Part shown: one piece after another, positions 1 through 64,000 of the stretch
How the letters are laid out: each line of letters starts with the position of its first letter
Position numbering within the stretch: position 1 is the stretch's first letter
Assembly: GCA_943359325.1 (NCBI GenBank)
Contig: CALRHD010000002.1
Location: 4,629-68,628, forward strand
Source: Candidatus Uhrbacteria bacterium
GTDB lineage: Bacteria > Patescibacteriota > Patescibacteriia > UBA9934
DNA: 64,000 bases
Reading direction: 5' to 3'
The notes under the pieces: generated by a model
Seen by the model: the letters and a program-made list of their open reading frames with translations, nothing else
Database searches by the model: none
What the model was told of the DNA's origin: nothing
Translations under genes and position numbers: made by a program

Positions 1-144
1 TTAAACCACTCGGCCACCCTTCCGTGCGAACAAAGACTAGCGGAAAAATCATTTTTCGTAAAGTTGTCGTCTGCAGATCGGTGCGCTATTTTTCGGCAGT
101 TGCGCTGGACGAATTGTGTGCGGCGATGTAGGATAGGTAATCTT

Positions 145-2217
145 ATGTCGGGTATTTTGCAGGAAATAAAAACCGTGAAGGGCGTGGGGGCATTGAAGGC
201 GCGGGATTTTTCGCGATTGGGTTTGGAGACGTTGTACGATGTGTTGTATGACTTTCCGTTTCGTTACGACGACCTCTCGAATATTTTGCATATTGTGGAA
301 GTGCGATCGGGACAGAAAATTACTGTGCAAGGAAGAATTGCCGCGATTGAAAACAGGAAGAGTCATGCGTCTCGACGGATGATGATTACTGAGGCAGTTG
401 TTGAGGACGGCACGGGGACGATAAAGGCAACATGGTTTCACCAGGGTTTTCTTACAAAACTGTTGCGTCCCGGCGTTATTGTGTCGCTGGCAGGGAAGGT
501 CGACGACAAATATGGGCTTGCTCTCGTGAATCCTGCGTATGAAGTGATCGGCAATGCGCGATCGACAACACACACGGGGCGCATTGTGCCGATTTATCGT
601 TTGGCGGGTGCGTTGACGCAAAAAGTTCGTCGTATTGTTGCCGAGCGTGCGGTGAGTCTTGTTGGTGACATTGCAGAATGGATGCCAAGCGACATCGTGA
701 AAGACGCGCAACTCATTCCGCTTGCGGCAGCGCTTCGTGAAATGCATTTTCCAGAGACGACGACCGCAAAAGAGAAGGCGATTCATCGTCTGAAGTTTGA
801 TGAATTCTTTTTGCATCAATTGCTCCATGCAAAGTCTCGTCGTGAATTGCAATGTCAACGAGCACCAAAAATTACGTTCAACGAGAAGATTGTGAAGGAC
901 GCTGTTGCGTCGTTGCCATTTGTGTTGACCGACGCGCAGAAGAAATCTGCGTGGGCAATTATGAAAGACATGCAGCGTACGGAGCCCATGAACCGTTTGC
1001 TCGAGGGTGACGTGGGGAGTGGAAAAACGGCCGTCGCAGCGCTTGTTGCAGTGAATGCAGCGTCTCAAGGTTGGCAGACGGCAATGCTGGCGCCAACGGA
1101 AATTCTTGCAGAGCAGCACGCAATGACGCTTGAACGACTGTTTGGAAAAACGCTCCGTATTGCGCTCTACACACGAACGAAGCGCCGTGTGAACGGGAGG
1201 GAAGTGACGAAGGAGCAACTGCTTGAGGGTTTGCGAAACGGGAAAGTTGATCTTGCGATTGGAACGCATGCGTTGCTCACCGAGCAAGTACTTTTTGATC
1301 GCCTTGGTTTGATTGTCGTCGACGAGCAGCATCGTTTTGGTGTGCGGCAACGACAGGCCTTAAAAGACAAACAGGGCGACGCCGACGGCATTCCGCACTT
1401 GCTCTCTATGACCGCGACGCCGATTCCGCGTTCGTTGGCGCTGGTGTTATATGGAGATCTCGATCGCTCATTGCTCGACGAATATCCTGCGGGGCGTAAA
1501 CCTATTGCGACGTCGATTGTCGACGTCGGTCGAGAGGGTGAAGCGTACGGCGTCATGAAAAAAGAAATGGACGCAGGGCGGCAAGTATTCGTGGTGTGTC
1601 CGCTTATTGAAGAGTCGGACGCGCTTGGTGTGCAGTCGGTGAATGAAGTATATGCATATTTTGCGGAAGGGCCGTTTAAGGAATATAAAATCGCAATGCT
1701 GCACGGAAAGTTAAAGACGAAAGAAAAGGATGACGTGATGCGTGCATTTGCGCGTGGCGAATTTGACATGCTTATCGCGACGACGGTGGTGGAGGTGGGA
1801 ATAGATGTGCAGAACGCGACGGTGATGTATGTGGAGGGGGCGGAGCGGTTTGGGTTGGCGCAATTGCATCAGCTGCGTGGTCGTGTAGGGCGCGGCGAAC
1901 ATGCGAGTGTGTGCTTTTTGCATCCGAGTGCAATGTTGTCGTTGACGGCACGGGAGCGCTTGCTTGCGTTAGTGGAAAGTCAAAATGGATTTGAACTTGC
2001 AGAGGCCGACTTGCGTTTGCGTGGGCCGGGGGATGTATTTGGGACGCGTCAAAGTGGGTTTGAGCAGTTCAAACTCGGCACCTACGCCGACATCGACGTG
2101 ATTAGCATGGCAAAGGATTACGCAAAAACCATGCTTGACGACGACCCCGACCTCGCCCGTCACCCGCTTCTGCGCGACCGTATGCTCGCCTATGCGCAGG
2201 AGGTGCATTTTGAGTAA
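145..2217 (+). CDS. recG: ATP-dependent DNA helicase RecG
   Basis: Track ORF 64..2217, with the start moved to the Met of MSGILQEIKTVKGVG. It has a wedge-domain N-terminus, the Walker A motif GDVGSGKTAVA and a DEQHRFG motif II. The C-terminal helicase motifs HQLRGRVGRG are present. Confidence 0.9.
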   Translation: MSGILQEIKTVKGVGALKARDFSRLGLETLYDVLYDFPFRYDDLSNILHIVEVRSGQKITVQGRIAAIENRKSHASRRMMITEAVVEDGTGTIKATWFHQGFLTKLLRPGVIVSLAGKVDDKYGLALVNPAYEVIGNARSTTHTGRIVPIYRLAGALTQKVRRIVAERAVSLVGDIAEWMPSDIVKDAQLIPLAAALREMHFPETTTAKEKAIHRLKFDEFFLHQLLHAKSRRELQCQRAPKITFNEKIVKDAVASLPFVLTDAQKKSAWAIMKDMQRTEPMNRLLEGDVGSGKTAVAALVAVNAASQGWQTAMLAPTEILAEQHAMTLERLFGKTLRIALYTRTKRRVNGREVTKEQLLEGLRNGKVDLAIGTHALLTEQVLFDRLGLIVVDEQHRFGVRQRQALKDKQGDADGIPHLLSMTATPIPRSLALVLYGDLDRSLLDEYPAGRKPIATSIVDVGREGEAYGVMKKEMDAGRQVFVVCPLIEESDALGVQSVNEVYAYFAEGPFKEYKIAMLHGKLKTKEKDDVMRAFARGEFDMLIATTVVEVGIDVQNATVMYVEGAERFGLAQLHQLRGRVGRGEHASVCFLHPSAMLSLTARERLLALVESQNGFELAEADLRLRGPGDVFGTRQSGFEQFKLGTYADIDVISMAKDYAKTMLDDDPDLARHPLLRDRMLAYAQEVHFE

Positions 2218-2220
2218 TTC

Positions 2221-2256
2221 GTGATGAGCCTTGTCCACGACTCAGTTGCGGACACC
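2221..2256 (+). repeat. REP-like palindromic element copy 1. It has the flank GTGATGAGCCTTG plus the hairpin GTCCACGAC-TCA-GTTGCGGAC, and the stop codon of the RAYT gene lies inside it.
   Basis: I read this directly. The same core of about 21 nt recurs at 3000, 4336, 17401, 33636, 42864 and 63902. It sits between the convergent recG and RAYT genes. Confidence 0.8.
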
Positions 2257-2880
2257 GCTCCATTCTCGCATAAACTTTTGGTAATCACTTTTTCCTTGAA
2301 ACAGATTACTGAGAATATCCATGCTGACGATAGGATCGTGTACCAGCATCAGATAGTGACTGTAGCTTGACCATGGATATGATGTGAGAAGTGCATTTGC
2401 GACATCCCAGTTTTCTATACCGCGAATCTTCCAGTCGGGGAGAAAGAGCTTGAGTGGATTGAAGTGGATATATCGCGAAATGTGTAGAAGCTGTGCGTCG
2501 CTTTTTATTGGCACAGCCTTATATTCACTTTCCCATAGCCGTCCCGTTCGCTCATTTTGACGATTAAAGTATTGAGCAAAACCAACACCCAACTTCTGCA
2601 TAAAGCGTGATACCCCATTGTCTGATACTTGTTTTAGGAGAAAATGGTAATGATTTGGCATGATCGCGTAACTCATAATTTTCACTAAAGGATTCTTGCT
2701 CGGTGATGGGCGGTGCTGGAGTCTGTGGAGAACGATTCTCCTGTCGCCCGTATCATTGAAGGCGAGCATACTGCGAATGAATCGTTCGCGATCGTTGTCG
2801 TTGCCATACGTCGATCGACGATCAACGCCGCGATTATATACATGATAGTAACCATCATTGACGATTTGTTCCTTGCGCAT
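2242..2880 (-). CDS. IS200/IS605-family HUH Y1 transposase, probably a REP-associated tyrosine transposase (RAYT, TnpA_REP)
   Basis: N-terminal GYYHVYNRG is followed by the HUH motif MPNHYHFLL and a C-terminal RLWESEY...YIHFNPLK with the catalytic Tyr region. There is no tnpB partner. It is flanked on both sides by REP-like hairpins. The start is taken at the Met of MRKEQIV, although the track ORF extends to 2985. Confidence 0.75.
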   Translation of the reverse strand: MRKEQIVNDGYYHVYNRGVDRRSTYGNDNDRERFIRSMLAFNDTGDRRIVLHRLQHRPSPSKNPLVKIMSYAIMPNHYHFLLKQVSDNGVSRFMQKLGVGFAQYFNRQNERTGRLWESEYKAVPIKSDAQLLHISRYIHFNPLKLFLPDWKIRGIENWDVANALLTSYPWSSYSHYLMLVHDPIVSMDILSNLFQGKSDYQKFMREWSGVRN

Positions 2881-2987
2881 AAAAAAGATGTTAAACAGTA
2901 AATAAAAATCTCCCAATGCGCTCATCATAATAGATGAACGTAGGGAGTACGTATTCATTTTCCTGCGAAGCACGACGGACGTCAAGT

Positions 2988-3022
2988 GTGGATAAGTTTG
3001 TCCACGACTCAGTTGCGGACAT
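2988..3022 (+). repeat. REP-like palindromic element copy 2 (GTGGATAAGTTTG-GTCCACGACTCAGTTGCGGAC-AT)
   Basis: Read directly. It lies between the RAYT start and the radA stop, in the same orientation as copy 1. Confidence 0.85.
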
Positions 3023-4299
3023 TACTTCAATAACTGATCGATTGTCTTGATCGTTTTTGGCGTAATGGCGTTTTTGAGTCCGAGGCGTTCGGCCTCTTTG
3101 AGGCGGCGTTCGAGGTGGGGAACGGTGCGTACTTCGCCGCCGAGGCCGAGTTCGCCAAAAATAACCGTGTCGTCAGGGATTATTTTGTTTGACATTGCCG
3201 ACATGATCGCTGCGGCAACTGCAAGGTCAGCCGCCTTTTCTTTGACCTGCATGCCACCGACGACGTTGAGGTAGACATCTTGATCACCAACTTTGACGCC
3301 CGCACGTTTATTCACAATCGCGAGGAGCATTTGTAGCCGACTCGCGTCGTAGCCAGACGTGCGGCGCACAGGGTTTGGGAAAAGGCTGCGATCGATGAGT
3401 GCTTGAATTTCGACGAGAAACGGGCGTGAACCTTCCATGATGCAGGTGACAACAGACCCAGGGCAGGGGATGCGTTCGGCGAGAAATCGTGCTGAGGGAT
3501 TTTCTACTGTTACCATGCCATGTTCGGTCATTTCGAATACACCGACGTCGTCCGTTGCACCAAAACGATTTTTGCTACAGCGCAAAATGCGGTACGCCGT
3601 GTCGGCATCGCCTTCGAGTGTGAGAAGTGTGTCAACGAGGTGCTCGAGCGTTTTTGGCCCTGCGATTGACCCCTCTTTTGTGACTTGTCCGATGATGAGC
3701 ACGGGCACATTCGCAGTTTTTGCGTAGCTGATGAGTTCGCTCGTTGCCGCACGGACCGCTGTCGGCGTCCCCGGAAATGCATCGGCGTCCTCGACCATCA
3801 TTGTTTGTATAGAGTCAACAATGAGAATGCTCGGTGACATGGTTTTCGCTGCGGCAATAATACTGCCGATTTCGACGGCTCCCGAAAACACAATTGATTG
3901 CATACCAATACCGAGGCGTTCAAATCGCATACGCACTTGCCCCTCGCTTTCTTCGCCAGAGACGTAGTATGAAGGCGTCGACGACGACATTGCCACAGCA
4001 ATCTGCGCGACGAGCGTCGACTTTCCAATACCTGGTTCGCCTGCCAACAAAACAACAGCACCTGGAACAATGCCGCCACCGAGCACGCGGTCGAGTTCAG
4101 CAATATCTGTGGGGCGGTGAGTAATTTTGGTGAAGTTGGTGTTGTCGAGCGCGATCATCGCTGCGGGTGCAGCTTTTGCAGATGAAGTTTGGCGACCCGG
4201 CGTCGTACCACCTTCTGCAATAGTTCCCCAATTTCCGCATTCGGTGCAACGCCCCTGCCATTTGTTAAATTGACTGTCGCACTTGGTACAAGAAAACAT
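3022..4299 (-). CDS. radA: DNA repair protein RadA/Sms
   Basis: N-terminal C4 zinc finger (CTKC...CTEC) is followed by the Walker A motif GEPGIGKST and the KNRFG motif. The C-terminus is a Lon-protease-like domain. Confidence 0.9.
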   Translation of the reverse strand: MFSCTKCDSQFNKWQGRCTECGNWGTIAEGGTTPGRQTSSAKAAPAAMIALDNTNFTKITHRPTDIAELDRVLGGGIVPGAVVLLAGEPGIGKSTLVAQIAVAMSSSTPSYYVSGEESEGQVRMRFERLGIGMQSIVFSGAVEIGSIIAAAKTMSPSILIVDSIQTMMVEDADAFPGTPTAVRAATSELISYAKTANVPVLIIGQVTKEGSIAGPKTLEHLVDTLLTLEGDADTAYRILRCSKNRFGATDDVGVFEMTEHGMVTVENPSARFLAERIPCPGSVVTCIMEGSRPFLVEIQALIDRSLFPNPVRRTSGYDASRLQMLLAIVNKRAGVKVGDQDVYLNVVGGMQVKEKAADLAVAAAIMSAMSNKIIPDDTVIFGELGLGGEVRTVPHLERRLKEAERLGLKNAITPKTIKTIDQLLK

Positions 4300-4320
4300 A
4301 TTTTACGCCCCCTTCACACT

Positions 4321-4356
4321 GTGGATAACTATGTCCTCGACTCAGTTGAGGACACT
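4321..4356 (+). repeat. REP-like element copy 3. It is a variant, GTCCTCGAC-TCA-GTTGAGGAC, in which both stem arms have changed in a compensatory way.
   Basis: Read directly. The flank GTGGATAACTATG is conserved and the stem carries an A>T change paired with a C>A change. It lies between the radA start and the stop of ORF 4355..5812. Confidence 0.8.
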
Positions 4357-5812
4357 ACCGGCACATCGTTGTTGGTCTGACGCTTTCGCTGATGGGCGTG
4401 ACGCAGCAGTGGTTTTTCGCGTCCCATGTTTTGCAGAGCGCCGTCGAGTACACGGTACCGTTTGCGCCGCCAATGCGATAGCTCGAGTCGCCAAACGCCG
4501 TGTTGCACGACGACGACCCTTGCCCTGCGAGTTCAAAGTGCCACGGCTCGTTCGGAATGCGGCAAAACCCATTCGCGAACAGTGTTTGCGTCATGAGGTT
4601 TTGTAGCGTGACGTCGAATTGAAATCCTGTACCCGACCCCTCTGCCCATAAATCGGCAGCGACGTTGTTCGTATGTGTGCAATTGCGTCCGTCGCCATGG
4701 GCAACGAGCCCCGCGATAACTTCGGATTTGCTTATTCCAGAGTACGCATCGGTGAGCGTCCATTTTCCGCTCACTTTGCTTATCACTGTTTTGTCGCTTC
4801 CGTCGACATTACACGTATCAGGACTGCAGTAGCCATTTTTTGCGACACAATTCTCGTAGAAGAGCGTTGCTTGTTTTTGGATGCTACGACTTCCTGACGT
4901 TACACGAATGTTTTTCGCATTTCCAGGATTCAATGCATTACTCGCGGTGTAAAATTTTCCTGCTGCGGCCGTCAATTTCGTGAGGACATCTTTACCGATA
5001 TACGTGTCCCCTGATTTCACACTAACAATGAGATGAGTGCCCCCCCCTCCTACAAGTTGCGTGACATCGTCGCCTTGCACGATAGCAATCGCAGGCATGT
5101 AGTCTGCGAAGTCTTCGAAATCGGCAGTCGCGACGTATTCGATGGTTTTTATTTTGAGAGTTGCGAATTTTACGGTGTGCGGGTCGATGAGAAACGCAAT
5201 AGTATACGCCGACATGAGGAGGACCATGCCCGTTACTGCGTTCACCATACGGGTTTTTGCTTGCTTTACGGCGTCCGCATGACCGCGCGAAAGAATGTAT
5301 TGGAATCCACCGACCATGAGCATGATAATGGCGACGAGTGCCATGGCGACCATGAGAAACCTGTAGAGCGCATCGACATACGATGCGAGGTAGTTTATGT
5401 TCAGATTGCCGTCGGCGTCGTAGGTAAGACCGTTTGAAAAGTCGAGTCCAGGAATGGCGACGTTGAGATTGGGAATAATCGGATTGCGCTTTTCGCCACC
5501 CTCGGTGTTGTCTTCTGTTTCTGCTACTGCCTCTTGACTTGTGATTGTACCCGCACCAACAGGTGCGTCATTCCCTTCGTTGTCCGTGCAGATGAGCGAC
5601 CAGTTGACATTGCCTTTTGTTGCATATGGCGTGCACGCAGTGATGCAGCTCGACATGAGGTTGTTCGCATTTTCTTCGACGGTTCCTTCACCATTCGACA
5701 GGTCTTGATAGACACACGAACAGGTGTATGAATCCTGCATGCAATAAACCGCCGACGCATGCAGCGGTGCGAAAATGAGCAGTGCGGTGATGACGATGAG
5801 AATGCGTTTCAT
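4355..5812 (-). CDS. Secreted, membrane-anchored Cys-rich protein with a C-terminal LAS/M15-type peptidase (VanY-like D,D-carboxypeptidase) domain
   Basis: It has a signal peptide and many Cys residues. A central hairpin of two hydrophobic helices around a charged loop (FLMVAMALVAIIMLMVGGF...RGHADAVKQAKTR...AVTGMVLLMSAYTIAF) resembles TrbC/VirB2-type pilins. The C-terminal NEPWHFEL resembles the EPWH(Y)RYVG motif of M15B peptidases. Its start overlaps dsbA by 4 nt (ATGA). Confidence 0.5.
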   Translation of the reverse strand: MKRILIVITALLIFAPLHASAVYCMQDSYTCSCVYQDLSNGEGTVEENANNLMSSCITACTPYATKGNVNWSLICTDNEGNDAPVGAGTITSQEAVAETEDNTEGGEKRNPIIPNLNVAIPGLDFSNGLTYDADGNLNINYLASYVDALYRFLMVAMALVAIIMLMVGGFQYILSRGHADAVKQAKTRMVNAVTGMVLLMSAYTIAFLIDPHTVKFATLKIKTIEYVATADFEDFADYMPAIAIVQGDDVTQLVGGGGTHLIVSVKSGDTYIGKDVLTKLTAAAGKFYTASNALNPGNAKNIRVTSGSRSIQKQATLFYENCVAKNGYCSPDTCNVDGSDKTVISKVSGKWTLTDAYSGISKSEVIAGLVAHGDGRNCTHTNNVAADLWAEGSGTGFQFDVTLQNLMTQTLFANGFCRIPNEPWHFELAGQGSSSCNTAFGDSSYRIGGANGTVYSTALCKTWDAKNHCCVTPISESVRPTTMCR

Positions 5813-6456
5813 GGTGTGTGGGCTAGCGCGGAGCGAATTGCTCCTTCGATTTCCGATGCACTTACGGCGCCCGTGAAGCGCTCGTTGTTTATGAATATCG
5901 TTGGTGTTGCGGTTATTTGGAGTGTGATGCCTTCGTCGTAGCTTTTTTCAATGAGTGGGAGCGTTTCTTGTTTTTCGGTGCAACGGTTAAACGTGCGTTC
6001 GTTGAGCTTCAGCGATTGCGCGATGGACGTGTAGAGTTCACTCCCAAGTGACGCTTGGTTTGCAAAGAGGTACGAGTGGTACGGGAAAAATGCGTCTTGT
6101 TTTCCTGCGCAGCGCGCGGCTATTGCGGCGTTGAGTGCTTCAGGATGCACCGATGTGTTCGGCATGTCTTTCCACACTAATCGGATTTGATTTGGGAATT
6201 TTGCAATGACGTCGACAAGTGTATTTTCGACGTCTGCACAGGTGCCACATGAATAGTCGCCGAAGCTCACGATGGTGACAGGTGCATCGGCGGCGCCTAC
6301 ACTCGGGTCGGCAATGGTGACGGTTGGCGTGGTGATGAGTGTTGTGCTATCGGTAAATGTCACATGGTCGCCACTACCGAGCGAGAATATGAAGAATACA
6401 AAAATGATTGTGGCGACGAACACGATGGCGATAATTGCGTGCCAAAAATAGCGCAT
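5809..6456 (-). CDS. Membrane-anchored DsbA-like thiol:disulfide oxidoreductase of the thioredoxin fold
   Basis: It has an N-terminal transmembrane helix and a C-x-x-C active site (SCGTCADVEN). The size and layout fit the DsbA/BdbD family. It is translationally coupled to the Cys-rich secreted protein downstream. Confidence 0.55.
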   Translation of the reverse strand: MRYFWHAIIAIVFVATIIFVFFIFSLGSGDHVTFTDSTTLITTPTVTIADPSVGAADAPVTIVSFGDYSCGTCADVENTLVDVIAKFPNQIRLVWKDMPNTSVHPEALNAAIAARCAGKQDAFFPYHSYLFANQASLGSELYTSIAQSLKLNERTFNRCTEKQETLPLIEKSYDEGITLQITATPTIFINNERFTGAVSASEIEGAIRSALAHTP

Positions 6457-6460
6457 AGTG

Positions 6461-7693
6461 TTAGTGAAGTTTCATGGATAATAGTCGTCCTGACGCGTCC
6501 TGGAAATAGAGTGTATTGCCGTTTTCGCTGACAGTGAGGTTGAACATTGCAGTTTCGGCAGCCGCGTATCCGAGTGGCGTTGCTTTGCCGGATGGAAGGT
6601 CGATTTGGTAGAGCGTGTCGGGTGATGTCACTAAACTATGATTGTCGCCAGAGCCATCTGCCACTATTCGTGGCACAGCGCAATAGATCGTTGACGCCGA
6701 TGCGAACGTGCATTTCTCGACCCATGTTTCAGGGCCGAGGTGTAAGCGAATGCCACCGTGACGGTCGCCGCGGCTATCGGTGTACCAAAGCGATGGACGG
6801 TAATTGTTGCTTGCGTCGGAAACCGAGTACAAAATATTTGTGCCGTCGGGCGACCAGATCGCGCTGAAATTTGCACCAACAACGGTGACGCTTCCGACTG
6901 CATCGCCTGTTTGTCCGATGAGGTAGAGTTGGTTTTGGTCGAACGACTGCGTGTAGCCTGTCGCCGAGAATGCAACGACGTTGCCTGATGGAGAAAGATT
7001 GACGTCGACCTTGTCGTCGTTCTCGCCGAGCGCCGCGATGACGTCAGTGTGTGAACCGTCGGTCGCGGTTATGACGAGCGAGCGGTTCGACGCGTCGTTC
7101 CCAATGCTCTTTGTTGCGATCTCGCTGCCATCCTCGCTAAATGAAAAGTCTTCCCAGTGCGACGGGAGCGTCGTTTGCTTTGCCGATATGAAGTCGTACA
7201 CAACATTGCTCCCGTCTGGGAATTCTATAACCGCGGCAGTCGCGTTGTTTGCGATGGTCACGTTCTCGGCGTTCGGAAAACGCGCCTGCGACAACAGCGT
7301 GACGTCGCCATGACTGTTGATTGTGTAAAAATGACCATCGGCAGGGTCGTAATAGGCCAATGTGCCGTCGCGCGTCATTGTGGGACTCACAATTTCTGTA
7401 TTCGTAAGGAGTAGTGTCGCCGTTGCGGCTCCGCCTTCTGCAATTTGCGAAATGGGGAGTGCACCTGTGCCCGTTGTTCCATCTGCCGACGTTGGTGTTT
7501 CGCCTGTCCCTCCCGTTGCGTCGCCTGAACCCGTGAGGTTGCTCGCGGTTTCTTGCTCTTCGGGTGTCGTGGTGACGCTTGGCGCTTTGCGTAAAAATGC
7601 GAAGTAGAGCGCGATGCCAATAAGCACAGCGACACAGAGAAACAATGCAAGGCGGAAGAGTATTTTTATACGGTCAGACATAGATTCAATCAT
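6461..7693 (-). CDS. Membrane-anchored beta-propeller (TolB/PD40-like repeat) protein
   Basis: An N-terminal transmembrane helix is followed by a low-complexity Thr/Gly linker. Repeated WSPDG/SPSG beta-strand motifs are typical of PD40-type propellers. Confidence 0.45.
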   Translation of the reverse strand: MIESMSDRIKILFRLALFLCVAVLIGIALYFAFLRKAPSVTTTPEEQETASNLTGSGDATGGTGETPTSADGTTGTGALPISQIAEGGAATATLLLTNTEIVSPTMTRDGTLAYYDPADGHFYTINSHGDVTLLSQARFPNAENVTIANNATAAVIEFPDGSNVVYDFISAKQTTLPSHWEDFSFSEDGSEIATKSIGNDASNRSLVITATDGSHTDVIAALGENDDKVDVNLSPSGNVVAFSATGYTQSFDQNQLYLIGQTGDAVGSVTVVGANFSAIWSPDGTNILYSVSDASNNYRPSLWYTDSRGDRHGGIRLHLGPETWVEKCTFASASTIYCAVPRIVADGSGDNHSLVTSPDTLYQIDLPSGKATPLGYAAAETAMFNLTVSENGNTLYFQDASGRLLSMKLH

Positions 7694-7702
7694 TGCTCTT
7701 GG

Positions 7703-8452
7703 CTATCTGCCAAATGTGATTTCTGCCCATGCCCGAATGCCAAGCATGGGATTTGTGACAATTTCATAGCCGATAACGATGAACATGACGAATACGCCGA
7801 GGATAAAAAACACCCAGAAATACAAGAAAACGGCGTCGACGAGTTGACCCCAGCCGTGCATGCTTCGAAGATCGAATTTTTGCGGCAACATTCTGCCAAG
7901 CGTGCCGCCGTTGATTTTTTCATTGAACGCGGGGAATATCGTTAACAGTAATTGATACATGCTGCCGAGCCAGCCGAATGCGAGCATGACGCCGCCGTCT
8001 GCGGGCAGCATATCAATCGTACCGCTCCCCTGAAACACGGAACCCCACACGGCTTCGTTTGCGAATTGCTCACCTTCGCTTCGTTCGCTCGCTCCTGTGA
8101 CGGTGACGCTACTACGTCCCGCTACTCGTCTGTTTGCAGGCATCTGAAGTTCATAGCTCGCTTCGTTATCTTCTGACGACCTTGCAGGAAATTCGGGAAG
8201 CCGTTGTCGTGTTGCCGACGCGATGCGTGCACGTTGTTGCGCTGCGGCGAATCGGTTTCCTTGCGGCAGCGTTGCTTCCGCGATCATAAATTTTTGATTG
8301 TTCGCGGGGTACTCTTGATTGTTCGCAGACGCGGGGGCTTCACTAGTTTCTGACAATCGCGCTCTTTGGAGCACCACGCGATTACGCAAAAATTCCCCCC
8401 GTGCAATAGCAGGATCGAACGCGGGGAGTCCTCGTGTTGCGGCCAAAGCCAT
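7703..8452 (-). CDS. Hypothetical membrane protein with transmembrane helices in the C-terminal 100 aa
   Basis: The ORF sits in the same operon. The C-terminus has two or three hydrophobic helices, while the N-terminal half is low complexity, so the true start may be internal. Confidence 0.3.
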   Translation of the reverse strand: MALAATRGLPAFDPAIARGEFLRNRVVLQRARLSETSEAPASANNQEYPANNQKFMIAEATLPQGNRFAAAQQRARIASATRQRLPEFPARSSEDNEASYELQMPANRRVAGRSSVTVTGASERSEGEQFANEAVWGSVFQGSGTIDMLPADGGVMLAFGWLGSMYQLLLTIFPAFNEKINGGTLGRMLPQKFDLRSMHGWGQLVDAVFLYFWVFFILGVFVMFIVIGYEIVTNPMLGIRAWAEITFGR

Positions 8453-8472
8453 ATCGCGTTTCAGTATATCAC

Positions 8473-8496
8473 AAAACGCCCTGCTCAGGCGTTTTG
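8473..8496 (-). terminator. Hairpin AAACGCC-CTGCTCA-GGCGTTT that overlaps the clpC stop and is a possible bidirectional terminator
   Basis: Read directly: a 7-bp stem with T-rich sequence on both sides. Confidence 0.35.
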
Positions 8497-10989
8497 TTTT
8501 ACACGTTTTTTGTGCATGCGCGTTACGCGGAATATTCCATTGCTTTCCGTGACGACAACCTCGCGCGGTAGTTTTGATGTGGTAAGCATGAGGTCGGCAA
8601 TGGGGTGTTCGATGTGTTCTTCAATGATGCGACGAACGTCACGAGCACCGTATTTTTCGGTGACGGTGTGCGCAACGGCGTTGGCGATGTGTTTCGTGGC
8701 GCACAATGTGACGCCAAGTGTGGCAAGGCGTTTCGCAGTATCGGCAAGCGCGATGCGTGCGATGAGGGTGAAGTCATCGAATTCGAGTGGGCGGAATAGG
8801 CAGGTGTGGTCGATACGATTGAGAAGCTCGGGGCGGAAATGGTCTTCGAGGAGCAAACGAATATCGTCGCGGAATTGCGCACTCGATACGGTTTGGTCGC
8901 TCACAAAACCGAGGCCATGTTGGTGGAAGCGTTCGCGCCCTGCATTTGTGGTCATGACGATAACTGCATTGCGGAAAGAGACGCTGCGCCCCGTTGCGTC
9001 GGTCAATACGCCGTCGTCAAGAATTTGGAGGAGCAAGTTATGGACGTCGCCATGTGCTTTTTCGAGTTCATCGAAGAGAATAACCGAGTGAGGGCGTGCG
9101 AGAACGGCATCGGTGAGTTTTGCGCCTTCGCGAAACCCGACGTAGCCCGCAGGAGAGCCGATGAGTTTGCTCACGGAAAAACTTTCTCCGAATTCGGACA
9201 TGTCGAAACGCACGAGCGCGTTCGGGTCGTCGAAGACTTCGGCAGCAATCGCGCGTGCAAGTTCGGTTTTTCCCACGCCCGATGGCCCGACGAAGAGGAA
9301 CGACGCGAGCGGACGTTTGGGCTGCGCCAATCCGAGGCGGGCGCGTTGCAGTGCTGCGGCAACACGAGTCACGGCGTCGTGTTGACCAACAACGCGCGCC
9401 GAAAGTCGCTCGGCAAGCGTACGGAGTGCGGCGGATTCATTCGCGGAAAGTCGTGACACGGGAATGCCGGTCATGTGTGCGACGGCAGCATTGATACGTG
9501 CACGGTCGAGCACAAGCGGTGCGCTCGTTGGTGCCTGTTTCTTGAGCGCGCCGTGTTCTTTTCGGAGTGCAGTCTCTTCGGTTTTGCAGGCAAGTGCTTC
9601 GGAAAAGCGTTCTTCAAAAACGGCCGCAGCTTTTCGCATGCGCAGTGTGTCGAGACATGCGGCAATGTCACGAAGTTGTGCGGCATGTTGCGCATGGCGT
9701 TTACCGTACACTGCTGCCGATCCTGCTTCATCTAAAATGTCGATTGCCTTGTCGGGAAAATGTTTTCCGTGCATGTAGCGTTCAGAAAGTGTGAGCGCAG
9801 CCTCGATCGCGTCTTTCGTAAAACGTACGCCGTGGTACTTTTCGTATGCGGGCTGAATGCCAAAAAGTATCGTGCGCGTTTCGGCGAGTGTTGGTTCGTT
9901 GACGGTAATTTTTTGGAATCGTCGTTCGAGCGCAGCGTCGGGTTCTATTTCTTTTTTATATTCGGCAGGCGTTGTTGCGCCAATGCAGCGCAATTCACCA
10001 CGCGCAAGTGCAGGCTTCAAAATGTTTGCCGCGTCGAGCGATCCCGATGCCGCGCCTGCACCAACCACGGTATGCATTTCGTCGATAAACAAAACGATGT
10101 CGGGATGATCGTAGATTTCGTCCAAGATATGCTGGAGTCGCTGCTCAAAGTCGCCACGATACATCGTTCCCGCGACAAGTGTCGCCATATCGAGGCGGAA
10201 AATGCGTTTGTTTTTGAGCGCGTCAGGAACCTTACCGTCGACGATTGCTTTTGCAAGCCCTTCCACGATCGCGGTTTTACCAACGCCTGTTTCGCCTACA
10301 AGCACAGGATTATTTTTTGTTCGACGTAACAAAACGTGCGCAAGCCGTGCGACTTCGTGTTCGCGACCAATGAGCGGGTCGATGCGTGCGGCTACTTCGC
10401 GTGTCGTTAGTTCGGTTGTAAAAAAGTCGAGCGCAGGAGTTTTCTTCGTTTCCACGTTGCACTCTTTGCATTCGGTGTCGTCGGAGTGCGTGTGCGGTGT
10501 GGTTTCTTCGTCGACGTGAACGTTCGGGAACGACGTCGTCGTGCGAAACACCGCCTGCAAATTTTGTACGAGATTTCTTTCGCGTATGCCGCTGTCGTGG
10601 AAAAATGCACGGATATTTTTCTGTGCGAGCTGCAAAAGTCCTGCGAGCAAGTGTTCGGTGCCGACGTGGTGGTGTTCGTGCATGCTTGCCGTCAACACCG
10701 CTTTTTCTATCGCGGTTTTCGCGTCATTCGACAGGAGCGGCGTTTTGTCATTTACGGTGAGTGGAGAAAATGAAGTCTTTCCTGCAGCCACTTTTGCGAA
10801 TATACGCAATGCCTCTTCCTTCACTCCCGCCTTTGCAAGAACCTCCGCGCCAATACTGCCGCGTTCCGTGCCAAGCGACCACAATAATTCTCGCAGCCCG
10901 ATTTCTTCGCCGCCATGCTCCACGACAAGACACAACGCTCGTGTGAGCACACTTTTTAAGTGCGATGTAAATTTATCCGTCAATTCCAT
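8485..10989 (-). CDS. clpC: Clp/Hsp100 ATPase (ClpC-type ATP-binding chaperone subunit)
   Basis: Clp_N repeats are followed by two AAA+ modules. The Walker A motifs are [14 protein letters not shown] and [15 protein letters not shown], and the signature [10 protein letters not shown] is present. The start is at the Met of MELTDKF, although the track ORF starts at 11070. Confidence 0.85.
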
Positions 10990-11078
10990 ATGTAAATTCT
11001 CTCTACGTCTTGTCGCCAATACAGACTGATGTACTATGTGCATGCTACGTTTTTCAGTCATGACTGTCAAAGGAAATT

Positions 11079-11840
11079 ATGTCTATTCGCGGGAAAAAAC
11101 TTGTTGCGTTTGATCTTGATGGCACACTCACGGAAAGTAAGATGCCGATGGACGCCGAGATGGCGGACCTGCTTGACCAATTGTTGCACCATGTGATGGT
11201 CGCAATTATTTCAGGAGGTGCGTACATGCAGTTTGAGCGCCAACTTGCAGTTTTGAAATCTGGACCAGAAGAATTGCGAAAACTTTTTTTCTTTCCTACG
11301 ACCGGTACACGGTTTTTTCGTTACGAAAATGACTGGAAACAGATTTATGCAGATGAGCTGACGGAAGATGAACGTACGAAAATTAAAGATGCGTTCGAAA
11401 AGGCGTTTGTCGACGTACATTATGCGCATCCGAAAAAAGTATACGGCGAGGTTGTCGAAGATAGAGGAACACAGATAACGTTTTCCGCCGTTGGTCAAGA
11501 TGCGCCAATCGAGGCAAAGAAATTATGGAAGGCGACGCAGGATCGGCGTGCAGAAATTGTGCAGGCGCTTGAAAAATATATTCCTGATTTTGAAGTCAAG
11601 ATGCCCGGGCTTTCGTCGATTGATGTCACACGAAAAGGGGTGGATAAAGCCTACGGGATTCAGAAAATTGAGGAACTCCTTGGTGTGGTCGTACCGGAGA
11701 TAGTGTTTGTTGGTGATGCGTTGTACGAGGGCGGGAATGATCATGCGGTTATTCGGACCGGTGTCGAGACTGTTGCGGTGGAGAATGCAGAAGAAACAAA
11801 AATGTTGTTGCGCGGGTGGCTCGCTGAATTTACTGCATAG
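11079..11840 (+). CDS. HAD-superfamily hydrolase (Cof/IIB-like)
   Basis: Motif I is DLDGTLT. The C-terminal GDALYEGGNDHAV matches HAD motif IV. Confidence 0.6.
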   Translation: MSIRGKKLVAFDLDGTLTESKMPMDAEMADLLDQLLHHVMVAIISGGAYMQFERQLAVLKSGPEELRKLFFFPTTGTRFFRYENDWKQIYADELTEDERTKIKDAFEKAFVDVHYAHPKKVYGEVVEDRGTQITFSAVGQDAPIEAKKLWKATQDRRAEIVQALEKYIPDFEVKMPGLSSIDVTRKGVDKAYGIQKIEELLGVVVPEIVFVGDALYEGGNDHAVIRTGVETVAVENAEETKMLLRGWLAEFTA

Positions 11841-11883
11841 TGCAATTGCCCCTGCTGCATGGGGGGTGTAGAATGGGATAACT

Positions 11884-12375
11884 ATGGCTTCTGATCTCAC
11901 AAAACAGGATCTCATTGATGCACTTCGTGGTTTGGCCACGAAAGAAGATCTGCTTCGATTTGCTACGAAGCAGGATCTTTTGGCGATACGTGAGGAAATG
12001 GCGACGAGTTTTTCATCGGTTCGTGAGGAAATGGAGACGAGTTTTTCATCGGTTCGTGAGGAAATGGAGAAAAATCACGGTGAGGTGCTGCAAATCATCA
12101 ACACGCTTTCGTCAAGTACCGATGCGGGATTTGCTCATATGCATGAAGTTATGGCGACGAAAGAGTATGTGGATAAACGTATCACCCAGTCCGAGCACGC
12201 AATAAAAGATTTTGTAGATCGTCGTGCGAGCAAAATCGAAGATGAACTCTCTGCTCCGCTAAGGGCGGTCGACGAGAAAGACACCGCACTCATCACGCAT
12301 CTCGGTAATAAAAAAGTTATTGCAAAGCCCGACGTTGCGGCTATCGTCGCGCTGTCTCCATTTGCCGCACGGTAG
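11884..12375 (+). CDS. Hypothetical coiled-coil protein with an internal tandem repeat
   Basis: A 36-nt in-frame repeat encodes SVREEMETSF twice. A TAGAAT -10-like hexamer lies about 10 nt upstream of the ATG and there is no Shine-Dalgarno sequence. Confidence 0.45.
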   Translation: MASDLTKQDLIDALRGLATKEDLLRFATKQDLLAIREEMATSFSSVREEMETSFSSVREEMEKNHGEVLQIINTLSSSTDAGFAHMHEVMATKEYVDKRITQSEHAIKDFVDRRASKIEDELSAPLRAVDEKDTALITHLGNKKVIAKPDVAAIVALSPFAAR

Positions 12376-12384
12376 TCGTCGCGT

Positions 12385-13455
12385 ATGTTTTCTGTCCTCT
12401 TATTTCTCGTCATTCTTTCTGTCCTCGTGTTGGCGCACGAAGCAGGGCATTATGTTGCGGCACGGATTGCGAAGGTGAAAGTTGAAGAATTCGGACTGGG
12501 CTTCCCGCCGCGTATTTTTTCGTGGAAAAATAAAAATGGGATGACGTGGAGTCTGAACGCCATTCCGCTCGGCGGGTTTGTAAAGCTGAAAGGTGAAAGT
12601 GGCGATGAGCGTGCGGCGCATGACAGTTTTGCGCGGCAGTCGCTTGCAAAGCGTTTTTTTGTGCTTGTGGCAGGTGTCGGCATGAATCTTGTTACCGCAG
12701 CAGTTATTTTTGGTGTGGGATTCGTGATTGGCATGCCGACTATTGTCGACGGCGGCATTGCGGGCGGCACGGTGAGCAATCAGGATATTCGTGTTATCGA
12801 AGTGTTGCCCGATTCTCCTGCGTCGCAGGCAGGCATTCTTGTGGGTGACAAACTTGTTGGCATTGACGGCGTCGCGTACACGTCGAGCACCGCAGCACGA
12901 GACGCACTTTCACTTAGTGCACCACACACGGTAACATTTGCGCGTGGCGACGTGGAAGTCGTCGCGACGCTCGATCCTACGTTCATCCCCTCGCTCAATC
13001 GCGCCGTTGTCGGCCTCGGTCTTGTCGAGACGGGCACGGTGCGGTTCCCATGGTATGCGGCACCGTTCATGGGCATACGTGCTGCGGCGTCGTCGACATG
13101 GCAAGTGCTTTCTGCTTTTGGCGTATTGCTTGCAAGCCCATTCACACACGCAAATATTGGCGCAGAAGTTTCTGGCCCGATCGGCATTGCCGTCCTTACG
13201 GGTGAAGTCGCAAAACTCGGCATTGCCCATGTACTGCAATTCGCCGCCATGCTTTCCATTAACCTCGCGATCATCAACATTCTTCCTATACCCGCTCTTG
13301 ACGGCGGCCGTGTGGCGTTCCTCGCTCTCGAAGCGATTCGCCGAAAACCCACGACGCCGCGCGTGGAACAAATGGTGCATGCCGCAGGCTTCGCGGTGTT
13401 GCTCTTGCTCATTGTTGTGGTAACGTTGAAAGATATTGTGGGGCTGTTCTCTTAG
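12385..13455 (+). CDS. rseP: RIP (site-2) zinc metalloprotease RseP
   Basis: The HEAGHY zinc motif lies in the first transmembrane helix. The protein has a PDZ domain and the C-terminal LDGG motif. Confidence 0.85.
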   Translation: MFSVLLFLVILSVLVLAHEAGHYVAARIAKVKVEEFGLGFPPRIFSWKNKNGMTWSLNAIPLGGFVKLKGESGDERAAHDSFARQSLAKRFFVLVAGVGMNLVTAAVIFGVGFVIGMPTIVDGGIAGGTVSNQDIRVIEVLPDSPASQAGILVGDKLVGIDGVAYTSSTAARDALSLSAPHTVTFARGDVEVVATLDPTFIPSLNRAVVGLGLVETGTVRFPWYAAPFMGIRAAASSTWQVLSAFGVLLASPFTHANIGAEVSGPIGIAVLTGEVAKLGIAHVLQFAAMLSINLAIINILPIPALDGGRVAFLALEAIRRKPTTPRVEQMVHAAGFAVLLLLIVVVTLKDIVGLFS

Positions 13456-13458
13456 CGT

Positions 13459-14532
13459 ATGAAAGACGAACTCGAAAAACTCGTTGTCGACCTGACTGCT
13501 GCGCTTTCTTCGGTGCACGACACTGCGGCACTCGAAGTAGTGCGCGTAGAATATGTCGGTCGAAAAGGCAGGCTCGCCGAACTCATGAAGGGGCTGGCGG
13601 CGCTTTCTGTTGACGAGAAAAAAGTTATTGGTCAAATTGCAAACAGCGTGAAGGCGCGCGTCGAAGCGGAATTTGCGCGAGTTGAAAAAATGATTGCTGA
13701 CGCCGACGTCAAAGCGCGAATGACGCGCGAATGGCTCGACGTTACGCTTCCGGGAGCGGCGCCAAGTGTCGGGCATCTTCACTTGGTGTCGCAAGCAATA
13801 GAAGACATTACGGATATTTTTCGGCGGCTTGGTTTTGTACGCGCTCGGCACCCAGAAATCGACGGCGATTATTACGCGTTTGAGGCGTTGAACATGCCGA
13901 AGGATCATCCTGCACGAGATGAATGGGAAACGTTTTTTATACGCGACTCTCACAGTGCGGAAGTGATGCAGGGGCAAAAGGGGAAAATGGTGTTGACGCC
14001 ACACACGAGCAACGGGCAAGTACGAGAAATGGAGAAGGGCGTGTTGCCGATTCGTATGATCAGTATCGGAAAGTGCTATCGACGACAGTCGACGGCGCGA
14101 CATTCGCCGATGTTTCACCAGTTCGAAGGTTTGGTCATTGATAAAAAGTCTTCGGTAACGGAATTGAAGGGCGTGTGCGAATATTTTGCAAAGAGTTATT
14201 TTGGTGCCGACCGCACAACGCGGTTGCGCCCATATCACTTTCGTTTTACGGAGCCAAGTTTTGAGTTGGATATTTCGTGCGGCATTTGTAAGGGCGTAGG
14301 AAGCGTTGGTGGTGTTAAGTGTAAATTGTGCAAAGAGGGCTGGCTTGAGTTGGGCGGTGCGGGCATGGTGCACCCGAACGTCATTAAGGCGGGAGGCCTC
14401 GATCCTGACGTGTACGCAGGATTCGCTTTTGGCTGGGGCGTTGAACGCACGATGATGATGCGTGCAGGCGTAAACATCGACGATATTCGCATTTTGTACA
14501 GAAATGACTTGCGATTCATTCGGCAGTTTTAG
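13459..14532 (+). CDS. pheS: Phenylalanine--tRNA ligase alpha subunit
   Basis: Class II aaRS motifs are present: FRRLGF, FTEPSFELD and GAGMVHPNVIKAGG...GFAFGWGVERT. A 4-Cys insertion (CGICKG..CKLCK) sits before motif 3. Confidence 0.9.
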   Translation: MKDELEKLVVDLTAALSSVHDTAALEVVRVEYVGRKGRLAELMKGLAALSVDEKKVIGQIANSVKARVEAEFARVEKMIADADVKARMTREWLDVTLPGAAPSVGHLHLVSQAIEDITDIFRRLGFVRARHPEIDGDYYAFEALNMPKDHPARDEWETFFIRDSHSAEVMQGQKGKMVLTPHTSNGQVREMEKGVLPIRMISIGKCYRRQSTARHSPMFHQFEGLVIDKKSSVTELKGVCEYFAKSYFGADRTTRLRPYHFRFTEPSFELDISCGICKGVGSVGGVKCKLCKEGWLELGGAGMVHPNVIKAGGLDPDVYAGFAFGWGVERTMMMRAGVNIDDIRILYRNDLRFIRQF

Positions 14533-14542
14533 TTATGAACAA

Positions 14543-14676
14543 TTTCTCCCACATAACATACTCCGTTCCTTGTGAAGCCCCGCAGCCGCAGTCCGTACAC
14601 AAGGCCTCGGCTTACGCCGGCCACGGACTGACGGGCGGCGCCTCACGACGTCACGAAGTATGTTATGTGGGAGAAA
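14543..14676. repeat. GC-rich structured intergenic repeat, copy 1 (about 134 bp, ERIC/MITE-like) with perfect 20-bp terminal inverted repeats TTTCTCCCACATAACATACT / AGTATGTTATGTGGGAGAAA
   Basis: Read directly. The core CCCCGCAGCCGCAGTCCGTACA(G)CAAGGCCTCGGCTTACGCCGGCCACGGACTGACGGGCGG recurs at 51934, 59989 and 61416. It lies between pheS and pheT. Confidence 0.85.
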
Positions 14677-14685
14677 TCAGTGATT

Positions 14686-17061
14686 ATGAATAATTTCGCT
14701 TCCTACAATTGGCTGAAAGAATATTGTAAAACGACATTGTCGCCAGAGGATTTTAGTAGTGAGATAAGTTTGCGTTCGATGTCGGTCGAAAAAGTTGACC
14801 ATGTGAGTGAGCGTTTTGCACACATCATCGTCGGCTTGGTGAACGAGGTGCGCCCGCATCCCAATGCTGACAAATTGCGGATTGCAACGGTGAGTATGGG
14901 GAGCGCGGCAGTGGAAATCGTGTGCGGCGGCACGAATCTTGTAGAGGGAATGAAGGTCGCACTTGCGCTTCCAGGATCGACGGTCATCGGCCACGATGGG
15001 CAACGTGTGACGCTCGCCGTGAACACGATTCGTGGCGTAGAAAGTCCGGGAATGTTGTGCGGGCCTGACGAACTTGGTTTTGGTGCCCTTAAAAAAGGCG
15101 CACATGAAATTTGGGATTTAGGTGCGGTGACCGATGCAAAGGCGGGTACGCCACTCGCCGAGGCGCTCGGCATCGACGACGTCATGTTCGATGTTGAGAT
15201 TACGACCAACCGCCCCGACGCAATGGGTATTGTGGGTTTGGCGCGCGAAGCAGGTGCGGCGTGTGGCGCACCGTTTGCATGGCAGCCACCCATTTTTCCT
15301 GTCGCTGCGAATGACATTCCGTTTACGGTCGCGATTGAAGACGCGTCGCGCTGTTTGCGTCAAATGGCGGTTGTCATCGACGGTGTCACGGTCGCACCAT
15401 CGCCATGGTGGCTGCAGGCACGACTGTTGTTGGCAGGTTTGCGACCGATTAACAACATTGTCGACATTACAAATTACGTCATGCTCGAGTACGCCCAACC
15501 GCTTCACGCATTTGATTATAAAAAATTGGATGGTGCAGAAATTCGCGTGCGGCAGGGAAGGGCGGGAGAAAAATTGGTTGCACTCAACGGGAAGGAATAT
15601 GACGTTGAGGGTGTGCTTGTGCTTGCCGATGCAGTGAAGCCGCTCGACATTGCGGGGATTATGGGAGGCGAGCATACAGGCACGACGTCAGAAACGACCA
15701 CCGTCGTACTTTCGGCGTCGGCGTTCGACCATGTGGCGCTTCGCCGAACGTCGCGTGCGCTTCATCTGCAAAGCGACGCGCAACTTTTGTTCGAAAAAGG
15801 TTTGTCGACGGAAGCGCCGCCGTTTGCGTTGGCTCGTGCCGTTGAACTTATTGCAAAAATTGCGGGCGGTCGCGTGGCGAGCCCCGTGTGCGATGAACGT
15901 GTTTCGCCGTATGTACCGATCGTGTTGACGTGCAACCCGCAAAAAATTCGTGAGCGTATTGGCATCGACATTTCCGACGTACGCATTCTAGAAATTTTGA
16001 CGCAACTTGGATTTGCCGTTGATCAATTGCATGGAGCGTGGAGTGTCATCGTTCCGTGGTGGCGCGATCATGATATTGAGGACGCGATCGATCTTTCTGA
16101 AGAAGTCGCGCGCATTTACGGTTATCACGAACTACCCGCAATACTCCCGAGTGGAGTTCCTCCTACAACACCTGAAGACGCAACACTTGTGTGGGAGCGT
16201 TGGTGTAAGCGGTTTTTTGCAGGTGCAGGGTACGACGAATTTTTCAGCAACTCGTTTGTGAGTGCTGACGACCTCGCGCGGTACGGTGAAGACGCTGCGC
16301 AGTCGTATGCATTGTTGAATCCGCTCGCAAGTGATTTGTCGCACATGCGAATGTCGCTCATGCCGTCGATATTGCGTGCGGTAGAGTCAAATCAAGGGCA
16401 TATCGCGTCGGCGAAGTTTTTCGAGTTGTCGCGTGTGTACATTCCTCACGGCAATGACATGCCCGAAGAGCGCATGCAGCTTGTGCTCGGCGAATATGGG
16501 CACGACGACGTGGAAAAAGCATTCATGCGTACGCGCGGCGTGCTCGATGTGTTTGCTGCGCGAACCGGTCTTTCGTTGACGCTGCTTCGCGACGAAACTG
16601 ATGCGCGGTGGCACCCTTCGCGCACGGCGAAAATTATGCACGGCGAGGTGTGTGTGGGGCGCATCGGAGAAATCGCTTTTGCAACGCAAATTGCATTCGG
16701 CATTAATCGGCGCGTTATGGTGCTCGCCCTCGACCTCGAGACACTTTTTTCGTCCATGCATCTCACGCATCGGTATGTTCCCGTGTCTGAATTCCCTTCT
16801 GTTGTTCGCGACCTTTCGATTATCCTCGACGAACGAGCGACGTTCGACGACATTGTGCGATGCGCGAAGAACGACATTGTTGCGAGCGCAGCACTTGTCG
16901 ATGTGTATCGCGGTGCGGGCGTTCCCGAAGGAAAAAAGAGCATGACGGTGTCATTCACCATGCAAGTAGAGAGAACGTTGACGTCAGAAGAAGCAGACAC
17001 CGCGCTCGCGGTGATTAGTGAGAAGCTTGTTTCCGAATTATCGGGTATACTCCGTTCATAA
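14686..17061 (+). CDS. pheT: Phenylalanine--tRNA ligase beta subunit
   Basis: The N-terminus is SYNWLKEY. The protein has the tRNA-binding (OB) domain, the B3/B4 domains and the C-terminal FDVY..K..S.T...T motif. The start is set at MNNFAS, downstream of the repeat. Confidence 0.9.
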   Translation: MNNFASYNWLKEYCKTTLSPEDFSSEISLRSMSVEKVDHVSERFAHIIVGLVNEVRPHPNADKLRIATVSMGSAAVEIVCGGTNLVEGMKVALALPGSTVIGHDGQRVTLAVNTIRGVESPGMLCGPDELGFGALKKGAHEIWDLGAVTDAKAGTPLAEALGIDDVMFDVEITTNRPDAMGIVGLAREAGAACGAPFAWQPPIFPVAANDIPFTVAIEDASRCLRQMAVVIDGVTVAPSPWWLQARLLLAGLRPINNIVDITNYVMLEYAQPLHAFDYKKLDGAEIRVRQGRAGEKLVALNGKEYDVEGVLVLADAVKPLDIAGIMGGEHTGTTSETTTVVLSASAFDHVALRRTSRALHLQSDAQLLFEKGLSTEAPPFALARAVELIAKIAGGRVASPVCDERVSPYVPIVLTCNPQKIRERIGIDISDVRILEILTQLGFAVDQLHGAWSVIVPWWRDHDIEDAIDLSEEVARIYGYHELPAILPSGVPPTTPEDATLVWERWCKRFFAGAGYDEFFSNSFVSADDLARYGEDAAQSYALLNPLASDLSHMRMSLMPSILRAVESNQGHIASAKFFELSRVYIPHGNDMPEERMQLVLGEYGHDDVEKAFMRTRGVLDVFAARTGLSLTLLRDETDARWHPSRTAKIMHGEVCVGRIGEIAFATQIAFGINRRVMVLALDLETLFSSMHLTHRYVPVSEFPSVVRDLSIILDERATFDDIVRCAKNDIVASAALVDVYRGAGVPEGKKSMTVSFTMQVERTLTSEEADTALAVISEKLVSELSGILRS

Positions 17062-17075
17062 TAAGTGAATCCACT

Positions 17076-17348
17076 ATGCTCGAATCCACGGACATCCTGT
17101 ACATCGTTCTCGCTTTTTGTGTGTTGTGGTTTACGGCGTTTTTGTGCTGGCTCATGTACCAAGCGGTGTCGATTGTTCGTCATGCACATGACGTTCTCGA
17201 AATGGTCGAACGAAAAATTGACTTGCTTGAACGCTCAGTGACAGGAATAAAAGCGAAGTTTGAATCTGGAACTGCGATTTTCGTAACTCTTGCCGACGGC
17301 CTCCGCCGTGTTGTCGATTTAGTTCGCAAAGATAGACGCGAAGAATAA
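17076..17348 (+). CDS. Small hypothetical membrane protein (90 aa)
   Basis: It has one N-terminal transmembrane helix and a charged C-terminus. It sits between pheT and dnaE. Confidence 0.35.
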   Translation: MLESTDILYIVLAFCVLWFTAFLCWLMYQAVSIVRHAHDVLEMVERKIDLLERSVTGIKAKFESGTAIFVTLADGLRRVVDLVRKDRREE

Positions 17349-17384
17349 AATCGCAGAATAAAAATCCGCTTTGTCAAGCAAAAA

Positions 17385-17421
17385 GTGGATAACTATGTCC
17401 ACGACTCAGTTGCGGACATAA
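17385..17421 (+). repeat. REP-like element copy 4 (GTGGATAACTATG-GTCCACGACTCAGTTGCGGAC-AT)
   Basis: Read directly. It lies immediately upstream of the dnaE start, and the track ORF translates it as a spurious MDNYVHDSVADI N-terminal extension. Confidence 0.85.
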
Positions 17422-17444
17422 CGCAAACCCGAAAATCTGTTACC

Positions 17445-20400
17445 ATGCGAGCGTATCGTCGTCGTATGGATCCGAAGAATTTTGTTTATCTCCACAATCA
17501 TTCGCATTACTCGCTTTTGGAGGCGCTGCCGAAGCCGAAAAGCCTCGTGAAACGCGCGAAAGAGCTGGGAATGTCGACATTGGCGTTGACGGACAACGGG
17601 GCGCTGTATGGTGCGGTCGAGTTTTTTAAGGCGTGTAAAGATGCCGAAATGAAGCCCATTCTTGGCATGGACACCTACGTTGCGCCGTACCGCATGACCG
17701 ATCGCCGACCGCGTGTCGACGAACGGGCGTTGCGACTCGTGCTCCTCGCCGAGAATGACGAAGGCTACCGTAATCTTCTTCGTATTACGACTGCGGGGTT
17801 TCTTGATGGTTTTTATTACAAGCCGCGCGTTGACAAAGAATTTTTGCGGGAGCATGCACGGGGGTTGATTGCACTTTCGGGGAGTGTGAGCAACGACATC
17901 GCCTTGGCGCTCCTATCCGATGACGTCGACAAAGCGAAGATGCTTGTTGCGAGCTATCAAGATATTTTTGGAAAAGAAAATTTTTATCTTGAACTCATTC
18001 ACCACCCCGACATGCAGCGCCAGCTTGAGGTGAACGAGGCATACAAAAAATTATCGGCGGAAACAGGTGTACCGCTTGTGGCAACACGCAACGTATTTTA
18101 CCTCGACCCCGATGACCGCGAGGGGTATGAGGCGCAGTTGTGCATTATGCGTGGAAGGACGCTCGAAGAATTTCGTCGCACGTCTACCGACGACGTTGAC
18201 TTGTCGTTTGGTACGCCCGAGGAGATTTGCACATATTTTGCCGACGTTCCCGACGCGCTCGAAAATACTGCGAAGATCGCCGAGCGGTGCACGTTTACCA
18301 TGGAGCTTGGAAAAAACTTTCTTCCTGTCTTTCCGCTTCCTCCGGGAAAAACGGACAATGAATATTTTCATGAGTTGTGTATCGCGGGTTTGAAGGAGCG
18401 TTACGCCGACCCCATTCCTGTCGACGTCATGGAGCGATTCGATTTTGAGTACGCGACTATTGAAAAGATGGGATTTGCATCGTACTTTCTTATCGTGCAG
18501 GACTACATCAATTGGGCAAAAAACAACGGCGTGCTCGTAGGGCCCGGCCGTGGAAGTGCAGCGGGAAGTATTGTGGCGTATGCGCTACGCATTACCGACA
18601 TCGAGCCGTTACGTTATGGATTGCTTTTTGAGCGGTTTCTTAACCCCGACCGTGCGTCGCTCCCTGACATTGACACCGACTTTGCCGACCGCGGCCGTGG
18701 AAAAGTCCTCGAATACATCGCACAAAAATACGGCGCTGACCATTGTGCAGGCATTATCACGTTTGGAACCCTCATGCCTCGTGCTGCGGTTCGCGACGCC
18801 GCGCGTGTGCTCGGCCTCACGTTTCAAGAGGCCGACGTTATTGCAAAGGCTGTACCGCCGCCTGTGCAAGGGCGCCACACGCCACTCAAAGAGGCGATTG
18901 TGGAGTCGCCCGACTTGCGGCGTATTGTTGACGGTGACCCGATCGCGCGACGCGTTGTCGACCTCGCCATGAAGCTTGAGGGCAACCCTCGCCACGCCTC
19001 GCAGCACGCATGCGGCATTGTGATTGGTGACAAGCCGCTTGTTGAGCGTGTGCCCCTCCAGAAAGGTCAACATGAAGACATGGCGTTCATTACGCAATAT
19101 TCGCTTAATTCCGCCGAGGCTGCGGGTCTCGTGAAGATGGACTTTCTCGGATTGTCGAACCTCACCGTCATTGAAGACGCACTCGAAATTGTGCGCGCCG
19201 TTCACGGTGTCACTATCGACATCGAGAATGTTCCGTTAGACGACAAAAAAACATTTGCGCTTCTCGGCCGTGGTGATACGACGGGCGTATTTCAGCTGGA
19301 AAGTGATGGCATGAAGCGCTACATTCGCGACCTGAAGCCGACGATGTTTGAAGACATTATTGCAATGGTGTCGCTGTATCGCCCAGGGCCAATGCAGTTT
19401 ATTGAAAGTTTTATTAGTCGCAAACATGGCCGTGAAGCGGTTGCGTACGAACACCCACTTATGGAACGGGCGTTTAAAGAAACGTACGGTATTCCCGTAT
19501 ATCAAGAGCAGGTCATGCAGGTGAGCAAAGACGTTGCAGGTTTTACGGGCGGTGAAGCAGACACGCTTCGTAAGGCGATGGGAAAAAAGATTGCCGAGCT
19601 CATGGCGAAGATGAAAACAAAATTTATCGACGGCGCAGTGAAAAACGGCGTGCGCGCAACTGTTGCAGAAAAGATTTTTCAAAAGTTGGAAGACTTTGCC
19701 GCATATGGGTTCAATAAGTCTCATGCTGCGTGCTATGCAATGATTGCGTACCGCACGGCGTATCTCAAGGCCTACTACCCGGCAGAATTCATGTGTGCCC
19801 TCATGAATAGTGATTCGGGTAATCTCGATCGTATTACTATCGAAGTTGCTGAATGTAGTCGTATGGGGCACGTGGTGTTACCGCCTGACGTCAACGAATC
19901 ATTCCCTGGATTTGCTGTGGTACCGGATACAAAAAACATTCGTTGGGGTTTGCAAGCGATTAAAAATGTCGGCACAGAGATTGCAGAGATTATCGTTCGT
20001 GAGCGTAAGCAAGGCGGAGAGTTTGTCGACCTTCCCGATTTTTTGGGGCGCATCCATGCAAACACATTTAACAAAAAAACGCTTGAGGCGCTTATAAAAA
20101 CCGGTGCGCTCGATCGTTTTGACGACCGTGCAAAACTTTTCACGAACCTTGACCAGCTGCTGTTGTACAACAAGCACATCAACGCATCACGTGAACAAAA
20201 CCAAGTGACACTTTTCGATCTTTCGCCAACGATGGTGACGGAGAAGATTGTGTTGCGCCCGTCCGAAAATATTTCACGGAGCACCATACTTGGGTGGGAA
20301 AAAGAATTACTGGGCTTGTATGTCAGTATGCATCCTGGAGTTCTTTTTGCCGATGCATTTTTGGGTCGTGTCAAAACATGCGCGGAAATTGCTACAATGG

Positions 20401-21017
20401 ACGACGATGTTTTTGTGTCGACTGCAGGAGTTATTGGGAGCGTGAAACAGATTTTCACAAAAAAGAAAAACGATGCAATGGCGTTTGTGCGACTCGAAGA
20501 TAGCTCGGGAAGCATTGAGATGGTCGTGTTTCCGAAAGTGTATGCGCAGATTAAGGAGAAGCTGTTGCCGGATACGCTTGTGCTTGTGAAGGGTAAGGTT
20601 TCGGTGCGCGAAGGTCGTGAAGACGCCGAGGGGAATGTGACGAATGAACATTCGGTGTTGTGCGACGCTATCGTGCCATTTCGCGAGGAAGATGTGCCGC
20701 GCATTGGTGCAATGTTGCAACAGGATATGTGGCCGGAAGAAGGAGGTCCGGCGAAGCCGGATCCGGCTTCGCCAGAAAAGAGAAAAGTGGGAAGTATCGA
20801 AGACGGTATTATGATCACGGCACCAGAAATGCCGTCGCAAGAGATGATTGGGAAGTTGCGCGAAATATTCCAGGCAGCACCGGGGAGGGAGCGGGTGTAC
20901 CTCCTTGTACAGTCGGGCGGGAAATTGCAAACCATCGCAACCGAGTATTCCGTGAAACGCTCGCAAGACCTTCTTGTCCGCATTTCTGCAATTGTCGGTG
21001 CAGAGAATGTGCGGTAG
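17445..21017 (+). CDS. dnaE: DNA polymerase III alpha subunit
   Basis: The PHP domain starts YLHNHSHYSLLEA. The polymerase core motifs and an OB fold are present. At about 1190 aa it is the right size. The start is set downstream of the REP. Confidence 0.9.
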   Translation: MRAYRRRMDPKNFVYLHNHSHYSLLEALPKPKSLVKRAKELGMSTLALTDNGALYGAVEFFKACKDAEMKPILGMDTYVAPYRMTDRRPRVDERALRLVLLAENDEGYRNLLRITTAGFLDGFYYKPRVDKEFLREHARGLIALSGSVSNDIALALLSDDVDKAKMLVASYQDIFGKENFYLELIHHPDMQRQLEVNEAYKKLSAETGVPLVATRNVFYLDPDDREGYEAQLCIMRGRTLEEFRRTSTDDVDLSFGTPEEICTYFADVPDALENTAKIAERCTFTMELGKNFLPVFPLPPGKTDNEYFHELCIAGLKERYADPIPVDVMERFDFEYATIEKMGFASYFLIVQDYINWAKNNGVLVGPGRGSAAGSIVAYALRITDIEPLRYGLLFERFLNPDRASLPDIDTDFADRGRGKVLEYIAQKYGADHCAGIITFGTLMPRAAVRDAARVLGLTFQEADVIAKAVPPPVQGRHTPLKEAIVESPDLRRIVDGDPIARRVVDLAMKLEGNPRHASQHACGIVIGDKPLVERVPLQKGQHEDMAFITQYSLNSAEAAGLVKMDFLGLSNLTVIEDALEIVRAVHGVTIDIENVPLDDKKTFALLGRGDTTGVFQLESDGMKRYIRDLKPTMFEDIIAMVSLYRPGPMQFIESFISRKHGREAVAYEHPLMERAFKETYGIPVYQEQVMQVSKDVAGFTGGEADTLRKAMGKKIAELMAKMKTKFIDGAVKNGVRATVAEKIFQKLEDFAAYGFNKSHAACYAMIAYRTAYLKAYYPAEFMCALMNSDSGNLDRITIEVAECSRMGHVVLPPDVNESFPGFAVVPDTKNIRWGLQAIKNVGTEIAEIIVRERKQGGEFVDLPDFLGRIHANTFNKKTLEALIKTGALDRFDDRAKLFTNLDQLLLYNKHINASREQNQVTLFDLSPTMVTEKIVLRPSENISRSTILGWEKELLGLYVSMHPGVLFADAFLGRVKTCAEIATMDDDVFVSTAGVIGSVKQIFTKKKNDAMAFVRLEDSSGSIEMVVFPKVYAQIKEKLLPDTLVLVKGKVSVREGREDAEGNVTNEHSVLCDAIVPFREEDVPRIGAMLQQDMWPEEGGPAKPDPASPEKRKVGSIEDGIMITAPEMPSQEMIGKLREIFQAAPGRERVYLLVQSGGKLQTIATEYSVKRSQDLLVRISAIVGAENVR

Positions 21018-21055
21018 CGTCGCGGGCGCCTAGGCATTCGGGACGCGGTATTTTT

Positions 21056-21084
21056 TTGACAAAACGCCCATTTTTTGTTATAAA
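21056..21084 (+). promoter_or_regulatory. Near-consensus sigma70-type promoter: TTGACA, a 17-nt spacer, then TATAAA with an upstream TGT (extended -10)
   Basis: Read directly. It lies about 80 nt upstream of ORF 21164, which has the strong Shine-Dalgarno sequence AAAAAGGAGGACTAGCCGATG. Confidence 0.6.
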
Positions 21085-21163
21085 ATAAGGGTTGATCCTC
21101 TTGTTGGATTGACCGTTTCTCGAGCGTTTTGAGATGTTTTTCAAGAAAAAGGAGGACTAGCCG

Positions 21164-21946
21164 ATGTCTCAACCATTGTTCTCGTCCGTAACACTGGACG
21201 ATCCAAAGGGTATCAAGTGTTCTACCATGTTCCGTGAGGTCTATAACGGAATGGAGTTGAATGACGATCGCGCACAGCTCGTTAATGAGCGGGGAGGAGA
21301 GTTCAAGGCAGGAGTGCGCGAGCTTCTTGCACGGCTTTCCGCGGTCGGGAAGATGTTTAACATCACTCACCAGATTGAGCAGCTTATCGCGCTCAATTTC
21401 CAAACAGGGTGCAGCCCGAGCGGCATGAGTGCCGAGGATTATCGCAAGCTCTGGCCAACGTCTGTCGTGCAACCCGTGGAGTACGCGGGTCGTCTCGACC
21501 TACCACTCCTTGTCGATACGACGATCCCGCTCAATCGACTCGTAGTGCTGAACCACAATGTTGTGGAGCACATCAATCTTTTATCCTGTAGGGATATGGT
21601 CAATGCACCATGTCACGCAAGTGGTGCAATGTGTACCCGCTACATTGCGTGGGTGCAGACTCATCGCTGGCTCGGACGAAAGGTTGCCGATGTTCGTAAG
21701 GAGATGGCCGCAGACGAAGTGGGACTCGTGATTGTGGAAGGGCTGCATCTTCCGGGGCAATGCGAATCTCTGCTCCGAAAGCAGGGTGTTGACATCCCTG
21801 GCTCGCGCTGCGGCGAGGCCTACGCGCCGTGCGTCGACTGGTTCGACGATGTTCGGCCGCGCGTTTGCGCCAGCCTCGTCGAGTATGCCAATGCGTTCTA
21901 TGGTTCTGCATCCCGTGGGACTACTGTGGTGCCTGTGACCTGGTAG
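21164..21946 (+). CDS. Hypothetical cytoplasmic protein (260 aa, 12 Cys)
   Basis: It has a strong promoter, a strong Shine-Dalgarno sequence and an intrinsic terminator. I do not recognise any family motif. Confidence 0.6.
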   Translation: MSQPLFSSVTLDDPKGIKCSTMFREVYNGMELNDDRAQLVNERGGEFKAGVRELLARLSAVGKMFNITHQIEQLIALNFQTGCSPSGMSAEDYRKLWPTSVVQPVEYAGRLDLPLLVDTTIPLNRLVVLNHNVVEHINLLSCRDMVNAPCHASGAMCTRYIAWVQTHRWLGRKVADVRKEMAADEVGLVIVEGLHLPGQCESLLRKQGVDIPGSRCGEAYAPCVDWFDDVRPRVCASLVEYANAFYGSASRGTTVVPVTW

Positions 21947-21957
21947 CCTGAAACCTT

Positions 21958-21992
21958 GATGCCCGCAACTTTGTTGCGGGCATCTTTGTATT
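21958..21992 (+). terminator. Intrinsic terminator GATGCCCGCAAC-TTTG-TTGCGGGCATC followed by TTTGTATT
   Basis: Read directly: a perfect 11-12 bp stem followed by a T-run. Confidence 0.75.
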
Positions 21993-22175
21993 CTGAAAAC
22001 TTTTGCGTATCGCCGCCATGGTGTCAAAGAAAAATGCACAACTCTCTCCGCACAACATACTTTCGTTGTCATCCTCATAAAAATAGGGATCCATGTTGAT
22101 GCTGTCTGGATTCCCGCCTACGCGGGAATGACAGAAATTGGGAATATGTTGTGGGGGAAGAGGTATAGAAAAATG

Positions 22176-22184
22176 TGCTATAAT
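22176..22184 (+). promoter_or_regulatory. Extended -10 promoter TGCTATAAT whose last base is 9 nt from the ATG at 22193, which predicts a leaderless transcript
   Basis: Read directly. Confidence 0.5.
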
Positions 22185-22192
22185 GCCCTCGT

Positions 22193-23368
22193 ATGGTAAA
22201 AAGCGTGCCCAAAAAGGGTGGGGCAGGGAAGAAGCCGTTATCCCGAAGTTTGCGAATGTATCAACGCATTGCGGTTGCATTTGTTGTAGGAACGCTTGGG
22301 CTTTTGATTGTCGTTCTCTACCTATCCATTTCTCGCGCTACAATTCATATTGTTCCTAAAGCAAAAACCGTCGATGTTACTGTTCCTGTGCATGTTGTGC
22401 CGAATCCGACTGAAGAAGGCGATATGACGGGTGTTGTTGTTGAACAAACGTTTACGAAGGCACAGTCGTTTGCGTTGCCGAGCGAGGGTGGGACGCCTGT
22501 CGAACAAAAGGCGGGTGGTATGGTGACGCTCATTAACAAAACCAACGCACCGCAAACGCTCGTTGCGACAACGCGACTTTTGTCGGAGGAAGGTGTGCTT
22601 TTCCGTATTGATAATTACGTCACTATTCCTGCAAACGGTCAGCTCGACACTACGGTGCATGCCGACGTCACAGGACTTTCGGGCGAAGTGCCGCCTACGC
22701 AGTTCACTATTCCCGGATTGCCCACGTCGCAGCAAAAAGACATTTATGCAGTGAGTGTTGACGCGATGACGGGTGGGGTGAGTTACGTCCGTACATTGTC
22801 GGAACAAGACTTGAACGACGCGGTGACGTCGCTTACCGACAGTATGATTTTGGACAGCAAAGCGACGCTTGCTGCAGGCGTCGATCGTGCGATTTTTCCA
22901 GGCGAAGCATATGTGAGCGACGTTCTTGAGCGTAAAAGTGACACGCAACCCGGAAGCGAGGCGGGGAGTTTTACCGTATCGCTCACTGTGCATGTCGCAG
23001 CGGTGTATTACGACCCTGCGATTCTCACCACCTACGCACAACAAAAACTCGCCGCACAGTTGCCGAGCGAGTACGCTATGGTGACAATGAATACCGAAAG
23101 CATGCAGGTTTCCGTCGACTCTGCTGAAAAGTCGAAAGGTACGGCGACACTTTCGGTGTATCTTGACGGCGTTGGTGCGATTTCGGCAGGCGCAGACGCA
23201 TTTCGCAAAGAGCGTTTCCTTGGCCGTTCGGCACAAGAAGTGATGACGCTGCTCTCTGTTTCGGATGCGATTGCCAGCTCGAGTGTCACTTTCACACCGT
23301 TTTGGCTCAAACGAGTTCCTACGCTTCGTGACCACATCGTTGTTGACATAGAAGAGCCTGCTTCGTAA
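22193..23368 (+). CDS. Hypothetical protein with an N-terminal membrane anchor (391 aa)
   Basis: A basic N-terminus is followed by one transmembrane helix and a large beta-rich, Thr/Val-rich extracytoplasmic domain. Confidence 0.5.
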   Translation: MVKSVPKKGGAGKKPLSRSLRMYQRIAVAFVVGTLGLLIVVLYLSISRATIHIVPKAKTVDVTVPVHVVPNPTEEGDMTGVVVEQTFTKAQSFALPSEGGTPVEQKAGGMVTLINKTNAPQTLVATTRLLSEEGVLFRIDNYVTIPANGQLDTTVHADVTGLSGEVPPTQFTIPGLPTSQQKDIYAVSVDAMTGGVSYVRTLSEQDLNDAVTSLTDSMILDSKATLAAGVDRAIFPGEAYVSDVLERKSDTQPGSEAGSFTVSLTVHVAAVYYDPAILTTYAQQKLAAQLPSEYAMVTMNTESMQVSVDSAEKSKGTATLSVYLDGVGAISAGADAFRKERFLGRSAQEVMTLLSVSDAIASSSVTFTPFWLKRVPTLRDHIVVDIEEPAS

Positions 23369-23406
23369 TATGAACAAAGTTGGAGTGTCGATTTTTGTAT
23401 TTTTTT

Positions 23407-25146
23407 ATGCAGCCAGAACAACTTGAACATCTTCGCCACTCTCTCGCACACCTTTTAGCCGCTGCGGTCTTGGAGCTGTACCCCGACGCACAGCGGACGA
23501 TTGGTCCTGCGATTGACGATGGGTTTTATTATGACTTCAATTTTTCGTCGCCCGTGTCGGAAGACGATTTGCCAAAAATTGAAGCGAAGATGCGTGAACT
23601 CATGCCCACGTTCACCGCGTTTCAGAGGGACGAAGTTGACGCGAATGCGGCACGAGAAGCGTTCGACGGAAACAAATACAAAATTGAACTTATCGATGAG
23701 TTTAGCAAAGATGGTCAAACGTTGACGTTGTACCGATCGGGGAACTACGTCGACCTTTGTCGCGGCGGTCATGCGGAGCGCCTCGATAACGTCGACCCCG
23801 AATGCTTTACGCTCACAAAAATTGCAGGCGCATATTGGCGTGGTGACGAACACAACGATCAGCTCACGCGTATTTATGCTGTAGCGTTTGCGACAAAGGC
23901 CGAACGTGATGCGCATTTGGCCATGCTCGAAGAAGCGAAGAAGCGCGATCATCGCAAGCTTGGCAAAGAGCTTGGATTGTTTACGCTTATCGAAGAAATT
24001 GGTGGGGGGTTACCGCTCTTTTATCCAAAAGGCGCCATTCTTCGACGTACGATCGAAAATCTCATTACAAACATGCAAGAGAGTCGGGGCTACACGCCGA
24101 TTTGGATTCCGCACATCACCAAGGGAAAACTCTATGAGATGTCTGGGCATTTGCAAAAGTATGATGCGATGTATCCGCCCATGGTGTTGAAAGGTGAGGA
24201 CAATTACTACTTGAAGCCAATGAATTGTCCGCATTTCATGATGCTGTATAAAACGTTAGCGCATTCCTACAAAGATTTACCAGTTCGTTGGGTATGCACA
24301 ACAACGAACTATCGATATGAGAAAAGCGGAGAACTTTCTGGGCTTGCTCGCGTTCGTGCATTGACGCAAGATGACTGCCACGTCTTCGTTATGCCGGAGC
24401 AGATCGAGAGCGAGATCAATATCATGCTTGACATGCTTCAGGATCTTTATAGAATCTTCGACCTCAAAGATTTTTGGGTACGCATCTCAACGCATGATCC
24501 GAAAGATAAAGAAAAATATATCGGTGATGATGACGTTTGGCAAAGCTCTGAAGCCGCACTTGAAAAACTTATCAAGGCACGGGGTTGGAAATTCGATGTT
24601 GGCGTTGGGGAGGCGGCATTCTACGGCCCCAAGCTTGATTTCATGTTCAAGGATGCACTCGGTCGCGAATGGCAATTGTCGACGATTCAGCTCGACATGA
24701 ATCTTCCGGAGAGGTTTGACCTTGAGTACATGGATAGCGATAACAAAAAGAAACGTCCTGTTGTTATTCATCGTGCACTCCTTGGATCCGTTGAGCGATT
24801 TCTCGGTATCATGATTGAGCATTACGCAGGTGCATTCCCTATGTGGCTTGCGCCAGAACAAATTCGCGTTGCAACGGTTGCAGAAGAATTTTTGCCGTTT
24901 GCAACTGCACTCGTTGCACAGCTTTCCGACGCAGGACTCCGCGTTGCGCTTGATGACTCGAGCGAAAAAGTTGGCAAAAAAATCCGTAACGCCGCAATGG
25001 CAAAAGTACCGTGGACGATTGTGGTCGGTGCAAAGGAAGTTGAAGGCGGCGACTACAAAGTAAATGTGTTCGGCCAAACCGAAGATATTCTTATCGCCCA
25101 ATCCGATCTCGTACAGAAAGCGATCGAAAGCGCGAAGCTGCCGTAG
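23407..25146 (+). CDS. thrS: Threonine--tRNA ligase lacking the N-terminal TGS domain
   Basis: The N2 editing-domain motifs HSLAHLL and GPAIDDGFYYDF are present. Class II motifs and the C-terminal anticodon-binding domain follow. Confidence 0.9.
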   Translation: MQPEQLEHLRHSLAHLLAAAVLELYPDAQRTIGPAIDDGFYYDFNFSSPVSEDDLPKIEAKMRELMPTFTAFQRDEVDANAAREAFDGNKYKIELIDEFSKDGQTLTLYRSGNYVDLCRGGHAERLDNVDPECFTLTKIAGAYWRGDEHNDQLTRIYAVAFATKAERDAHLAMLEEAKKRDHRKLGKELGLFTLIEEIGGGLPLFYPKGAILRRTIENLITNMQESRGYTPIWIPHITKGKLYEMSGHLQKYDAMYPPMVLKGEDNYYLKPMNCPHFMMLYKTLAHSYKDLPVRWVCTTTNYRYEKSGELSGLARVRALTQDDCHVFVMPEQIESEINIMLDMLQDLYRIFDLKDFWVRISTHDPKDKEKYIGDDDVWQSSEAALEKLIKARGWKFDVGVGEAAFYGPKLDFMFKDALGREWQLSTIQLDMNLPERFDLEYMDSDNKKKRPVVIHRALLGSVERFLGIMIEHYAGAFPMWLAPEQIRVATVAEEFLPFATALVAQLSDAGLRVALDDSSEKVGKKIRNAAMAKVPWTIVVGAKEVEGGDYKVNVFGQTEDILIAQSDLVQKAIESAKLP

Positions 25147-25147
25147 C

Positions 25148-27010
25148 TTACGCCTGTAGTTTTCCGCGTTTTAATTTCGTTTTTCTTTCAGTTTCGAGTC
25201 GTTTAAGTGATGCTTCTGCTGCCTGTTTCATCTTTCTTGTGTACCACCAACGTTCTACAATTCCCGCATTTTTCACGTCCTCTAAACTAAACTTCAATAA
25301 TTTTGGGAATTCTATTTTAAGTTCGTTGTATTGACGAACGAACTCTTTTGCTCCGCCGAAATTGTCGGCCAATCGGCGGAATGAATTCGTTTCCGTAAGC
25401 GCGTTTTTGCGCTCTAAATTTTTGTTGCTTTCGTACGCAGCAGCCCCAATGGGAGTTTTTTCGCCTTCATCAAACCATGTTGACTCAAGATCGACTTTAC
25501 GGTCGGGTGAATATTCCAGGTCGTCTCGACGTCGTTGTGGCTCTATTATTTCTGGTGCGCGATATTGGAGGTCGTCTACAATCTGTTCTTTTTTTAATCG
25601 TTTTGCACCTGCCTTCGAAAGCGCGGGCATTACGATTTTTGGAATTGGCAATACCGCTTTTACTTTTTCCAAAACTGGCTTCTTCCACTTCGGTGTTTCA
25701 GCTGCCGGCCGATCGTCTGCGGACAAAATCTTATTACCGACGCGATATGAGCCGTCGTCAGGGCGAATGACTTTTGCGCGGGACGCTTTCTTCGGGGCGG
25801 GTTCGTCAGCTTCGACTTCCACCGTGACGGGCGTTGGCGTAATAGTCTGTTCCGTAATTTCTTCGCTTTCTGGGAGTTTGAGCTCATCAAGAAGCCGCGC
25901 GACGCCATCTTTTTCATGTTGCGCAAGATCGGGACTCTTCGAAAGCTCGTGCAAATGATCACGCGCTTCGTCAGCGTCGATACGCCCTGTTTCCAGTGCA
26001 CGATGGAGTGAAGATTCGACTTTCGACGGCCGATCTTTTCCTGCGGCAGATTCTGCGAGTTTTGTGAACATTGCTCTTACTGTTTCTCCACCTTCAGAAA
26101 TAAGTAGACTTCGCGATGCCAGAAGTATTTGCTCACGTTCCTGCAATTCAAGAATTCCAAATGGTGCGGCAACGGTATCTTTGTCGACTTTGAGCTTTTC
26201 GATGACATCGTCGCATCGAGCGATGTGTACGTCGAGGTCCTCGAGCGTCATTTGACCGATGTCGAACCCCTTCGTTATCTCGAGCGCAACGAACGGCGAG
26301 AGTTCGCCACGTGCAACGCTGACCACTTCGTTTCCTTCTGTGAGCGCCATGGTTTCCGCCGCTACCATGCGATTGGCAATGTCTTCGTCCTCTTCGATCG
26401 CGTCGACATGAATTTCTCGGAGAAGTCTTTCGTCGTTCGCCTTTATGGCTCGATTGTACATGTCATCGATGCCTTCTGCATCCTGTTTGCGAATTTCGGC
26501 AACGGCATCGAAAAGCAATCGTGCCATGTCGGGCATGTCGTCTACCGAAGCGCTGATCGACGCAATGCGTATTATGTCTTTTTTGTAGCGATCGAGAAAT
26601 GCTTTCTCTGCTTTCGATTCTTCTTTGTCTCCCATGCCTTCGGTTGCTGCAAGCGCGTTATCCCAATGCTCGGCAATGCTTTCGCCGATGTCATTCGTTG
26701 CTGCGCGTTCCTCTATTGCCGCTTCGGAGCGCGTCAACCATGTAACGCTATCGCCGCGCCGCAAATAGAGCGTATCGCCCGTAGCATTGTCGACGACCCA
26801 TTCTTCGTACTGCCCGTCACGGCCGATGCGCTCAACGACACTTCCCTCCTTGTACGTTTCTGCACGACTGGTAACCCAATTTCCCTTTGGCGCGGCCTCG
26901 CGCATTGCTTCTGCCTCGGCGGCGACGTCGATACGCTCGTTGTGCAGCGTTGGTAGCTCGGCCTCTGGTATGTCGTGCTGCAACACTCTTTCTGTGCTTC
27001 GTTTTGCCAT
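25148..27010 (-). CDS. Hypothetical highly charged, acidic protein (620 aa)
   Basis: It has no transmembrane helix and no motif that I recognise. It is Glu/Asp/Lys-rich with predicted long helices. Confidence 0.45.
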   Translation of the reverse strand: MAKRSTERVLQHDIPEAELPTLHNERIDVAAEAEAMREAAPKGNWVTSRAETYKEGSVVERIGRDGQYEEWVVDNATGDTLYLRRGDSVTWLTRSEAAIEERAATNDIGESIAEHWDNALAATEGMGDKEESKAEKAFLDRYKKDIIRIASISASVDDMPDMARLLFDAVAEIRKQDAEGIDDMYNRAIKANDERLLREIHVDAIEEDEDIANRMVAAETMALTEGNEVVSVARGELSPFVALEITKGFDIGQMTLEDLDVHIARCDDVIEKLKVDKDTVAAPFGILELQEREQILLASRSLLISEGGETVRAMFTKLAESAAGKDRPSKVESSLHRALETGRIDADEARDHLHELSKSPDLAQHEKDGVARLLDELKLPESEEITEQTITPTPVTVEVEADEPAPKKASRAKVIRPDDGSYRVGNKILSADDRPAAETPKWKKPVLEKVKAVLPIPKIVMPALSKAGAKRLKKEQIVDDLQYRAPEIIEPQRRRDDLEYSPDRKVDLESTWFDEGEKTPIGAAAYESNKNLERKNALTETNSFRRLADNFGGAKEFVRQYNELKIEFPKLLKFSLEDVKNAGIVERWWYTRKMKQAAEASLKRLETERKTKLKRGKLQA

Positions 27011-27099
27011 ACGTCAATATAAGGTGATATTGAGAACAGTATACTCTATGTTGACGAAACCGTCGTTTTCGGTTACGGTTTTTTGGCTCAGGAGGTTCA

Positions 27100-27711
27100 A
27101 TGTACTTCAATACGGATGCGGAGCGTATTGCAGCGCTTGCACGGAGAGCGCTCGCCCAGCGGGGAATAATTCCTTTGTTGGGTAGAGATGACGATGCGGC
27201 GGAGTCGCTACGACCAGAAGCGCAGTATGTCGTCGACATGTTGAGTTGGCGAGACCCGTGGCATAGGCCACTTCTCGCAGGTTATGCCGCGGCGCTCATG
27301 ACGTACATTTTGAGCGTCAACGAGGAAACGCCGCACGACTTTGGCAGGCTGCAAGTTGTTGCGTGGACGCGGTTTGTTGCGGACTGGCTCGACAGGCACG
27401 AATGCAGCGACGCGCGGTGGGAAGACGTGAAATTCTTACGGCGCATTGCGTGGCAAGAAGAAAACGGGCAGCCGATTGCGAAGAATCTTCTGCTTGAGGC
27501 AGATAGGCGATTACGCGAAACGCAGCGTGCATTGACACCGATATGTCGTTTAGACCGCATTGCACTGTCGAACCACCTCGTGGCGACAGGTGCGGCACGG
27601 AACGGATTTGGATGCAGCATGAGCTACCATGCATTCACCCTAGTGTGGATCGTGATGCACCCGAAGGCAAAAGCGTATTTCCAGAACGTGGCGTTCGGAA
27701 TCGCAGGATAA
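27100..27711 (+). CDS. Hypothetical protein (203 aa)
   Basis: An AGGAGG Shine-Dalgarno sequence lies 6 nt upstream. It is transcribed divergently from the acidic protein gene. Confidence 0.45.
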   Translation: MYFNTDAERIAALARRALAQRGIIPLLGRDDDAAESLRPEAQYVVDMLSWRDPWHRPLLAGYAAALMTYILSVNEETPHDFGRLQVVAWTRFVADWLDRHECSDARWEDVKFLRRIAWQEENGQPIAKNLLLEADRRLRETQRALTPICRLDRIALSNHLVATGAARNGFGCSMSYHAFTLVWIVMHPKAKAYFQNVAFGIAG

Positions 27712-27793
27712 ATTTTCTCTTGAGTCTCGACGGCTTGTTGCCGTCGTTGTGTTTTATGGGCTACCCCGCTACTATTTTACAAACTCACCGTTT

Positions 27794-28636
27794 ATGCAAA
27801 AGATTCGCGTCATTGCAATTGTCGGGCCAACGGCGTCGGGAAAGTCTGACGTGGCTTTTCGGGTTGCGAAAGCGGTGGGTGGAGAAGTGTTGTGCGTTGA
27901 CTCGCGGACAGTGTATCGAGGAATGGATGTCGGGACAGCCAAAGGAAGTGGGTGGGGAACCGATCTTGTGAATCCCGACGAGGCATTTACCGTTGCAGAT
28001 TTTGTGGAGTATGCGAAAGTGAAAATTGACGAGATTGTATCGTGGGGAAAGGTTCCGGTGCTTGTGGGTGGAACGGGGTTGTATTTTCGTGCGCTTCTCG
28101 ATGGGTTGACGCTCGCCGACGTTGCGCCGAACGAAGTGTTGCGTGCGGAGTGGGAGGGGAAGTCGACCGACGAACTTGTCGAGATGCTTCGCGTACAAGA
28201 TGCGAATGCGGTGAACACGATTGACACGAAAAATCGTCGTCGTGTGCTTCGTGCACTGGAAATTGTCACAGCGACAGGTGCGCCGCTTTCCGAACGTCAA
28301 CAAAAAGTCGCAACGCCCTACGACGTGTGTTGGATCGGCGTTGATGTGCCTACCGATGAGTTGTTTCGCCGTATCGACGCTCGAGTAGATGAAATGATTG
28401 CAAATGGACTCGAAGCTGAAGTGCGTGTGCTTTATGAAAAATACGGCGGGAGTCCTCGTGCTATGTCGGGCATTGGGTACCATCAATTCGTAGAATATTT
28501 TGAGGGAAAAACAACCCTCGACGCCGCAATCGCCCGCATAAAAACCGACACCCGCAGCTACGCGAAGCGCCAGCGAACGTGGTTTAAAGCCGATAAGAGG
28601 ATTCAATGGGTTACGAGCCTAAGATCTCACGAATAA
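27794..28636 (+). CDS. miaA: tRNA dimethylallyltransferase
   Basis: The P-loop is GPTASGKS. The motifs DSRTVYRGMDVGTAK and VGGTGLYF are present. Its 3' end overlaps gatB convergently by about 26 nt. Confidence 0.9.
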   Translation: MQKIRVIAIVGPTASGKSDVAFRVAKAVGGEVLCVDSRTVYRGMDVGTAKGSGWGTDLVNPDEAFTVADFVEYAKVKIDEIVSWGKVPVLVGGTGLYFRALLDGLTLADVAPNEVLRAEWEGKSTDELVEMLRVQDANAVNTIDTKNRRRVLRALEIVTATGAPLSERQQKVATPYDVCWIGVDVPTDELFRRIDARVDEMIANGLEAEVRVLYEKYGGSPRAMSGIGYHQFVEYFEGKTTLDAAIARIKTDTRSYAKRQRTWFKADKRIQWVTSLRSHE

Positions 28637-30122
28637 TCCTTGTTGCTGACTCGGCGTCTGCGTTTCCTTTTGTTGCTTTCATCACGCTCCCGAGAAAGAA
28701 TGGAAGAAGTTTTGTTTCCCCATTTTTGTAGCGGATGACTTCAGTTGGGAGGCCGGCGAGGACGGAGTCGATAATGTTGCGGAGTGCGGTAACGTCGTCC
28801 ATACGTTTTGCGCCCATGTCTTGCATGGCATGTTCGGGATCGCTCCCGTCGTCGAGCATGCGGTTTAGGACTTCGAGCCCTTTTGTGCCTGTCAGCCGAC
28901 CGTCGGCAATGAGCATGACGAATTGCGCGAAGTTTTCGGGCGTGAGTTTTGCGATACGAATATCACTGCCACGCTCCGCGAGCAGGCCACCAAGTTTCGA
29001 GATAAGCCAGCCGCAAAATACTTTCGACATTTTGGTGCGTGCGGCAGGCATGGTTTCTGCGGTGACGTCTGGCTTTGCTTCGAGCCATGCGCCGAGTTCT
29101 GAGAGCGCGTTTTCCGCAAAGTTCGCGAGCGCAGGGTCATCGACAATGTGCGCAGCGTCGCTCCGTTTGAACCCATACTCTTCCATGAGCCGTGCGCGTT
29201 TTGCCGCAGGCAGCTCGGGCATTTTTTGTCGCATTGCTTTCGCGATCGATGCGAGTTCGAGCGGCGGGATGTCTGGTTCGGGGAAGTAGCGGTAGTCGGC
29301 AGAGTCTTCTTTTGTGCGCTGTTCGTCGGTGCGCTGTGCGGTGTCGTTCCAGCCACGTGTTGTGGTGACGGCAGGCGGCGTTCCTGCCTCCCACAGCTTT
29401 GTTTGCCGTGCAGTTTCGTACGCAATGGCACGTTCGACGTGACGGAATGAATTGATATTTTTAATTTCCGTTTTCGTGTTGAGGGGTCCGATAAATGCAC
29501 CGTCGTTGTCGACCTCACGAAGCGAAATATTCACGTCGCAGCGCAGTTGACCTTTTTCCATGTTGCCACCTGAAATACCTAGCGTGCGAACGAGTAGTCG
29601 CAATTCGTGCAGATATGCTTTTGCTTCTGCAGCGCCACGGAAATCTGGCCGTGTCACAATTTCGCACAGCGGCATACCGCCGCGATTAAAGTCGACGTAT
29701 GTTTTTCCATCGTCGCCATGCATATTCTTCGCCGCGTCTTCTTCTAAATGCATGCGTTCAATGCCAATGCGCGGTACGCCTTTTGCGCCCTCAACTTCAA
29801 TGTCGAGCCAACCGTCTGTCATGACGGGAAGGTCGAATTGTGAAATTTGATAGGCCTTCGGAAGGTCGGGGTAGAAATAATGTTTGCGGTCAAATTTTGA
29901 GTGCGGTGTAATTTTTCCATTGAGCGCCAACCCCAAAAGTACCGCCCACCGCACGGCGGTTTCGTTTGGCACAGGCAACACTCCTGGATGTCCCAAACAA
30001 ATTTGGCACACCGATGTGTTCGGCTGCGCGTTCTCACTGCTGACCGCGCATGCACAAAAGAGTTTTGTGTTTGTTGCAAGCTGGATGTGCGTTTCAAGGC
30101 CAATGACAGGAACGAGCTTCAT
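28611..30122 (-). CDS. gatB: Asp/Glu-tRNA amidotransferase subunit B
   Basis: The motif VIGLETHIQL...K.F is followed by the helical and YqeY-like C-terminal domains. The start is at MKLVPVIGLE, because the track ORF has a spurious 68-aa Pro/Arg-rich extension. Confidence 0.88.
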   Translation of the reverse strand: MKLVPVIGLETHIQLATNTKLFCACAVSSENAQPNTSVCQICLGHPGVLPVPNETAVRWAVLLGLALNGKITPHSKFDRKHYFYPDLPKAYQISQFDLPVMTDGWLDIEVEGAKGVPRIGIERMHLEEDAAKNMHGDDGKTYVDFNRGGMPLCEIVTRPDFRGAAEAKAYLHELRLLVRTLGISGGNMEKGQLRCDVNISLREVDNDGAFIGPLNTKTEIKNINSFRHVERAIAYETARQTKLWEAGTPPAVTTTRGWNDTAQRTDEQRTKEDSADYRYFPEPDIPPLELASIAKAMRQKMPELPAAKRARLMEEYGFKRSDAAHIVDDPALANFAENALSELGAWLEAKPDVTAETMPAARTKMSKVFCGWLISKLGGLLAERGSDIRIAKLTPENFAQFVMLIADGRLTGTKGLEVLNRMLDDGSDPEHAMQDMGAKRMDDVTALRNIIDSVLAGLPTEVIRYKNGETKLLPFFLGSVMKATKGNADAESATRIIREILGS

Positions 30123-30133
30123 ACAGTTCGAGA

Positions 30134-30874
30134 TTATGCCTTTTTGGCCGCAATGTACAGTGTGGTGCGGTACACAAGAATGAGCGGCATGACAACGATT
30201 TCGACGACGCGAAGGAGGAGATCCATGGGGACGGGGAGGGGTGCGGTGGGATCGAGGTGTGCGAGGTCGTAGCCGAGGAGGAGGTCGATGCACACGACAG
30301 CGAGGATATAGAGGAGAAGTATGCACACATCAAAGCCCCAGAGGCGGAGGAGCATAGCAAAAAATCGTCCACGGACAAGTTCGCGACTTTGTGCGAACGC
30401 CACAAACACGCGGCGTTTTTCGAGTGTCACAATGATCGGTGCAAACGCAAACCAAATTGCAAAAAGAATTCCGGGAACAATGAGCACGAATCCGAGAAGC
30501 GTGACGACGCCATAGAGGACGCATGACAAAAAAATTGTGAGGAGTACGTCGCGTGCGGTGCTTGGTGACTCGGGAAGCTTGCCGTCAACGAGAATGTGCT
30601 GTGTAGTCATCACGATGTGTGCGTACATCCAAATGCTGATGACAATCGTGATGATTTGCAAGCCGAGATCGAGCGTGTCAACAATGTCGCCGCTCCCAAA
30701 TGTGATGCGCAAAAGGATGCTGAGGACGAGCGGCATCAAAAGCCAGCCCGAATATCCGAGGAAGGTGAAAAAGTGTTTTTGAAAAATGCGGAGACTGGTG
30801 GCGGCGAGGTTACGAAGACTCGGCAGTCCGCCCGCTGGCGGAGGTGCGAGTGGCAACAAGACTTTGGAAGACAT
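30134..30874 (-). CDS. Polytopic membrane protein that is a paralogue of the upstream gene
   Basis: It has 6-7 transmembrane helices. The motif ELVRGRFFAMLLR parallels ALVKGRWWATMLR in the ORF at 30810..31706. Confidence 0.45.
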   Translation of the reverse strand: MSSKVLLPLAPPPAGGLPSLRNLAATSLRIFQKHFFTFLGYSGWLLMPLVLSILLRITFGSGDIVDTLDLGLQIITIVISIWMYAHIVMTTQHILVDGKLPESPSTARDVLLTIFLSCVLYGVVTLLGFVLIVPGILFAIWFAFAPIIVTLEKRRVFVAFAQSRELVRGRFFAMLLRLWGFDVCILLLYILAVVCIDLLLGYDLAHLDPTAPLPVPMDLLLRVVEIVVMPLILVYRTTLYIAAKKA

Positions 30875-31706
30875 AATAATCAGCAATAATGAACACCGGC
30901 GCCGTTACTGCAGCAACGAGTGTTGAGAGAATTTGGCTTATGGCGCCAACGAAAATTTCGAGCGCACTTTGGTCGATAAACTCTGTCGCGGGAACCAGTG
31001 CGGCAGAGAGCACGAACATGAGAAGCGAAATAAGCAGCTGTACGAAAAGAATAATGACGAGGAGCGTGAGTTTCGGCACGAGCACACGAAGCATGGTCGC
31101 CCACCAGCGGCCCTTGACCAGTGCGAATGCGCGGCGAATGCTCGCCACAACACCGCCTTTTTCGAGCATGAGTGAAAGCGGTGCCATGGGGAAGACGACA
31201 ATACAGTATGCGATAAGAATCGCCGATGTGACGCCGCCAAAAAAGAGGAAAAACATGCCAAGCGACGGGAGTACAACGCCGCTGTGTTCCTGTAGAGCAG
31301 AAATGAAAAGCATGCCAACTCCCGGTAGCACGAGTAGACATGCACCGAGTACAAGAATACCGAGCGCAAGACCTTGGAGGAATAGTTTGGCGACAATGTT
31401 TGGAATTTGCGCACGAATACTCGCAGGTTTTTTTCCGACTTCGAATGCGCTGGTTGACAGCACTACGCCGCCAAAAATGCCATACCCAATGCACAGCGCG
31501 AACAGTGCATTGAGGAACATGAGTATGACAACGGCGAGGGTTCCTGCGAATGAGTCAGCAAACAAAGGGAACAGCACCATGCTCACGATAATCAGCGGTA
31601 CGCCGAGCAACATCCACAGCGCAATCCGCATGTAGTCGCCGAAATGTTTTTCGTAGAGGTGAAATGTTTTATCGACGATTTGGCCGATGCTGATGAGTTG
31701 GATCAT
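30810..31706 (-). CDS. Polytopic membrane protein, the tandem paralogue of 30134..30874
   Basis: It has about 8 transmembrane helices and a shared motif. It overlaps the downstream paralogue. Confidence 0.45.
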   Translation of the reverse strand: MIQLISIGQIVDKTFHLYEKHFGDYMRIALWMLLGVPLIIVSMVLFPLFADSFAGTLAVVILMFLNALFALCIGYGIFGGVVLSTSAFEVGKKPASIRAQIPNIVAKLFLQGLALGILVLGACLLVLPGVGMLFISALQEHSGVVLPSLGMFFLFFGGVTSAILIAYCIVVFPMAPLSLMLEKGGVVASIRRAFALVKGRWWATMLRVLVPKLTLLVIILFVQLLISLLMFVLSAALVPATEFIDQSALEIFVGAISQILSTLVAAVTAPVFIIADYYVFQSLVATRTSASGRTAESS

Positions 31707-31754
31707 AATAAATAGAGTATATCAAACTTTCCTCTTCTTTGTCCCCAATGCCCG

Positions 31755-33614
31755 TTGACCGACGGGGTAAGGCGGGTAAGATGCCGATGTATGACAAATG
31801 CATCGCGGTATAGAAAACTTGAGTCGAGCGATCGCAAGGCGACGTTTGCCGTTGCGAACGGTAGCGAAGAAACGCGGCAAGTAGCGTACGGAGACGGCGA
31901 CATGTTGCCGTACCGTTCGTTCGTAGCCGAAGAGGCGTTTTCGCTTGTTGAGCCGTATATTTTGTCGCCCGAGAGCAACATCACTGCCCTCAACATGCAG
32001 AAATTGAGTGGCGTTGCAGGTGCCATGCTTGCACGTCAAAGTCGCATTCAGGGTACTGTCGTTGACGTACTCATGAAGGAATTTTTGGTGACCAGCCCAG
32101 ACGAAGCGGTTGAGTTGGGCGTCGAGATTGGTGATTTGAAACGCGCAAAGCTCGACGGGATTATTGAGCGCATTCTTATTCAGTACGGCGATGACTCGGT
32201 GCAGGAGCTCGAAACCGCAACTGTGCTTTTTAATTCCGTAAGCAATCTTGCGACGAAAGTCATTGAAGACCGTCGGCTTGGTGGGTACATCGAACAGTCG
32301 AGTCGGTATGTGTACTACACGGATCGCGACCCTGTCACAGGACGATGGTGGTATGTGCGCGAGCCGCGGATTATGGCGAGCCGTTTGGGTGGGAGCTATG
32401 TCGTGCTCATGGACAAAGCGTTCGATGTGTATGCCCGGCTTGCAGACGCGTTGACTGCACACTACGAAATCATCAAACCCGTTGACGGCGCGGAATACGC
32501 CGTGCGGCCGAACGATGCAACGAAATATCGGTTGGCGGATTTAACAGACGAAAAAGAAATCAAAGAATTCAAGCGCGTCTATAAGTTTGACCTGAAAACA
32601 AAAGCGTGCGACACGGCGCGCATCGTGTTGCCTGCGTCGACATTGACGAATGTGGCAATGGTTGCGAACGGCCGCACGTTTGAGCATTTGCTCAAGCGAC
32701 TCTACGCAACCGATAATGCAGAGTTTCAGGACATCGCGGAACGGTTACACGCAACGCTCAATAAAGTTATTCCGAAGTATGTGAAGCGTGCGTCGAAAAA
32801 CGGCGAGGCGTACACGAAGGGCGTTGACGCACGAACCGTGACGCAAATTGCGCGCGAATTTCCCGAATTGCTGCAGTTCGTCCGATCGAAGAGCGAAGTT
32901 GAGTGGGTCATAGACCCTGAGTCAGATCGAAGAGTCGAAGAGGTTGTGCAATATTTGGCGACAACGTATTACCCGTTTTGTCGTGTATCGTTCGCAACGA
33001 TCATTTCGACGCTTGCTGCGTGTCCGTACGAACGTCTTGTGTCGCTCGTCAAAGAAATTATCGGCGAGCGCATGACGCGTCGCGATAGGCTCGGTCGTGG
33101 GTTTGAAGCGGGTTATCCGTTTACGTTCGACATTACGGGGAACTTTGGAATTTTTCGTGATTTGCATCGGCATCGTATGCTCACGCAGCAGCGTCAACTG
33201 CTGAACCCACATATTGGTTTTACGGTGCCGCAAGATGTGGAGGACATTGGCATGGGCGACGAAGTGCGAAGCTTGGAGGCAGAAATTCGCGGCTTGTACG
33301 ACGAGCTCGCCAACGAAGTGAGCCACGAGGCGGCGCAGTACTGCGTGTTGTTTGGGCACCATATTCGTTTTACGATGGGCTTTAATTTGCGTGAAGCGCA
33401 GCACTTCCTCGAACTTCGCACTGTGCCGCAGGGGCACCCAGACTACCGTCGCGTGTGCCAAACGATGCACAACATGATCATTCGTCGTACGCCATGGCTT
33501 CATGACACCGGGATTTTTACATTCGTCGATCACAATGACTACCCTTGGAGCCGCGCCGACGCCGAAGCCCGTCAATCGCAAAAACGCATCGCAAAGGGGT
33601 TGACGGAGGAGTAA
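31755..33614 (+). CDS. thyX: FAD-dependent thymidylate synthase ThyX with a tandem duplicated domain, in which the N-terminal copy is degenerate
   Basis: The C-terminal half carries the ThyX signature FRDLHRHRMLTQQRQ. The N-terminal half has a degenerate equivalent, IEDRRLGGYIEQSSRYV. The start is uncertain: Met1, Met13 or Met50. Confidence 0.6.
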   Translation: MTDGVRRVRCRCMTNASRYRKLESSDRKATFAVANGSEETRQVAYGDGDMLPYRSFVAEEAFSLVEPYILSPESNITALNMQKLSGVAGAMLARQSRIQGTVVDVLMKEFLVTSPDEAVELGVEIGDLKRAKLDGIIERILIQYGDDSVQELETATVLFNSVSNLATKVIEDRRLGGYIEQSSRYVYYTDRDPVTGRWWYVREPRIMASRLGGSYVVLMDKAFDVYARLADALTAHYEIIKPVDGAEYAVRPNDATKYRLADLTDEKEIKEFKRVYKFDLKTKACDTARIVLPASTLTNVAMVANGRTFEHLLKRLYATDNAEFQDIAERLHATLNKVIPKYVKRASKNGEAYTKGVDARTVTQIAREFPELLQFVRSKSEVEWVIDPESDRRVEEVVQYLATTYYPFCRVSFATIISTLAACPYERLVSLVKEIIGERMTRRDRLGRGFEAGYPFTFDITGNFGIFRDLHRHRMLTQQRQLLNPHIGFTVPQDVEDIGMGDEVRSLEAEIRGLYDELANEVSHEAAQYCVLFGHHIRFTMGFNLREAQHFLELRTVPQGHPDYRRVCQTMHNMIIRRTPWLHDTGIFTFVDHNDYPWSRADAEARQSQKRIAKGLTEE

Positions 33615-33622
33615 TGAAGTTT

Positions 33623-33656
33623 GTGGATAACTATGTCCACGACTCAGTTGCGGACA
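33623..33656 (+). repeat. REP-like element copy 5 (GTGGATAACTATG-GTCCACGACTCAGTTGCGGAC-AT)
   Basis: Read directly. It fills the whole convergent spacer between the thyX stop and the dcd stop. Confidence 0.85.
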
Positions 33657-34769
33657 TCACATCTTAAAGTGTTTGCTGAGCCGTGGACCACGTTGCCGAT
33701 AGTAGTTTGAGGCAAGTTTGGCGTCGCCGTAGAGAAGTTCGGCGGGGGCGGCGAGGCGTTCGTAGATCATTTTGCAGATGGGTTGGCCGTCGCGCAGCAC
33801 GAAGTCGATGTCGTGGGTGAAAATTTCGAGAACACCCGGCGTGCCACGTATGGCACCTTCTGCACCATACCCAAATCCAGGGTCGAAAAACCCTGCGTAG
33901 TGCGAACGAAATTCGCCTTTGCTCGGGTCGTACGCAGCCATTTCTGCGGCGTACCCGTCGGGAACGCGAAGACATTCTTTTGTTGCGAAGATGTAGAAAT
34001 CTCCTCGGCGCATCATAAATTGGCCGTTCTTTGGGCGCATGATAGGTTCAAAGAATTCTGCAGGGTCATAATCGCGTTTTGCAAAGTCGAGCACGCGACA
34101 CGCGGTCGGGGAGCTTGAGTACCCAATTATGTCTTCGCTTGAAAGGTCAACAGACATCACCACACCGTCTTTGTCGACTGTAGCGCGATCGGCACGATAG
34201 GCGTTTCCCGCAAGGTCGCAGAGCAATTGCGACTGGTCGACGAGTCGGAAATGGTCGGCGTCAGAAAGCCGCGCGTCGCACGTGGCAAAACGCATCTGAT
34301 TGACTCGCTCTCCTGCATCGAGCTTCACAGGAAATGATTTTGGAATAACTTCGAGCCATAACTCGCCCTTGTATCCGCTTGGCACCATGTCGAATCGTGA
34401 AACACCGTCAATGAGAAGACGTGTTTGCAAATTGATACGGCCGGAGGACGACTTGTTGTTTGTGTATGCGTGGACAGCGTCGGGGAGCGACAGCATTTCG
34501 TTTAGCCGCACCAAATAAATGCCGAACAGCTCGAGGGGGTGCTGTAAGTCGCAGCGATACAGCATACCGTCTTTGATAAGTTCGCGAATTGTTTCGCCAC
34601 GGCGTGGAAGAAACGTACCCCGCATGCGGTATACTTCTCCCGAGAGCGACAGGTCGAGTGACGACGGCTGAAGGTGCTCAGTTTTCGCGCCATGAATGTG
34701 CCCCTCGGCCATGAGGGTACGGATATATTGGAGGGGAAGTGCGCCACGAACGTCGATCCAGTTGGTCAT
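33657..34769 (-). CDS. dcd: 2'-deoxycytidine 5'-triphosphate deaminase (long DCD form with a tandem dUTPase-like fold)
   Basis: The motif SSLDLSLSGEV is typical of the dCTP deaminase/dUTPase fold. The roughly 370-aa length matches the DCD (PF06559-type) family. Confidence 0.6.
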   Translation of the reverse strand: MTNWIDVRGALPLQYIRTLMAEGHIHGAKTEHLQPSSLDLSLSGEVYRMRGTFLPRRGETIRELIKDGMLYRCDLQHPLELFGIYLVRLNEMLSLPDAVHAYTNNKSSSGRINLQTRLLIDGVSRFDMVPSGYKGELWLEVIPKSFPVKLDAGERVNQMRFATCDARLSDADHFRLVDQSQLLCDLAGNAYRADRATVDKDGVVMSVDLSSEDIIGYSSSPTACRVLDFAKRDYDPAEFFEPIMRPKNGQFMMRRGDFYIFATKECLRVPDGYAAEMAAYDPSKGEFRSHYAGFFDPGFGYGAEGAIRGTPGVLEIFTHDIDFVLRDGQPICKMIYERLAAPAELLYGDAKLASNYYRQRGPRLSKHFKM

Positions 34770-34818
34770 ACCGCTACACGCTACCAGCTACACGCTACTT
34801 CGAAAAGGGGATAAACTG

Positions 34819-35334
34819 ATGATAATTATGCACATCACGATTCTTGCCGCCATGAGCGCTGACGGCCGTATTGCAACGAGCCGTGACGAGCTCGTTGACT
34901 GGACAAGTCCGGAAGACAAGCAGTTTTTTGTATTAAAAACAAAGGAGGCAGGCGTCGTCGTTATGGGGCGTCGCACATTTGAAACGCTCGGCGAACCATT
35001 GTCGGAGCGCCTGAACGTCGTCATGTCGCACCAGCAAGCATTGTTTCCTGACGTTCCTGGAGTCGTTGAATGTACAAGCGAATCGCCGCACGGTGTGGTG
35101 CACTCGCTCGAATCTCGCGGGTATATGAAGGCAGTCGTTATTGGCGGCCACGAAATTTATTCTGCGTTTCTTTCGGCAGACTTGGTGACGGATATGTATC
35201 TCACTATCGAACCACGTATTTTTGGCGACGGCGTTCCGTTCGTTGAGGGGATCGCAGCAAAAAAATTGCAGCTGATGTCTGCAGAAAAACTTGGTGGGCA
35301 GTCGGTGCTGTTGCACTACGTTGCGCTTTCATGA
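34819..35334 (+). CDS. Dihydrofolate reductase-like (RibD C-terminal/DHFR family) protein
   Basis: The motifs ILAAMSADGRIA, FFVLKTKEAGVVVMGRRTFE and VIGGHEIYSAFL fit a DHFR-like NADPH-binding fold. Confidence 0.55.
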   Translation: MIIMHITILAAMSADGRIATSRDELVDWTSPEDKQFFVLKTKEAGVVVMGRRTFETLGEPLSERLNVVMSHQQALFPDVPGVVECTSESPHGVVHSLESRGYMKAVVIGGHEIYSAFLSADLVTDMYLTIEPRIFGDGVPFVEGIAAKKLQLMSAEKLGGQSVLLHYVALS

Positions 35335-36552
35335 CTGATCGTTCGTGGATGACTTGTGAAAAATAAGTGTGTTGCCAATCACGGGAAGTATTTCGATAAT
35401 CGTGCCGTCGATTTCCGTTCCTCCAGACGTTCCGTCGGACCAAACGAGTGCGTTCACATCCATACCAAGTGCGGAAAGTTCCGTTTCTGAAGGGAGCGCC
35501 GCAGACATGGAATCGGATTGTAGCGCGCTTGCGCGAACAGTCTGAACGTGGAGTGCGTAGGGTGTTGTCGTTCCTGCAGGAATAGTTTCGGCTGTGGTGA
35601 GTGTCGCAGAAAGAAAAGCAACATCGTCTCTGTTTGGTGTGCATGCGTTGCCATTTGCGCGATATGCAACCCATGTTGCGGGGACTTCCGTGTTCGTAAG
35701 CGTGTTCACAAGTTTGAAATTGCTTGTATCCGCGCCGAGCGTTTTGCAGGTATTCCACACGGTGCCCGCATTATCGGTTGTGGTGAGAGAAAAGACGACG
35801 CTGTTAAACGTGATGTCGCCCGCCGCTTCAGCAGTTGCGTCGACGCGGAGCACCTCAAGAAAACTCGGTTCAACGTAACCCATCGGCGAAAGTGTCGACA
35901 GGGTGAGTGTCGGCTTTGTGTTGCGGAGTGTCATGCCGTTTGCGGCGTAGTTTTTGTTGACGTCCGTCTGTGTAATGACTCTTCCTGAAAACAGCGTTGC
36001 CGAAAATTCTTTTGTGCGCGCATTGATTGCTACCTGGAATTGCATGCCGGACGTTACCGCTGTGTCGTCGATTGCGGCAGTTGAAATATTGACGTCGACG
36101 GTTGCCGTGAGGCTATGCGCGACAAGAAGTGAAAGGTCAGAAAACGTCAGCGACCCGTCGACGAATACACCCGTGACCACCTGCGTGTTGCCGTTGCTGC
36201 TCGTTGCAGTAAGCGTGACGAGTGGTGCAACAAGGTCGGAACCGAGTGCCTCTGTACCGTCGATGCAATCGCCATCGCTATCTTTTGGTGTTGCGACACA
36301 ATTGTGCAGCGTGAGCGTGTGGATAGTCATGTCTTCACGACCGCCACGAAAAGTGAAGTGTGCAACGTGAACGTCGGGTTGGCTGTCGAGTATGATTGCG
36401 GCTTGTGGGCTGTCTACAGCAGAGACGCTAAAAAAGGGAAGCGGCGTTGCAGCACGTGATGGCTGCGTGAGCGTGACGGCGCTCATGGTGCCGATCGCGA
36501 GTCCCATTGCGCTGAACACCATTGCGGCATGAAAGTGAAAGTGGCGGTGCAT
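35329..36552 (-). CDS. Secreted Thr/Ser-rich beta-rich protein (putative surface protein)
   Basis: It has a signal peptide after a His-rich N-terminus, then low-complexity T/S/V/A beta-strand repeats. Confidence 0.45.
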   Translation of the reverse strand: MHRHFHFHAAMVFSAMGLAIGTMSAVTLTQPSRAATPLPFFSVSAVDSPQAAIILDSQPDVHVAHFTFRGGREDMTIHTLTLHNCVATPKDSDGDCIDGTEALGSDLVAPLVTLTATSSNGNTQVVTGVFVDGSLTFSDLSLLVAHSLTATVDVNISTAAIDDTAVTSGMQFQVAINARTKEFSATLFSGRVITQTDVNKNYAANGMTLRNTKPTLTLSTLSPMGYVEPSFLEVLRVDATAEAAGDITFNSVVFSLTTTDNAGTVWNTCKTLGADTSNFKLVNTLTNTEVPATWVAYRANGNACTPNRDDVAFLSATLTTAETIPAGTTTPYALHVQTVRASALQSDSMSAALPSETELSALGMDVNALVWSDGTSGGTEIDGTIIEILPVIGNTLIFHKSSTNDQS

Positions 36553-36617
36553 ACAAAGAAGTTGAATTTTTTTTAGTATAACACAAAAGCTCGGGACATT
36601 CCCGAGCTTCTGCCTTT

Positions 36618-37304
36618 TTACAAACTTCCTACGTCGAGCATGACTGCTGGCCCCATGGTGGACGTGAGCGTTGCCGACTTGATGAAGATGCCTTTGCTTG
36701 ATGCAGGTTTTGCTTTCTTGACTGCGTCGAGTGCGGTTTGCACATTGAGTACGAGCTTCTCGGCACTAAACGATGCTTTGCCGAGGATCATGTGGAGATT
36801 ACTCGTGTTGTCGTTTTTGAATGCGACCTTTCCACCCTTTTGCTCCTCGATAATTTTTGCGATGTTCGGACCGACGGTGTCAGTTTTTGGGTTCGGCATG
36901 AGTCCGCGTGGGCCGAGAATTTTTGCGGCCTTCGCGAGTTTCGGCATCATGAGCGGGATTGCCACGGCAACGTCGAAGTCGATTTTTCCTGTTTTCGCGA
37001 TTGTGTCGATGACTTCTTCGGTACCAATAATGTCGGCACCTGCGGCCTTTGCGGCAGCTTCGTTGTTTGCGTCAACGAACGCGATGACGCGTTTTATTTT
37101 ACCCGTACCGTGTGGCAGAGTGACGGTGGCACGAATTTGCTGGTCACCTTGCTTTGGGTCGATGCCGAGCGCAAGGTGCATCTCCACGGTTTCGTCGAAC
37201 TTTGCGGTCGCGGCGCCTTTGACGAGCTCAACTGCGGCTGCGATAGAGTACGTCGTCTTATTGTCGATTGCTTTTTTTGCCGCGGTGAATCGTTTGCTTG
37301 TCAT
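36618..37304 (-). CDS. rplA: 50S ribosomal protein L1
   Basis: The motif PHGTGK is present. It lies at the conserved position after rplK. Confidence 0.92.
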   Translation of the reverse strand: MTSKRFTAAKKAIDNKTTYSIAAAVELVKGAATAKFDETVEMHLALGIDPKQGDQQIRATVTLPHGTGKIKRVIAFVDANNEAAAKAAGADIIGTEEVIDTIAKTGKIDFDVAVAIPLMMPKLAKAAKILGPRGLMPNPKTDTVGPNIAKIIEEQKGGKVAFKNDNTSNLHMILGKASFSAEKLVLNVQTALDAVKKAKPASSKGIFIKSATLTSTMGPAVMLDVGSL

Positions 37305-37354
37305 AATATTTTTGTGGTGATGGCGACCCGTTTGAGTCTCCCACGCATTAAAAT

Positions 37355-37783
37355 TTATTTTTCATCTTTCTCATTTTTCCAGTCGCGATACACGACGCGG
37401 AAGTGAATGACGAAGAGGGGGAGTGACACGAGGATGAGTGCGAGGTTGCGCACGGCTTGGTTTGCTTTTTGTGTTTTGTAGTTTAGGAGGTTCGTTGCAT
37501 TGCTTGCCTCGCAGCGTGCTTTTGTTTCTTCTGGCGTCAACGTAACATTCTCTGCTATCGACGGGTCGGCCTTTGTCGGACGCGACAATGTACCGAACTG
37601 GTAGCCTGCGTCAGGACTGTCGCAGTTGACTATTCCATATTCTGGAACGTCTGCTGCAGTGAAGATGTACGTCTTGAGGCCGATCGACAAAAAGTCGATA
37701 GCGCCGTACATGAGCGTGAAGAGCGTGACTGCGGCAACAACTCCGAAGTACAGGCGAAGAATGAGCGAGCTACCTTTTGTCAT
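37355..37783 (-). CDS. Hypothetical two-transmembrane protein inserted between rplK and rplA
   Basis: It has N-terminal and C-terminal transmembrane helices around a periplasmic loop. Confidence 0.4.
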   Translation of the reverse strand: MTKGSSLILRLYFGVVAAVTLFTLMYGAIDFLSIGLKTYIFTAADVPEYGIVNCDSPDAGYQFGTLSRPTKADPSIAENVTLTPEETKARCEASNATNLLNYKTQKANQAVRNLALILVSLPLFVIHFRVVYRDWKNEKDEK

Positions 37784-37810
37784 ACGAAGAGATTAATGAT
37801 GATGTGAGGA

Positions 37811-38239
37811 TTATACCTCAACATCCACTCCCATCTGTCGGCATGTTCCCGCAATAATACGCATTGCTGCGTCGATATCCTTCGTGTTCAAGTCGGGCAG
37901 TTTGCGTTCTGCGATGTCCTTTAGCTGTGCTTTTGTCAGCTTGCCCTTTTTTTCCGTGTTCGGTTTCCCGCTGCCACGTTCAATGCCGAGCGCCTTTTTG
38001 ATCATGTCGGATGCAGGAGACGTTTTGAGCACGAATTCGAAGCTGCGGTCTTCGTAGATGGTGACAATCGCAGGGACGACTTCGCCGCGGCGGTCTTGCG
38101 TTGCGGCGTTAAATTGCTGACAGAACTGCGCGATGTTTGCACCGTGTTGGCCGAACGTTGGACCGAGCGGTGGTTGCGGGGTTGCAGCACCACCGGGAGC
38201 CTGCACCTTAATAATCGCCTTAATGGGTTTCTTTGCCAT
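37811..38239 (-). CDS. rplK: 50S ribosomal protein L11
   Basis: The N-terminus is MAKKPIKAIIKVQAPGGAATP and the PPLGPTFGQHG motif is present. Confidence 0.92.
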   Translation of the reverse strand: MAKKPIKAIIKVQAPGGAATPQPPLGPTFGQHGANIAQFCQQFNAATQDRRGEVVPAIVTIYEDRSFEFVLKTSPASDMIKKALGIERGSGKPNTEKKGKLTKAQLKDIAERKLPDLNTKDIDAAMRIIAGTCRQMGVDVEV

Positions 38240-38308
38240 ACGACTTCTTTTTATAGTGGACTCCTCGAAAACTACGAAGTAACCACGTCGTGAATGAAGT
38301 GAGCGCTA

Positions 38309-38854
38309 CTATATCTTCTTTACCTGCAAAAAGTCCAGTTCCAAGGGTGTTTCGCGGCCAAAGAGGGAAACGAGCACACGAATCTTCCCGCGGCCTTCGT
38401 CGACCTTATCGACCTTGCCTTGCTGGCCTTTGAACGGCCCGTCGATGATCGAAATGGGGTCGCCTTTGCTCACATCGATGGTGAATTCTGGTTCGTCGAC
38501 GTGTCCGCGCTTAATTGTTTCGTCCATCTGCTCTTGTGGAATTGGCGTTGGTGTTGTGCCTGTGCCAATGAAGCCGGTGACGTTTGGCGTGTTGCGCACG
38601 ACATACCAAGAGTCGTCAGTCACGATCATTTCAATAAACACGTAGCCCGGAAAGAGTTTTTCTTCCATGACGCGGCGTTTGCCGTTTTTGATTTTGATCT
38701 TTTTTTCCTTCGGCACGAGGATGCTGAAAATTTTGTCACCCATGTCCATGGTCTCAATGCGTTGTTTGAGACTGTCGAGCACACTTTCTTCGTAGCCCGA
38801 GTAGGTATGAATTGCATACCAGCGGCGGCCGTAATTTGCGGTTTGTTTTGCCAT
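38309..38854 (-). CDS. nusG: Transcription antitermination factor NusG
   Basis: The NGN domain contains WYAIHTYSGYE, and the KOW domain contains GPFKGQQGKV. Confidence 0.92.
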   Translation of the reverse strand: MAKQTANYGRRWYAIHTYSGYEESVLDSLKQRIETMDMGDKIFSILVPKEKKIKIKNGKRRVMEEKLFPGYVFIEMIVTDDSWYVVRNTPNVTGFIGTGTTPTPIPQEQMDETIKRGHVDEPEFTIDVSKGDPISIIDGPFKGQQGKVDKVDEGRGKIRVLVSLFGRETPLELDFLQVKKI

Positions 38855-38858
38855 ATGT

Positions 38859-39065
38859 TTAGGACGTGAGGTTTACGAGTGCGGCAAGTCCGCGCGTCAT
38901 GAGCCAGTCAAAGAGTCCGAAGTATGCGCCGAGCACGACACTCATTACCATGATAGCGACGCTATAGCGCACAGTATCTTGGCGCGATGGCCATGTGACT
39001 TTTTTTAATTCTTCGTATGCCTCACGGAAGTACCGTACGGCAGCGTTATTGGTGAGTGCGGACAT
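38859..39065 (-). CDS. secE: Preprotein translocase subunit SecE
   Basis: It is 68 aa with the motif KVTWPSRQD and one C-terminal transmembrane helix. It lies at the conserved position upstream of nusG. Confidence 0.8.
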   Translation of the reverse strand: MSALTNNAAVRYFREAYEELKKVTWPSRQDTVRYSVAIMVMSVVLGAYFGLFDWLMTRGLAALVNLTS

Positions 39066-39331
39066 ACTATATTTCAGGACTTTCCCAGTTGTGACGAGTT
39101 TCGATGAACGACGAGTAAAGCTTTCGAGGCGTACAACATGCGTACGTCGAGGAAGTTTACGATGGCGTGAGTCGAAAATCGGCCAACAGGGGAAGTCCTG
39201 TATTTAAAAAGCCCCTCGCGGGGAACAGAGAAAACTATAAACGATTCATGTTTTTTATGCAAGGGGTTGCGAAAAATGCGGGGGATAACCAGCTGGAAGG
39301 TGATGAATCGATAGGGTAGTATGTTTTTACT

Positions 39332-41083
39332 ATGTCCGAAGCAAATTTTTTAAAGAATTTCTCTAAGAAAGAGCATGCGGAGGAACGAAAGAAAAAAGCA
39401 GAAGAAATTATTGAGGCTCGGAATAGCGCACAGGAAGCAAAGGGAGAGAAGCCAGAGGTGGAGAGGGCGCACGTTGAAGGGAGCGCTGAGCTGACTGAAG
39501 CTATCGCCCGCTTGGAAAAATTAGCCACAGATATTGATGCAGGGAGAGAAAAAATAGAAAAGATGTCCAGCGAACGGTTCGGGGAAATTCGAAATTTCTT
39601 TGCATTAATGAAGGTGCGACAAGAACTCGCGAACATTGAAGGGATGCAGGCGGTGGAGACACCGACCGTTACACACCTGCGTCAACTTGTCGACGCGCAC
39701 CGCATGCAGATTGACGATTTATCAAAACGCATCGAAGATCCCGCGCATATTCTTGCAACATTTTACGAAGAAGAAAAAAAGGCGTGGCAGGAAGCGCTGA
39801 TCAGTGAACAGGATATTAAAGAACATTTTACCGCAGAGCATCTCGCAGGACTTTCCACGGAGGAATATATCCTCCTCATGAAACGGTTTCCGAACGAGAT
39901 GGTCACGCATGTGAGTCGTCGCGGCATTCGCGACCACACAGGTTTTATGTATCACTCTGCCGGCGTGGATGAATTTCACGATTCATTCGACCGTGTGCTT
40001 GAGAGTGGAAAACTTCAGTCTGCACTTGCGACAAAACTTGAGGCAGGGAAAGCGGAAGAAATGATTCGTCAGTACGTGCAGCTTGATAATGCGGATAATC
40101 GACAAGACGCCATTGCGATGCTTGACGCAGAAATGGAGAAGCAGGGTTTTGCGAGTGTTGCCGATGTCGCCGCGTTTCATGTTGCAACGGAAGATGTTGC
40201 GGACGTGTACTATGGCGCAGAGAGTCAAAATGAAGTTTTTGTTGCGCACCCCTCTGCATTGATTGCAGCAGAATATATGTTTAGTGGCTCGTTGACTGAT
40301 GCGGGCGGGGACGCGTCGCATAACGACACATGGATTTGGATGAAGGAAGAAGAGGGCATTCCTCTTGATGCGGGTTTTGTGTTTCTCCCAAAAGATACGA
40401 TGGTTGATCCGGAAACGGGTTCTCGTTATGCAACCGACGCAGAGAAGAAGCCCATTGTTGCACAGGAACGCATTGACGAATTGTTTGCGCTTGTGGGGCG
40501 AGAAGACTTTGCGAAATTTATTCTTGCGGCAGCGGAAGAGCGTCGTAATAATCCTGCGTACAAAGCATATGAGGTGCGACAAAAAATTACCGAGCAATTT
40601 GGTGTGACGAATGAGCGTCTTGCGAAAAAAATAGAAGAGTATGTAGGTGCGGAATTGGTAGAGGCGCTGTCTGGAGAGTATGCGATGAAAAAATCGCTCG
40701 AAGAGCGTACGCGAGTGACAGGTGCGATGATAGAGCGATATTTACGTGAAGAGCATCTCTATTTTAAAGAGGCAAAAAGCGCTGTTCCTGCAGAAGAGTT
40801 TTGGAATGCATATTTTGTTGCTCATCCCGAACGGAAACCAAAACACATCGTGATGTACGAAGGGGGAAGTCCTGCGGCAGCGCTTATAAAGTGGAAACAG
40901 GATAACGGTTTAACAAAGCGTGGAAAAGATCTCGGTATCGATCTTAATCGCACAAAAGAATTGCAGCAGCGTCCGGGACAGTCGACACGAGAAGTGGAAA
41001 GCGGCGAACGTTTCCGTGCTATTATCATGGCGGAGATTGACAAACGTTTTCCAGAGGAGGAAGAAATACCGCCAGATGTGTAA
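39332..41083 (+). CDS. Hypothetical large cytoplasmic protein (583 aa)
   Basis: The N-terminus is a charged coiled coil. I do not recognise any motif. It lies directly upstream of an ABC-2 exporter on the same strand. Confidence 0.5.
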   Translation: MSEANFLKNFSKKEHAEERKKKAEEIIEARNSAQEAKGEKPEVERAHVEGSAELTEAIARLEKLATDIDAGREKIEKMSSERFGEIRNFFALMKVRQELANIEGMQAVETPTVTHLRQLVDAHRMQIDDLSKRIEDPAHILATFYEEEKKAWQEALISEQDIKEHFTAEHLAGLSTEEYILLMKRFPNEMVTHVSRRGIRDHTGFMYHSAGVDEFHDSFDRVLESGKLQSALATKLEAGKAEEMIRQYVQLDNADNRQDAIAMLDAEMEKQGFASVADVAAFHVATEDVADVYYGAESQNEVFVAHPSALIAAEYMFSGSLTDAGGDASHNDTWIWMKEEEGIPLDAGFVFLPKDTMVDPETGSRYATDAEKKPIVAQERIDELFALVGREDFAKFILAAAEERRNNPAYKAYEVRQKITEQFGVTNERLAKKIEEYVGAELVEALSGEYAMKKSLEERTRVTGAMIERYLREEHLYFKEAKSAVPAEEFWNAYFVAHPERKPKHIVMYEGGSPAAALIKWKQDNGLTKRGKDLGIDLNRTKELQQRPGQSTREVESGERFRAIIMAEIDKRFPEEEEIPPDV

Positions 41084-41091
41084 CGCGTACT

Positions 41092-42069
41092 ATGTCTCAT
41101 ATCGCTATCAAGAATTTACGTAAAGTTTTTACGACTACACTACGTAATCCCGAGAAGGGATTTTGGGGCAATTTTTTTCGTCCTGAAAAGAAGGCGATAA
41201 TTGCGGTTGACGATATTTCTTTTTCGATTGAAAAGGGCGAGCGCGTCGCATTTATTGGCCCGAACGGTGCAGGAAAGTCGACGACAATTAAAATGCTTGC
41301 GGGTATTTTGCAGCCAACGAGCGGGAGCATGATGGTGTGCGGACTGAACCCGACGACAGAACGTCGCACGCTTGCAGCAAAAGTCGGCACATTGTTTGGC
41401 CAGCGTTCGCAGCTGTTGCCGAATTTGCCGTTACTCGATGGGTTTGAACTTTTTGGTGCGCTGTATGGGCTCACGGCGTCGACTGTATTGCGTCGCCGTA
41501 AAGAGCTTATGGGGCGGTTCAGTCTTGAAGACTTTGCGACGCAACCTGTGCGCAAACTTTCGCTTGGTCAACGCATGCGTGCCGAAGTCGCCGTGTCGCT
41601 TTTGCATAAACCAGAAGTATTGTTTCTCGACGAACCAACGATTGGTCTCGATGTTGTTGCGAAGCGGGCACTTCGCGAAACGTTGCTCGAATATAATCGC
41701 GACGAAGGCGTGACAATTTTGCTCACGTCGCACGACCCATCGGACGTCGAAGCCTTGTGTCCGCGAACGATTGTTATTAACCACGGCCGCCTCGTGATTG
41801 ACGCACGAACGGACGAATTACGCAGTCGTTATTTTACAACGAAGCATGTGGCGTTCGACTTGCCCGTAGGTGAGGCGCCGCATGTCGTCGAAGGGCTGCA
41901 AATTGTAGAGCGCGATGGCACACGTGTCGAAGCGACTATTGATATCGAAAAATATGAATTGCGTGATGTACTCACTGCGCTGCTCGCCTGTCACAAAGTC
42001 AACGACCTCGACGTTGCCGACCCATCGATGAACGAGGTTATCGAAGCGATTTATGCCCACACGACATAG
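41092..42069 (+). CDS. ABC transporter ATP-binding protein of the ABC-2/DrrA-like type
   Basis: It has the Walker A motif GPNGAGKST, the signature LSLGQRMR and the Walker B motif LFLDEPT. Confidence 0.85.
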   Translation: MSHIAIKNLRKVFTTTLRNPEKGFWGNFFRPEKKAIIAVDDISFSIEKGERVAFIGPNGAGKSTTIKMLAGILQPTSGSMMVCGLNPTTERRTLAAKVGTLFGQRSQLLPNLPLLDGFELFGALYGLTASTVLRRRKELMGRFSLEDFATQPVRKLSLGQRMRAEVAVSLLHKPEVLFLDEPTIGLDVVAKRALRETLLEYNRDEGVTILLTSHDPSDVEALCPRTIVINHGRLVIDARTDELRSRYFTTKHVAFDLPVGEAPHVVEGLQIVERDGTRVEATIDIEKYELRDVLTALLACHKVNDLDVADPSMNEVIEAIYAHTT

Positions 42070-42850
42070 GGCACGCCGCTACGGAAAAATTATTGTGCTG
42101 ACGCTGCGCGAACAATACAGCCGCGCCATGTTTATGGTGCCGTGGCTATTGGCAACGTTGGTAGTGACGGGGGTGACGATGACGTTATATGCGACGGCGT
42201 ATAAGGCGACATCAATACACACGGTGTCGCTCGCTGCAGCGCTGTGGTCGCTCGGCATTGCTGCGTTGTTGCGGTTGTCATGGCGGCATCTTTCGAATGG
42301 TATCGGAGAAGACGTTGTGCAGGGAACTATTGCGCTCAAAGTTCGTTATCCGTTGCCGTATCTCGGCGTCGTTGTCGCCGACCACATCGGGCGAAGCACC
42401 CCGTGCTTTATGGCGTTGCCGTTCTTTGTGCTGTTTGCCGTTGTCATGGGTGGCGTGCCACACGTCGAAGCACCAGTGTTGTCGACGTTCCTCGGCTTGC
42501 TCCTCTTTTGTGGCGGCGCCGTGCTTTCAGGCATGGTGTACATTATGCTTGGCCTCAATGCATTTTGGATCGAGAACGCAGAACCCGTGTTGTGGATTTT
42601 CGAAAAAACAACACTTGTGCTCGGCGGGTCGGTCATTCCACTCGCGCTTCTTCCATCAACTGCTCGTAATATTATTGAATTTACTCCGTTTGCTGCAACA
42701 GGTTTTGCGGCGCGTGCGGTTAACGCCGACTTTCTCGCCGTTGCGCCAAAACTTATTATGGTGCAGGCGGTGTGGCTCATACTTTTCGGCGGACTCCTGT
42801 TCGTTATATGGCGCAAAGCAGTGAGACGACTTGATGTGAATGGGGGATGA
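42053..42850 (+). CDS. ABC-2 family transporter permease
   Basis: It has six predicted transmembrane helices. Its start overlaps the ATPase gene and may instead be at Met27. Confidence 0.6.
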   Translation: MPTRHRARRYGKIIVLTLREQYSRAMFMVPWLLATLVVTGVTMTLYATAYKATSIHTVSLAAALWSLGIAALLRLSWRHLSNGIGEDVVQGTIALKVRYPLPYLGVVVADHIGRSTPCFMALPFFVLFAVVMGGVPHVEAPVLSTFLGLLLFCGGAVLSGMVYIMLGLNAFWIENAEPVLWIFEKTTLVLGGSVIPLALLPSTARNIIEFTPFAATGFAARAVNADFLAVAPKLIMVQAVWLILFGGLLFVIWRKAVRRLDVNGG

Positions 42851-42852
42851 CT

Positions 42853-42886
42853 ATGGATAACTCTGTCCACGACTCAGTCGTGGACA
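42853..42886 (+). repeat. REP-like element copy 6. It is a perfect-palindrome variant, GTCCACGAC-TCA-GTCGTGGAC, with the flank ATGGATAACTCTG.
   Basis: Read directly. It lies between the two permease genes. Confidence 0.85.
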
Positions 42887-42896
42887 GATAGTATTT

Positions 42897-45772
<2,876 letters not shown>

Positions 45773-45776
45773 TCAT

Positions 45777-46670
45777 ATGGAAGGACAGGAGTTTCACGAG
45801 ATCGAAAAAGATTTTAAGCGTGAGTTGGCCATTACCGCCGCGCGTCCAAGGTTGGCGCGGTTTGGATTGCTCGTGTGGTTGCTCGTCGACGTTGGCCTCA
45901 TGATCTTTTTCTTTGCGACGGTTGTTTTGTATCTCGTCAACGGCACATTTGGTGAACAGCGCGTCATCGCGACGCTCGGCAATAATGTTGCAGCGCTGCA
46001 CGACGCTGCGGCGGCACGAGCGGCAGAGCCACTTTTAGTTGGCGATGCAAAAGTGTTGACGCGGGACGTCGGTTCGTACGATTTTTACGCTACGCTCGAG
46101 AACCCGAACAGCGAATGGTACGCAACATTTTCCTACACGTTTGACGGCGTAACACCGATGACGGCAAGCATTATGCCAAGTGAACAACGTTATGTGTTTG
46201 CATTAAACGTGCAGGCCGACGCACGTCCATCGGCGACGATTGATGTGCGCGACGTTGTCTGGCACCGCGTCGATCGTCACGCCATTCCGAATACTGCGGA
46301 GTTTCTTGTCGCGCACAATAATTTTGTTGTAGAAAATGCGACGTATGCCGACACGATCACCATCGACTCTCAACATGTCGGAGACGCCTCATTCACTATT
46401 GACAATGCAACGTCGTATAGTTTTTACAACCCTACATTTTTCGTTGTGCTCGAACGTGCAGGCGGTATAGTCGGCATAAACCAACTAACGATCCCACAAT
46501 TTTTAGCGGGCGAAAGGCGTGACGTCAGTGTGCATTGGTTTGGACAAATTCCGACGACGGGTTCCGTTGTTATCATCCCCGTGATCGATTATTTCGACAC
46601 AAACAGCTATATGGATCCTCAGGGTGAGATGGGGGCGGACGTGCGAGACACATCCGAAAAAAGGCGGTAA
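45777..46670 (+). CDS. Hypothetical membrane-anchored protein
   Basis: One N-terminal transmembrane helix is followed by an extracytoplasmic beta-rich domain. Confidence 0.45.
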   Translation: MEGQEFHEIEKDFKRELAITAARPRLARFGLLVWLLVDVGLMIFFFATVVLYLVNGTFGEQRVIATLGNNVAALHDAAAARAAEPLLVGDAKVLTRDVGSYDFYATLENPNSEWYATFSYTFDGVTPMTASIMPSEQRYVFALNVQADARPSATIDVRDVVWHRVDRHAIPNTAEFLVAHNNFVVENATYADTITIDSQHVGDASFTIDNATSYSFYNPTFFVVLERAGGIVGINQLTIPQFLAGERRDVSVHWFGQIPTTGSVVIIPVIDYFDTNSYMDPQGEMGADVRDTSEKRR

Positions 46671-46681
46671 GCTGATGTTGT

Positions 46682-47782
46682 ATGCAGTCGCTTTTGCGGT
46701 TTCTCCAGCGTTTTGATTGGAAGTTGCTTGTTGCCGCGTTTGTCTTGTTTGTTTTTGGTATTGCGGCGATGTACTCCGTGGAGTTATCGCACGGGACGGG
46801 CACATTTGTGCTTTTGCGCAAGCAGTGCATTGCGCTTTTGCTCGGCATCGTACTCGCGACGGCTATCGCGCGAACGAACTATCAAATTTTTCGTAACTAC
46901 GGGAAGGGGCTGTACATGCTCGGTATTGTGCTGCTGATTGCCGTTCTCGTATTTGGTGCAGAGTACAATGGTGCACGCGGGTGGTTCGTACTTGGCGGCT
47001 TTGCGTTTCAACCGATTGAGTTCATGAAGCTCGGGCTTGTGTGTCAGTTGGCGCGATATTTTGGCGAGCATGCTGCGCGACGTTTTGGTTGGCGCGACTT
47101 TGCAAAGAGTGGCGTCATGACTGCGGTGCCGATTGGTCTCGCTATGTTGCAGCCAGACTTGGGCGGTGCAACATTGCTCGCAGGCATTTGGCTTGTCATG
47201 GTATTTTCTGCAGGAGCACGGTGGCAGCATTTTGGTGCGCTCGTGTTGGCGGGTGTCGCGGTTGCGCTTTTGGGATGGTTTTTGGTGTTCCACGATTACC
47301 AGCGCGAACGCCTCGTCACTTTTCTTCACCCGTCGTCCGATCCGCTCGACACGGGCTATAACGTGACGCAAGCAACTATTGCCATTGGTGCGGGCGGCGT
47401 GTTTGGGCGAGGACTTGGTGCGGGGTCGCAAAGTCAACTACGATTTTTGCCGCAGGCGCAGGCCGACTTTGTGTTCGCAGTTATTGCCGAGGAACTAGGA
47501 TTTATCGGTGTTGTTGCAATTTTACTTTTTTTAACGATGCTCCTTGCGAGACTTCTCGGCATTGCGCGCATTTCTCACGACAGTTTCGCGGCGTTTCTTG
47601 TGCTCGGCGTTTTTGCGTCGTATGCAACGCAAGCTGCAGTCCACGTTGGCACAAACCTTGCTGTTCTTCCTGCAACCGGTGTTGCACTTCCGTTCGTGAG
47701 CTACGGCGGCACGTCGCTCGTGCTTTCTTGCGTCTTTCTCGGTATCGCAGAGAGCATTGCGGTGCGAAATGTACGGGAGTAA
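46682..47782 (+). CDS. SEDS-family peptidoglycan glycosyltransferase FtsW/RodA
   Basis: It has about 10 transmembrane helices. The motifs GGFAFQPIEFMKLG and PFVSYGGTS are present. Confidence 0.85.
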   Translation: MQSLLRFLQRFDWKLLVAAFVLFVFGIAAMYSVELSHGTGTFVLLRKQCIALLLGIVLATAIARTNYQIFRNYGKGLYMLGIVLLIAVLVFGAEYNGARGWFVLGGFAFQPIEFMKLGLVCQLARYFGEHAARRFGWRDFAKSGVMTAVPIGLAMLQPDLGGATLLAGIWLVMVFSAGARWQHFGALVLAGVAVALLGWFLVFHDYQRERLVTFLHPSSDPLDTGYNVTQATIAIGAGGVFGRGLGAGSQSQLRFLPQAQADFVFAVIAEELGFIGVVAILLFLTMLLARLLGIARISHDSFAAFLVLGVFASYATQAAVHVGTNLAVLPATGVALPFVSYGGTSLVLSCVFLGIAESIAVRNVRE

Positions 47783-47805
47783 CGGTCGTGCTACACTCTA
47801 TCTAT

Positions 47806-48102
47806 ATGGATCTCTTCATGGACGGATTGCCGATGCCGAATTGCCTGTTTTGTGGTGCGTTGTATGGCATGGCGGCGAGAGAGCGTATTGGTGGGGAAAA
47901 AATGGAGGGTGAGGAGTTGCTGCATGTGACGTGCGGCGAATGCGATCGGTTTCTTGTTTTGTCGACCGTTCATACACCGACAAAAATGCTGAGTGTGGGG
48001 ATGATCACCGATTGTAATGCTGCGGATTATGCAAAGTTCCATGCAAGAAAAAAAGTCTGTATTGACGACGTTATTCGTGTGCACGAGCGACTCCGCATAT
48101 AG
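47806..48102 (+). CDS. Small zinc-ribbon protein with two CxxC pairs
   Basis: The pairs are CLFCG and CGEC. The track ORF starts at 47728, inside ftsW, so an internal Met is used. Confidence 0.35.
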   Translation: MDLFMDGLPMPNCLFCGALYGMAARERIGGEKMEGEELLHVTCGECDRFLVLSTVHTPTKMLSVGMITDCNAADYAKFHARKKVCIDDVIRVHERLRI

Positions 48103-48147
48103 TGTGTGTTGACAGGCTTCTGCTTTTCCTGTGAAATACTGTCCGAT

Positions 48148-48837
48148 ATGATACATACAACACTTCACGCCGAGGCTCGCACAGTCATGGGTCGCAAGAC
48201 CGACCAATTGCGTGCTGACGGCCTTTTCCCTGCGGTTATCTATGGTTTCGGTATTGAACCGACGAATGTGACCATCGACCGCAACGCATTTATTAAAACG
48301 TACGCTGCGTCAGGCGAGAGCACGGTTGTCGACCTTGATGTCGGCGGCACGGTTCATCCTGTTATTATCGTTGACGTGCAACGCAATCCGTTGAACGACT
48401 TTGTGACACATGCCGACTTCCATCGTGTCGACCTTTCAAAGAAGATCGAAGCGAAAATTCCGTTGAAGCTTATCGGTATTTCTTCGGCAGTGAAGGACAT
48501 GGGTGGAACGCTTGTGCAGTCGCTCGAAGACATTGAAGTGCTTTGTCTTCCGAATGCGCTTGTGCACGATATTACCGTCGACATTGCCGCACTCAAAACA
48601 TTTGATGATGTTATTCGCGTGGCCGATATTACCATCCCCGATGGCATCGAAGTTATTACGCCTGCAACAAACGCTGTTGCATCGGTACAGCCGCCACGCT
48701 CCGAGGCTGAAATTGCTGCGCTCGATGCTGCGGTTGACACTGACGTGAGCAAGGTCGAAGTGACAACCGAGAAGAAAGACGAACCTGCGGCAGAGGGTGA
48801 TGCGAAGGACGTAAAGAAAGATGCGAAAAAAGAGTAA
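48148..48837 (+). CDS. rplY: 50S ribosomal protein L25/general stress protein Ctc
   Basis: The N-terminus is RTVMGRKTDQLRADGLFPAVIYG. A C-terminal Ctc-type extension ends in an acidic/Lys tail. Confidence 0.85.
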   Translation: MIHTTLHAEARTVMGRKTDQLRADGLFPAVIYGFGIEPTNVTIDRNAFIKTYAASGESTVVDLDVGGTVHPVIIVDVQRNPLNDFVTHADFHRVDLSKKIEAKIPLKLIGISSAVKDMGGTLVQSLEDIEVLCLPNALVHDITVDIAALKTFDDVIRVADITIPDGIEVITPATNAVASVQPPRSEAEIAALDAAVDTDVSKVEVTTEKKDEPAAEGDAKDVKKDAKKE

Positions 48838-48841
48838 GTAC

Positions 48842-49963
48842 ATGACGCATAAAAAAGTCTCAGGGGGAGGGAAAGAGACGAAGACCCGCATGTCGGGTCT
48901 CGTCTCTTTTCTTTCACGTATAAAAAAATCTGATCGCACAACAAAAATGTTTTTTGGTTCTGTGGTGCTTGCATGTGCAGTGATGGTTGTCGTTGTTGTA
49001 GCGATTGTGACGCAGCCGCCGACATTGAACAGCACGCCAGTGGGTGTCATACCTATTTTTCGTCACCCATTAACAGGTGCAGTGATTGATGCGCCGATGC
49101 AGTCGCTTCCGCAGGTTTTTGCCGTGATGATCGAAAATTCCGCCGACGCATGGCCGCTGGCAGGACTGCAAGATGCGTTTCTCGTAATTGAAGCACCTGT
49201 TGAAGCGGGCATTCCGCGGTTCGAAGCGTTTTTCAGCGACGATGCGGCAACGGAAAAAATCGGCCCCGTGCGCTCTGCACGACCATACTACTTGGACTGG
49301 GCGTCGGAGTTCGATGCAGTATATGCACATGTCGGCGGCAGTCCTGAGGCGCTCGATCTCATCCCGTCGATGTCACTTACTGATTGCAACGAATTTTTTA
49401 ACGGCACATACTTTTACCGCTGGTCGGCGCGGTATGCACCGCACAATGTTTATACAACAATGCGTGAGCTCTTGCTGTTTGCGAACAATGCAGATCTCGA
49501 GACTCCTCACTACGACTCGTGGCAATTCAAGAGTGACGCAGCAGGTGACGATGCGCAGTCGCTTTCTCTCGACTGGTCGTCTGGGACGACGTATGACGTT
49601 GACTGGAATTATGACGCGATAACGAATGCGTATGTTCGCGATCAGCGAGGTGTGAATGTTTTTTTGGAAAAGGGTGAACAAACGAGGGCGAACAATGTTG
49701 CGGTCATGGAGAGTGATATTGAGATTGTTGATGAGATGGGCAGACGACACATTCGAACGATAGGTGAAGGGAGGGCGATGATTGCGCAGGACGGTCGGGT
49801 GATTTTTGGGACGTGGAAAAAAGCGTCCCAAGCAGAACGGCTGCGATTTTATGATGAGGCAGGGAACGAAATGATGATGAACGCGGGAAAGACGTGGGTT
49901 GAAGTTGTGTCGTCGCTTGGGCAGGTAAGAGTAACGAGTAGGCGAGTAGCTAGTAAAGAGTAG
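48842..49963 (+). CDS. Membrane-anchored protein, possibly DUF3048/YerB-like
   Basis: It has an N-terminal transmembrane helix. The ARPYYLDWASEF region resembles DUF3048. Confidence 0.35.
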   Translation: MTHKKVSGGGKETKTRMSGLVSFLSRIKKSDRTTKMFFGSVVLACAVMVVVVVAIVTQPPTLNSTPVGVIPIFRHPLTGAVIDAPMQSLPQVFAVMIENSADAWPLAGLQDAFLVIEAPVEAGIPRFEAFFSDDAATEKIGPVRSARPYYLDWASEFDAVYAHVGGSPEALDLIPSMSLTDCNEFFNGTYFYRWSARYAPHNVYTTMRELLLFANNADLETPHYDSWQFKSDAAGDDAQSLSLDWSSGTTYDVDWNYDAITNAYVRDQRGVNVFLEKGEQTRANNVAVMESDIEIVDEMGRRHIRTIGEGRAMIAQDGRVIFGTWKKASQAERLRFYDEAGNEMMMNAGKTWVEVVSSLGQVRVTSRRVASKE

Positions 49964-50840
49964 CGAGGACAACGCGAGGTTTGCCAGTGAGGTCGTTGAT
50001 GACTGTTGTTGCGGCACCGGGAAAATGTTTTTTCATGAGCGACGGCGCGGAGATTTTTTGCGATGAGTCGATCTCAATGAGCACGTCGAGTTTTTGGGGG
50101 AACGCATGTCGGCGTAACATGAGTTGTGTAAAGAGCGCATCGTAGTGGTCGAGCCCATCAACGCCAGAAACGAGCGCACGTGTTGGTTCGAATATGCGGA
50201 CGTCCGCATCGAGGGCGTCGAATTGTCGTGCGGAAAGGTAGGGGAGGTTTGCGACAATCACGACGTGTTCGCCGAGTGACTCGCCGTTGCTTTCAGAAAA
50301 GAGTGGTGTAAGCAGATTGCCACCGAGGAATGCGATGAGTTCGGTGGGTGCAAGACGAATTGCGTTTGTCTTGGCGACGGCAAGGGCGTCTTCGCTTTCG
50401 TCGATTGCAACAACCGGTCGGTGCGTTTCGCACGCAAGCGTCACCGCAATTGCGCCGCTTCCTGTACCAACATCAACAATGAGCGTTGTGTTTGTGATGA
50501 CTTTTTTTGCTTCGTCGATAAGTGTCTCGGTGTCGGGGCGAGGAATAAGCGTTACGGGTGTCACGAAAAATTCGCGTCCGTAAAATTCTTTTTTGCCGAG
50601 GAGATACGCGACAGGTTCGTGTTGTGATCGGCGTTCTACGAGGCGACGAAACTGTTCCTCTTTTGGTGGCGACAACATGTCATCGCCATGTGCAAAAAGA
50701 TACGCAGTCCCTTTCTCAAGTACGAACGCCAAAAGTGTCTGTGCATCCAGTTTTGGATTCTGCACAGGGTTGAGATGTTTTTTTAATATGTCATCTGCCC
50801 ATGCGAGGGCTTCAAAAATCGTCACATTACTCCTCGTCAT
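49950..50840 (-). CDS. prmC: Release factor glutamine methyltransferase PrmC (HemK)
   Basis: The AdoMet-binding motif [12 protein letters not shown] and the NPPY-like motif VANLPY are present. It is adjacent to prfA. Confidence 0.85.
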
Positions 50841-51915
50841 CTTCGCTTACCGACGCCGCCAGTTTTCCGTCGCGTTCTGCCAGACGTAACGTCGTGATGA
50901 CGTCGTCTATATCGCCATCGAGAATGCCGGGCAGGTTATGCCAGCTTTGGCCGACGCGGTGATCGGTGACGCGGTCCTGTGGAAAATTGTATGTGCGAAT
51001 TTTCTCGCTGCGGTCACCGCTTCCGATTTGACTGCGACGTTCTGCGGTCAGTGCCGCATTCTTTTTTTCTTCCTCGTACGCACACACACGCGCGCGCATG
51101 ACGTCCATCGCCTTTGCCTTGTTTTGTGACTGCGAACGTTCGTCTTGGCAGTACACGGTAATACCTGTCGGAATATGTACCATGCGAATGGCGGAGTACG
51201 TCGTGTTGACTGACTGTCCGCCTGCGCCCGTTGACGTTGTCGCTTCAATCGTGAGGTCTTGCGGGTTCAGCGTGAAGTCGCTTTCTTCGATTTTCGGCAA
51301 CACGGCAACGGTAATCGTCGACGTGTGAATGCGTCCGGCTTTCTCTGTTGACGGCACGCGCTGCACACGGTGGACGCCTGATTCGTATTTCATTGTGCCA
51401 TACGAACCAAGACCGACGACTTCAAAAATGATTTCTTTGAATCCACCGAGGTCGTTTTGACTCTGTGACACGAGCGATATTTTCCAGCCATGACTTTCTG
51501 CGAAGTGTGTGTACATGCGGAATAAATCTGCAGCAAAGAGCGCGGCTTCGTCGCCACCTGCGCCTGCACGAATTTCGATAATTGCGTCGTTGTCGTCACG
51601 AGGGTCGCGAGGAAGGAGCGCGAGTTCGAGGGCGTTTTCCGCGGCAGGGAGTTTTTGCGCGATGTCGTCGAGTTCGGTTTGTGCCATTGTGCGAACGTCG
51701 ACGTCGCTATCGGCAAGCGCAGCAGTTGCGCCAGTTTGATCGCGCAATAATGTTTCGTGGAGTTCAGCCGCATCAAGTGTGCGCTTCAGTTGCTGGAATG
51801 CAATGTTCGTTTCGCGTAGTTTTTTTTGATTACCAAAAATCGCAGGGTCGGCGAGATCCTGTTCGAGTTGCTGAAACGTCTTTCGTTTTTCGTCGATGAT
51901 TTTTTTGTAGTCCAT
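50827..51915 (-). CDS. prfA: Peptide chain release factor 1
   Basis: The GGQ motif is [10 protein letters not shown]. The RF1-type tripeptide region is [17 protein letters not shown]. Confidence 0.88.
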
Positions 51916-51933
51916 ATTTTATGTTGTACATGG

Positions 51934-52068
51934 CTTTTCCTGCATGGCATGCTCCACTCCTTGTTCAGCCCCGCAGCCGCAGTCCGTACAGCAAGGCCTC
52001 GGCTTACGCCGGCCACGGACTGACGGGCGGTGCCGAACGACGTCGCAAAGCATGCCATGCAGAAAGAG
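51934..52068. repeat. GC-rich structured intergenic repeat, copy 2. Its terminal inverted repeats CTTTTCCTGCATGGCATGCT / AGCATGCCATGCAGAAAGAG differ from copy 1 by compensatory transitions.
   Basis: Read directly. It lies between the rpmE 3' end and the prfA 5' end. Confidence 0.85.
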
Positions 52069-52100
52069 CGTTACGCCCAGTGTATCCGAACTTCGTGCGA

Positions 52101-52131
52101 AACAAAAACACCCACGCGCTGTGCACGGGGT
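52101..52131 (-). terminator. Probable intrinsic terminator of rpmE, a hairpin followed by TTTTTGT on the minus strand
   Basis: Read directly: CACCCC-GTGCACAGCGC-GTGGGTG then a T-run. Confidence 0.45.
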
Positions 52132-52143
52132 GCTTTGCTGTAG

Positions 52144-52437
52144 CTATTTTTCGGTGGAGGTCTTTTTTGCGGCGCGGGCCTTGGCGCGCGTTGCCTCCTT
52201 TTTCGCTTTGTCGGCGCTCGTAAGCACTGTTGCCGACTTCTTTTCGGTGCGACCAGTGAACTTTTCAACGCGGCGAGCGCTGTCAATAATCTTCTGCTTG
52301 CCCGTAAAGAACGGGTGGCATGCGGCACACAACTCAATATCGATGCGTTCGTTTACCGAACCCGTCGTGTACGTTGCGCCACAGGCACAGACGATTTTTG
52401 CTTCTGGGAAATAGGTGGGGTGGATACCAGACTTCAT
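52144..52437 (-). CDS. rpmE: 50S ribosomal protein L31
   Basis: The N-terminus is MKSGIHPTY. The CxxG...CxxC zinc motif is present. A Lys/Ala-rich C-terminal tail follows. Confidence 0.9.
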
Positions 52438-52547
52438 AGTCGAAGGTAGACGCCGCTATGATACGGGGTCGATGATTTATGGGCAGAAAGTTATCAGTGA
52501 GGGGCGTTTTTGTCAAACGTCAGCAAGATTGCTACGCTCTCACCATT

Positions 52548-53570
52548 ATGCGAACGCCAATCTCCGATTTTGATTATATTCTTCCTTCCGAGTTCATCGC
52601 GCAAACTCCTTTAACGCCGCGTGACGCGTCGAAGCTCCTCGTGATGGACCGTGAGAGTGGCGCAGTCTCGCACCATATTTTTCGCGATATTGTCGATTTC
52701 CTTCGACACGACGACGTCCTTGTTTTTAACCAGTCAAAAGTTTTTAACGCTCGACTTACATTTTTTTTCCTTTCCAAAGAGATTGAAATTTTCGTTCTCC
52801 GCATTCGCGACAACGAAATGGATGCGCTCGTTCGTCCTCTTAAGAAAATTATTTTTGACGGAATATGGACGATCGGATGTTTTACTCCTATAGCAAAAAC
52901 TACTGATGGCATTGTGACGTTTCACACAGGAATGACCGCAGCAGAGATGTTTGCGTATTGCGATGAGCACGGCAGCGCGCCAACGCCGCCGTATGTCACG
53001 AGACCACTCGCTGATGCGTCGCAGTACCAAACGGTGTATGCAAAAGATGCCGGCTCTGTTGCCGCACCGACGGCGGGGCTGCACTTTACGCCGGAATTGC
53101 TCGAACGCATTCGCGCAAAAGGTGTGCAAATGGAATGTGTGACGCTTCATGTGGGTATTGGCACGTTTCGTCCTATGCAATCGGCAACGATTGAGGAGCA
53201 TGTAATGCATAGCGAGTGGGTGTCGATCGACGATGCGACCGCACAGCGTATTGTGGAAGCAAAAAAATCCGGCCGCCGCATTATTGCCGTTGGCACAACA
53301 ACGGTGCGAGTGCTGGAAGGAGTCACGCTGCGTCGCGGTCAGCTTGAGGGCTATACGGAGGAGGTCGACATGTTCATCACTCCCGGTTTTTCATTTCGTA
53401 TTGTCGATGGTCTTATTACAAACTTTCATCTCCCAAAGTCGACGTTACTCGTTCTCGTTTCCGCCTTCGCCGGCCGTGAACACGTTCTCGCTGCATATAA
53501 AGAGGCAAAACGTCAGAATTATCGGTTCTTTTCGTTCGGAGATGCGATGTTTGTCGTCCCAGACGCCTAG
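52548..53570 (+). CDS. queA: S-adenosylmethionine:tRNA ribosyltransferase-isomerase
   Basis: The N-terminus is DFDYILPSEFIAQTPL and the C-terminal core contains GLHFTPELL...GTT.VR. The start is at MRTPISDF. Confidence 0.88.
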   Translation: MRTPISDFDYILPSEFIAQTPLTPRDASKLLVMDRESGAVSHHIFRDIVDFLRHDDVLVFNQSKVFNARLTFFFLSKEIEIFVLRIRDNEMDALVRPLKKIIFDGIWTIGCFTPIAKTTDGIVTFHTGMTAAEMFAYCDEHGSAPTPPYVTRPLADASQYQTVYAKDAGSVAAPTAGLHFTPELLERIRAKGVQMECVTLHVGIGTFRPMQSATIEEHVMHSEWVSIDDATAQRIVEAKKSGRRIIAVGTTTVRVLEGVTLRRGQLEGYTEEVDMFITPGFSFRIVDGLITNFHLPKSTLLVLVSAFAGREHVLAAYKEAKRQNYRFFSFGDAMFVVPDA

Positions 53571-53612
53571 CGTCTGGGACGAGGGGCGTCTGGGACGCCT
53601 CCTCGATTGACG

Positions 53613-53825
53613 TCCTCATGTGATTCCGCTACTCTTTCTGCACTTATCCCACTCTGCCCCCAGGGCTTTGTTTGGGATAACCCCCAACAAAGTGCCCAAC
53701 GAAGCCGAAGGCGTAGTGGTACGAAGTGGGGTTTATTCATCTTTCAGATCCGAATTTCGCTGTCGGCCCTTGCCCTGTTTACGGGGTTCCGTCAGTCCGG
53801 ATCGTTGTAAAAAAGGATTTACATT
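53613..53825 (+). promoter_or_regulatory. Long structured 5' leader of rpsB, possibly an S2 autoregulatory structure
   Basis: There is a hairpin CTTTGTTTGGG-ATAACCCC-CAACAAAG and further GC-rich stems. Upstream is a possible promoter, TTGACG then 17 nt then TACTCT. Confidence 0.35.
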
Positions 53826-54659
53826 ATGGCACTTCCCGAACTCCTCGACATGTTGAAGGCTGGCGTTCACTTCGGCCACCAGTCGTCCCGTTGGCACCCC
53901 AAGATGGCTCCGTACATTTACGGTGTTCGCGGTGGTGTCCACGTCATGGACCTTGAAAAAACACGCGAACAAATTGCAAAAACGACGAGCTACGTCGAAG
54001 CGCTTGTTGCGCGCGGCGGCAGTGTGATGTTCGTTGGCACAAAACGTCAGGCGCAGGACATCGTCGCAAAGTACGCATTGTCGTGCGGCATGCCGTATGT
54101 CAACACCCGTTGGCTCGGTGGAACGTTTACGAACTTTCCACAAATTTCAAAGCTCATTAAAACGTACTTGGAATTGAAAGACAAAACGGAAAAAGGTGAG
54201 TTGAAAAAATATACAAAACTCGAGCAGTTGCAGTTTGCGCGCCAGATTGTTGAGCTCGAAGAAAAAATCGGCGGCATTTCGACCATGATGCGCTTGCCAG
54301 AAGTCGTGTTCATGTTCGACGCACGTCACGACAAAACCGCAGTGCGTGAAGCGCTTGCGATGAAGGTGAAAATTATTGCGATTTGCGATACGAATGTGAA
54401 CCCTGTGGGCATCGACTATGTCATTCCTGCGAACGACGACGCTGTTGGTTCTCTCGATATGATTGCACATTGCATTGCCGACGCGGTGAATGCAGGCAAG
54501 GCAAAAGGCATTGCGTCGCGCGCCGCAGCCGCAGCAGTGCTCGCACGACCATCGGCGGAAGAAGACGTGAAGGTGGCAGCGAAGGACCAGGAGGCAGTCG
54601 AGGATATGGACGACGCCATGAAAGAAAAACTCGTCGCAGAAGCCCAAGATAAAAAATAA
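53826..54659 (+). CDS. rpsB: 30S ribosomal protein S2
   Basis: The N-terminus is LLDMLKAGVHFGHQSSRWHPKM. It has an acidic C-terminus. Confidence 0.92.
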   Translation: MALPELLDMLKAGVHFGHQSSRWHPKMAPYIYGVRGGVHVMDLEKTREQIAKTTSYVEALVARGGSVMFVGTKRQAQDIVAKYALSCGMPYVNTRWLGGTFTNFPQISKLIKTYLELKDKTEKGELKKYTKLEQLQFARQIVELEEKIGGISTMMRLPEVVFMFDARHDKTAVREALAMKVKIIAICDTNVNPVGIDYVIPANDDAVGSLDMIAHCIADAVNAGKAKGIASRAAAAAVLARPSAEEDVKVAAKDQEAVEDMDDAMKEKLVAEAQDKK

Positions 54660-54660
54660 T

Positions 54661-55257
54661 ATGAACATTACCGCAAGCGACGTCATGAAACTTCGTGAGA
54701 TGACGGGTGCCGGCATGATGGAGGCAAAAGGTGCCTTGGCGCAGGCCGATGGCAACATGGAAAAAGCGGTCGATATTTTGCGCGCAAGCGGTGCGGCAAA
54801 GATGGCAAAGAAGGCCGAACGCACAACGGCAGAAGGTCGTGTCCATGGGTACGTGCATAGCAACGGCAAGTTAGCCGTGCTTGTCGAAGTCATGTGTGAA
54901 ACCGACTTTGTGGCGCGTAACGAACAGTTCGTCGACTTCTGTGGCGACTTGGCCATGCACATTGCCGCAAGCGCTCCGCAATATGTCACCCGCGAACAAG
55001 TGCCGAGCGAAATTGTTGAAAAAGAACGTGCGATCATTGCCGAAAGTCTCGCAAGCGAAAACAAACCGGCAGAAATCATGGCGAAAATTGTCGAAGGCCG
55101 TTTGAGTAAGTTCTACGCCGACGTTTGCCTTATGGAACAGGCATTCGTAAAAGACGACAGCATGACGATCACCCAACTTCTCGAACAACGTATTACCCAA
55201 ATTGGAGAAAACATTCGCATCGGGCGATTTACGCGCATGCAGTTGGGGGTTGAGTAG
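54661..55257 (+). CDS. tsf: Elongation factor Ts, short 198-aa form
   Basis: The N-terminus is VMKLREMTGAGMMEAKGAL. It follows rpsB in the conserved rpsB-tsf arrangement. Confidence 0.9.
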   Translation: MNITASDVMKLREMTGAGMMEAKGALAQADGNMEKAVDILRASGAAKMAKKAERTTAEGRVHGYVHSNGKLAVLVEVMCETDFVARNEQFVDFCGDLAMHIAASAPQYVTREQVPSEIVEKERAIIAESLASENKPAEIMAKIVEGRLSKFYADVCLMEQAFVKDDSMTITQLLEQRITQIGENIRIGRFTRMQLGVE

Positions 55258-55269
55258 CAAAAAATAACA

Positions 55270-55299
55270 AGCGGAGCCGCGGTGGTTCCGCTTTTGTGT
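55270..55299 (+). terminator. Intrinsic terminator GCGGAGCCGCGGTGGTTCCGC followed by TTTTGTGTT
   Basis: Read directly. Confidence 0.65.
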
Positions 55300-55304
55300 T
55301 ATAC
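55296..55304 (+). promoter_or_regulatory. Extended -10 element TGTTATACT upstream of gap
   Basis: Read directly. It lies 18 nt upstream of the ATG at 55322. Confidence 0.4.
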
Positions 55305-55321
55305 TCACAGCAGAAATTTTC

Positions 55322-56329
55322 ATGGGGGCTATGGCGCGGATTGCGATAAATGGTTTTGGGAGGATTGGGCGGAGTACGCTTAAGGCGGGGTGGGGGCGGA
55401 GCGGTTTTGACGTTGTGGCGATCAATGACTTGACCGACGCTGCGACGTTGGCGTATTTATTGCAGCACGATACGAATTACGGCATGTGGGACGTTGATGT
55501 GAAAGTGGGCAAAAATATGCTCGTTATCGACGGTGTAAAAATTCCCATTTACGCGGAGAAAGATCCGTCAACGCTTCCGTGGAAAAAGCTCAAAGTTGAC
55601 GTGGTTATTGAGTCGACAGGTTTTTTTGTCACCGAAGAAGGTGCAATGGCACACATAAAAGCAGGTGCAAAGCGTGTTGTGATTTCTGCTCCTGCAAAAG
55701 GCGGCAATGTGCCGACGTATGTGCTCGGCGTGAACGGTGACCATCTCGCACACGAATCGGCAGCAATACTGAACAATGCGTCATGCACCACAAACAGCGT
55801 TGCTCCTGTTACAGAAGTGATGGATCGTGTGTTTGGTGTCAAAAAGGCGATGTTGACGACTGTGCATGGCATGACGGCGTCGCAGTCTCTTGTCGACAGT
55901 CCAAAAAAAGATGTGCGCGAAGGGCGTGCGGCATCGCAGAATATTATCCCGACGACAACCGGTGCGGCCATCGCGGTTACACAAACGCTTCCACAGCTTG
56001 TGGGTAAGTTCGACGGGCTGTCGATTCGTGTGCCGATTTCTACGGTGTCACTTTCCGACATGACGTTTGTGCTGAAAAAGAAAGTCACGAAGGAAGACGT
56101 CAACAACGCACTCATCGCCGCGTCGAAAAGCAAGCGCTACCTTGGCATTCTTGGCGTCTCTCACGAACCGCTTGTGTCGAGCGACTATATTGGCGACCCG
56201 CATTCATGTATTGTCGACCTTGCGCTCACGAATGTTGTCGACGGTGACCTCGTAAAAGTTGTTGCGTGGTACGATAATGAATGGGGTTACGCGAACAGGC
56301 TGTGTGAATTAGCATTAACGATTGGATAA
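55322..56329 (+). CDS. gap: Glyceraldehyde-3-phosphate dehydrogenase
   Basis: The N-terminus is INGFGRIGR. The catalytic motif SCTTNS is present, and the C-terminus contains WYDNEWGY. Confidence 0.92.
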   Translation: MGAMARIAINGFGRIGRSTLKAGWGRSGFDVVAINDLTDAATLAYLLQHDTNYGMWDVDVKVGKNMLVIDGVKIPIYAEKDPSTLPWKKLKVDVVIESTGFFVTEEGAMAHIKAGAKRVVISAPAKGGNVPTYVLGVNGDHLAHESAAILNNASCTTNSVAPVTEVMDRVFGVKKAMLTTVHGMTASQSLVDSPKKDVREGRAASQNIIPTTTGAAIAVTQTLPQLVGKFDGLSIRVPISTVSLSDMTFVLKKKVTKEDVNNALIAASKSKRYLGILGVSHEPLVSSDYIGDPHSCIVDLALTNVVDGDLVKVVAWYDNEWGYANRLCELALTIG

Positions 56330-56333
56330 CTAT

Positions 56334-56828
56334 ATGCGAACAGAATCTTTTTTCGACCGTCTTGGAAGCACCGCACAGCAACGTTTTTTTGGAGTCAGTT
56401 TTATTGCATTACGCATTGCACTCGGCGGCATGTTCTTTTTTTCAGGGCTTGCAAAGTTCGGCGAGTGGAGCGCGGAGAGTTATTTACTGAAAGCATCGGG
56501 TCCTTTTGCTGCGTGGTTCCAGTCGCTTGCGGGGAATGGTGTTGTTGACGCACTGAACGCGTGGGGCATGGTGCTCATTGGCCTTGCGCTCGTTATTGGC
56601 TTCTTGGTTCGGCCTGCGGCGATTGCAGGTATCGCAATGATGACACTTTACTATTTTGCACATTTTGTGGAGAACACGGCCTATGGCTACATCGACCAGC
56701 ACGTCATTTTTGCCCTCGTATTTTTCCTATTCGCTGCAGGTGGTGCGGGTAATGTGTTTGGACTAAACGCACTTGCCCTCCGTTCGTTGCGCCACCCGAA
56801 CGCATTTGCAAAATATATGTTGGGGTAG
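56334..56828 (+). CDS. DoxX-family membrane protein
   Basis: It has four transmembrane helices. The N-terminus LRIALGGMFFFSGLAKF is typical of DoxX. Confidence 0.6.
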   Translation: MRTESFFDRLGSTAQQRFFGVSFIALRIALGGMFFFSGLAKFGEWSAESYLLKASGPFAAWFQSLAGNGVVDALNAWGMVLIGLALVIGFLVRPAAIAGIAMMTLYYFAHFVENTAYGYIDQHVIFALVFFLFAAGGAGNVFGLNALALRSLRHPNAFAKYMLG

Positions 56829-56837
56829 TGGTCTACT

Positions 56838-58082
56838 ATGGAACATCGTCCCCGCGTCGTTATTATCGGTGGAGGGTTTGGGGGTTTGCGCACAGCGTTG
56901 TTGTTGTCGCGTCAGCGCATGCCACTCGAAATCATTCTTGTTGATGCGAACGACGTGCATGTGTACACGCCGTGGTTGTACGAAGTTGCGTCGGGGCGTA
57001 CGGATGGTGTTTCCGAGCGTCATCGCCGACGCTTGCGCCACTCGGCGAGTTTTCCGTTTATCGATATTCTGCGCGGCACGAATGTGATGTTTCGTAAGGC
57101 AGTTTTGAAGAACGTCGACGCAGAACGCCGTCACGTACTTTTTGCGGACGGGAGCACACTTGCATTCGACTCACTCGTGCTTGCAGTAGGGAGTGAATCC
57201 GCAATATTTGGCATTCCCGGACTTGAGCGTCACGCCTTGCAACTCAAAACGGTTACAGATGCTATTGCCATTGAAAACAATATTACCTCACAACTCAAGA
57301 ATGACAACGCTCTCCATATTTTCGTCGCAGGTGCAGGTTCGAGTGGCGTTGAACTTGTTGCTGAGTTGGCAACAATGGTCGGTGCGCGGCAACGGCGCGG
57401 GTCGTTGCCAAAGGGTGAGGTGAAATTTTCGCTTGTCGACGCGGCGAGCAGCGTGCTTTCGATGTGTAGTCACGGTGTGCAGGTTGCAACGCTTCGGCGC
57501 TTGCAAAAACTCGGCATCACCGTGTTGCTCGACACGATGGTAACGAAAGTGGCAGAGGACATGGTGACGCTTGCACCGAGGCAGCGCTTGCCACTTTCTT
57601 CGTCGCGCGAAGTGCCGTACACCTGTTTTGTGTGGTGCGGCGGTGTTGCGCCGAACCATGTGACGTTGGCGTTGCCTTTCACGAAGGACGCCCGCGGCCG
57701 CATTGCCGTTGATGTGTCGTTCGAAATATTGGGACATGCAAACATTTTTGCACTGGGAGATGCGGTTGCGATGGCGGATTTCGACCTTCCCGCCACCGCA
57801 CAGGCGGCAGATGAAACCGCAAAGACTGTTGCGGAAAATGTCGTGCGTGGTTTGCGGCGTCGCGCACTTAAAAAATATGTGCCGCCACGTCGGTGGCCAT
57901 TTGTTGTCGCAGTCGGCGGTGCGTATGGTGTTGCTGATGTGTTTGGATTGACGCTGACAGGTTGGCCTGCGTATGCACTTCGTCGTCTTGCAGATTTGCG
58001 GTACTGCGTTCGTACATTTCGATTTTTTACTGCGCTTCGTGTGTGGCGATTGCGTATGAAATTTTATGGCAAAAACGATTAG
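56838..58082 (+). CDS. Type II NADH:quinone oxidoreductase (NDH-2)-like FAD-dependent oxidoreductase
   Basis: Two Rossmann GxGxxG motifs are present: VVIIGGGFGG and FVAGAGSSGVE. The C-terminus is amphipathic. Confidence 0.7.
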   Translation: MEHRPRVVIIGGGFGGLRTALLLSRQRMPLEIILVDANDVHVYTPWLYEVASGRTDGVSERHRRRLRHSASFPFIDILRGTNVMFRKAVLKNVDAERRHVLFADGSTLAFDSLVLAVGSESAIFGIPGLERHALQLKTVTDAIAIENNITSQLKNDNALHIFVAGAGSSGVELVAELATMVGARQRRGSLPKGEVKFSLVDAASSVLSMCSHGVQVATLRRLQKLGITVLLDTMVTKVAEDMVTLAPRQRLPLSSSREVPYTCFVWCGGVAPNHVTLALPFTKDARGRIAVDVSFEILGHANIFALGDAVAMADFDLPATAQAADETAKTVAENVVRGLRRRALKKYVPPRRWPFVVAVGGAYGVADVFGLTLTGWPAYALRRLADLRYCVRTFRFFTALRVWRLRMKFYGKND

Positions 58083-59133
58083 TGGACTTCGCACGTGGAC
58101 TGCCGCCGACATTCCTACAGGATGCCGTGTGCTTGTGCGTGTTGATGCGAATGTCACCATAAAAAATGGTCGAGCAGATATTTCAGCGAGCGGAAGAATT
58201 GCGCGGAGCATTCCCGAAATAAAAAAACTGCTCAAACGTCATGCGCGGATTATTTTAATGACGCATCTCGGAAGTGATACGGAATCAACTGCGCCGATCG
58301 CAAAAGCTTTCTCACAATTGCTTGATCGCCCTGTTCTTCTTGCGAAGGACGTTGTCGGGAAAGACGCGTCACAACTTTCCGCACTGCTTGAGCCGGGTAG
58401 CGTCATGATGCTCGAGAATTTGCGTAGCGATAGAGGGGAGGAAGAGAACGATGTCGCGTTTGCAAGACATCTTGCCCTCCTCGGCGACGTATATGTGAAC
58501 AACGCATTTGGTGTATGTCACCGAAAACATGCGTCTGTTGTTGCAATGACGAAGTGTCTCCCGAGTTTTGCGGGAGAGCTATTGGTGCGTGAAGTCAGTG
58601 AGTTGACGCAGCCGATCGCAAAACCATTTGTTCTTGTTGTCGGTGGGGTGAAAATAGATACGAAACTCCCGTTGCTTGAAAAGCTTGGTGTGCATGCTTC
58701 CTGTGTTGTCGTTGGCAGCGCGCTTGCCGACGAACTTGCGCATCATCCAAAACTTTCAAAACACGTTCACAGCCTTCTCGGTGATAAACTTCAATTGCCT
58801 ATCGATCTTCGCCGTGATGCGGATCATCATGCATTCGACGTTGGAGCGAAAACTGAAAAAATGTTTGCAACGTGGCTTGAGGGCGCTGCGACAATTTTGT
58901 GGAACGGCCCCGTTGGTGTCGTTGAGCACGCGGCTGGCCGTCATGGTACTACGGCGCTCGCCAATGCGATCATGGCGTCGTCCGCCCGCACTATTGTTGG
59001 CGGCGGCGATACGGTTGCATTCCTCGAGTCAATGAAGATAACAAAACAATTCTCGTGGGTCTCAACAGGCGGCGGCGCGATGCTTGCTCTTTTGGCTGGT
59101 GAAAAACTTCCGGGGCTTGAGGTGTTACGGTGA
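58066..59133 (+). CDS. pgk: Phosphoglycerate kinase, short form
   Basis: The motif NNAFGVCHRKHAS corresponds to N.AFG.AHR.HAS, and GGGDT is present. At 355 aa it is shorter than typical PGK. Confidence 0.75.
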   Translation: MAKTISGLRTWTAADIPTGCRVLVRVDANVTIKNGRADISASGRIARSIPEIKKLLKRHARIILMTHLGSDTESTAPIAKAFSQLLDRPVLLAKDVVGKDASQLSALLEPGSVMMLENLRSDRGEEENDVAFARHLALLGDVYVNNAFGVCHRKHASVVAMTKCLPSFAGELLVREVSELTQPIAKPFVLVVGGVKIDTKLPLLEKLGVHASCVVVGSALADELAHHPKLSKHVHSLLGDKLQLPIDLRRDADHHAFDVGAKTEKMFATWLEGAATILWNGPVGVVEHAAGRHGTTALANAIMASSARTIVGGGDTVAFLESMKITKQFSWVSTGGGAMLALLAGEKLPGLEVLR

Positions 59134-59200
59134 AAGATTTTTCTGCACGGCCGCTTTGTTTTCTGCTATACTTCAGACAATTGCTTTTCATATTTATTTT

Positions 59201-59980
59201 ATGGCAACAAACGGGGGAGGTTTTTGGCCGCGATGGGACGAGCATAAATTATTTTTTGTATTGCTCGCGATATTGATGGTGTATGCAACGGTGCTCGTAT
59301 TTGTACACATTGAGAAGACGATTGTTGAAGTACGTGGCGTGGGGTTTGCCGATCAAACTGCGCCAACGATTTCGGTGACCGGTGAAGGTAAAGCAAGTGC
59401 GGTGCCCGACATTGCAAAAGTCGATATGATCGTGACGAATAAGGCGGCAAACACGTCGGCGGCACAAAGTGTAAACACCACGGTTATGAATGGGCTTATT
59501 GCGGCTATGCGGAATGCGGGGGTTGCGGAGAAGGATTTGAAAACGTCATCGTATAGTGTGTATCCCGTGTACGATTATGACGTGAGTCCTGCAACGATTA
59601 CCGGCTACGAAGCGTCGCAAACATTGAGTGTGACAATCCGCGATACTGAAAAATCGGGTGCAATTTTGGAAGCGGCAGGCAGCAATGGTGCGACGCAGAT
59701 TGGGAGTCTTCGTATGGAGGTTGACGATGAAACTGACGTGAAGAGCGAAGCGCGAAAGGCGGCGATTGCGGATGCACGCGCTGAGGCCGAGAGTATCGCA
59801 GCGGCGATGGATGCACGTCTTGGACGTGTCGTAAGTTATTACGAGTCAGAAGGTGGAAGTATGGGCTTTTATTACGAAGGGGCGATGTTGTCCGATAGCA
59901 TGAAAGTGGGCGCACCCGACATTGCAGAAGGGGAAAACGAAACGAACATTACGGTGACAATGACATACGCCATTCAGTAA
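59201..59980 (+). CDS. SIMPL/DUF541 (BP26/OMP28-like) periplasmic protein with an N-terminal membrane anchor
   Basis: The motifs ISVTGEGKASAVPDIA and SYSVYPVYDY are typical of SIMPL domains. Confidence 0.6.
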   Translation: MATNGGGFWPRWDEHKLFFVLLAILMVYATVLVFVHIEKTIVEVRGVGFADQTAPTISVTGEGKASAVPDIAKVDMIVTNKAANTSAAQSVNTTVMNGLIAAMRNAGVAEKDLKTSSYSVYPVYDYDVSPATITGYEASQTLSVTIRDTEKSGAILEAAGSNGATQIGSLRMEVDDETDVKSEARKAAIADARAEAESIAAAMDARLGRVVSYYESEGGSMGFYYEGAMLSDSMKVGAPDIAEGENETNITVTMTYAIQ

Positions 59981-59988
59981 ATCTGCAA

Positions 59989-60123
59989 CTCTCCCATCAC
60001 AACATACTCCGCTCCTTGTGAAGCCCCGCAGCCGTAGTCCGTACAGCAAGGCCTCGGCTTACGCCGGCCACGGACTGACGGGCGGTGCTACACTGCGTCG
60101 CAAAGTATGTTATGACGGGAGAG
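59989..60123. repeat. GC-rich structured intergenic repeat, copy 3, with terminal inverted repeats CTCTCCCATCACAACATACT / AGTATGTTATGACGGGAGAG
   Basis: Read directly. It lies between the SIMPL gene and eno. Confidence 0.85.
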
Positions 60124-60146
60124 ATCGGAGAAAATTAGAAGGAGTT

Positions 60147-61415
60147 ATGAAAGAACGTATTGACGTTATTCATGCACACGAAATTCTCGATTCGCGTGGA
60201 AACCCCACGTTGAACGTGACGGTGATGCTCAAAAACGGCCTGCGAGGGAGTGCATCGGTGCCGAGTGGAGCGTCGACGGGAGTTCATGAGGCGCTTGAAT
60301 TGCGAGACGGCGACATGTCGCGGTACCGTGGCAAAGGTGTGCGAAAGGCAGTAAAGAATGTAAATGTGACGATTGCAAAAGCGCTGCGTGGCATGGACGT
60401 TTTTGACGTTCGAGCGCTCGACGACGCAATGCGTATTATCGATGGTACGGAGAATAAGCATGTGCTTGGCGCGAACGCCATTCTCGGCGTGTCGCTTGCG
60501 TGCGCACATGCGGGTGCACGGAGGGCGAACACGCCGCTTTACGAACACATTCGCAATGTGTTCGGGTTACGCTACAACGGGTTTACGCTGCCAACGCCGT
60601 TCATGAACGTGTTTAACGGCGGCCTGCATGCCGACACGAATCTCGACATGCAGGAATTTATTATTATTCCCCACGGATTTAAAAAGTATTCTCGAAAAGT
60701 ACAGGCGGGGAGTGAGATTTTTCATGCGCTTGGTGACGTGCTGCACGCTGATGGGCTCGACACGGATGTGGGGAACGAAGGCGGCTACGCACCAAACGTC
60801 GGCAAAACAGAAGTTGCGCTCGAGTATTTGGCAAAGGCGACAAAAAAAGCAAAATATAAACTTGGTGGTGAAATTGGATTCGGCATCGACGTTGCAGCGA
60901 GTGAGTTCTATGACGCCAAAAAGGACAGGTATATTTTACGGACAGACAGACGGAAATTGAATGGGGGAGAGATGATTGATTTGTATGAGCAGTGGCTGAA
61001 GAAATATCCACTCATGTCGGTTGAAGACGGGCTCGACCAAGACGCATGGGTGGACTGGGCGATGCTCACCAAGCGTCTTGGCAAAAAAATGCTGCTCGTC
61101 GGGGATGATCTTTTTGTAACGAATGTAGAACGAGTGAAAATGGGACTTTCGCAAAAAGTTGCGAACGCCGTGCTCATAAAGCCAAACCAGATTGGTACGC
61201 TCTCGGAAACGATCGATACTATTCTGCTTGCGCAGAAGCACAAATATAAAATAGTTATCTCGCACCGTTCAGGAGAAACAAGCGACACAACGATTGCCGA
61301 CCTCGCCGTTGCGGTGAACGCGCAGTACATCAAGTCGGGCGCACCTTCGCGTTCGGAGCGGCTTTCGAAATATAATCGACTGCTTGAAATTGAGGAGGAG
61401 CTAGATGGAATTTGA
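60147..61415 (+). CDS. eno: Enolase
   Basis: The N-terminus is ILDSRGNPT. The C-terminal motif SHRSGETSDTTIADLAV is present. An AAGGAG Shine-Dalgarno sequence lies 5 nt upstream. The track ORF start at 60018 lies inside the repeat. Confidence 0.92.
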   Translation: MKERIDVIHAHEILDSRGNPTLNVTVMLKNGLRGSASVPSGASTGVHEALELRDGDMSRYRGKGVRKAVKNVNVTIAKALRGMDVFDVRALDDAMRIIDGTENKHVLGANAILGVSLACAHAGARRANTPLYEHIRNVFGLRYNGFTLPTPFMNVFNGGLHADTNLDMQEFIIIPHGFKKYSRKVQAGSEIFHALGDVLHADGLDTDVGNEGGYAPNVGKTEVALEYLAKATKKAKYKLGGEIGFGIDVAASEFYDAKKDRYILRTDRRKLNGGEMIDLYEQWLKKYPLMSVEDGLDQDAWVDWAMLTKRLGKKMLLVGDDLFVTNVERVKMGLSQKVANAVLIKPNQIGTLSETIDTILLAQKHKYKIVISHRSGETSDTTIADLAVAVNAQYIKSGAPSRSERLSKYNRLLEIEEELDGI

Positions 61416-61507
61416 CGCCCCCGCAGCCGCAGTCCGTACGGCAAGGCCTCGGCTTACGCCGGCCACGGACTGACGGGCGGTGCCGAACGACGTCGCAAAG
61501 CATGTAG
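61416..61507. repeat. GC-rich structured repeat, copy 4, which is partial: the 5' arm is missing and it abuts the eno stop codon
   Basis: Read directly. The core and 3' arm are present but there is no outer terminal inverted repeat. Confidence 0.8.
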
Positions 61508-61541
61508 TATAGGGATATACACCATGCTAGTCGCTCGATCG

Positions 61542-62765
61542 CTACGCGGCGAGTTCGTGATCGTAATGCCAGCCGCTTGTGCGTTCGAGGAGCATGGTAC
61601 CTGCGGTTGTGGCACGCTGCCAAGCATGTTGGCCGAAGCGTTTTTGTATGGTGTTGAGTGCGCCAAGTACAGAATGCATTTTTTCGGTTTTGCGAAAGAG
61701 TGATGGGGGTACACTATTTTTTTGCAGTGCGCTGACGGTAACGCCGATGAGTCGAACACCGCGTGCATAGTCGATGTTTGGCAGCAAAATACTCCACGCA
61801 CTTTTTGCAATGCCAAGCCCGTCACGCAAGGGTTCCTTGAATAGTTTGTCGCCGCCCATCTGTGAAAAGTCCCCGTAACGAACGAATGCGTTCACGCGAA
61901 AGCCGACAACATAGCCGTGCTGCATTCGTGAGGCGACGCGGTCGGAAAGTGCTAAGAGATTTTTCCATACGTCATGTTTGGTTAGGAGATTGGCAGGAAA
62001 AGTGTACGAATGACCAATAGACTTTGCAGGGGCGTCGACGGCGAGCGGTGTGTTGTCTTTTCCATGTGCGGCATTTGAGAGCCATGCACCATGACTCTTG
62101 AACCGCGCAACGAGTTGTTCTCGTGAAATTGCGCGAAGTGTGGCGACTGACGTTGCACCCATTGTTTCGAGTGCGCGTTCGGTTTGCCTGCCAATGCCAC
62201 AAAACTCTTTGAGCGGCCGCGTGGCAACAAACGCTGCAACATTTTCTGGTAGTACAACGGTGAGGCCATTTGGTTTTACTGATTCGCTCGCAAGTTTTGC
62301 AACAAGTTTGTTTGGCGCAACGCCGATGGACGCCGTGCACGCACTTCCACACGCCGCTTTGAGTTCCGCACGAATCGTCTGCGCCAGAAGTGTCGCGCCG
62401 AAATAATCTTGCGCGCTCTGTGTAACGTCGAGAAAGACTTCGTCGGTGCTGAATTGTTCAAGCTGATCCGCATATTTTGTACAGATAGTAATAAGACGAT
62501 TGGTAATGTCGCTATATTTTTGAGGGTCTCCGGGGAGAATAATGAGTTCGGGGCATATTTTTTTCGCTTCCCATGTGGACATTGCAGTTTTGACACCGCG
62601 CGCTTTTGCTTCTCGTGATGCCGTCGCCACTACAGAGCGCGTCGACCCTCCCAATCCCTTACCCTTTCCACCAACCGCAATTGCTTTCCCGCGTAGAAAC
62701 GGATTCGCCTGCTGCTCGACGCTCGCAAAGTAGCTATTGAAATCGATGTGCATGAGTATGGGCAT
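61542..62765 (-). CDS. dinB: DNA polymerase IV (Y-family), DinB
   Basis: The N-terminus is ILMHIDFNSYFASVE. The Y-family palm, fingers and little-finger layout is present. Confidence 0.88.
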   Translation of the reverse strand: MPILMHIDFNSYFASVEQQANPFLRGKAIAVGGKGKGLGGSTRSVVATASREAKARGVKTAMSTWEAKKICPELIILPGDPQKYSDITNRLITICTKYADQLEQFSTDEVFLDVTQSAQDYFGATLLAQTIRAELKAACGSACTASIGVAPNKLVAKLASESVKPNGLTVVLPENVAAFVATRPLKEFCGIGRQTERALETMGATSVATLRAISREQLVARFKSHGAWLSNAAHGKDNTPLAVDAPAKSIGHSYTFPANLLTKHDVWKNLLALSDRVASRMQHGYVVGFRVNAFVRYGDFSQMGGDKLFKEPLRDGLGIAKSAWSILLPNIDYARGVRLIGVTVSALQKNSVPPSLFRKTEKMHSVLGALNTIQKRFGQHAWQRATTAGTMLLERTSGWHYDHELAA

Positions 62766-62778
62766 ATGGAGAGTGCTT

Positions 62779-63024
62779 TTAATCCGTATAGATCTCCACC
62801 AGTCTCCATTCGAGTGTCTCGGTGTCGAAGCGTAGCTTCATGAAATTAGTTTTGTCGGACACGGAGAAGTAAAAAATGCGTTTTGCACCTTCAAGAGCGC
62901 CGTGCACCAAATTGACGCATTGCAATGGGTACCGACGGTTACTCCACCGTACTTCGCGAGGGCGAATACGGTGGCCAAAGAAATCCACCGTCACCTCGAT
63001 GGGGTCGTTCATGTAGGTATGCAT
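62779..63024 (-). CDS. Small hypothetical protein (81 aa) between lexA and dinB
   Basis: It lies 13 nt upstream of dinB on the same strand, so it is probably co-transcribed. Confidence 0.4.
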   Translation of the reverse strand: MHTYMNDPIEVTVDFFGHRIRPREVRWSNRRYPLQCVNLVHGALEGAKRIFYFSVSDKTNFMKLRFDTETLEWRLVEIYTD

Positions 63025-63205
63025 AAGTGTAAAAAATGTATTTTTATGTATGCAATAGTCCCCTCAATTTTTGCCTCATCATGCGTCGATTGAAGAGCAG
63101 ACGGAACGTCGAACGGAGGTTTTGATTGCGACGCGCAGAAGCAAGAGTGCGATAACCGAGCGTCACATTGTAGTGACGAGCAATGAGTGATGTCATATTT
63201 CGTAG

Positions 63206-63826
63206 TTAAAATTTTCTTATTACTGCGCGGACGATGCCCTGAATGTTTATGTCGCCTTTAATAATGATAGGTTTCATGGTGCTGTTTGCAGGCTGGAGGC
63301 GAATGTGATTTTTTTCGCGGTAGAAACGTTTGAGTGTTGCATAAGCGTTGTCGAGGAGCGCGACAACGATGTCGCCGTTTTTGGGAGAATGTTTGCGTTC
63401 AACGACGACCATGTCGCCGTCAAAGATGCCATCTTCGATCATGGATCTGCCCTTGACTTTAAGTACGTACGAATTCATGGCGTCGACCACATAATTTGCA
63501 GGAACGGCGATGGCTTCGTTTTCTTCGATTGCTTCGATGGGCTCGCCTGCGGTGATGAGTCCTGCAAGCGGGAGCATGATGGCAAGCGGCGACAGCGGTT
63601 CAGTTTCGACGACCTCGATGCTGCGTGCGCTGCCGTTCTCGCCCGTATTGATAATGCCCTTTTCACACAGCGCCTTAATGTGTTGGTGAACCGTTGCGGG
63701 CGAACACAGCCCGAGTTCTTTTGCGATTTCGCGGTACGACGGAGTGTACCCATTTGCGCGAACAAATGTTGCCACGCAGTCGAGCACCTGACGTTGTTTT
63801 TTCGTAAGGGGAGGAAGCGGACTCAT
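63206..63826 (-). CDS. lexA: LexA repressor (S24 peptidase)
   Basis: The N-terminal winged-HTH motif is QRQVLDCVATFVRANGYTPSYREIA. The catalytic Ser is in GRSM and the catalytic Lys is in LKRF. Confidence 0.9.
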   Translation of the reverse strand: MSPLPPLTKKQRQVLDCVATFVRANGYTPSYREIAKELGLCSPATVHQHIKALCEKGIINTGENGSARSIEVVETEPLSPLAIMLPLAGLITAGEPIEAIEENEAIAVPANYVVDAMNSYVLKVKGRSMIEDGIFDGDMVVVERKHSPKNGDIVVALLDNAYATLKRFYREKNHIRLQPANSTMKPIIIKGDINIQGIVRAVIRKF

Positions 63827-63832
63827 ATGTAC

Positions 63833-63874
63833 GTTCGTTATCTGTTCGTATTATCTCGCGAACAAAAACCGAAC
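63833..63874 (+). promoter_or_regulatory. Two LexA-box-like direct-repeat motifs, GTTCgttatctGTTC and GAACaaaaaccGAAC (GTTC-N7-GTTC type), immediately upstream of lexA
   Basis: Read directly. The motif type matches the direct-repeat LexA boxes described for Alphaproteobacteria. Applying it to this organism is inference. Confidence 0.35.
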
Positions 63875-63885
63875 GCAAGAGCAAG

Positions 63886-63923
63886 GTGGGGATAAGTATG
63901 TCCACGACTGAGTCGTGGACATA
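63886..63923 (+). repeat. REP-like element copy 7 (GTGGGGATAAGTATG-GTCCACGAC-TGA-GTCGTGGAC-AT), a perfect palindrome with an inverted loop
   Basis: Read directly. It lies in the lexA upstream region. Confidence 0.85.
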
Positions 63924-64000
63924 CTTGCACAAGAGATTCTTCGTCGCGTAGAGTAGGGGCACAAACATAAAAGCTGTATGCTAAAAATCGTCGAAGCGCC

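Follow-up and report, generated by a model that had tools for sequence, protein, structure and literature searches.

The locus and its expression signals

The 64-kb stretch of DNA analysed here (the window) carries on the plus strand, at 21164..21946, a coding sequence for a 260-aa protein in which a helical hairpin (about residues 14-58, predicted with lower confidence) precedes a predicted C-type-lectin-fold domain (about residues 62-260). The open reading frame and its length are as given in the initial annotation. The gene lies behind a promoter-like sequence, a leader and a Shine-Dalgarno sequence; its 3′ part contains a segment resembling the variable region (VR) of a diversity-generating retroelement (DGR) with an IMH-like end, and a GC-rich hairpin and a short conserved motif lie past the stop codon.

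The putative promoter is of the sigma-70 type and, as read from the sequence, occupies 21056..21084 on the plus strand, with a -35 box TTGACA (21056-21061, plus strand), a 17-nt spacer, an extended -10 TG (21076-77, plus strand) and a -10 box TATAAA (21079-21084, plus strand), all of which the initial annotation had placed correctly. A direct search for the pattern TTGACA-N17-TGnTAnAAn on both strands of the 64-kb window returned this single match, which a consensus promoter scan had missed because that scan accepts only T as the sixth base of the -10 box. The 5′ leader of ~74 nt (21090..21163, plus strand) contains hairpins at 21090-21114 and 21119-21133, and its 3′ part is the U/A-rich TGTTTTTCAAGAAAAAGGAGGA, including the Shine-Dalgarno GGAGG at 21151-55. 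The latter belongs to AAAAAGGAGGA (21146-21156, plus strand), with GGAGG 8 nt before the ATG at 21164, and the strong Shine-Dalgarno sequence claimed for this gene is thus present. The accompanying claim that most genes lack such a sequence also holds, as a Shine-Dalgarno-like match of at least 4 nt precedes 6 of the 26 genes called and a match of at least 6 nt precedes just two of the 26 called on the source contigs, this gene and the gene at 27100.

Comparison with locus L018, which encodes the closest homologue (P0002, 63% protein identity), supports a functional role for the promoter, leader and Shine-Dalgarno sequence. At the aligned position, L018 reads TTGACA-17-TGcTATATT where the window has TGtTATAAA, and the tract TGTTT..CA..AAGGAGGA is likewise kept. 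Of the leader structure, 13 consensus pairs are kept in the window/L018 alignment, with one compensatory change from U-A to C-G and three one-sided changes, a two-sequence comparison that is suggestive of a conserved fold. The upstream neighbours differ, a Mur (murein) ligase gene at L018 versus dnaE in the window, and the promoter, leader and Shine-Dalgarno sequence therefore appear to travel with the target gene. As the signals are conserved in the closest homologous locus, it is a reasonable inference that the gene forms an independent, well-translated transcription unit, for which the strong promoter, structured leader and rare strong Shine-Dalgarno sequence would provide independent and efficient expression. 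It is improbable that the promoter, Shine-Dalgarno and terminator sequences are chance matches and that expression is ordinary or low, for instance by read-through from dnaE. Consensus matches by themselves are no evidence, the promoter scan found 8 sites with 11.5 expected from shuffles and hence no excess, and the leader folds in RNAfold at -24 kcal/mol with a z of only -1.67; chance would nevertheless have to account for the retention in L018 of the -35 box, 17-nt spacing, TG, -10 box, leader hairpins and AAGGAGGA despite different flanking genes and proteins that are merely 63% identical, as well as for the uniqueness of the promoter pattern in the window.

A different arrangement is seen at many other genes of the window, where a TATAAT-like box ends ~7-10 nt before the start codon and a Shine-Dalgarno sequence is absent. 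Examples are the genes at 25148-27010 (minus strand) and 30810-31706 (minus strand) and the region 22160-22195, where the next gene, starting at 22193, has TGcTATAAT ending 9 nt ahead of its ATG and looks leaderless. This arrangement suggests that leaderless mRNAs are widespread in the source genome.

Protein family and predicted fold

The initial annotation had described an orphan without a recognisable domain. The latter description stands as far as searches of Pfam, NCBIfam, PHROGs and PADLOC (E ≤ 10) and of PDB sequences are concerned, which gave no match to the 260-aa protein, the Pfam FGE-sulfatase and DUF1566 models included; it does not extend to the predicted structure, in which a fold is recognisable. 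Nor is the protein an orphan, since a search of 5.8 billion proteins returned six homologues with 42-63% identity, and the profile built from these six matched at least 388 cluster representatives at E ≤ 1e-3, with 153 at E ≤ 1e-10. Judged by these alignments, the protein is a member of a sizeable CPR family for which Pfam has no model. The conserved core of the family in the alignments consists of YRxLWPxxVxQPxEYAGRFDxxLLVD, DEVGLxxxEGLHLPxQ and VDLPGSR, and is followed by a hypervariable block and then by an invariant YGSASRG near the C-terminus. To our knowledge, the VR motif of this family, ending in YGSASRG, differs from those of the other CLec VR classes.

Structure prediction with AlphaFold from a 30-sequence alignment gave a pLDDT of 90.7, exceeding 94 over residues 62-260, while a prediction from 7 sequences was unusable (pLDDT 47). 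In the model, the scaffold of residues ~62-260 is a C-type-lectin fold, the canonical DGR scaffold; a Foldseek search with the predicted model returned nothing significant. A DGR rewrites one short gene segment through error-prone reverse transcription. The hypervariable segment of the window protein is predicted to lie where a VR is expected, namely in the C-terminal end of a scaffold with a C-type-lectin (or Ig) fold, and the C-type-lectin fold is the scaffold that DGRs typically diversify (PMC6328139, PMC5006420). The DGR C-type-lectin variable proteins BPP-1 Mtd, Treponema denticola TvpA, Thermus TaqVP and nanoarchaeal AvpA have no detectable sequence similarity to the window protein, which differs from them further in being small and single-domain, in lacking a signal peptide and in having no cassette in cis. 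It is apparently cytoplasmic or non-classically exported, with no signal peptide and no transmembrane or hydrophobic segment found.

Among distant relatives recovered with the family profile, 4 of 71 matched DUF5701 (PF18959; best E 2.7e-14). The window protein and its close homologues have no match to this model even at E ≤ 10, and a second sample of distant members did not confirm the link, which was discarded; we know of no function for DUF5701. Another distant member, P0083 (1007 aa), carries the lectin-fold/VR domain C-terminal to a Ser/Thr protein kinase (Pfam Pkinase, E 1.4e-42), an arrangement that we take to resemble the kinase-linked DGR targets of cyanobacteria.

Adenine-biased variation in the family and in the window

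In several loci of the family, the gene is accompanied by a template repeat (TR), an Avd gene and a reverse transcriptase (RT) gene. At L018, the TR, bAvd (Pfam PF22296) and RT follow directly 3′ of the gene; the RT is represented by its N-terminal part, as the contig ends inside the gene, and RT homologues carry Pfam PF00078. The L018 VR (2428-2551) differs from its TR (2886-3009) at 18 positions, 17 of which are TR adenines. At L007 (P0003, 47% identity), 122 nt of the gene's 3′ end recur behind it as a repeat, and beyond this come bAvd, encoded on the opposite strand, and an RT gene encoding GIPIGNLTSQLFANVYL and YTDD, where the DGR RT motifs are IGNLTSQLFANVY and YxDD. Here 19 of the 20 mismatches between VR and TR fall on TR adenines, and the translated repeat (..NAPYVNWFDNDRPKLNANDVQNRNPNYGSASRG) has Asn (AAC) at the variable positions of the gene, so that, as read from its sequence, this pair is a textbook DGR TR/VR signature. 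A third cassette with TR, Avd and RT, at L029, is less clean, with 16 of 24 mismatches at adenines. The second paralogue in the L007 genome, L012, was considered as a clean target of the L007 TR and rejected, as 11 of its 31 mismatches lie at non-adenine sites. Patescibacteria MAGs and contigs from Hainich groundwater are the sources of the family loci. The RT has 896 homologues at E ≤ 1e-20, with Uhrbacteria, Magasanikbacteria and Patescibacteria as source names among the matches listed, in agreement with the DGR clade that Roux et al. described as restricted to Patescibacteria (PMC8144416).

The putative VR of the window gene (21797..21920, plus strand) encodes residues 212-253 (GSRCGEAYAPCVDWFDDVRPRVCASLVEYANAFYGSASRG), which form the hypervariable block of the family alignments, and aligns without gaps to the L018 TR. 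In this alignment, 18 of 31 adenine sites differ compared with 13 of 93 other sites (Fisher p = 3.8e-6), and with the more distant L007 TR the counts are 18 of 29 and 26 of 93, respectively; as both templates are heterologous, ordinary hypervariability of surface codons could give part of this signal. The segment is also depleted of adenine, which makes up 10.4% of 21797-21921 and 22.7% of 21164-21796. Window codons aligned to the AAC codons of the L018 template are TAC, GAC, GAT, CGC, TGC, AGC, TAT and TTC.

The same pattern bears on the cysteines of the protein, of which there are nine rather than the 12 initially counted. C142 is the sole invariant cysteine in the alignment of close homologues. 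Three of the nine (216, 223 and 235) lie within the hypervariable segment, and C216, C223 and C235 are encoded by TGC codons opposite template TAC, TAT and AAC. Judging from these codons, adenine mutagenesis (TAC/TAT/AAC to TGC) accounts for part of the cysteine richness of the protein.

An adjacent cassette is present in the three family loci L007, L018 and L029, which have enough flanking sequence, and absent from 7 of the 10 informative loci (the window, L005/L011, L009, L012, L014/L026, L015 and L025). The window gene is very probably the target (variable-protein) gene of a DGR of the Patescibacteria/CPR clade, here without its cassette. Reverse transcription of the TR RNA would introduce random errors opposite adenines, and the resulting cDNA would replace the VR at 21797-21920; such mutagenic retrohoming would have written the C-terminal 42 ligand-contacting residues of a lectin-fold binder. 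A protein initially listed as of unknown function can thus be placed in a putative DGR-target family with a predicted C-type-lectin fold, on the basis of the homologue cassettes and the adenine-site pattern of the window copy.

A protein unrelated to DGRs, ordinary and highly expressed, whose C-terminal loop evolves fast and whose co-occurrence with cassettes is coincidental, would agree with the lack of a TR or RT near the window copy, with the 7 of 10 informative loci that have no adjacent cassette and with a family that no profile library names. Such a coincidence is very hard to reconcile with a TR matching the family VR in three loci, two of them with almost purely adenine-specific differences, with the same site bias (p ≈ 4e-6) and adenine depletion in the window VR and with a modelled fold that is the canonical DGR scaffold, and we consider it highly improbable. 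With its assignment as a DGR target, a hypothetical protein that had no annotation becomes recognisable as part of a targeted-hypermutation system in an uncultured CPR bacterium, and the family, with its at least 388 cluster representatives, would mark DGR targets even where no reverse transcriptase is adjacent. DGR-diversified binders are thought to mediate host attachment or defence. Targets without an adjacent RT are, by their own statement, missed in metagenome surveys (PMC8144416).

The 3′ boundary, the missing cassette and possible targeting in trans

The 3′ boundary of the VR would be set by a GC-rich, IMH-like sequence together with a GC-rich hairpin downstream. The segment at 21902..21946 (plus strand) comprises the VR 3′ end, GGTTCTGCATCCCGTGGGA, and the last 9 codons of the gene, and the TR/VR homology of the homologues ends there. 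In L018 and L007, TR/VR identity ends directly past CG(T/C)GGG; the base after GGG is A in 10 of 10 VR copies compared (including those of the window, L007 and L018) and, in the templates, T in the L007 TR and A in the L018 TR. By analogy to BPP-1, GGTTCTGCATCCCGTGGGA is termed IMH-like (PMC5758913).

The terminator scan places a GC-rich hairpin with a T-rich tail at 21958..21994 (plus strand), in which GATGCCCGCAAC-TTT-GTTGCGGGCATC (21958-21984) forms 12 pairs, 8 of them G-C, and is followed by TTTGTATTCT. The initial annotation had called this structure a perfect terminator with a 12-bp stem. The 12-bp hairpin and the T-rich tail are indeed there, while its role as a terminator is shared with a candidate role as a DGR targeting repeat, the structure being a module common to the family. 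A stem of 10-13 bp starting 12-16 nt past the stop codon is found in 9 of 9 family loci with sequence at this position (a count that leaves out L013, where the contig ends too early), and these hairpins lie 36-40 nt past the VR end (37 nt in the window). The L018 hairpin, GATGCCCGCCAC/GTGGCGGGCATC, shows a compensatory change from A-T to C-G relative to the window, and its tail, TTCGCATCC, makes a poor U-tract. Efficient retrohoming in BPP-1 depends on a GC-rich inverted repeat located immediately 3′ of the VR, for which the stem structure rather than the sequence is important (PMC3240598). The phage DGR hairpins have a GRNA loop consensus and lie 4-34 bp from the VR (PMC3240598), whereas the loops of the family hairpins are TTT, CTCC, GTGA, GCAA and others, and their positions are just outside that range. 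A dual role of the hairpin at 21958-84, as terminator and possibly also as DGR targeting element, is plausible from these comparisons; given the T-runs that trail most of them, the family hairpins may be terminators only.

Past the hairpin, the plus-strand motif CTGAAAACTTTT (21993..22004) marks the end of homology to the cassette-bearing loci in the window, L018 and L007 alignment. The alignment of the window gene's 3′ flank with L018 and L007 spans stop codon, hairpin and CTGAAAACTTTT and breaks off at ~22004, past which L018 and L007 go on with TGAGAGTAGGGTC... into TR-Avd-RT and the window sequence diverges. Searches of the 64-kb window by tblastn with the L007 RT and Avd gave nothing better than E = 0.2, blastn with the VR found no second VR copy or TR in the window, and the genes called over the following 10 kb are all housekeeping genes, with no RVT or bAvd Pfam match. 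As the homology with L018 ends exactly at the start of the L018 cassette and no TR, Avd or RT was found in the 64 kb plus 10 kb, the gene would be a cassette-less DGR target. Of the 9 family loci whose sequence extends this far, 7 have a CTGA(A/T) motif 8-15 nt past the hairpin, namely the window (21993-21999), L018, L007, L009, L010, L011 and L012, which include cassette-less copies.

In the place of a cassette, the window has a sequence (22032..22160, no strand assigned) that is a divergent member of an intergenic inverted-repeat family, recognised from the repeat families D6, D1 and I12 and a five-copy alignment, in which it resembles the other four copies at the termini only; a role of this element in cassette loss is speculative. 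The other copies lie at 14533-14678, 51948-52068, 59979-60126 and 61398-61518. The element is intergenic, GC-rich and ~120-145 nt long, bounded by terminal inverted repeats CTCCCACATAACATAC...GTATGTTATGTGGGAG around a conserved core CCCCGCAGCCGCAGTCCGTACAGCAAGGCCTCGGCTTACGCCGGCCACGGACTGACGGGCGG. It has no Rfam match and may be either MITE-like or a structured RNA. A search of the whole window with Rfam gave nothing at gathering thresholds and, over 20900-22300 at permissive thresholds, two sub-threshold chance matches only; no tRNA genes were found in the window.

Remote DGR targets have been documented for other lineages, as has a Patescibacteria-restricted clade (PMC8144416, PMC5758913), and we give about even chances to the window copy still being overwritten in trans by a DGR that lies at another genomic location. 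This we regard as somewhat likelier than a frozen VR, in which TR-bAvd-RT would have been lost with no DGR elsewhere, leaving an ordinary lectin-fold gene of one fixed specificity and a hairpin that is a terminator only; a frozen VR is a serious possibility to which we give the lesser weight. It would explain why homology to L018 and L007 breaks at the cassette junction at ~22004, with an unrelated inverted-repeat element instead, and why RT, TR and Avd are missing from 74 kb, which is however a mere fraction of the genome. The VR is identical in the four assemblies containing the locus, which are probably not independent, and therefore shows no sign of ongoing variation. The third base of the GAT and TAT codons opposite template AAC is T, a change that mutagenesis of the adenines in AAC cannot bring about, and the T-rich hairpin tail is typical of intrinsic terminators. 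Against a frozen VR, the ORF, the IMH-like end, the hairpin (with its compensatory change) and ~60 nt of non-coding 3′ flank have diverged less from L018 than has the coding body, identity to L018 being ~85% in the 3′ flank and 69% in the gene, and the cassette-less paralogues of a sister MAG show concerted VR evolution.

Single MAGs of the family carry 2-3 paralogues on different contigs, and the sister MAG provides the clearest case, with the VRs of L009 (7565-7686) and L013 (8461-8582) located on CAZQSS01 contigs 16 and 19. Upstream of the VR, 82 of 300 nt (27%) differ between these two loci, compared with 15 of 122 within it, and 14 of the 15 VR differences fall on template-adenine positions. 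No RT lies within 7-8 kb on either side of L009. The pattern in these sequences is that expected if one TR overwrites several distant VRs and is evidence for such overwriting. Like remote DGR targets elsewhere, for example the seven of Treponema denticola, the window gene has its VR, IMH-like end and hairpin far from any RT; VR homogenisation between distant paralogues is seen in the sister MAG, and for the window copy we infer remote targeting. The Patescibacteria DGRs of clade 2 (Roux et al. 2021, PMC8144416; Wu et al. 2018, PMC5758913) are likewise cellular rather than phage-borne, but the family described here differs from them in having 2-3 paralogous targets per MAG on different contigs, with most copies cassette-less. 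CPR DGRs are reported to tend to a single target (PMC5758913), and the concerted VR evolution of distant paralogues suggests that targeting in trans is commoner in CPR than reported.

The RT genes have a peculiarity of their own. In 3 of 3 full cassettes inspected, the DGR RT gene is split into two overlapping ORFs, at ~5191-5405 in L007, ~6500-6645 in L020 and ~5479-5603 in L022. In each, the reading frame is interrupted at a G11, G9 or (GA)n tract situated between motif A (FFDSVDH) and motif B (GIPIGNLTSQ), and the RT homologues listed (the best 120 of 896) are mostly called at ~180-250 aa, consistent with the same truncation. These observations suggest that RT expression is phase-variable or slippage-dependent in this CPR clade, and a literature search found no paper describing a split RT with a simple-sequence tract. 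A tentative and rather unlikely extension is that a single DGR rewrites in trans a multi-copy lectin-fold repertoire, its RT being switched by the simple-sequence tract (G9-G11 or (GA)n). If true, the multi-copy repertoire and the switched RT would together make up a phase-variable hypermutation system, contrary to the single-target CPR DGRs reported.

Elsewhere in the window, seven copies of (T)GTGGATAA-nnn-TGTCCACGACTCAGTTGCGGACA, each ~42 nt long, are found at 2220, 2987, 4320, 17384, 33622, 42852 and 63887, in which a DnaA-box-like nonamer is followed by a palindrome. Genes with a copy immediately in front of them are lexA (63206-63826, minus strand), dnaE, a RadA-like gene (3022-4299), an IS200-like Y1 transposase gene, an ABC-2 permease gene and a gene of unknown function, and GTGGATAA-nnn-TGTCCACGACTCAGTTGCGGACA is a candidate LexA operator (SOS box).

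Follow-up and report, generated by a model that had tools for sequence, protein, structure and literature searches.

A probable MITE-type family of foldback elements with co-varying arms and a near-invariant apex in an Uhrbacteria-like Patescibacteria genome

A hairpin element of about 135 nt occurs several times in the window, by which is meant the whole stretch of DNA that was analysed (64 kb), and it probably represents a MITE-type family of foldback transposable elements, non-autonomous and restricted to this lineage. We put the probability of this reading at about 0.62. The element is assigned to the MITE type because it is small and non-coding, has inverted ends, is flanked by duplications of about 9 bp, is present in dispersed copies and is missing from the corresponding sites of relatives. 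The covariation of the two arms between copies is confirmed. A preliminary description of this DNA had attributed the kept pairing to selection on a long closing helix, as RNA or as a DNA cruciform, or to regeneration of each copy from a distinct master copy. That interpretation is partly supported and selection on the closing helix is a plausible cause; with three copies at hand, a constraint on the element to fold as a hairpin is ranked first among the causes of the kept pairing. The host is an uncultured, Uhrbacteria-like member of the Patescibacteria whose nearest named relatives are Candidatus Uhrbacteria, and the sequence of the window is also part of contig CALRAF010000003.1 (GCA_943350455.1). 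Genomes of the Patescibacteria (CPR) are very small and densely packed.

Copies and anatomy of the element

The window holds three full copies (c1, c2 and c3), a truncated copy (c4) and a relative (c5), and their coordinates are given in Table 1. Three copies had been counted in the preliminary description; the core is actually found in four, and a fifth element carries the same arms. The exact 36-mer GGCCTCGGCTTACGCCGGCCACGGACTGACGGGCGG is present four times in the window, in c1-c4, and no such match was found in shuffles. A full copy is about 145 bp long and consists of 4-5 unpaired terminal nucleotides on each side, terminal inverted repeats of 20-25 bp, a short second helix and an apical hairpin of about 66 nt. 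The terminal 4-5 nt are not inverted repeats. The arms are 90-100% complementary over 20-25 bp, like the terminal inverted repeats of MITEs, and the element is non-coding and, at 135-145 bp, of MITE size (less than about 500 bp). Six-frame peptides of the element had no match among 5.8 billion protein clusters; when the four open frames of the core were translated and concatenated they had none there either, and no open reading frame called over other copies was found. Two types of arm are distinguished by their ends, type A (CTCTCCC..CACAACATACT) and type B (CTTTTCCTGCATGGCATGCT).

Table 1. Positions of the elements, their parts and their flanking repeats in the window
Feature	Position	Strand	CM (bits)	Description
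c1 left 9-bp repeat	14530-14538			TAGTTATGA; includes the stop codon of pheS and a duplicated pheT ATG
c1, full length	14539-14680	+	161.8	Between pheS (13459-14532) and pheT (start 14686); arm type A
c1 hairpin	14542-14677			4 unpaired nt per side (ACAA / TCAG)
c1 apex module, GC-rich	14577-14642	+		Holds the exact 36-mer (14603-14638); near-invariant among copies
c1 right 9-bp repeat	14681-14689			TGATTATGA; contains the authentic pheT start codon
c5 left 9-bp direct repeat	22028-22036			AGAAAAATG; perfect match to the right copy (9/9)
c5	22037-22166	+ (orientation ambiguous)	22.5	Helix 22042-22162
c5 right 9-bp direct repeat	22167-22175
c2, flagged copy	51933-52069	+	163.1	Flanked by the rpmE (L31) terminator and by prfA (RF1), which are both - strand; arm type B (type A with 7 compensated transitions); without direct repeat
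c2 apex	51968-52034
c3 left flanking 9-mer	59975-59983			CAGTAAATC; 6/9 match to the right 9-mer in the register defined by c5
c3, full length	59984-60127	+	155.3	Between a SIMPL-domain gene (end 59980) and enolase (60147-61415)
c3 hairpin	59989-60123			Arm type A with a compensated 1-bp insertion
c3 apex	60023-60089
c3 right flanking 9-mer	60128-60136			GAGAAAATT
c4, 5'-truncated	61417-61519	+	72.8	Model positions 40-103

The truncated copy c4 starts at the apex boundary (GCCCCCGCAG), 2 nt past the enolase stop codon (TGA, 61413-61415). It retains the apex and a c2-like 3' inner part as far as AAAGCATG (61505), and is then continued by a third arm variant that has no partner. The outer arms of c5 are those of the family (CTCTCTCCGCACAACATACT / ATATGTTGTGGGGGAAGAG), and a second helix is common to both (TTGTCA/TGACAG in c5 vs TTGTGA/TCACGA in the family), but the apex of c5 differs from that of c1-c4 and is more AT-rich. 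The same ends with a different interior are the usual signature of ends that are recognised by one transposition system. It was also observed that c3 and c4 form direct repeats on either side of the enolase gene, and that the C-terminus of the enolase has the same length as those of relatives (LDGI vs LLGI).

Every full copy folds as one long imperfect hairpin with 48-55 pairs. The folding z scores of the three full copies against shuffles are -10.2, -7.6 and -4.9 on the + strand and -10.8, -8.5 and -8.2 on the - strand, and the fold of the - strand is more stable than that of the + strand by 11-17 kcal/mol (11 vs 3 G-U pairs). The core was checked by eye for a hammerhead (CUGANGA...GAAA) and for group II domain V; neither fits, and Rfam agrees. 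At E values up to 10, the sole Rfam 15 match around c2 is unrelated and lies outside the element.

The NCBI, ENA and Logan assemblies, which are independent, are identical over the elements, and therefore the element is not an assembly artefact; no strain-level variants of the copies were found between the NCBI, ENA and Logan contigs. Two short-read contigs of the same organism (L008 and L153) end within copies, as is expected of a multicopy repeat. The repeats thus break short-read assemblies of the host organism.

Pairing of the arms and covariation between copies

The arm sequences quoted in the preliminary description are present at the coordinates given there, and the perfect closing match that it gave for c1 was borne out over 21-25 bp (TTTCTCCCACATAACATACT / AGTATGTTATGTGGGAGAAA). 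For c2 (51934-52068), with arms CTTTTCCTGCATGGCATGCT / AGCATGCCATGCAGAAAGAG, the claim that pairing is kept stands, but the count of about 17/20 is replaced by 18 Watson-Crick pairs, one G-T and one C-A among 20 pairs. The seven differences between the 5' arms of c1 and c2 are all transitions and each has its complementary counterpart in the 3' arm (7/7), just as had been described. Two extra transitions in the 3' arm are uncompensated and leave the one G-T and the one C-A. All arm substitutions between these two copies are transitions (16/16), and in the inner helix GTGA/TCAC of c1 has become GTTC/GAAC in c2, which amounts to two compensated transversions. The third copy had been described as c1 with two changes and more were found. 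Its arms have gained one compensated base pair (T on the 5' side, A on the 3' side), a T-A pair at the outer end is replaced by C-G, which is again compensated, and two transitions are left uncompensated.

The check for covariation that had been proposed was run on c1-c3 with RNAalifold, and both sides were changed in 13/54 pairs, in a sample of three sequences that are related by descent and from which the structure itself was derived. When counted on the RNAalifold structure, the 13 changed pairs compare with 4.5±1.7 in 500 shuffles, none of which reached 13 (0/500), and with 1-3 in six slid controls in which the partner was moved by 1-3 columns. In the alignment of c1-c3, 95.7% of cells are paired. 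The covariation is well above both controls and the earlier claim that the two ends are not decaying independently holds.

Tandem pentamers in the arm have changed together, with ACATA ACATA in c1 (14550-14562) and GCATG GCATG in c2 (51940-51953), and there are four pentamers per element. This symmetry is not used as evidence because, by our own count, its chance is about 0.2 given four changed A's.

Target-site duplications

The preliminary description had also called for a search for target-site duplications, and these were found at three copies. The repeat of c5 is placed 5 and 4 nt outside the helix and is perfect over 9 bp (null P about 1e-4; about 0.002 in a separate test). The repeats of c1 match at 7/9 positions (null P about 0.015), and the match at c3 is weak on its own (null P 0.078). 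The null was drawn from random window positions over the same nine registers, with P(≥6) 0.078, P(≥7) 0.015 and P(9) 1e-4. A direct repeat was looked for at c2 in the same register (±1) and none was found. Repeats of about 9 bp in a single register are present at c5, c1 and c3, as in MITEs, and the targets of insertion are very short AT-rich intergenic spacers of which about 9 bp are duplicated. At c1, the repeat duplicates the old stop-start junction; the element-free sites of relatives read TAG..ATGAATAAT (TAG..ATGA).

Two observations concern the genes beside these repeats. The left repeat of c1 contains a second ATG at 14535, 2 nt past the pheS stop codon, and a 52-codon open reading frame that starts at this ATG runs through the entire c1 hairpin and stops at TAA 14691-14693, just beyond the pheT ATG at 14686. 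This frame could relay translational coupling over the insertion; it is one of three frames that is open, and this may be chance. After c5, the duplicated 9-mer continues into TGTGCTATAAT, which resembles an extended -10 site and has its end 7 nt ahead of ATG 22193 (22167-22195), and the gene downstream of c5 may have a leaderless mRNA or one with a very short leader.

Insertion sites in relatives and distribution

All three full copies (3/3) sit where the spacers of the nearest relatives are without such an element. The pheS-pheT spacer, which holds c1, is 153 nt here vs 1-8 nt in the 11 closest GTDB relatives. One relative (L005) has a SIMPL-enolase spacer of 1 nt, and the L31-RF1 (rpmE-prfA) spacer is 228 nt here vs 69-95 nt in two others (L154 and L157). 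Since the spacers of relatives are without the element, the arms are part of the insert, and one of the conditions under which the preliminary description would have been wrong, that the outer arms are simply part of a palindromic target, is ruled out. Five elements in 64 kb, together with element-free sites in relatives, agree with the multicopy nature of MITEs.

Several collections were searched for further copies. A covariance model of c1-c3 found no copy in 1.3 Mb of related Patescibacteria loci and none in the closest enolase and RF1 relatives; altogether, about 1.8 Mb of related genomes yielded no copy. Exact 28-, 22- and 23-mers of the core had 0 matches each in GTDB representative genomes, JGI metagenomes and IMG/VR, and c2 had no blastn match among plasmids and phages. 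The arm pattern CACAACATAYT N70-100 ARTATGTTRTG was found at 57 loci in JGI metagenomes, none of which is related to the element by the covariance model; a few of these loci hold long hairpins, which are unrelated, and L108, which was inspected, is a perfect palindrome of much greater length. A scan of the genomes of relatives for hairpins with a loose energy threshold was too unspecific for use. Judged by these sequence searches, the element is apparently confined to the host lineage and absent from the collections searched.

The GC skew is positive throughout the window, so the + strand is taken as the leading strand, and the four copies that bear the core (c1-c4) all lie on it in one orientation (4/4). 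Relative to the flanking host genes, c2 is antisense to c1, c3 and c4.

Other hairpins were observed at the same sites in related genomes. The pheS-pheT spacers of related Patescibacteria hold unrelated long hairpins (L013, 11074-11211; L032, 11074-11241; L067, 11062-11205), as do those of L080, L071, L070 and L084, and in about a dozen further related genomes this spacer is 330-430 nt long. Unrelated long hairpins have thus been acquired independently at the pheS-pheT junction in many related lineages, and the junction is either a recurrent insertion site or one of few places that tolerate insertions. An enolase relative of 89% identity (L002, 1090-1310) has a SIMPL-enolase spacer of 230 nt with a different long hairpin at the site of c3 (-90 kcal/mol, z -3.8).

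The invariant apex and the mosaic structure of the copies

The apex of about 66 nt is 75% GC in a window of 51.5% GC. Across the four copies it differs by two substitutions; in addition, c1 lacks one base and c4 has one more C at the 5' edge. Along the hairpin, divergence is graded outwards from the apex and affects about 7-40% of positions in the middle and up to 40% in the outer arms. The copies are also mosaic. Arm type A is found with two apexes (c1 and c3 vs c5), and one apex is combined with arms of type A, of type B and, in c4, with a third 3' arm. It is at the base of the apex hairpin that c4 is truncated and that c5 ceases to resemble c1. Conserved ends and a variable interior are expected of a classical (DDE) MITE. 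An invariant apex with diverged ends, as seen when c2 and c4 are set against c1 and c3, is the opposite of this, and therefore the family is not fully explained as a classical MITE.

The apex could be the real functional unit, with any long enough paired stem as its carrier, and could have been moved or copied between foldback scaffolds; a linked possibility is that a closed stem is retained for holding the upstream stop codon close to the downstream start codon. We consider this improbable on balance, although it would account for the three arm types on one apex, for the same arms with a different apex in c5 and for the breakpoint of c4. The apex would then be a structure-specific recognition hairpin for a mobilising enzyme on single-stranded DNA, or a conserved RNA module. 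If this were true, a closed stem would let insertions into the 1-8-nt operon spacers of tiny genomes stay compatible with translational coupling.

Other repeats and mobile genes

The window contains a second repeat, D2 (TGTGGATAAnTATGTCCACGACTCAGTTGCGGACA), in seven copies (2220-2261, 2987-3028, 4320-4361, 17384-17425, 33622-33663, 42852-42893 and 63887-63928). Each copy is a short imperfect palindrome that follows a DnaA-box-like TGTGGATAA, and differences between D2 copies replace the A-C mismatch in the stem with T-A or A-T. One copy is located between lexA and metK, and two flank the gene of a 228-aa Y1 transposase (2242-2928, - strand), whose best NCBIfam match is the REP-associated tyrosine transposase (E 6e-14, below the cut-off). 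By sequence, D2 and this transposase look like a REP/RAYT system in a Patescibacteria genome.

An unrelated long hairpin of 126 nt is located just upstream of secE (39075-39200; -62.8 kcal/mol on the + strand and -45.2 on the - strand). TATTT adjoins it directly at either end and could be a 5-bp target duplication; a terminator-like - strand hairpin follows at about 39208-39225. The 126-nt hairpin may represent another foldback element in single copy. About 1.3-2.7 kb left of the window start (L149, 15624-16952), a large serine recombinase with Resolvase, Recombinase and zinc-ribbon domains adjoins recG and may mark an integrated element.

What keeps the arms paired

We infer that the copies descend from different source elements, with arm types A, B and possibly C. 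In these sources, the arms would have been constrained to remain complementary as they evolved, with the apex kept nearly unchanged. The likeliest reason would be that the element has to adopt a single closed hairpin fold, which may be needed as single-stranded DNA during mobilisation or as RNA. As RNA, it would keep an insertion inside an operon compact and bring the flanking stop and start codons together. The stem would need pairing and not a particular sequence. Selection on the hairpin is favoured because compensation is found outside the ends, the c1/c2 spectrum is all transitions and the leftover mispairs are of the wobble type.

The same pairing could have been kept by mutation only, a cause that the preliminary description did not name, when a nascent strand switches template to the other arm or a folded-back strand undergoes mismatch repair, and the element would then still be a MITE with no structural selection on it. 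It is known that template switching creates and maintains hairpins and gives several "compensatory" substitutions at once in a single event (PMC8794818, PMC5453318). The c1 stem, uninterrupted and perfectly paired over its 21-25 bp, would suit such a process, and the adjacent compensated transversions (GA/TC to TC/GA) look like one event. However, the 16/16 transitions and the leftover G-T and C-A mispairs point to stepwise change via wobble pairs, although few events and transition-biased mutation could mimic this, and the near-invariant apex beside arm divergence of 40% is left without explanation; we regard templating as an unlikely cause. It is likewise doubtful that base pairing plays no role and that each arm type binds its own transposase, with copies from distinct masters; left and right ends would then have to fit one and the same protein, and subfamilies with diverged transposases would show "compensated" differences automatically. 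That arm type A is found on the unrelated apexes of c1 and c3 vs c5 is as expected for ends that are recognised by a protein, and since the 3' arm of c4 starts c2-like, type B is not one decayed copy. The four A-to-G changes at the same two positions of the tandem pentamers also resemble a changed binding motif (chance about 0.2). Coevolution of transposase and ends is opposed by the compensation in the inner helices, which are beyond any plausible end-binding site, and by the fact that the entire element pairs and not the ends alone. The ends of insertion sequences are usually imperfect repeats, whereas the arms here pair at 18-21 of 20-21 positions. Furthermore, c2 is without a target duplication and no transposase with matching ends was found in about 78 kb of this contig, where only the RAYT-like Y1 transposase and a serine recombinase are present. 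These two results, like the terminal nucleotides that are not inverted repeats, also count against the MITE reading itself.

An invariant apex on a co-varying closing stem is also the classic signature of a functional RNA, and the host could have selected the element as a cis-regulatory or processing hairpin or as a small RNA in which the apex is functional and the closing helix only pairs. The transitions that make up all c1-c2 arm changes and the different G-U content of the strands are in line with this, and c1 and c3 begin 8-9 nt past the upstream stop codon. Nevertheless, a host RNA is quite improbable. No Rfam family reaches its gathering score in the whole window and no promoter-like site was found in or beside the scanned copies c1-c4. 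The element occurs in both orientations relative to host transcription (c2 vs c1, c3 and c4), which weakens a function at the level of host RNA, and the better-folding - strand is not the one that would be transcribed at 3/4 of the core copies, which fits no simple RNA model. The element-free orthologous sites of relatives and the target duplications indicate that it spreads as DNA; neither the fixed orientation nor the orthologous conservation of a host cis-regulatory element was found. A REPIN-type element moved by the Y1 transposase at 2242-2928 would agree with the RAYT-like gene in the window, with the long hairpin form of the element, with the one leading-strand orientation of its four core-bearing copies and with the compensated changes that are common in REPINs (PMC3116915). 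This is very improbable, as the RAYT is flanked by the other repeat, D2 (2220-2261 and 2987-3028), whose local alignment with the element gives p values of 0.47-0.96, and the element is not a doublet of short palindromes. Y1/HUH chemistry, as in the IS200/IS605 family, produces no target-site duplication, and the 9-bp direct repeats of three copies are not expected of it; inverted REPs of the element flanking the RAYT and sites free of duplications, the marks of a REP-RAYT system, are not what is seen here. A likeness between the element and D2 that is suggestive by eye (CCACGGACTGAC vs CCACGACTCAG) was not above that of shuffles.

If the copies are MITE-type foldback elements, as we prefer to read them, such small genomes can carry an actively spreading hairpin element in essential operons, namely at pheS-pheT, at rpmE-prfA and on both sides of enolase. 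A constant apex with a free but paired stem would be a natural experiment on structural selection vs templated mutation vs coevolution of transposase and ends. No paper that links MITE-type repeats to the Patescibacteria (CPR) was found in the literature collection that was searched.

Comparison with known systems

To our knowledge, compensated arm variants and an invariant GC-rich apex are not features of Correia/NEMIS or ERIC elements. According to one source (PMC10969869), the Correia/NEMIS elements of Neisseria and the ERIC elements of enterobacteria are intergenic, 100-155 bp long, have inverted ends of about 26 bp and occur in either orientation in transcription units, where their mRNA hairpins are processed by RNases. 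As far as that description goes, the element here resembles them in being small and intergenic, in its inverted ends, in occurring in either orientation relative to transcription and in its hairpin fold (PMC10969869). QMITE2 of Coxiella burnetii, as summarised in the same source, is an intergenic element with a central core, 7-9-bp direct repeats and terminal inverted repeats that span 23-29 bp, and its transcript is predicted to form one long stable hairpin (PMC10969869). Judged by this description, QMITE2 has the same layout as the element here, but a core of 113-145 nt compared with about 66-95 nt. The element here also differs from QMITE2 in that its very GC-rich core is far more conserved than its ends and in that its host is a small-genome member of the Patescibacteria.

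REPINs are likewise long hairpin-forming intergenic repeats in which compensated changes have been reported, and a RAYT-like gene is present in the window here (PMC3116915). However, REPINs conserve the REPs of their arms and vary in the middle, whereas the element here has an invariant middle and variable arms (PMC3116915). In addition, the RAYT here is flanked by another repeat and target duplications are present. The bcr1 element of the Bacillus cereus group, as summarised in one source (PMC3184786), is about 155 bp long, has short AT-rich direct repeats, varies in position between strains, is transcribed and keeps a long double-stranded structure through compensatory base-pair changes. By that description it is like the element here in size, in flanking direct repeats and in compensated pairs, but its direct repeats are 5 bp long compared with about 9 bp here (PMC3184786). 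Compensated arms have thus already been described for REPINs and bcr1, and within the known class of MITE-like repeats that form hairpins the element is a new member, specific to its lineage.
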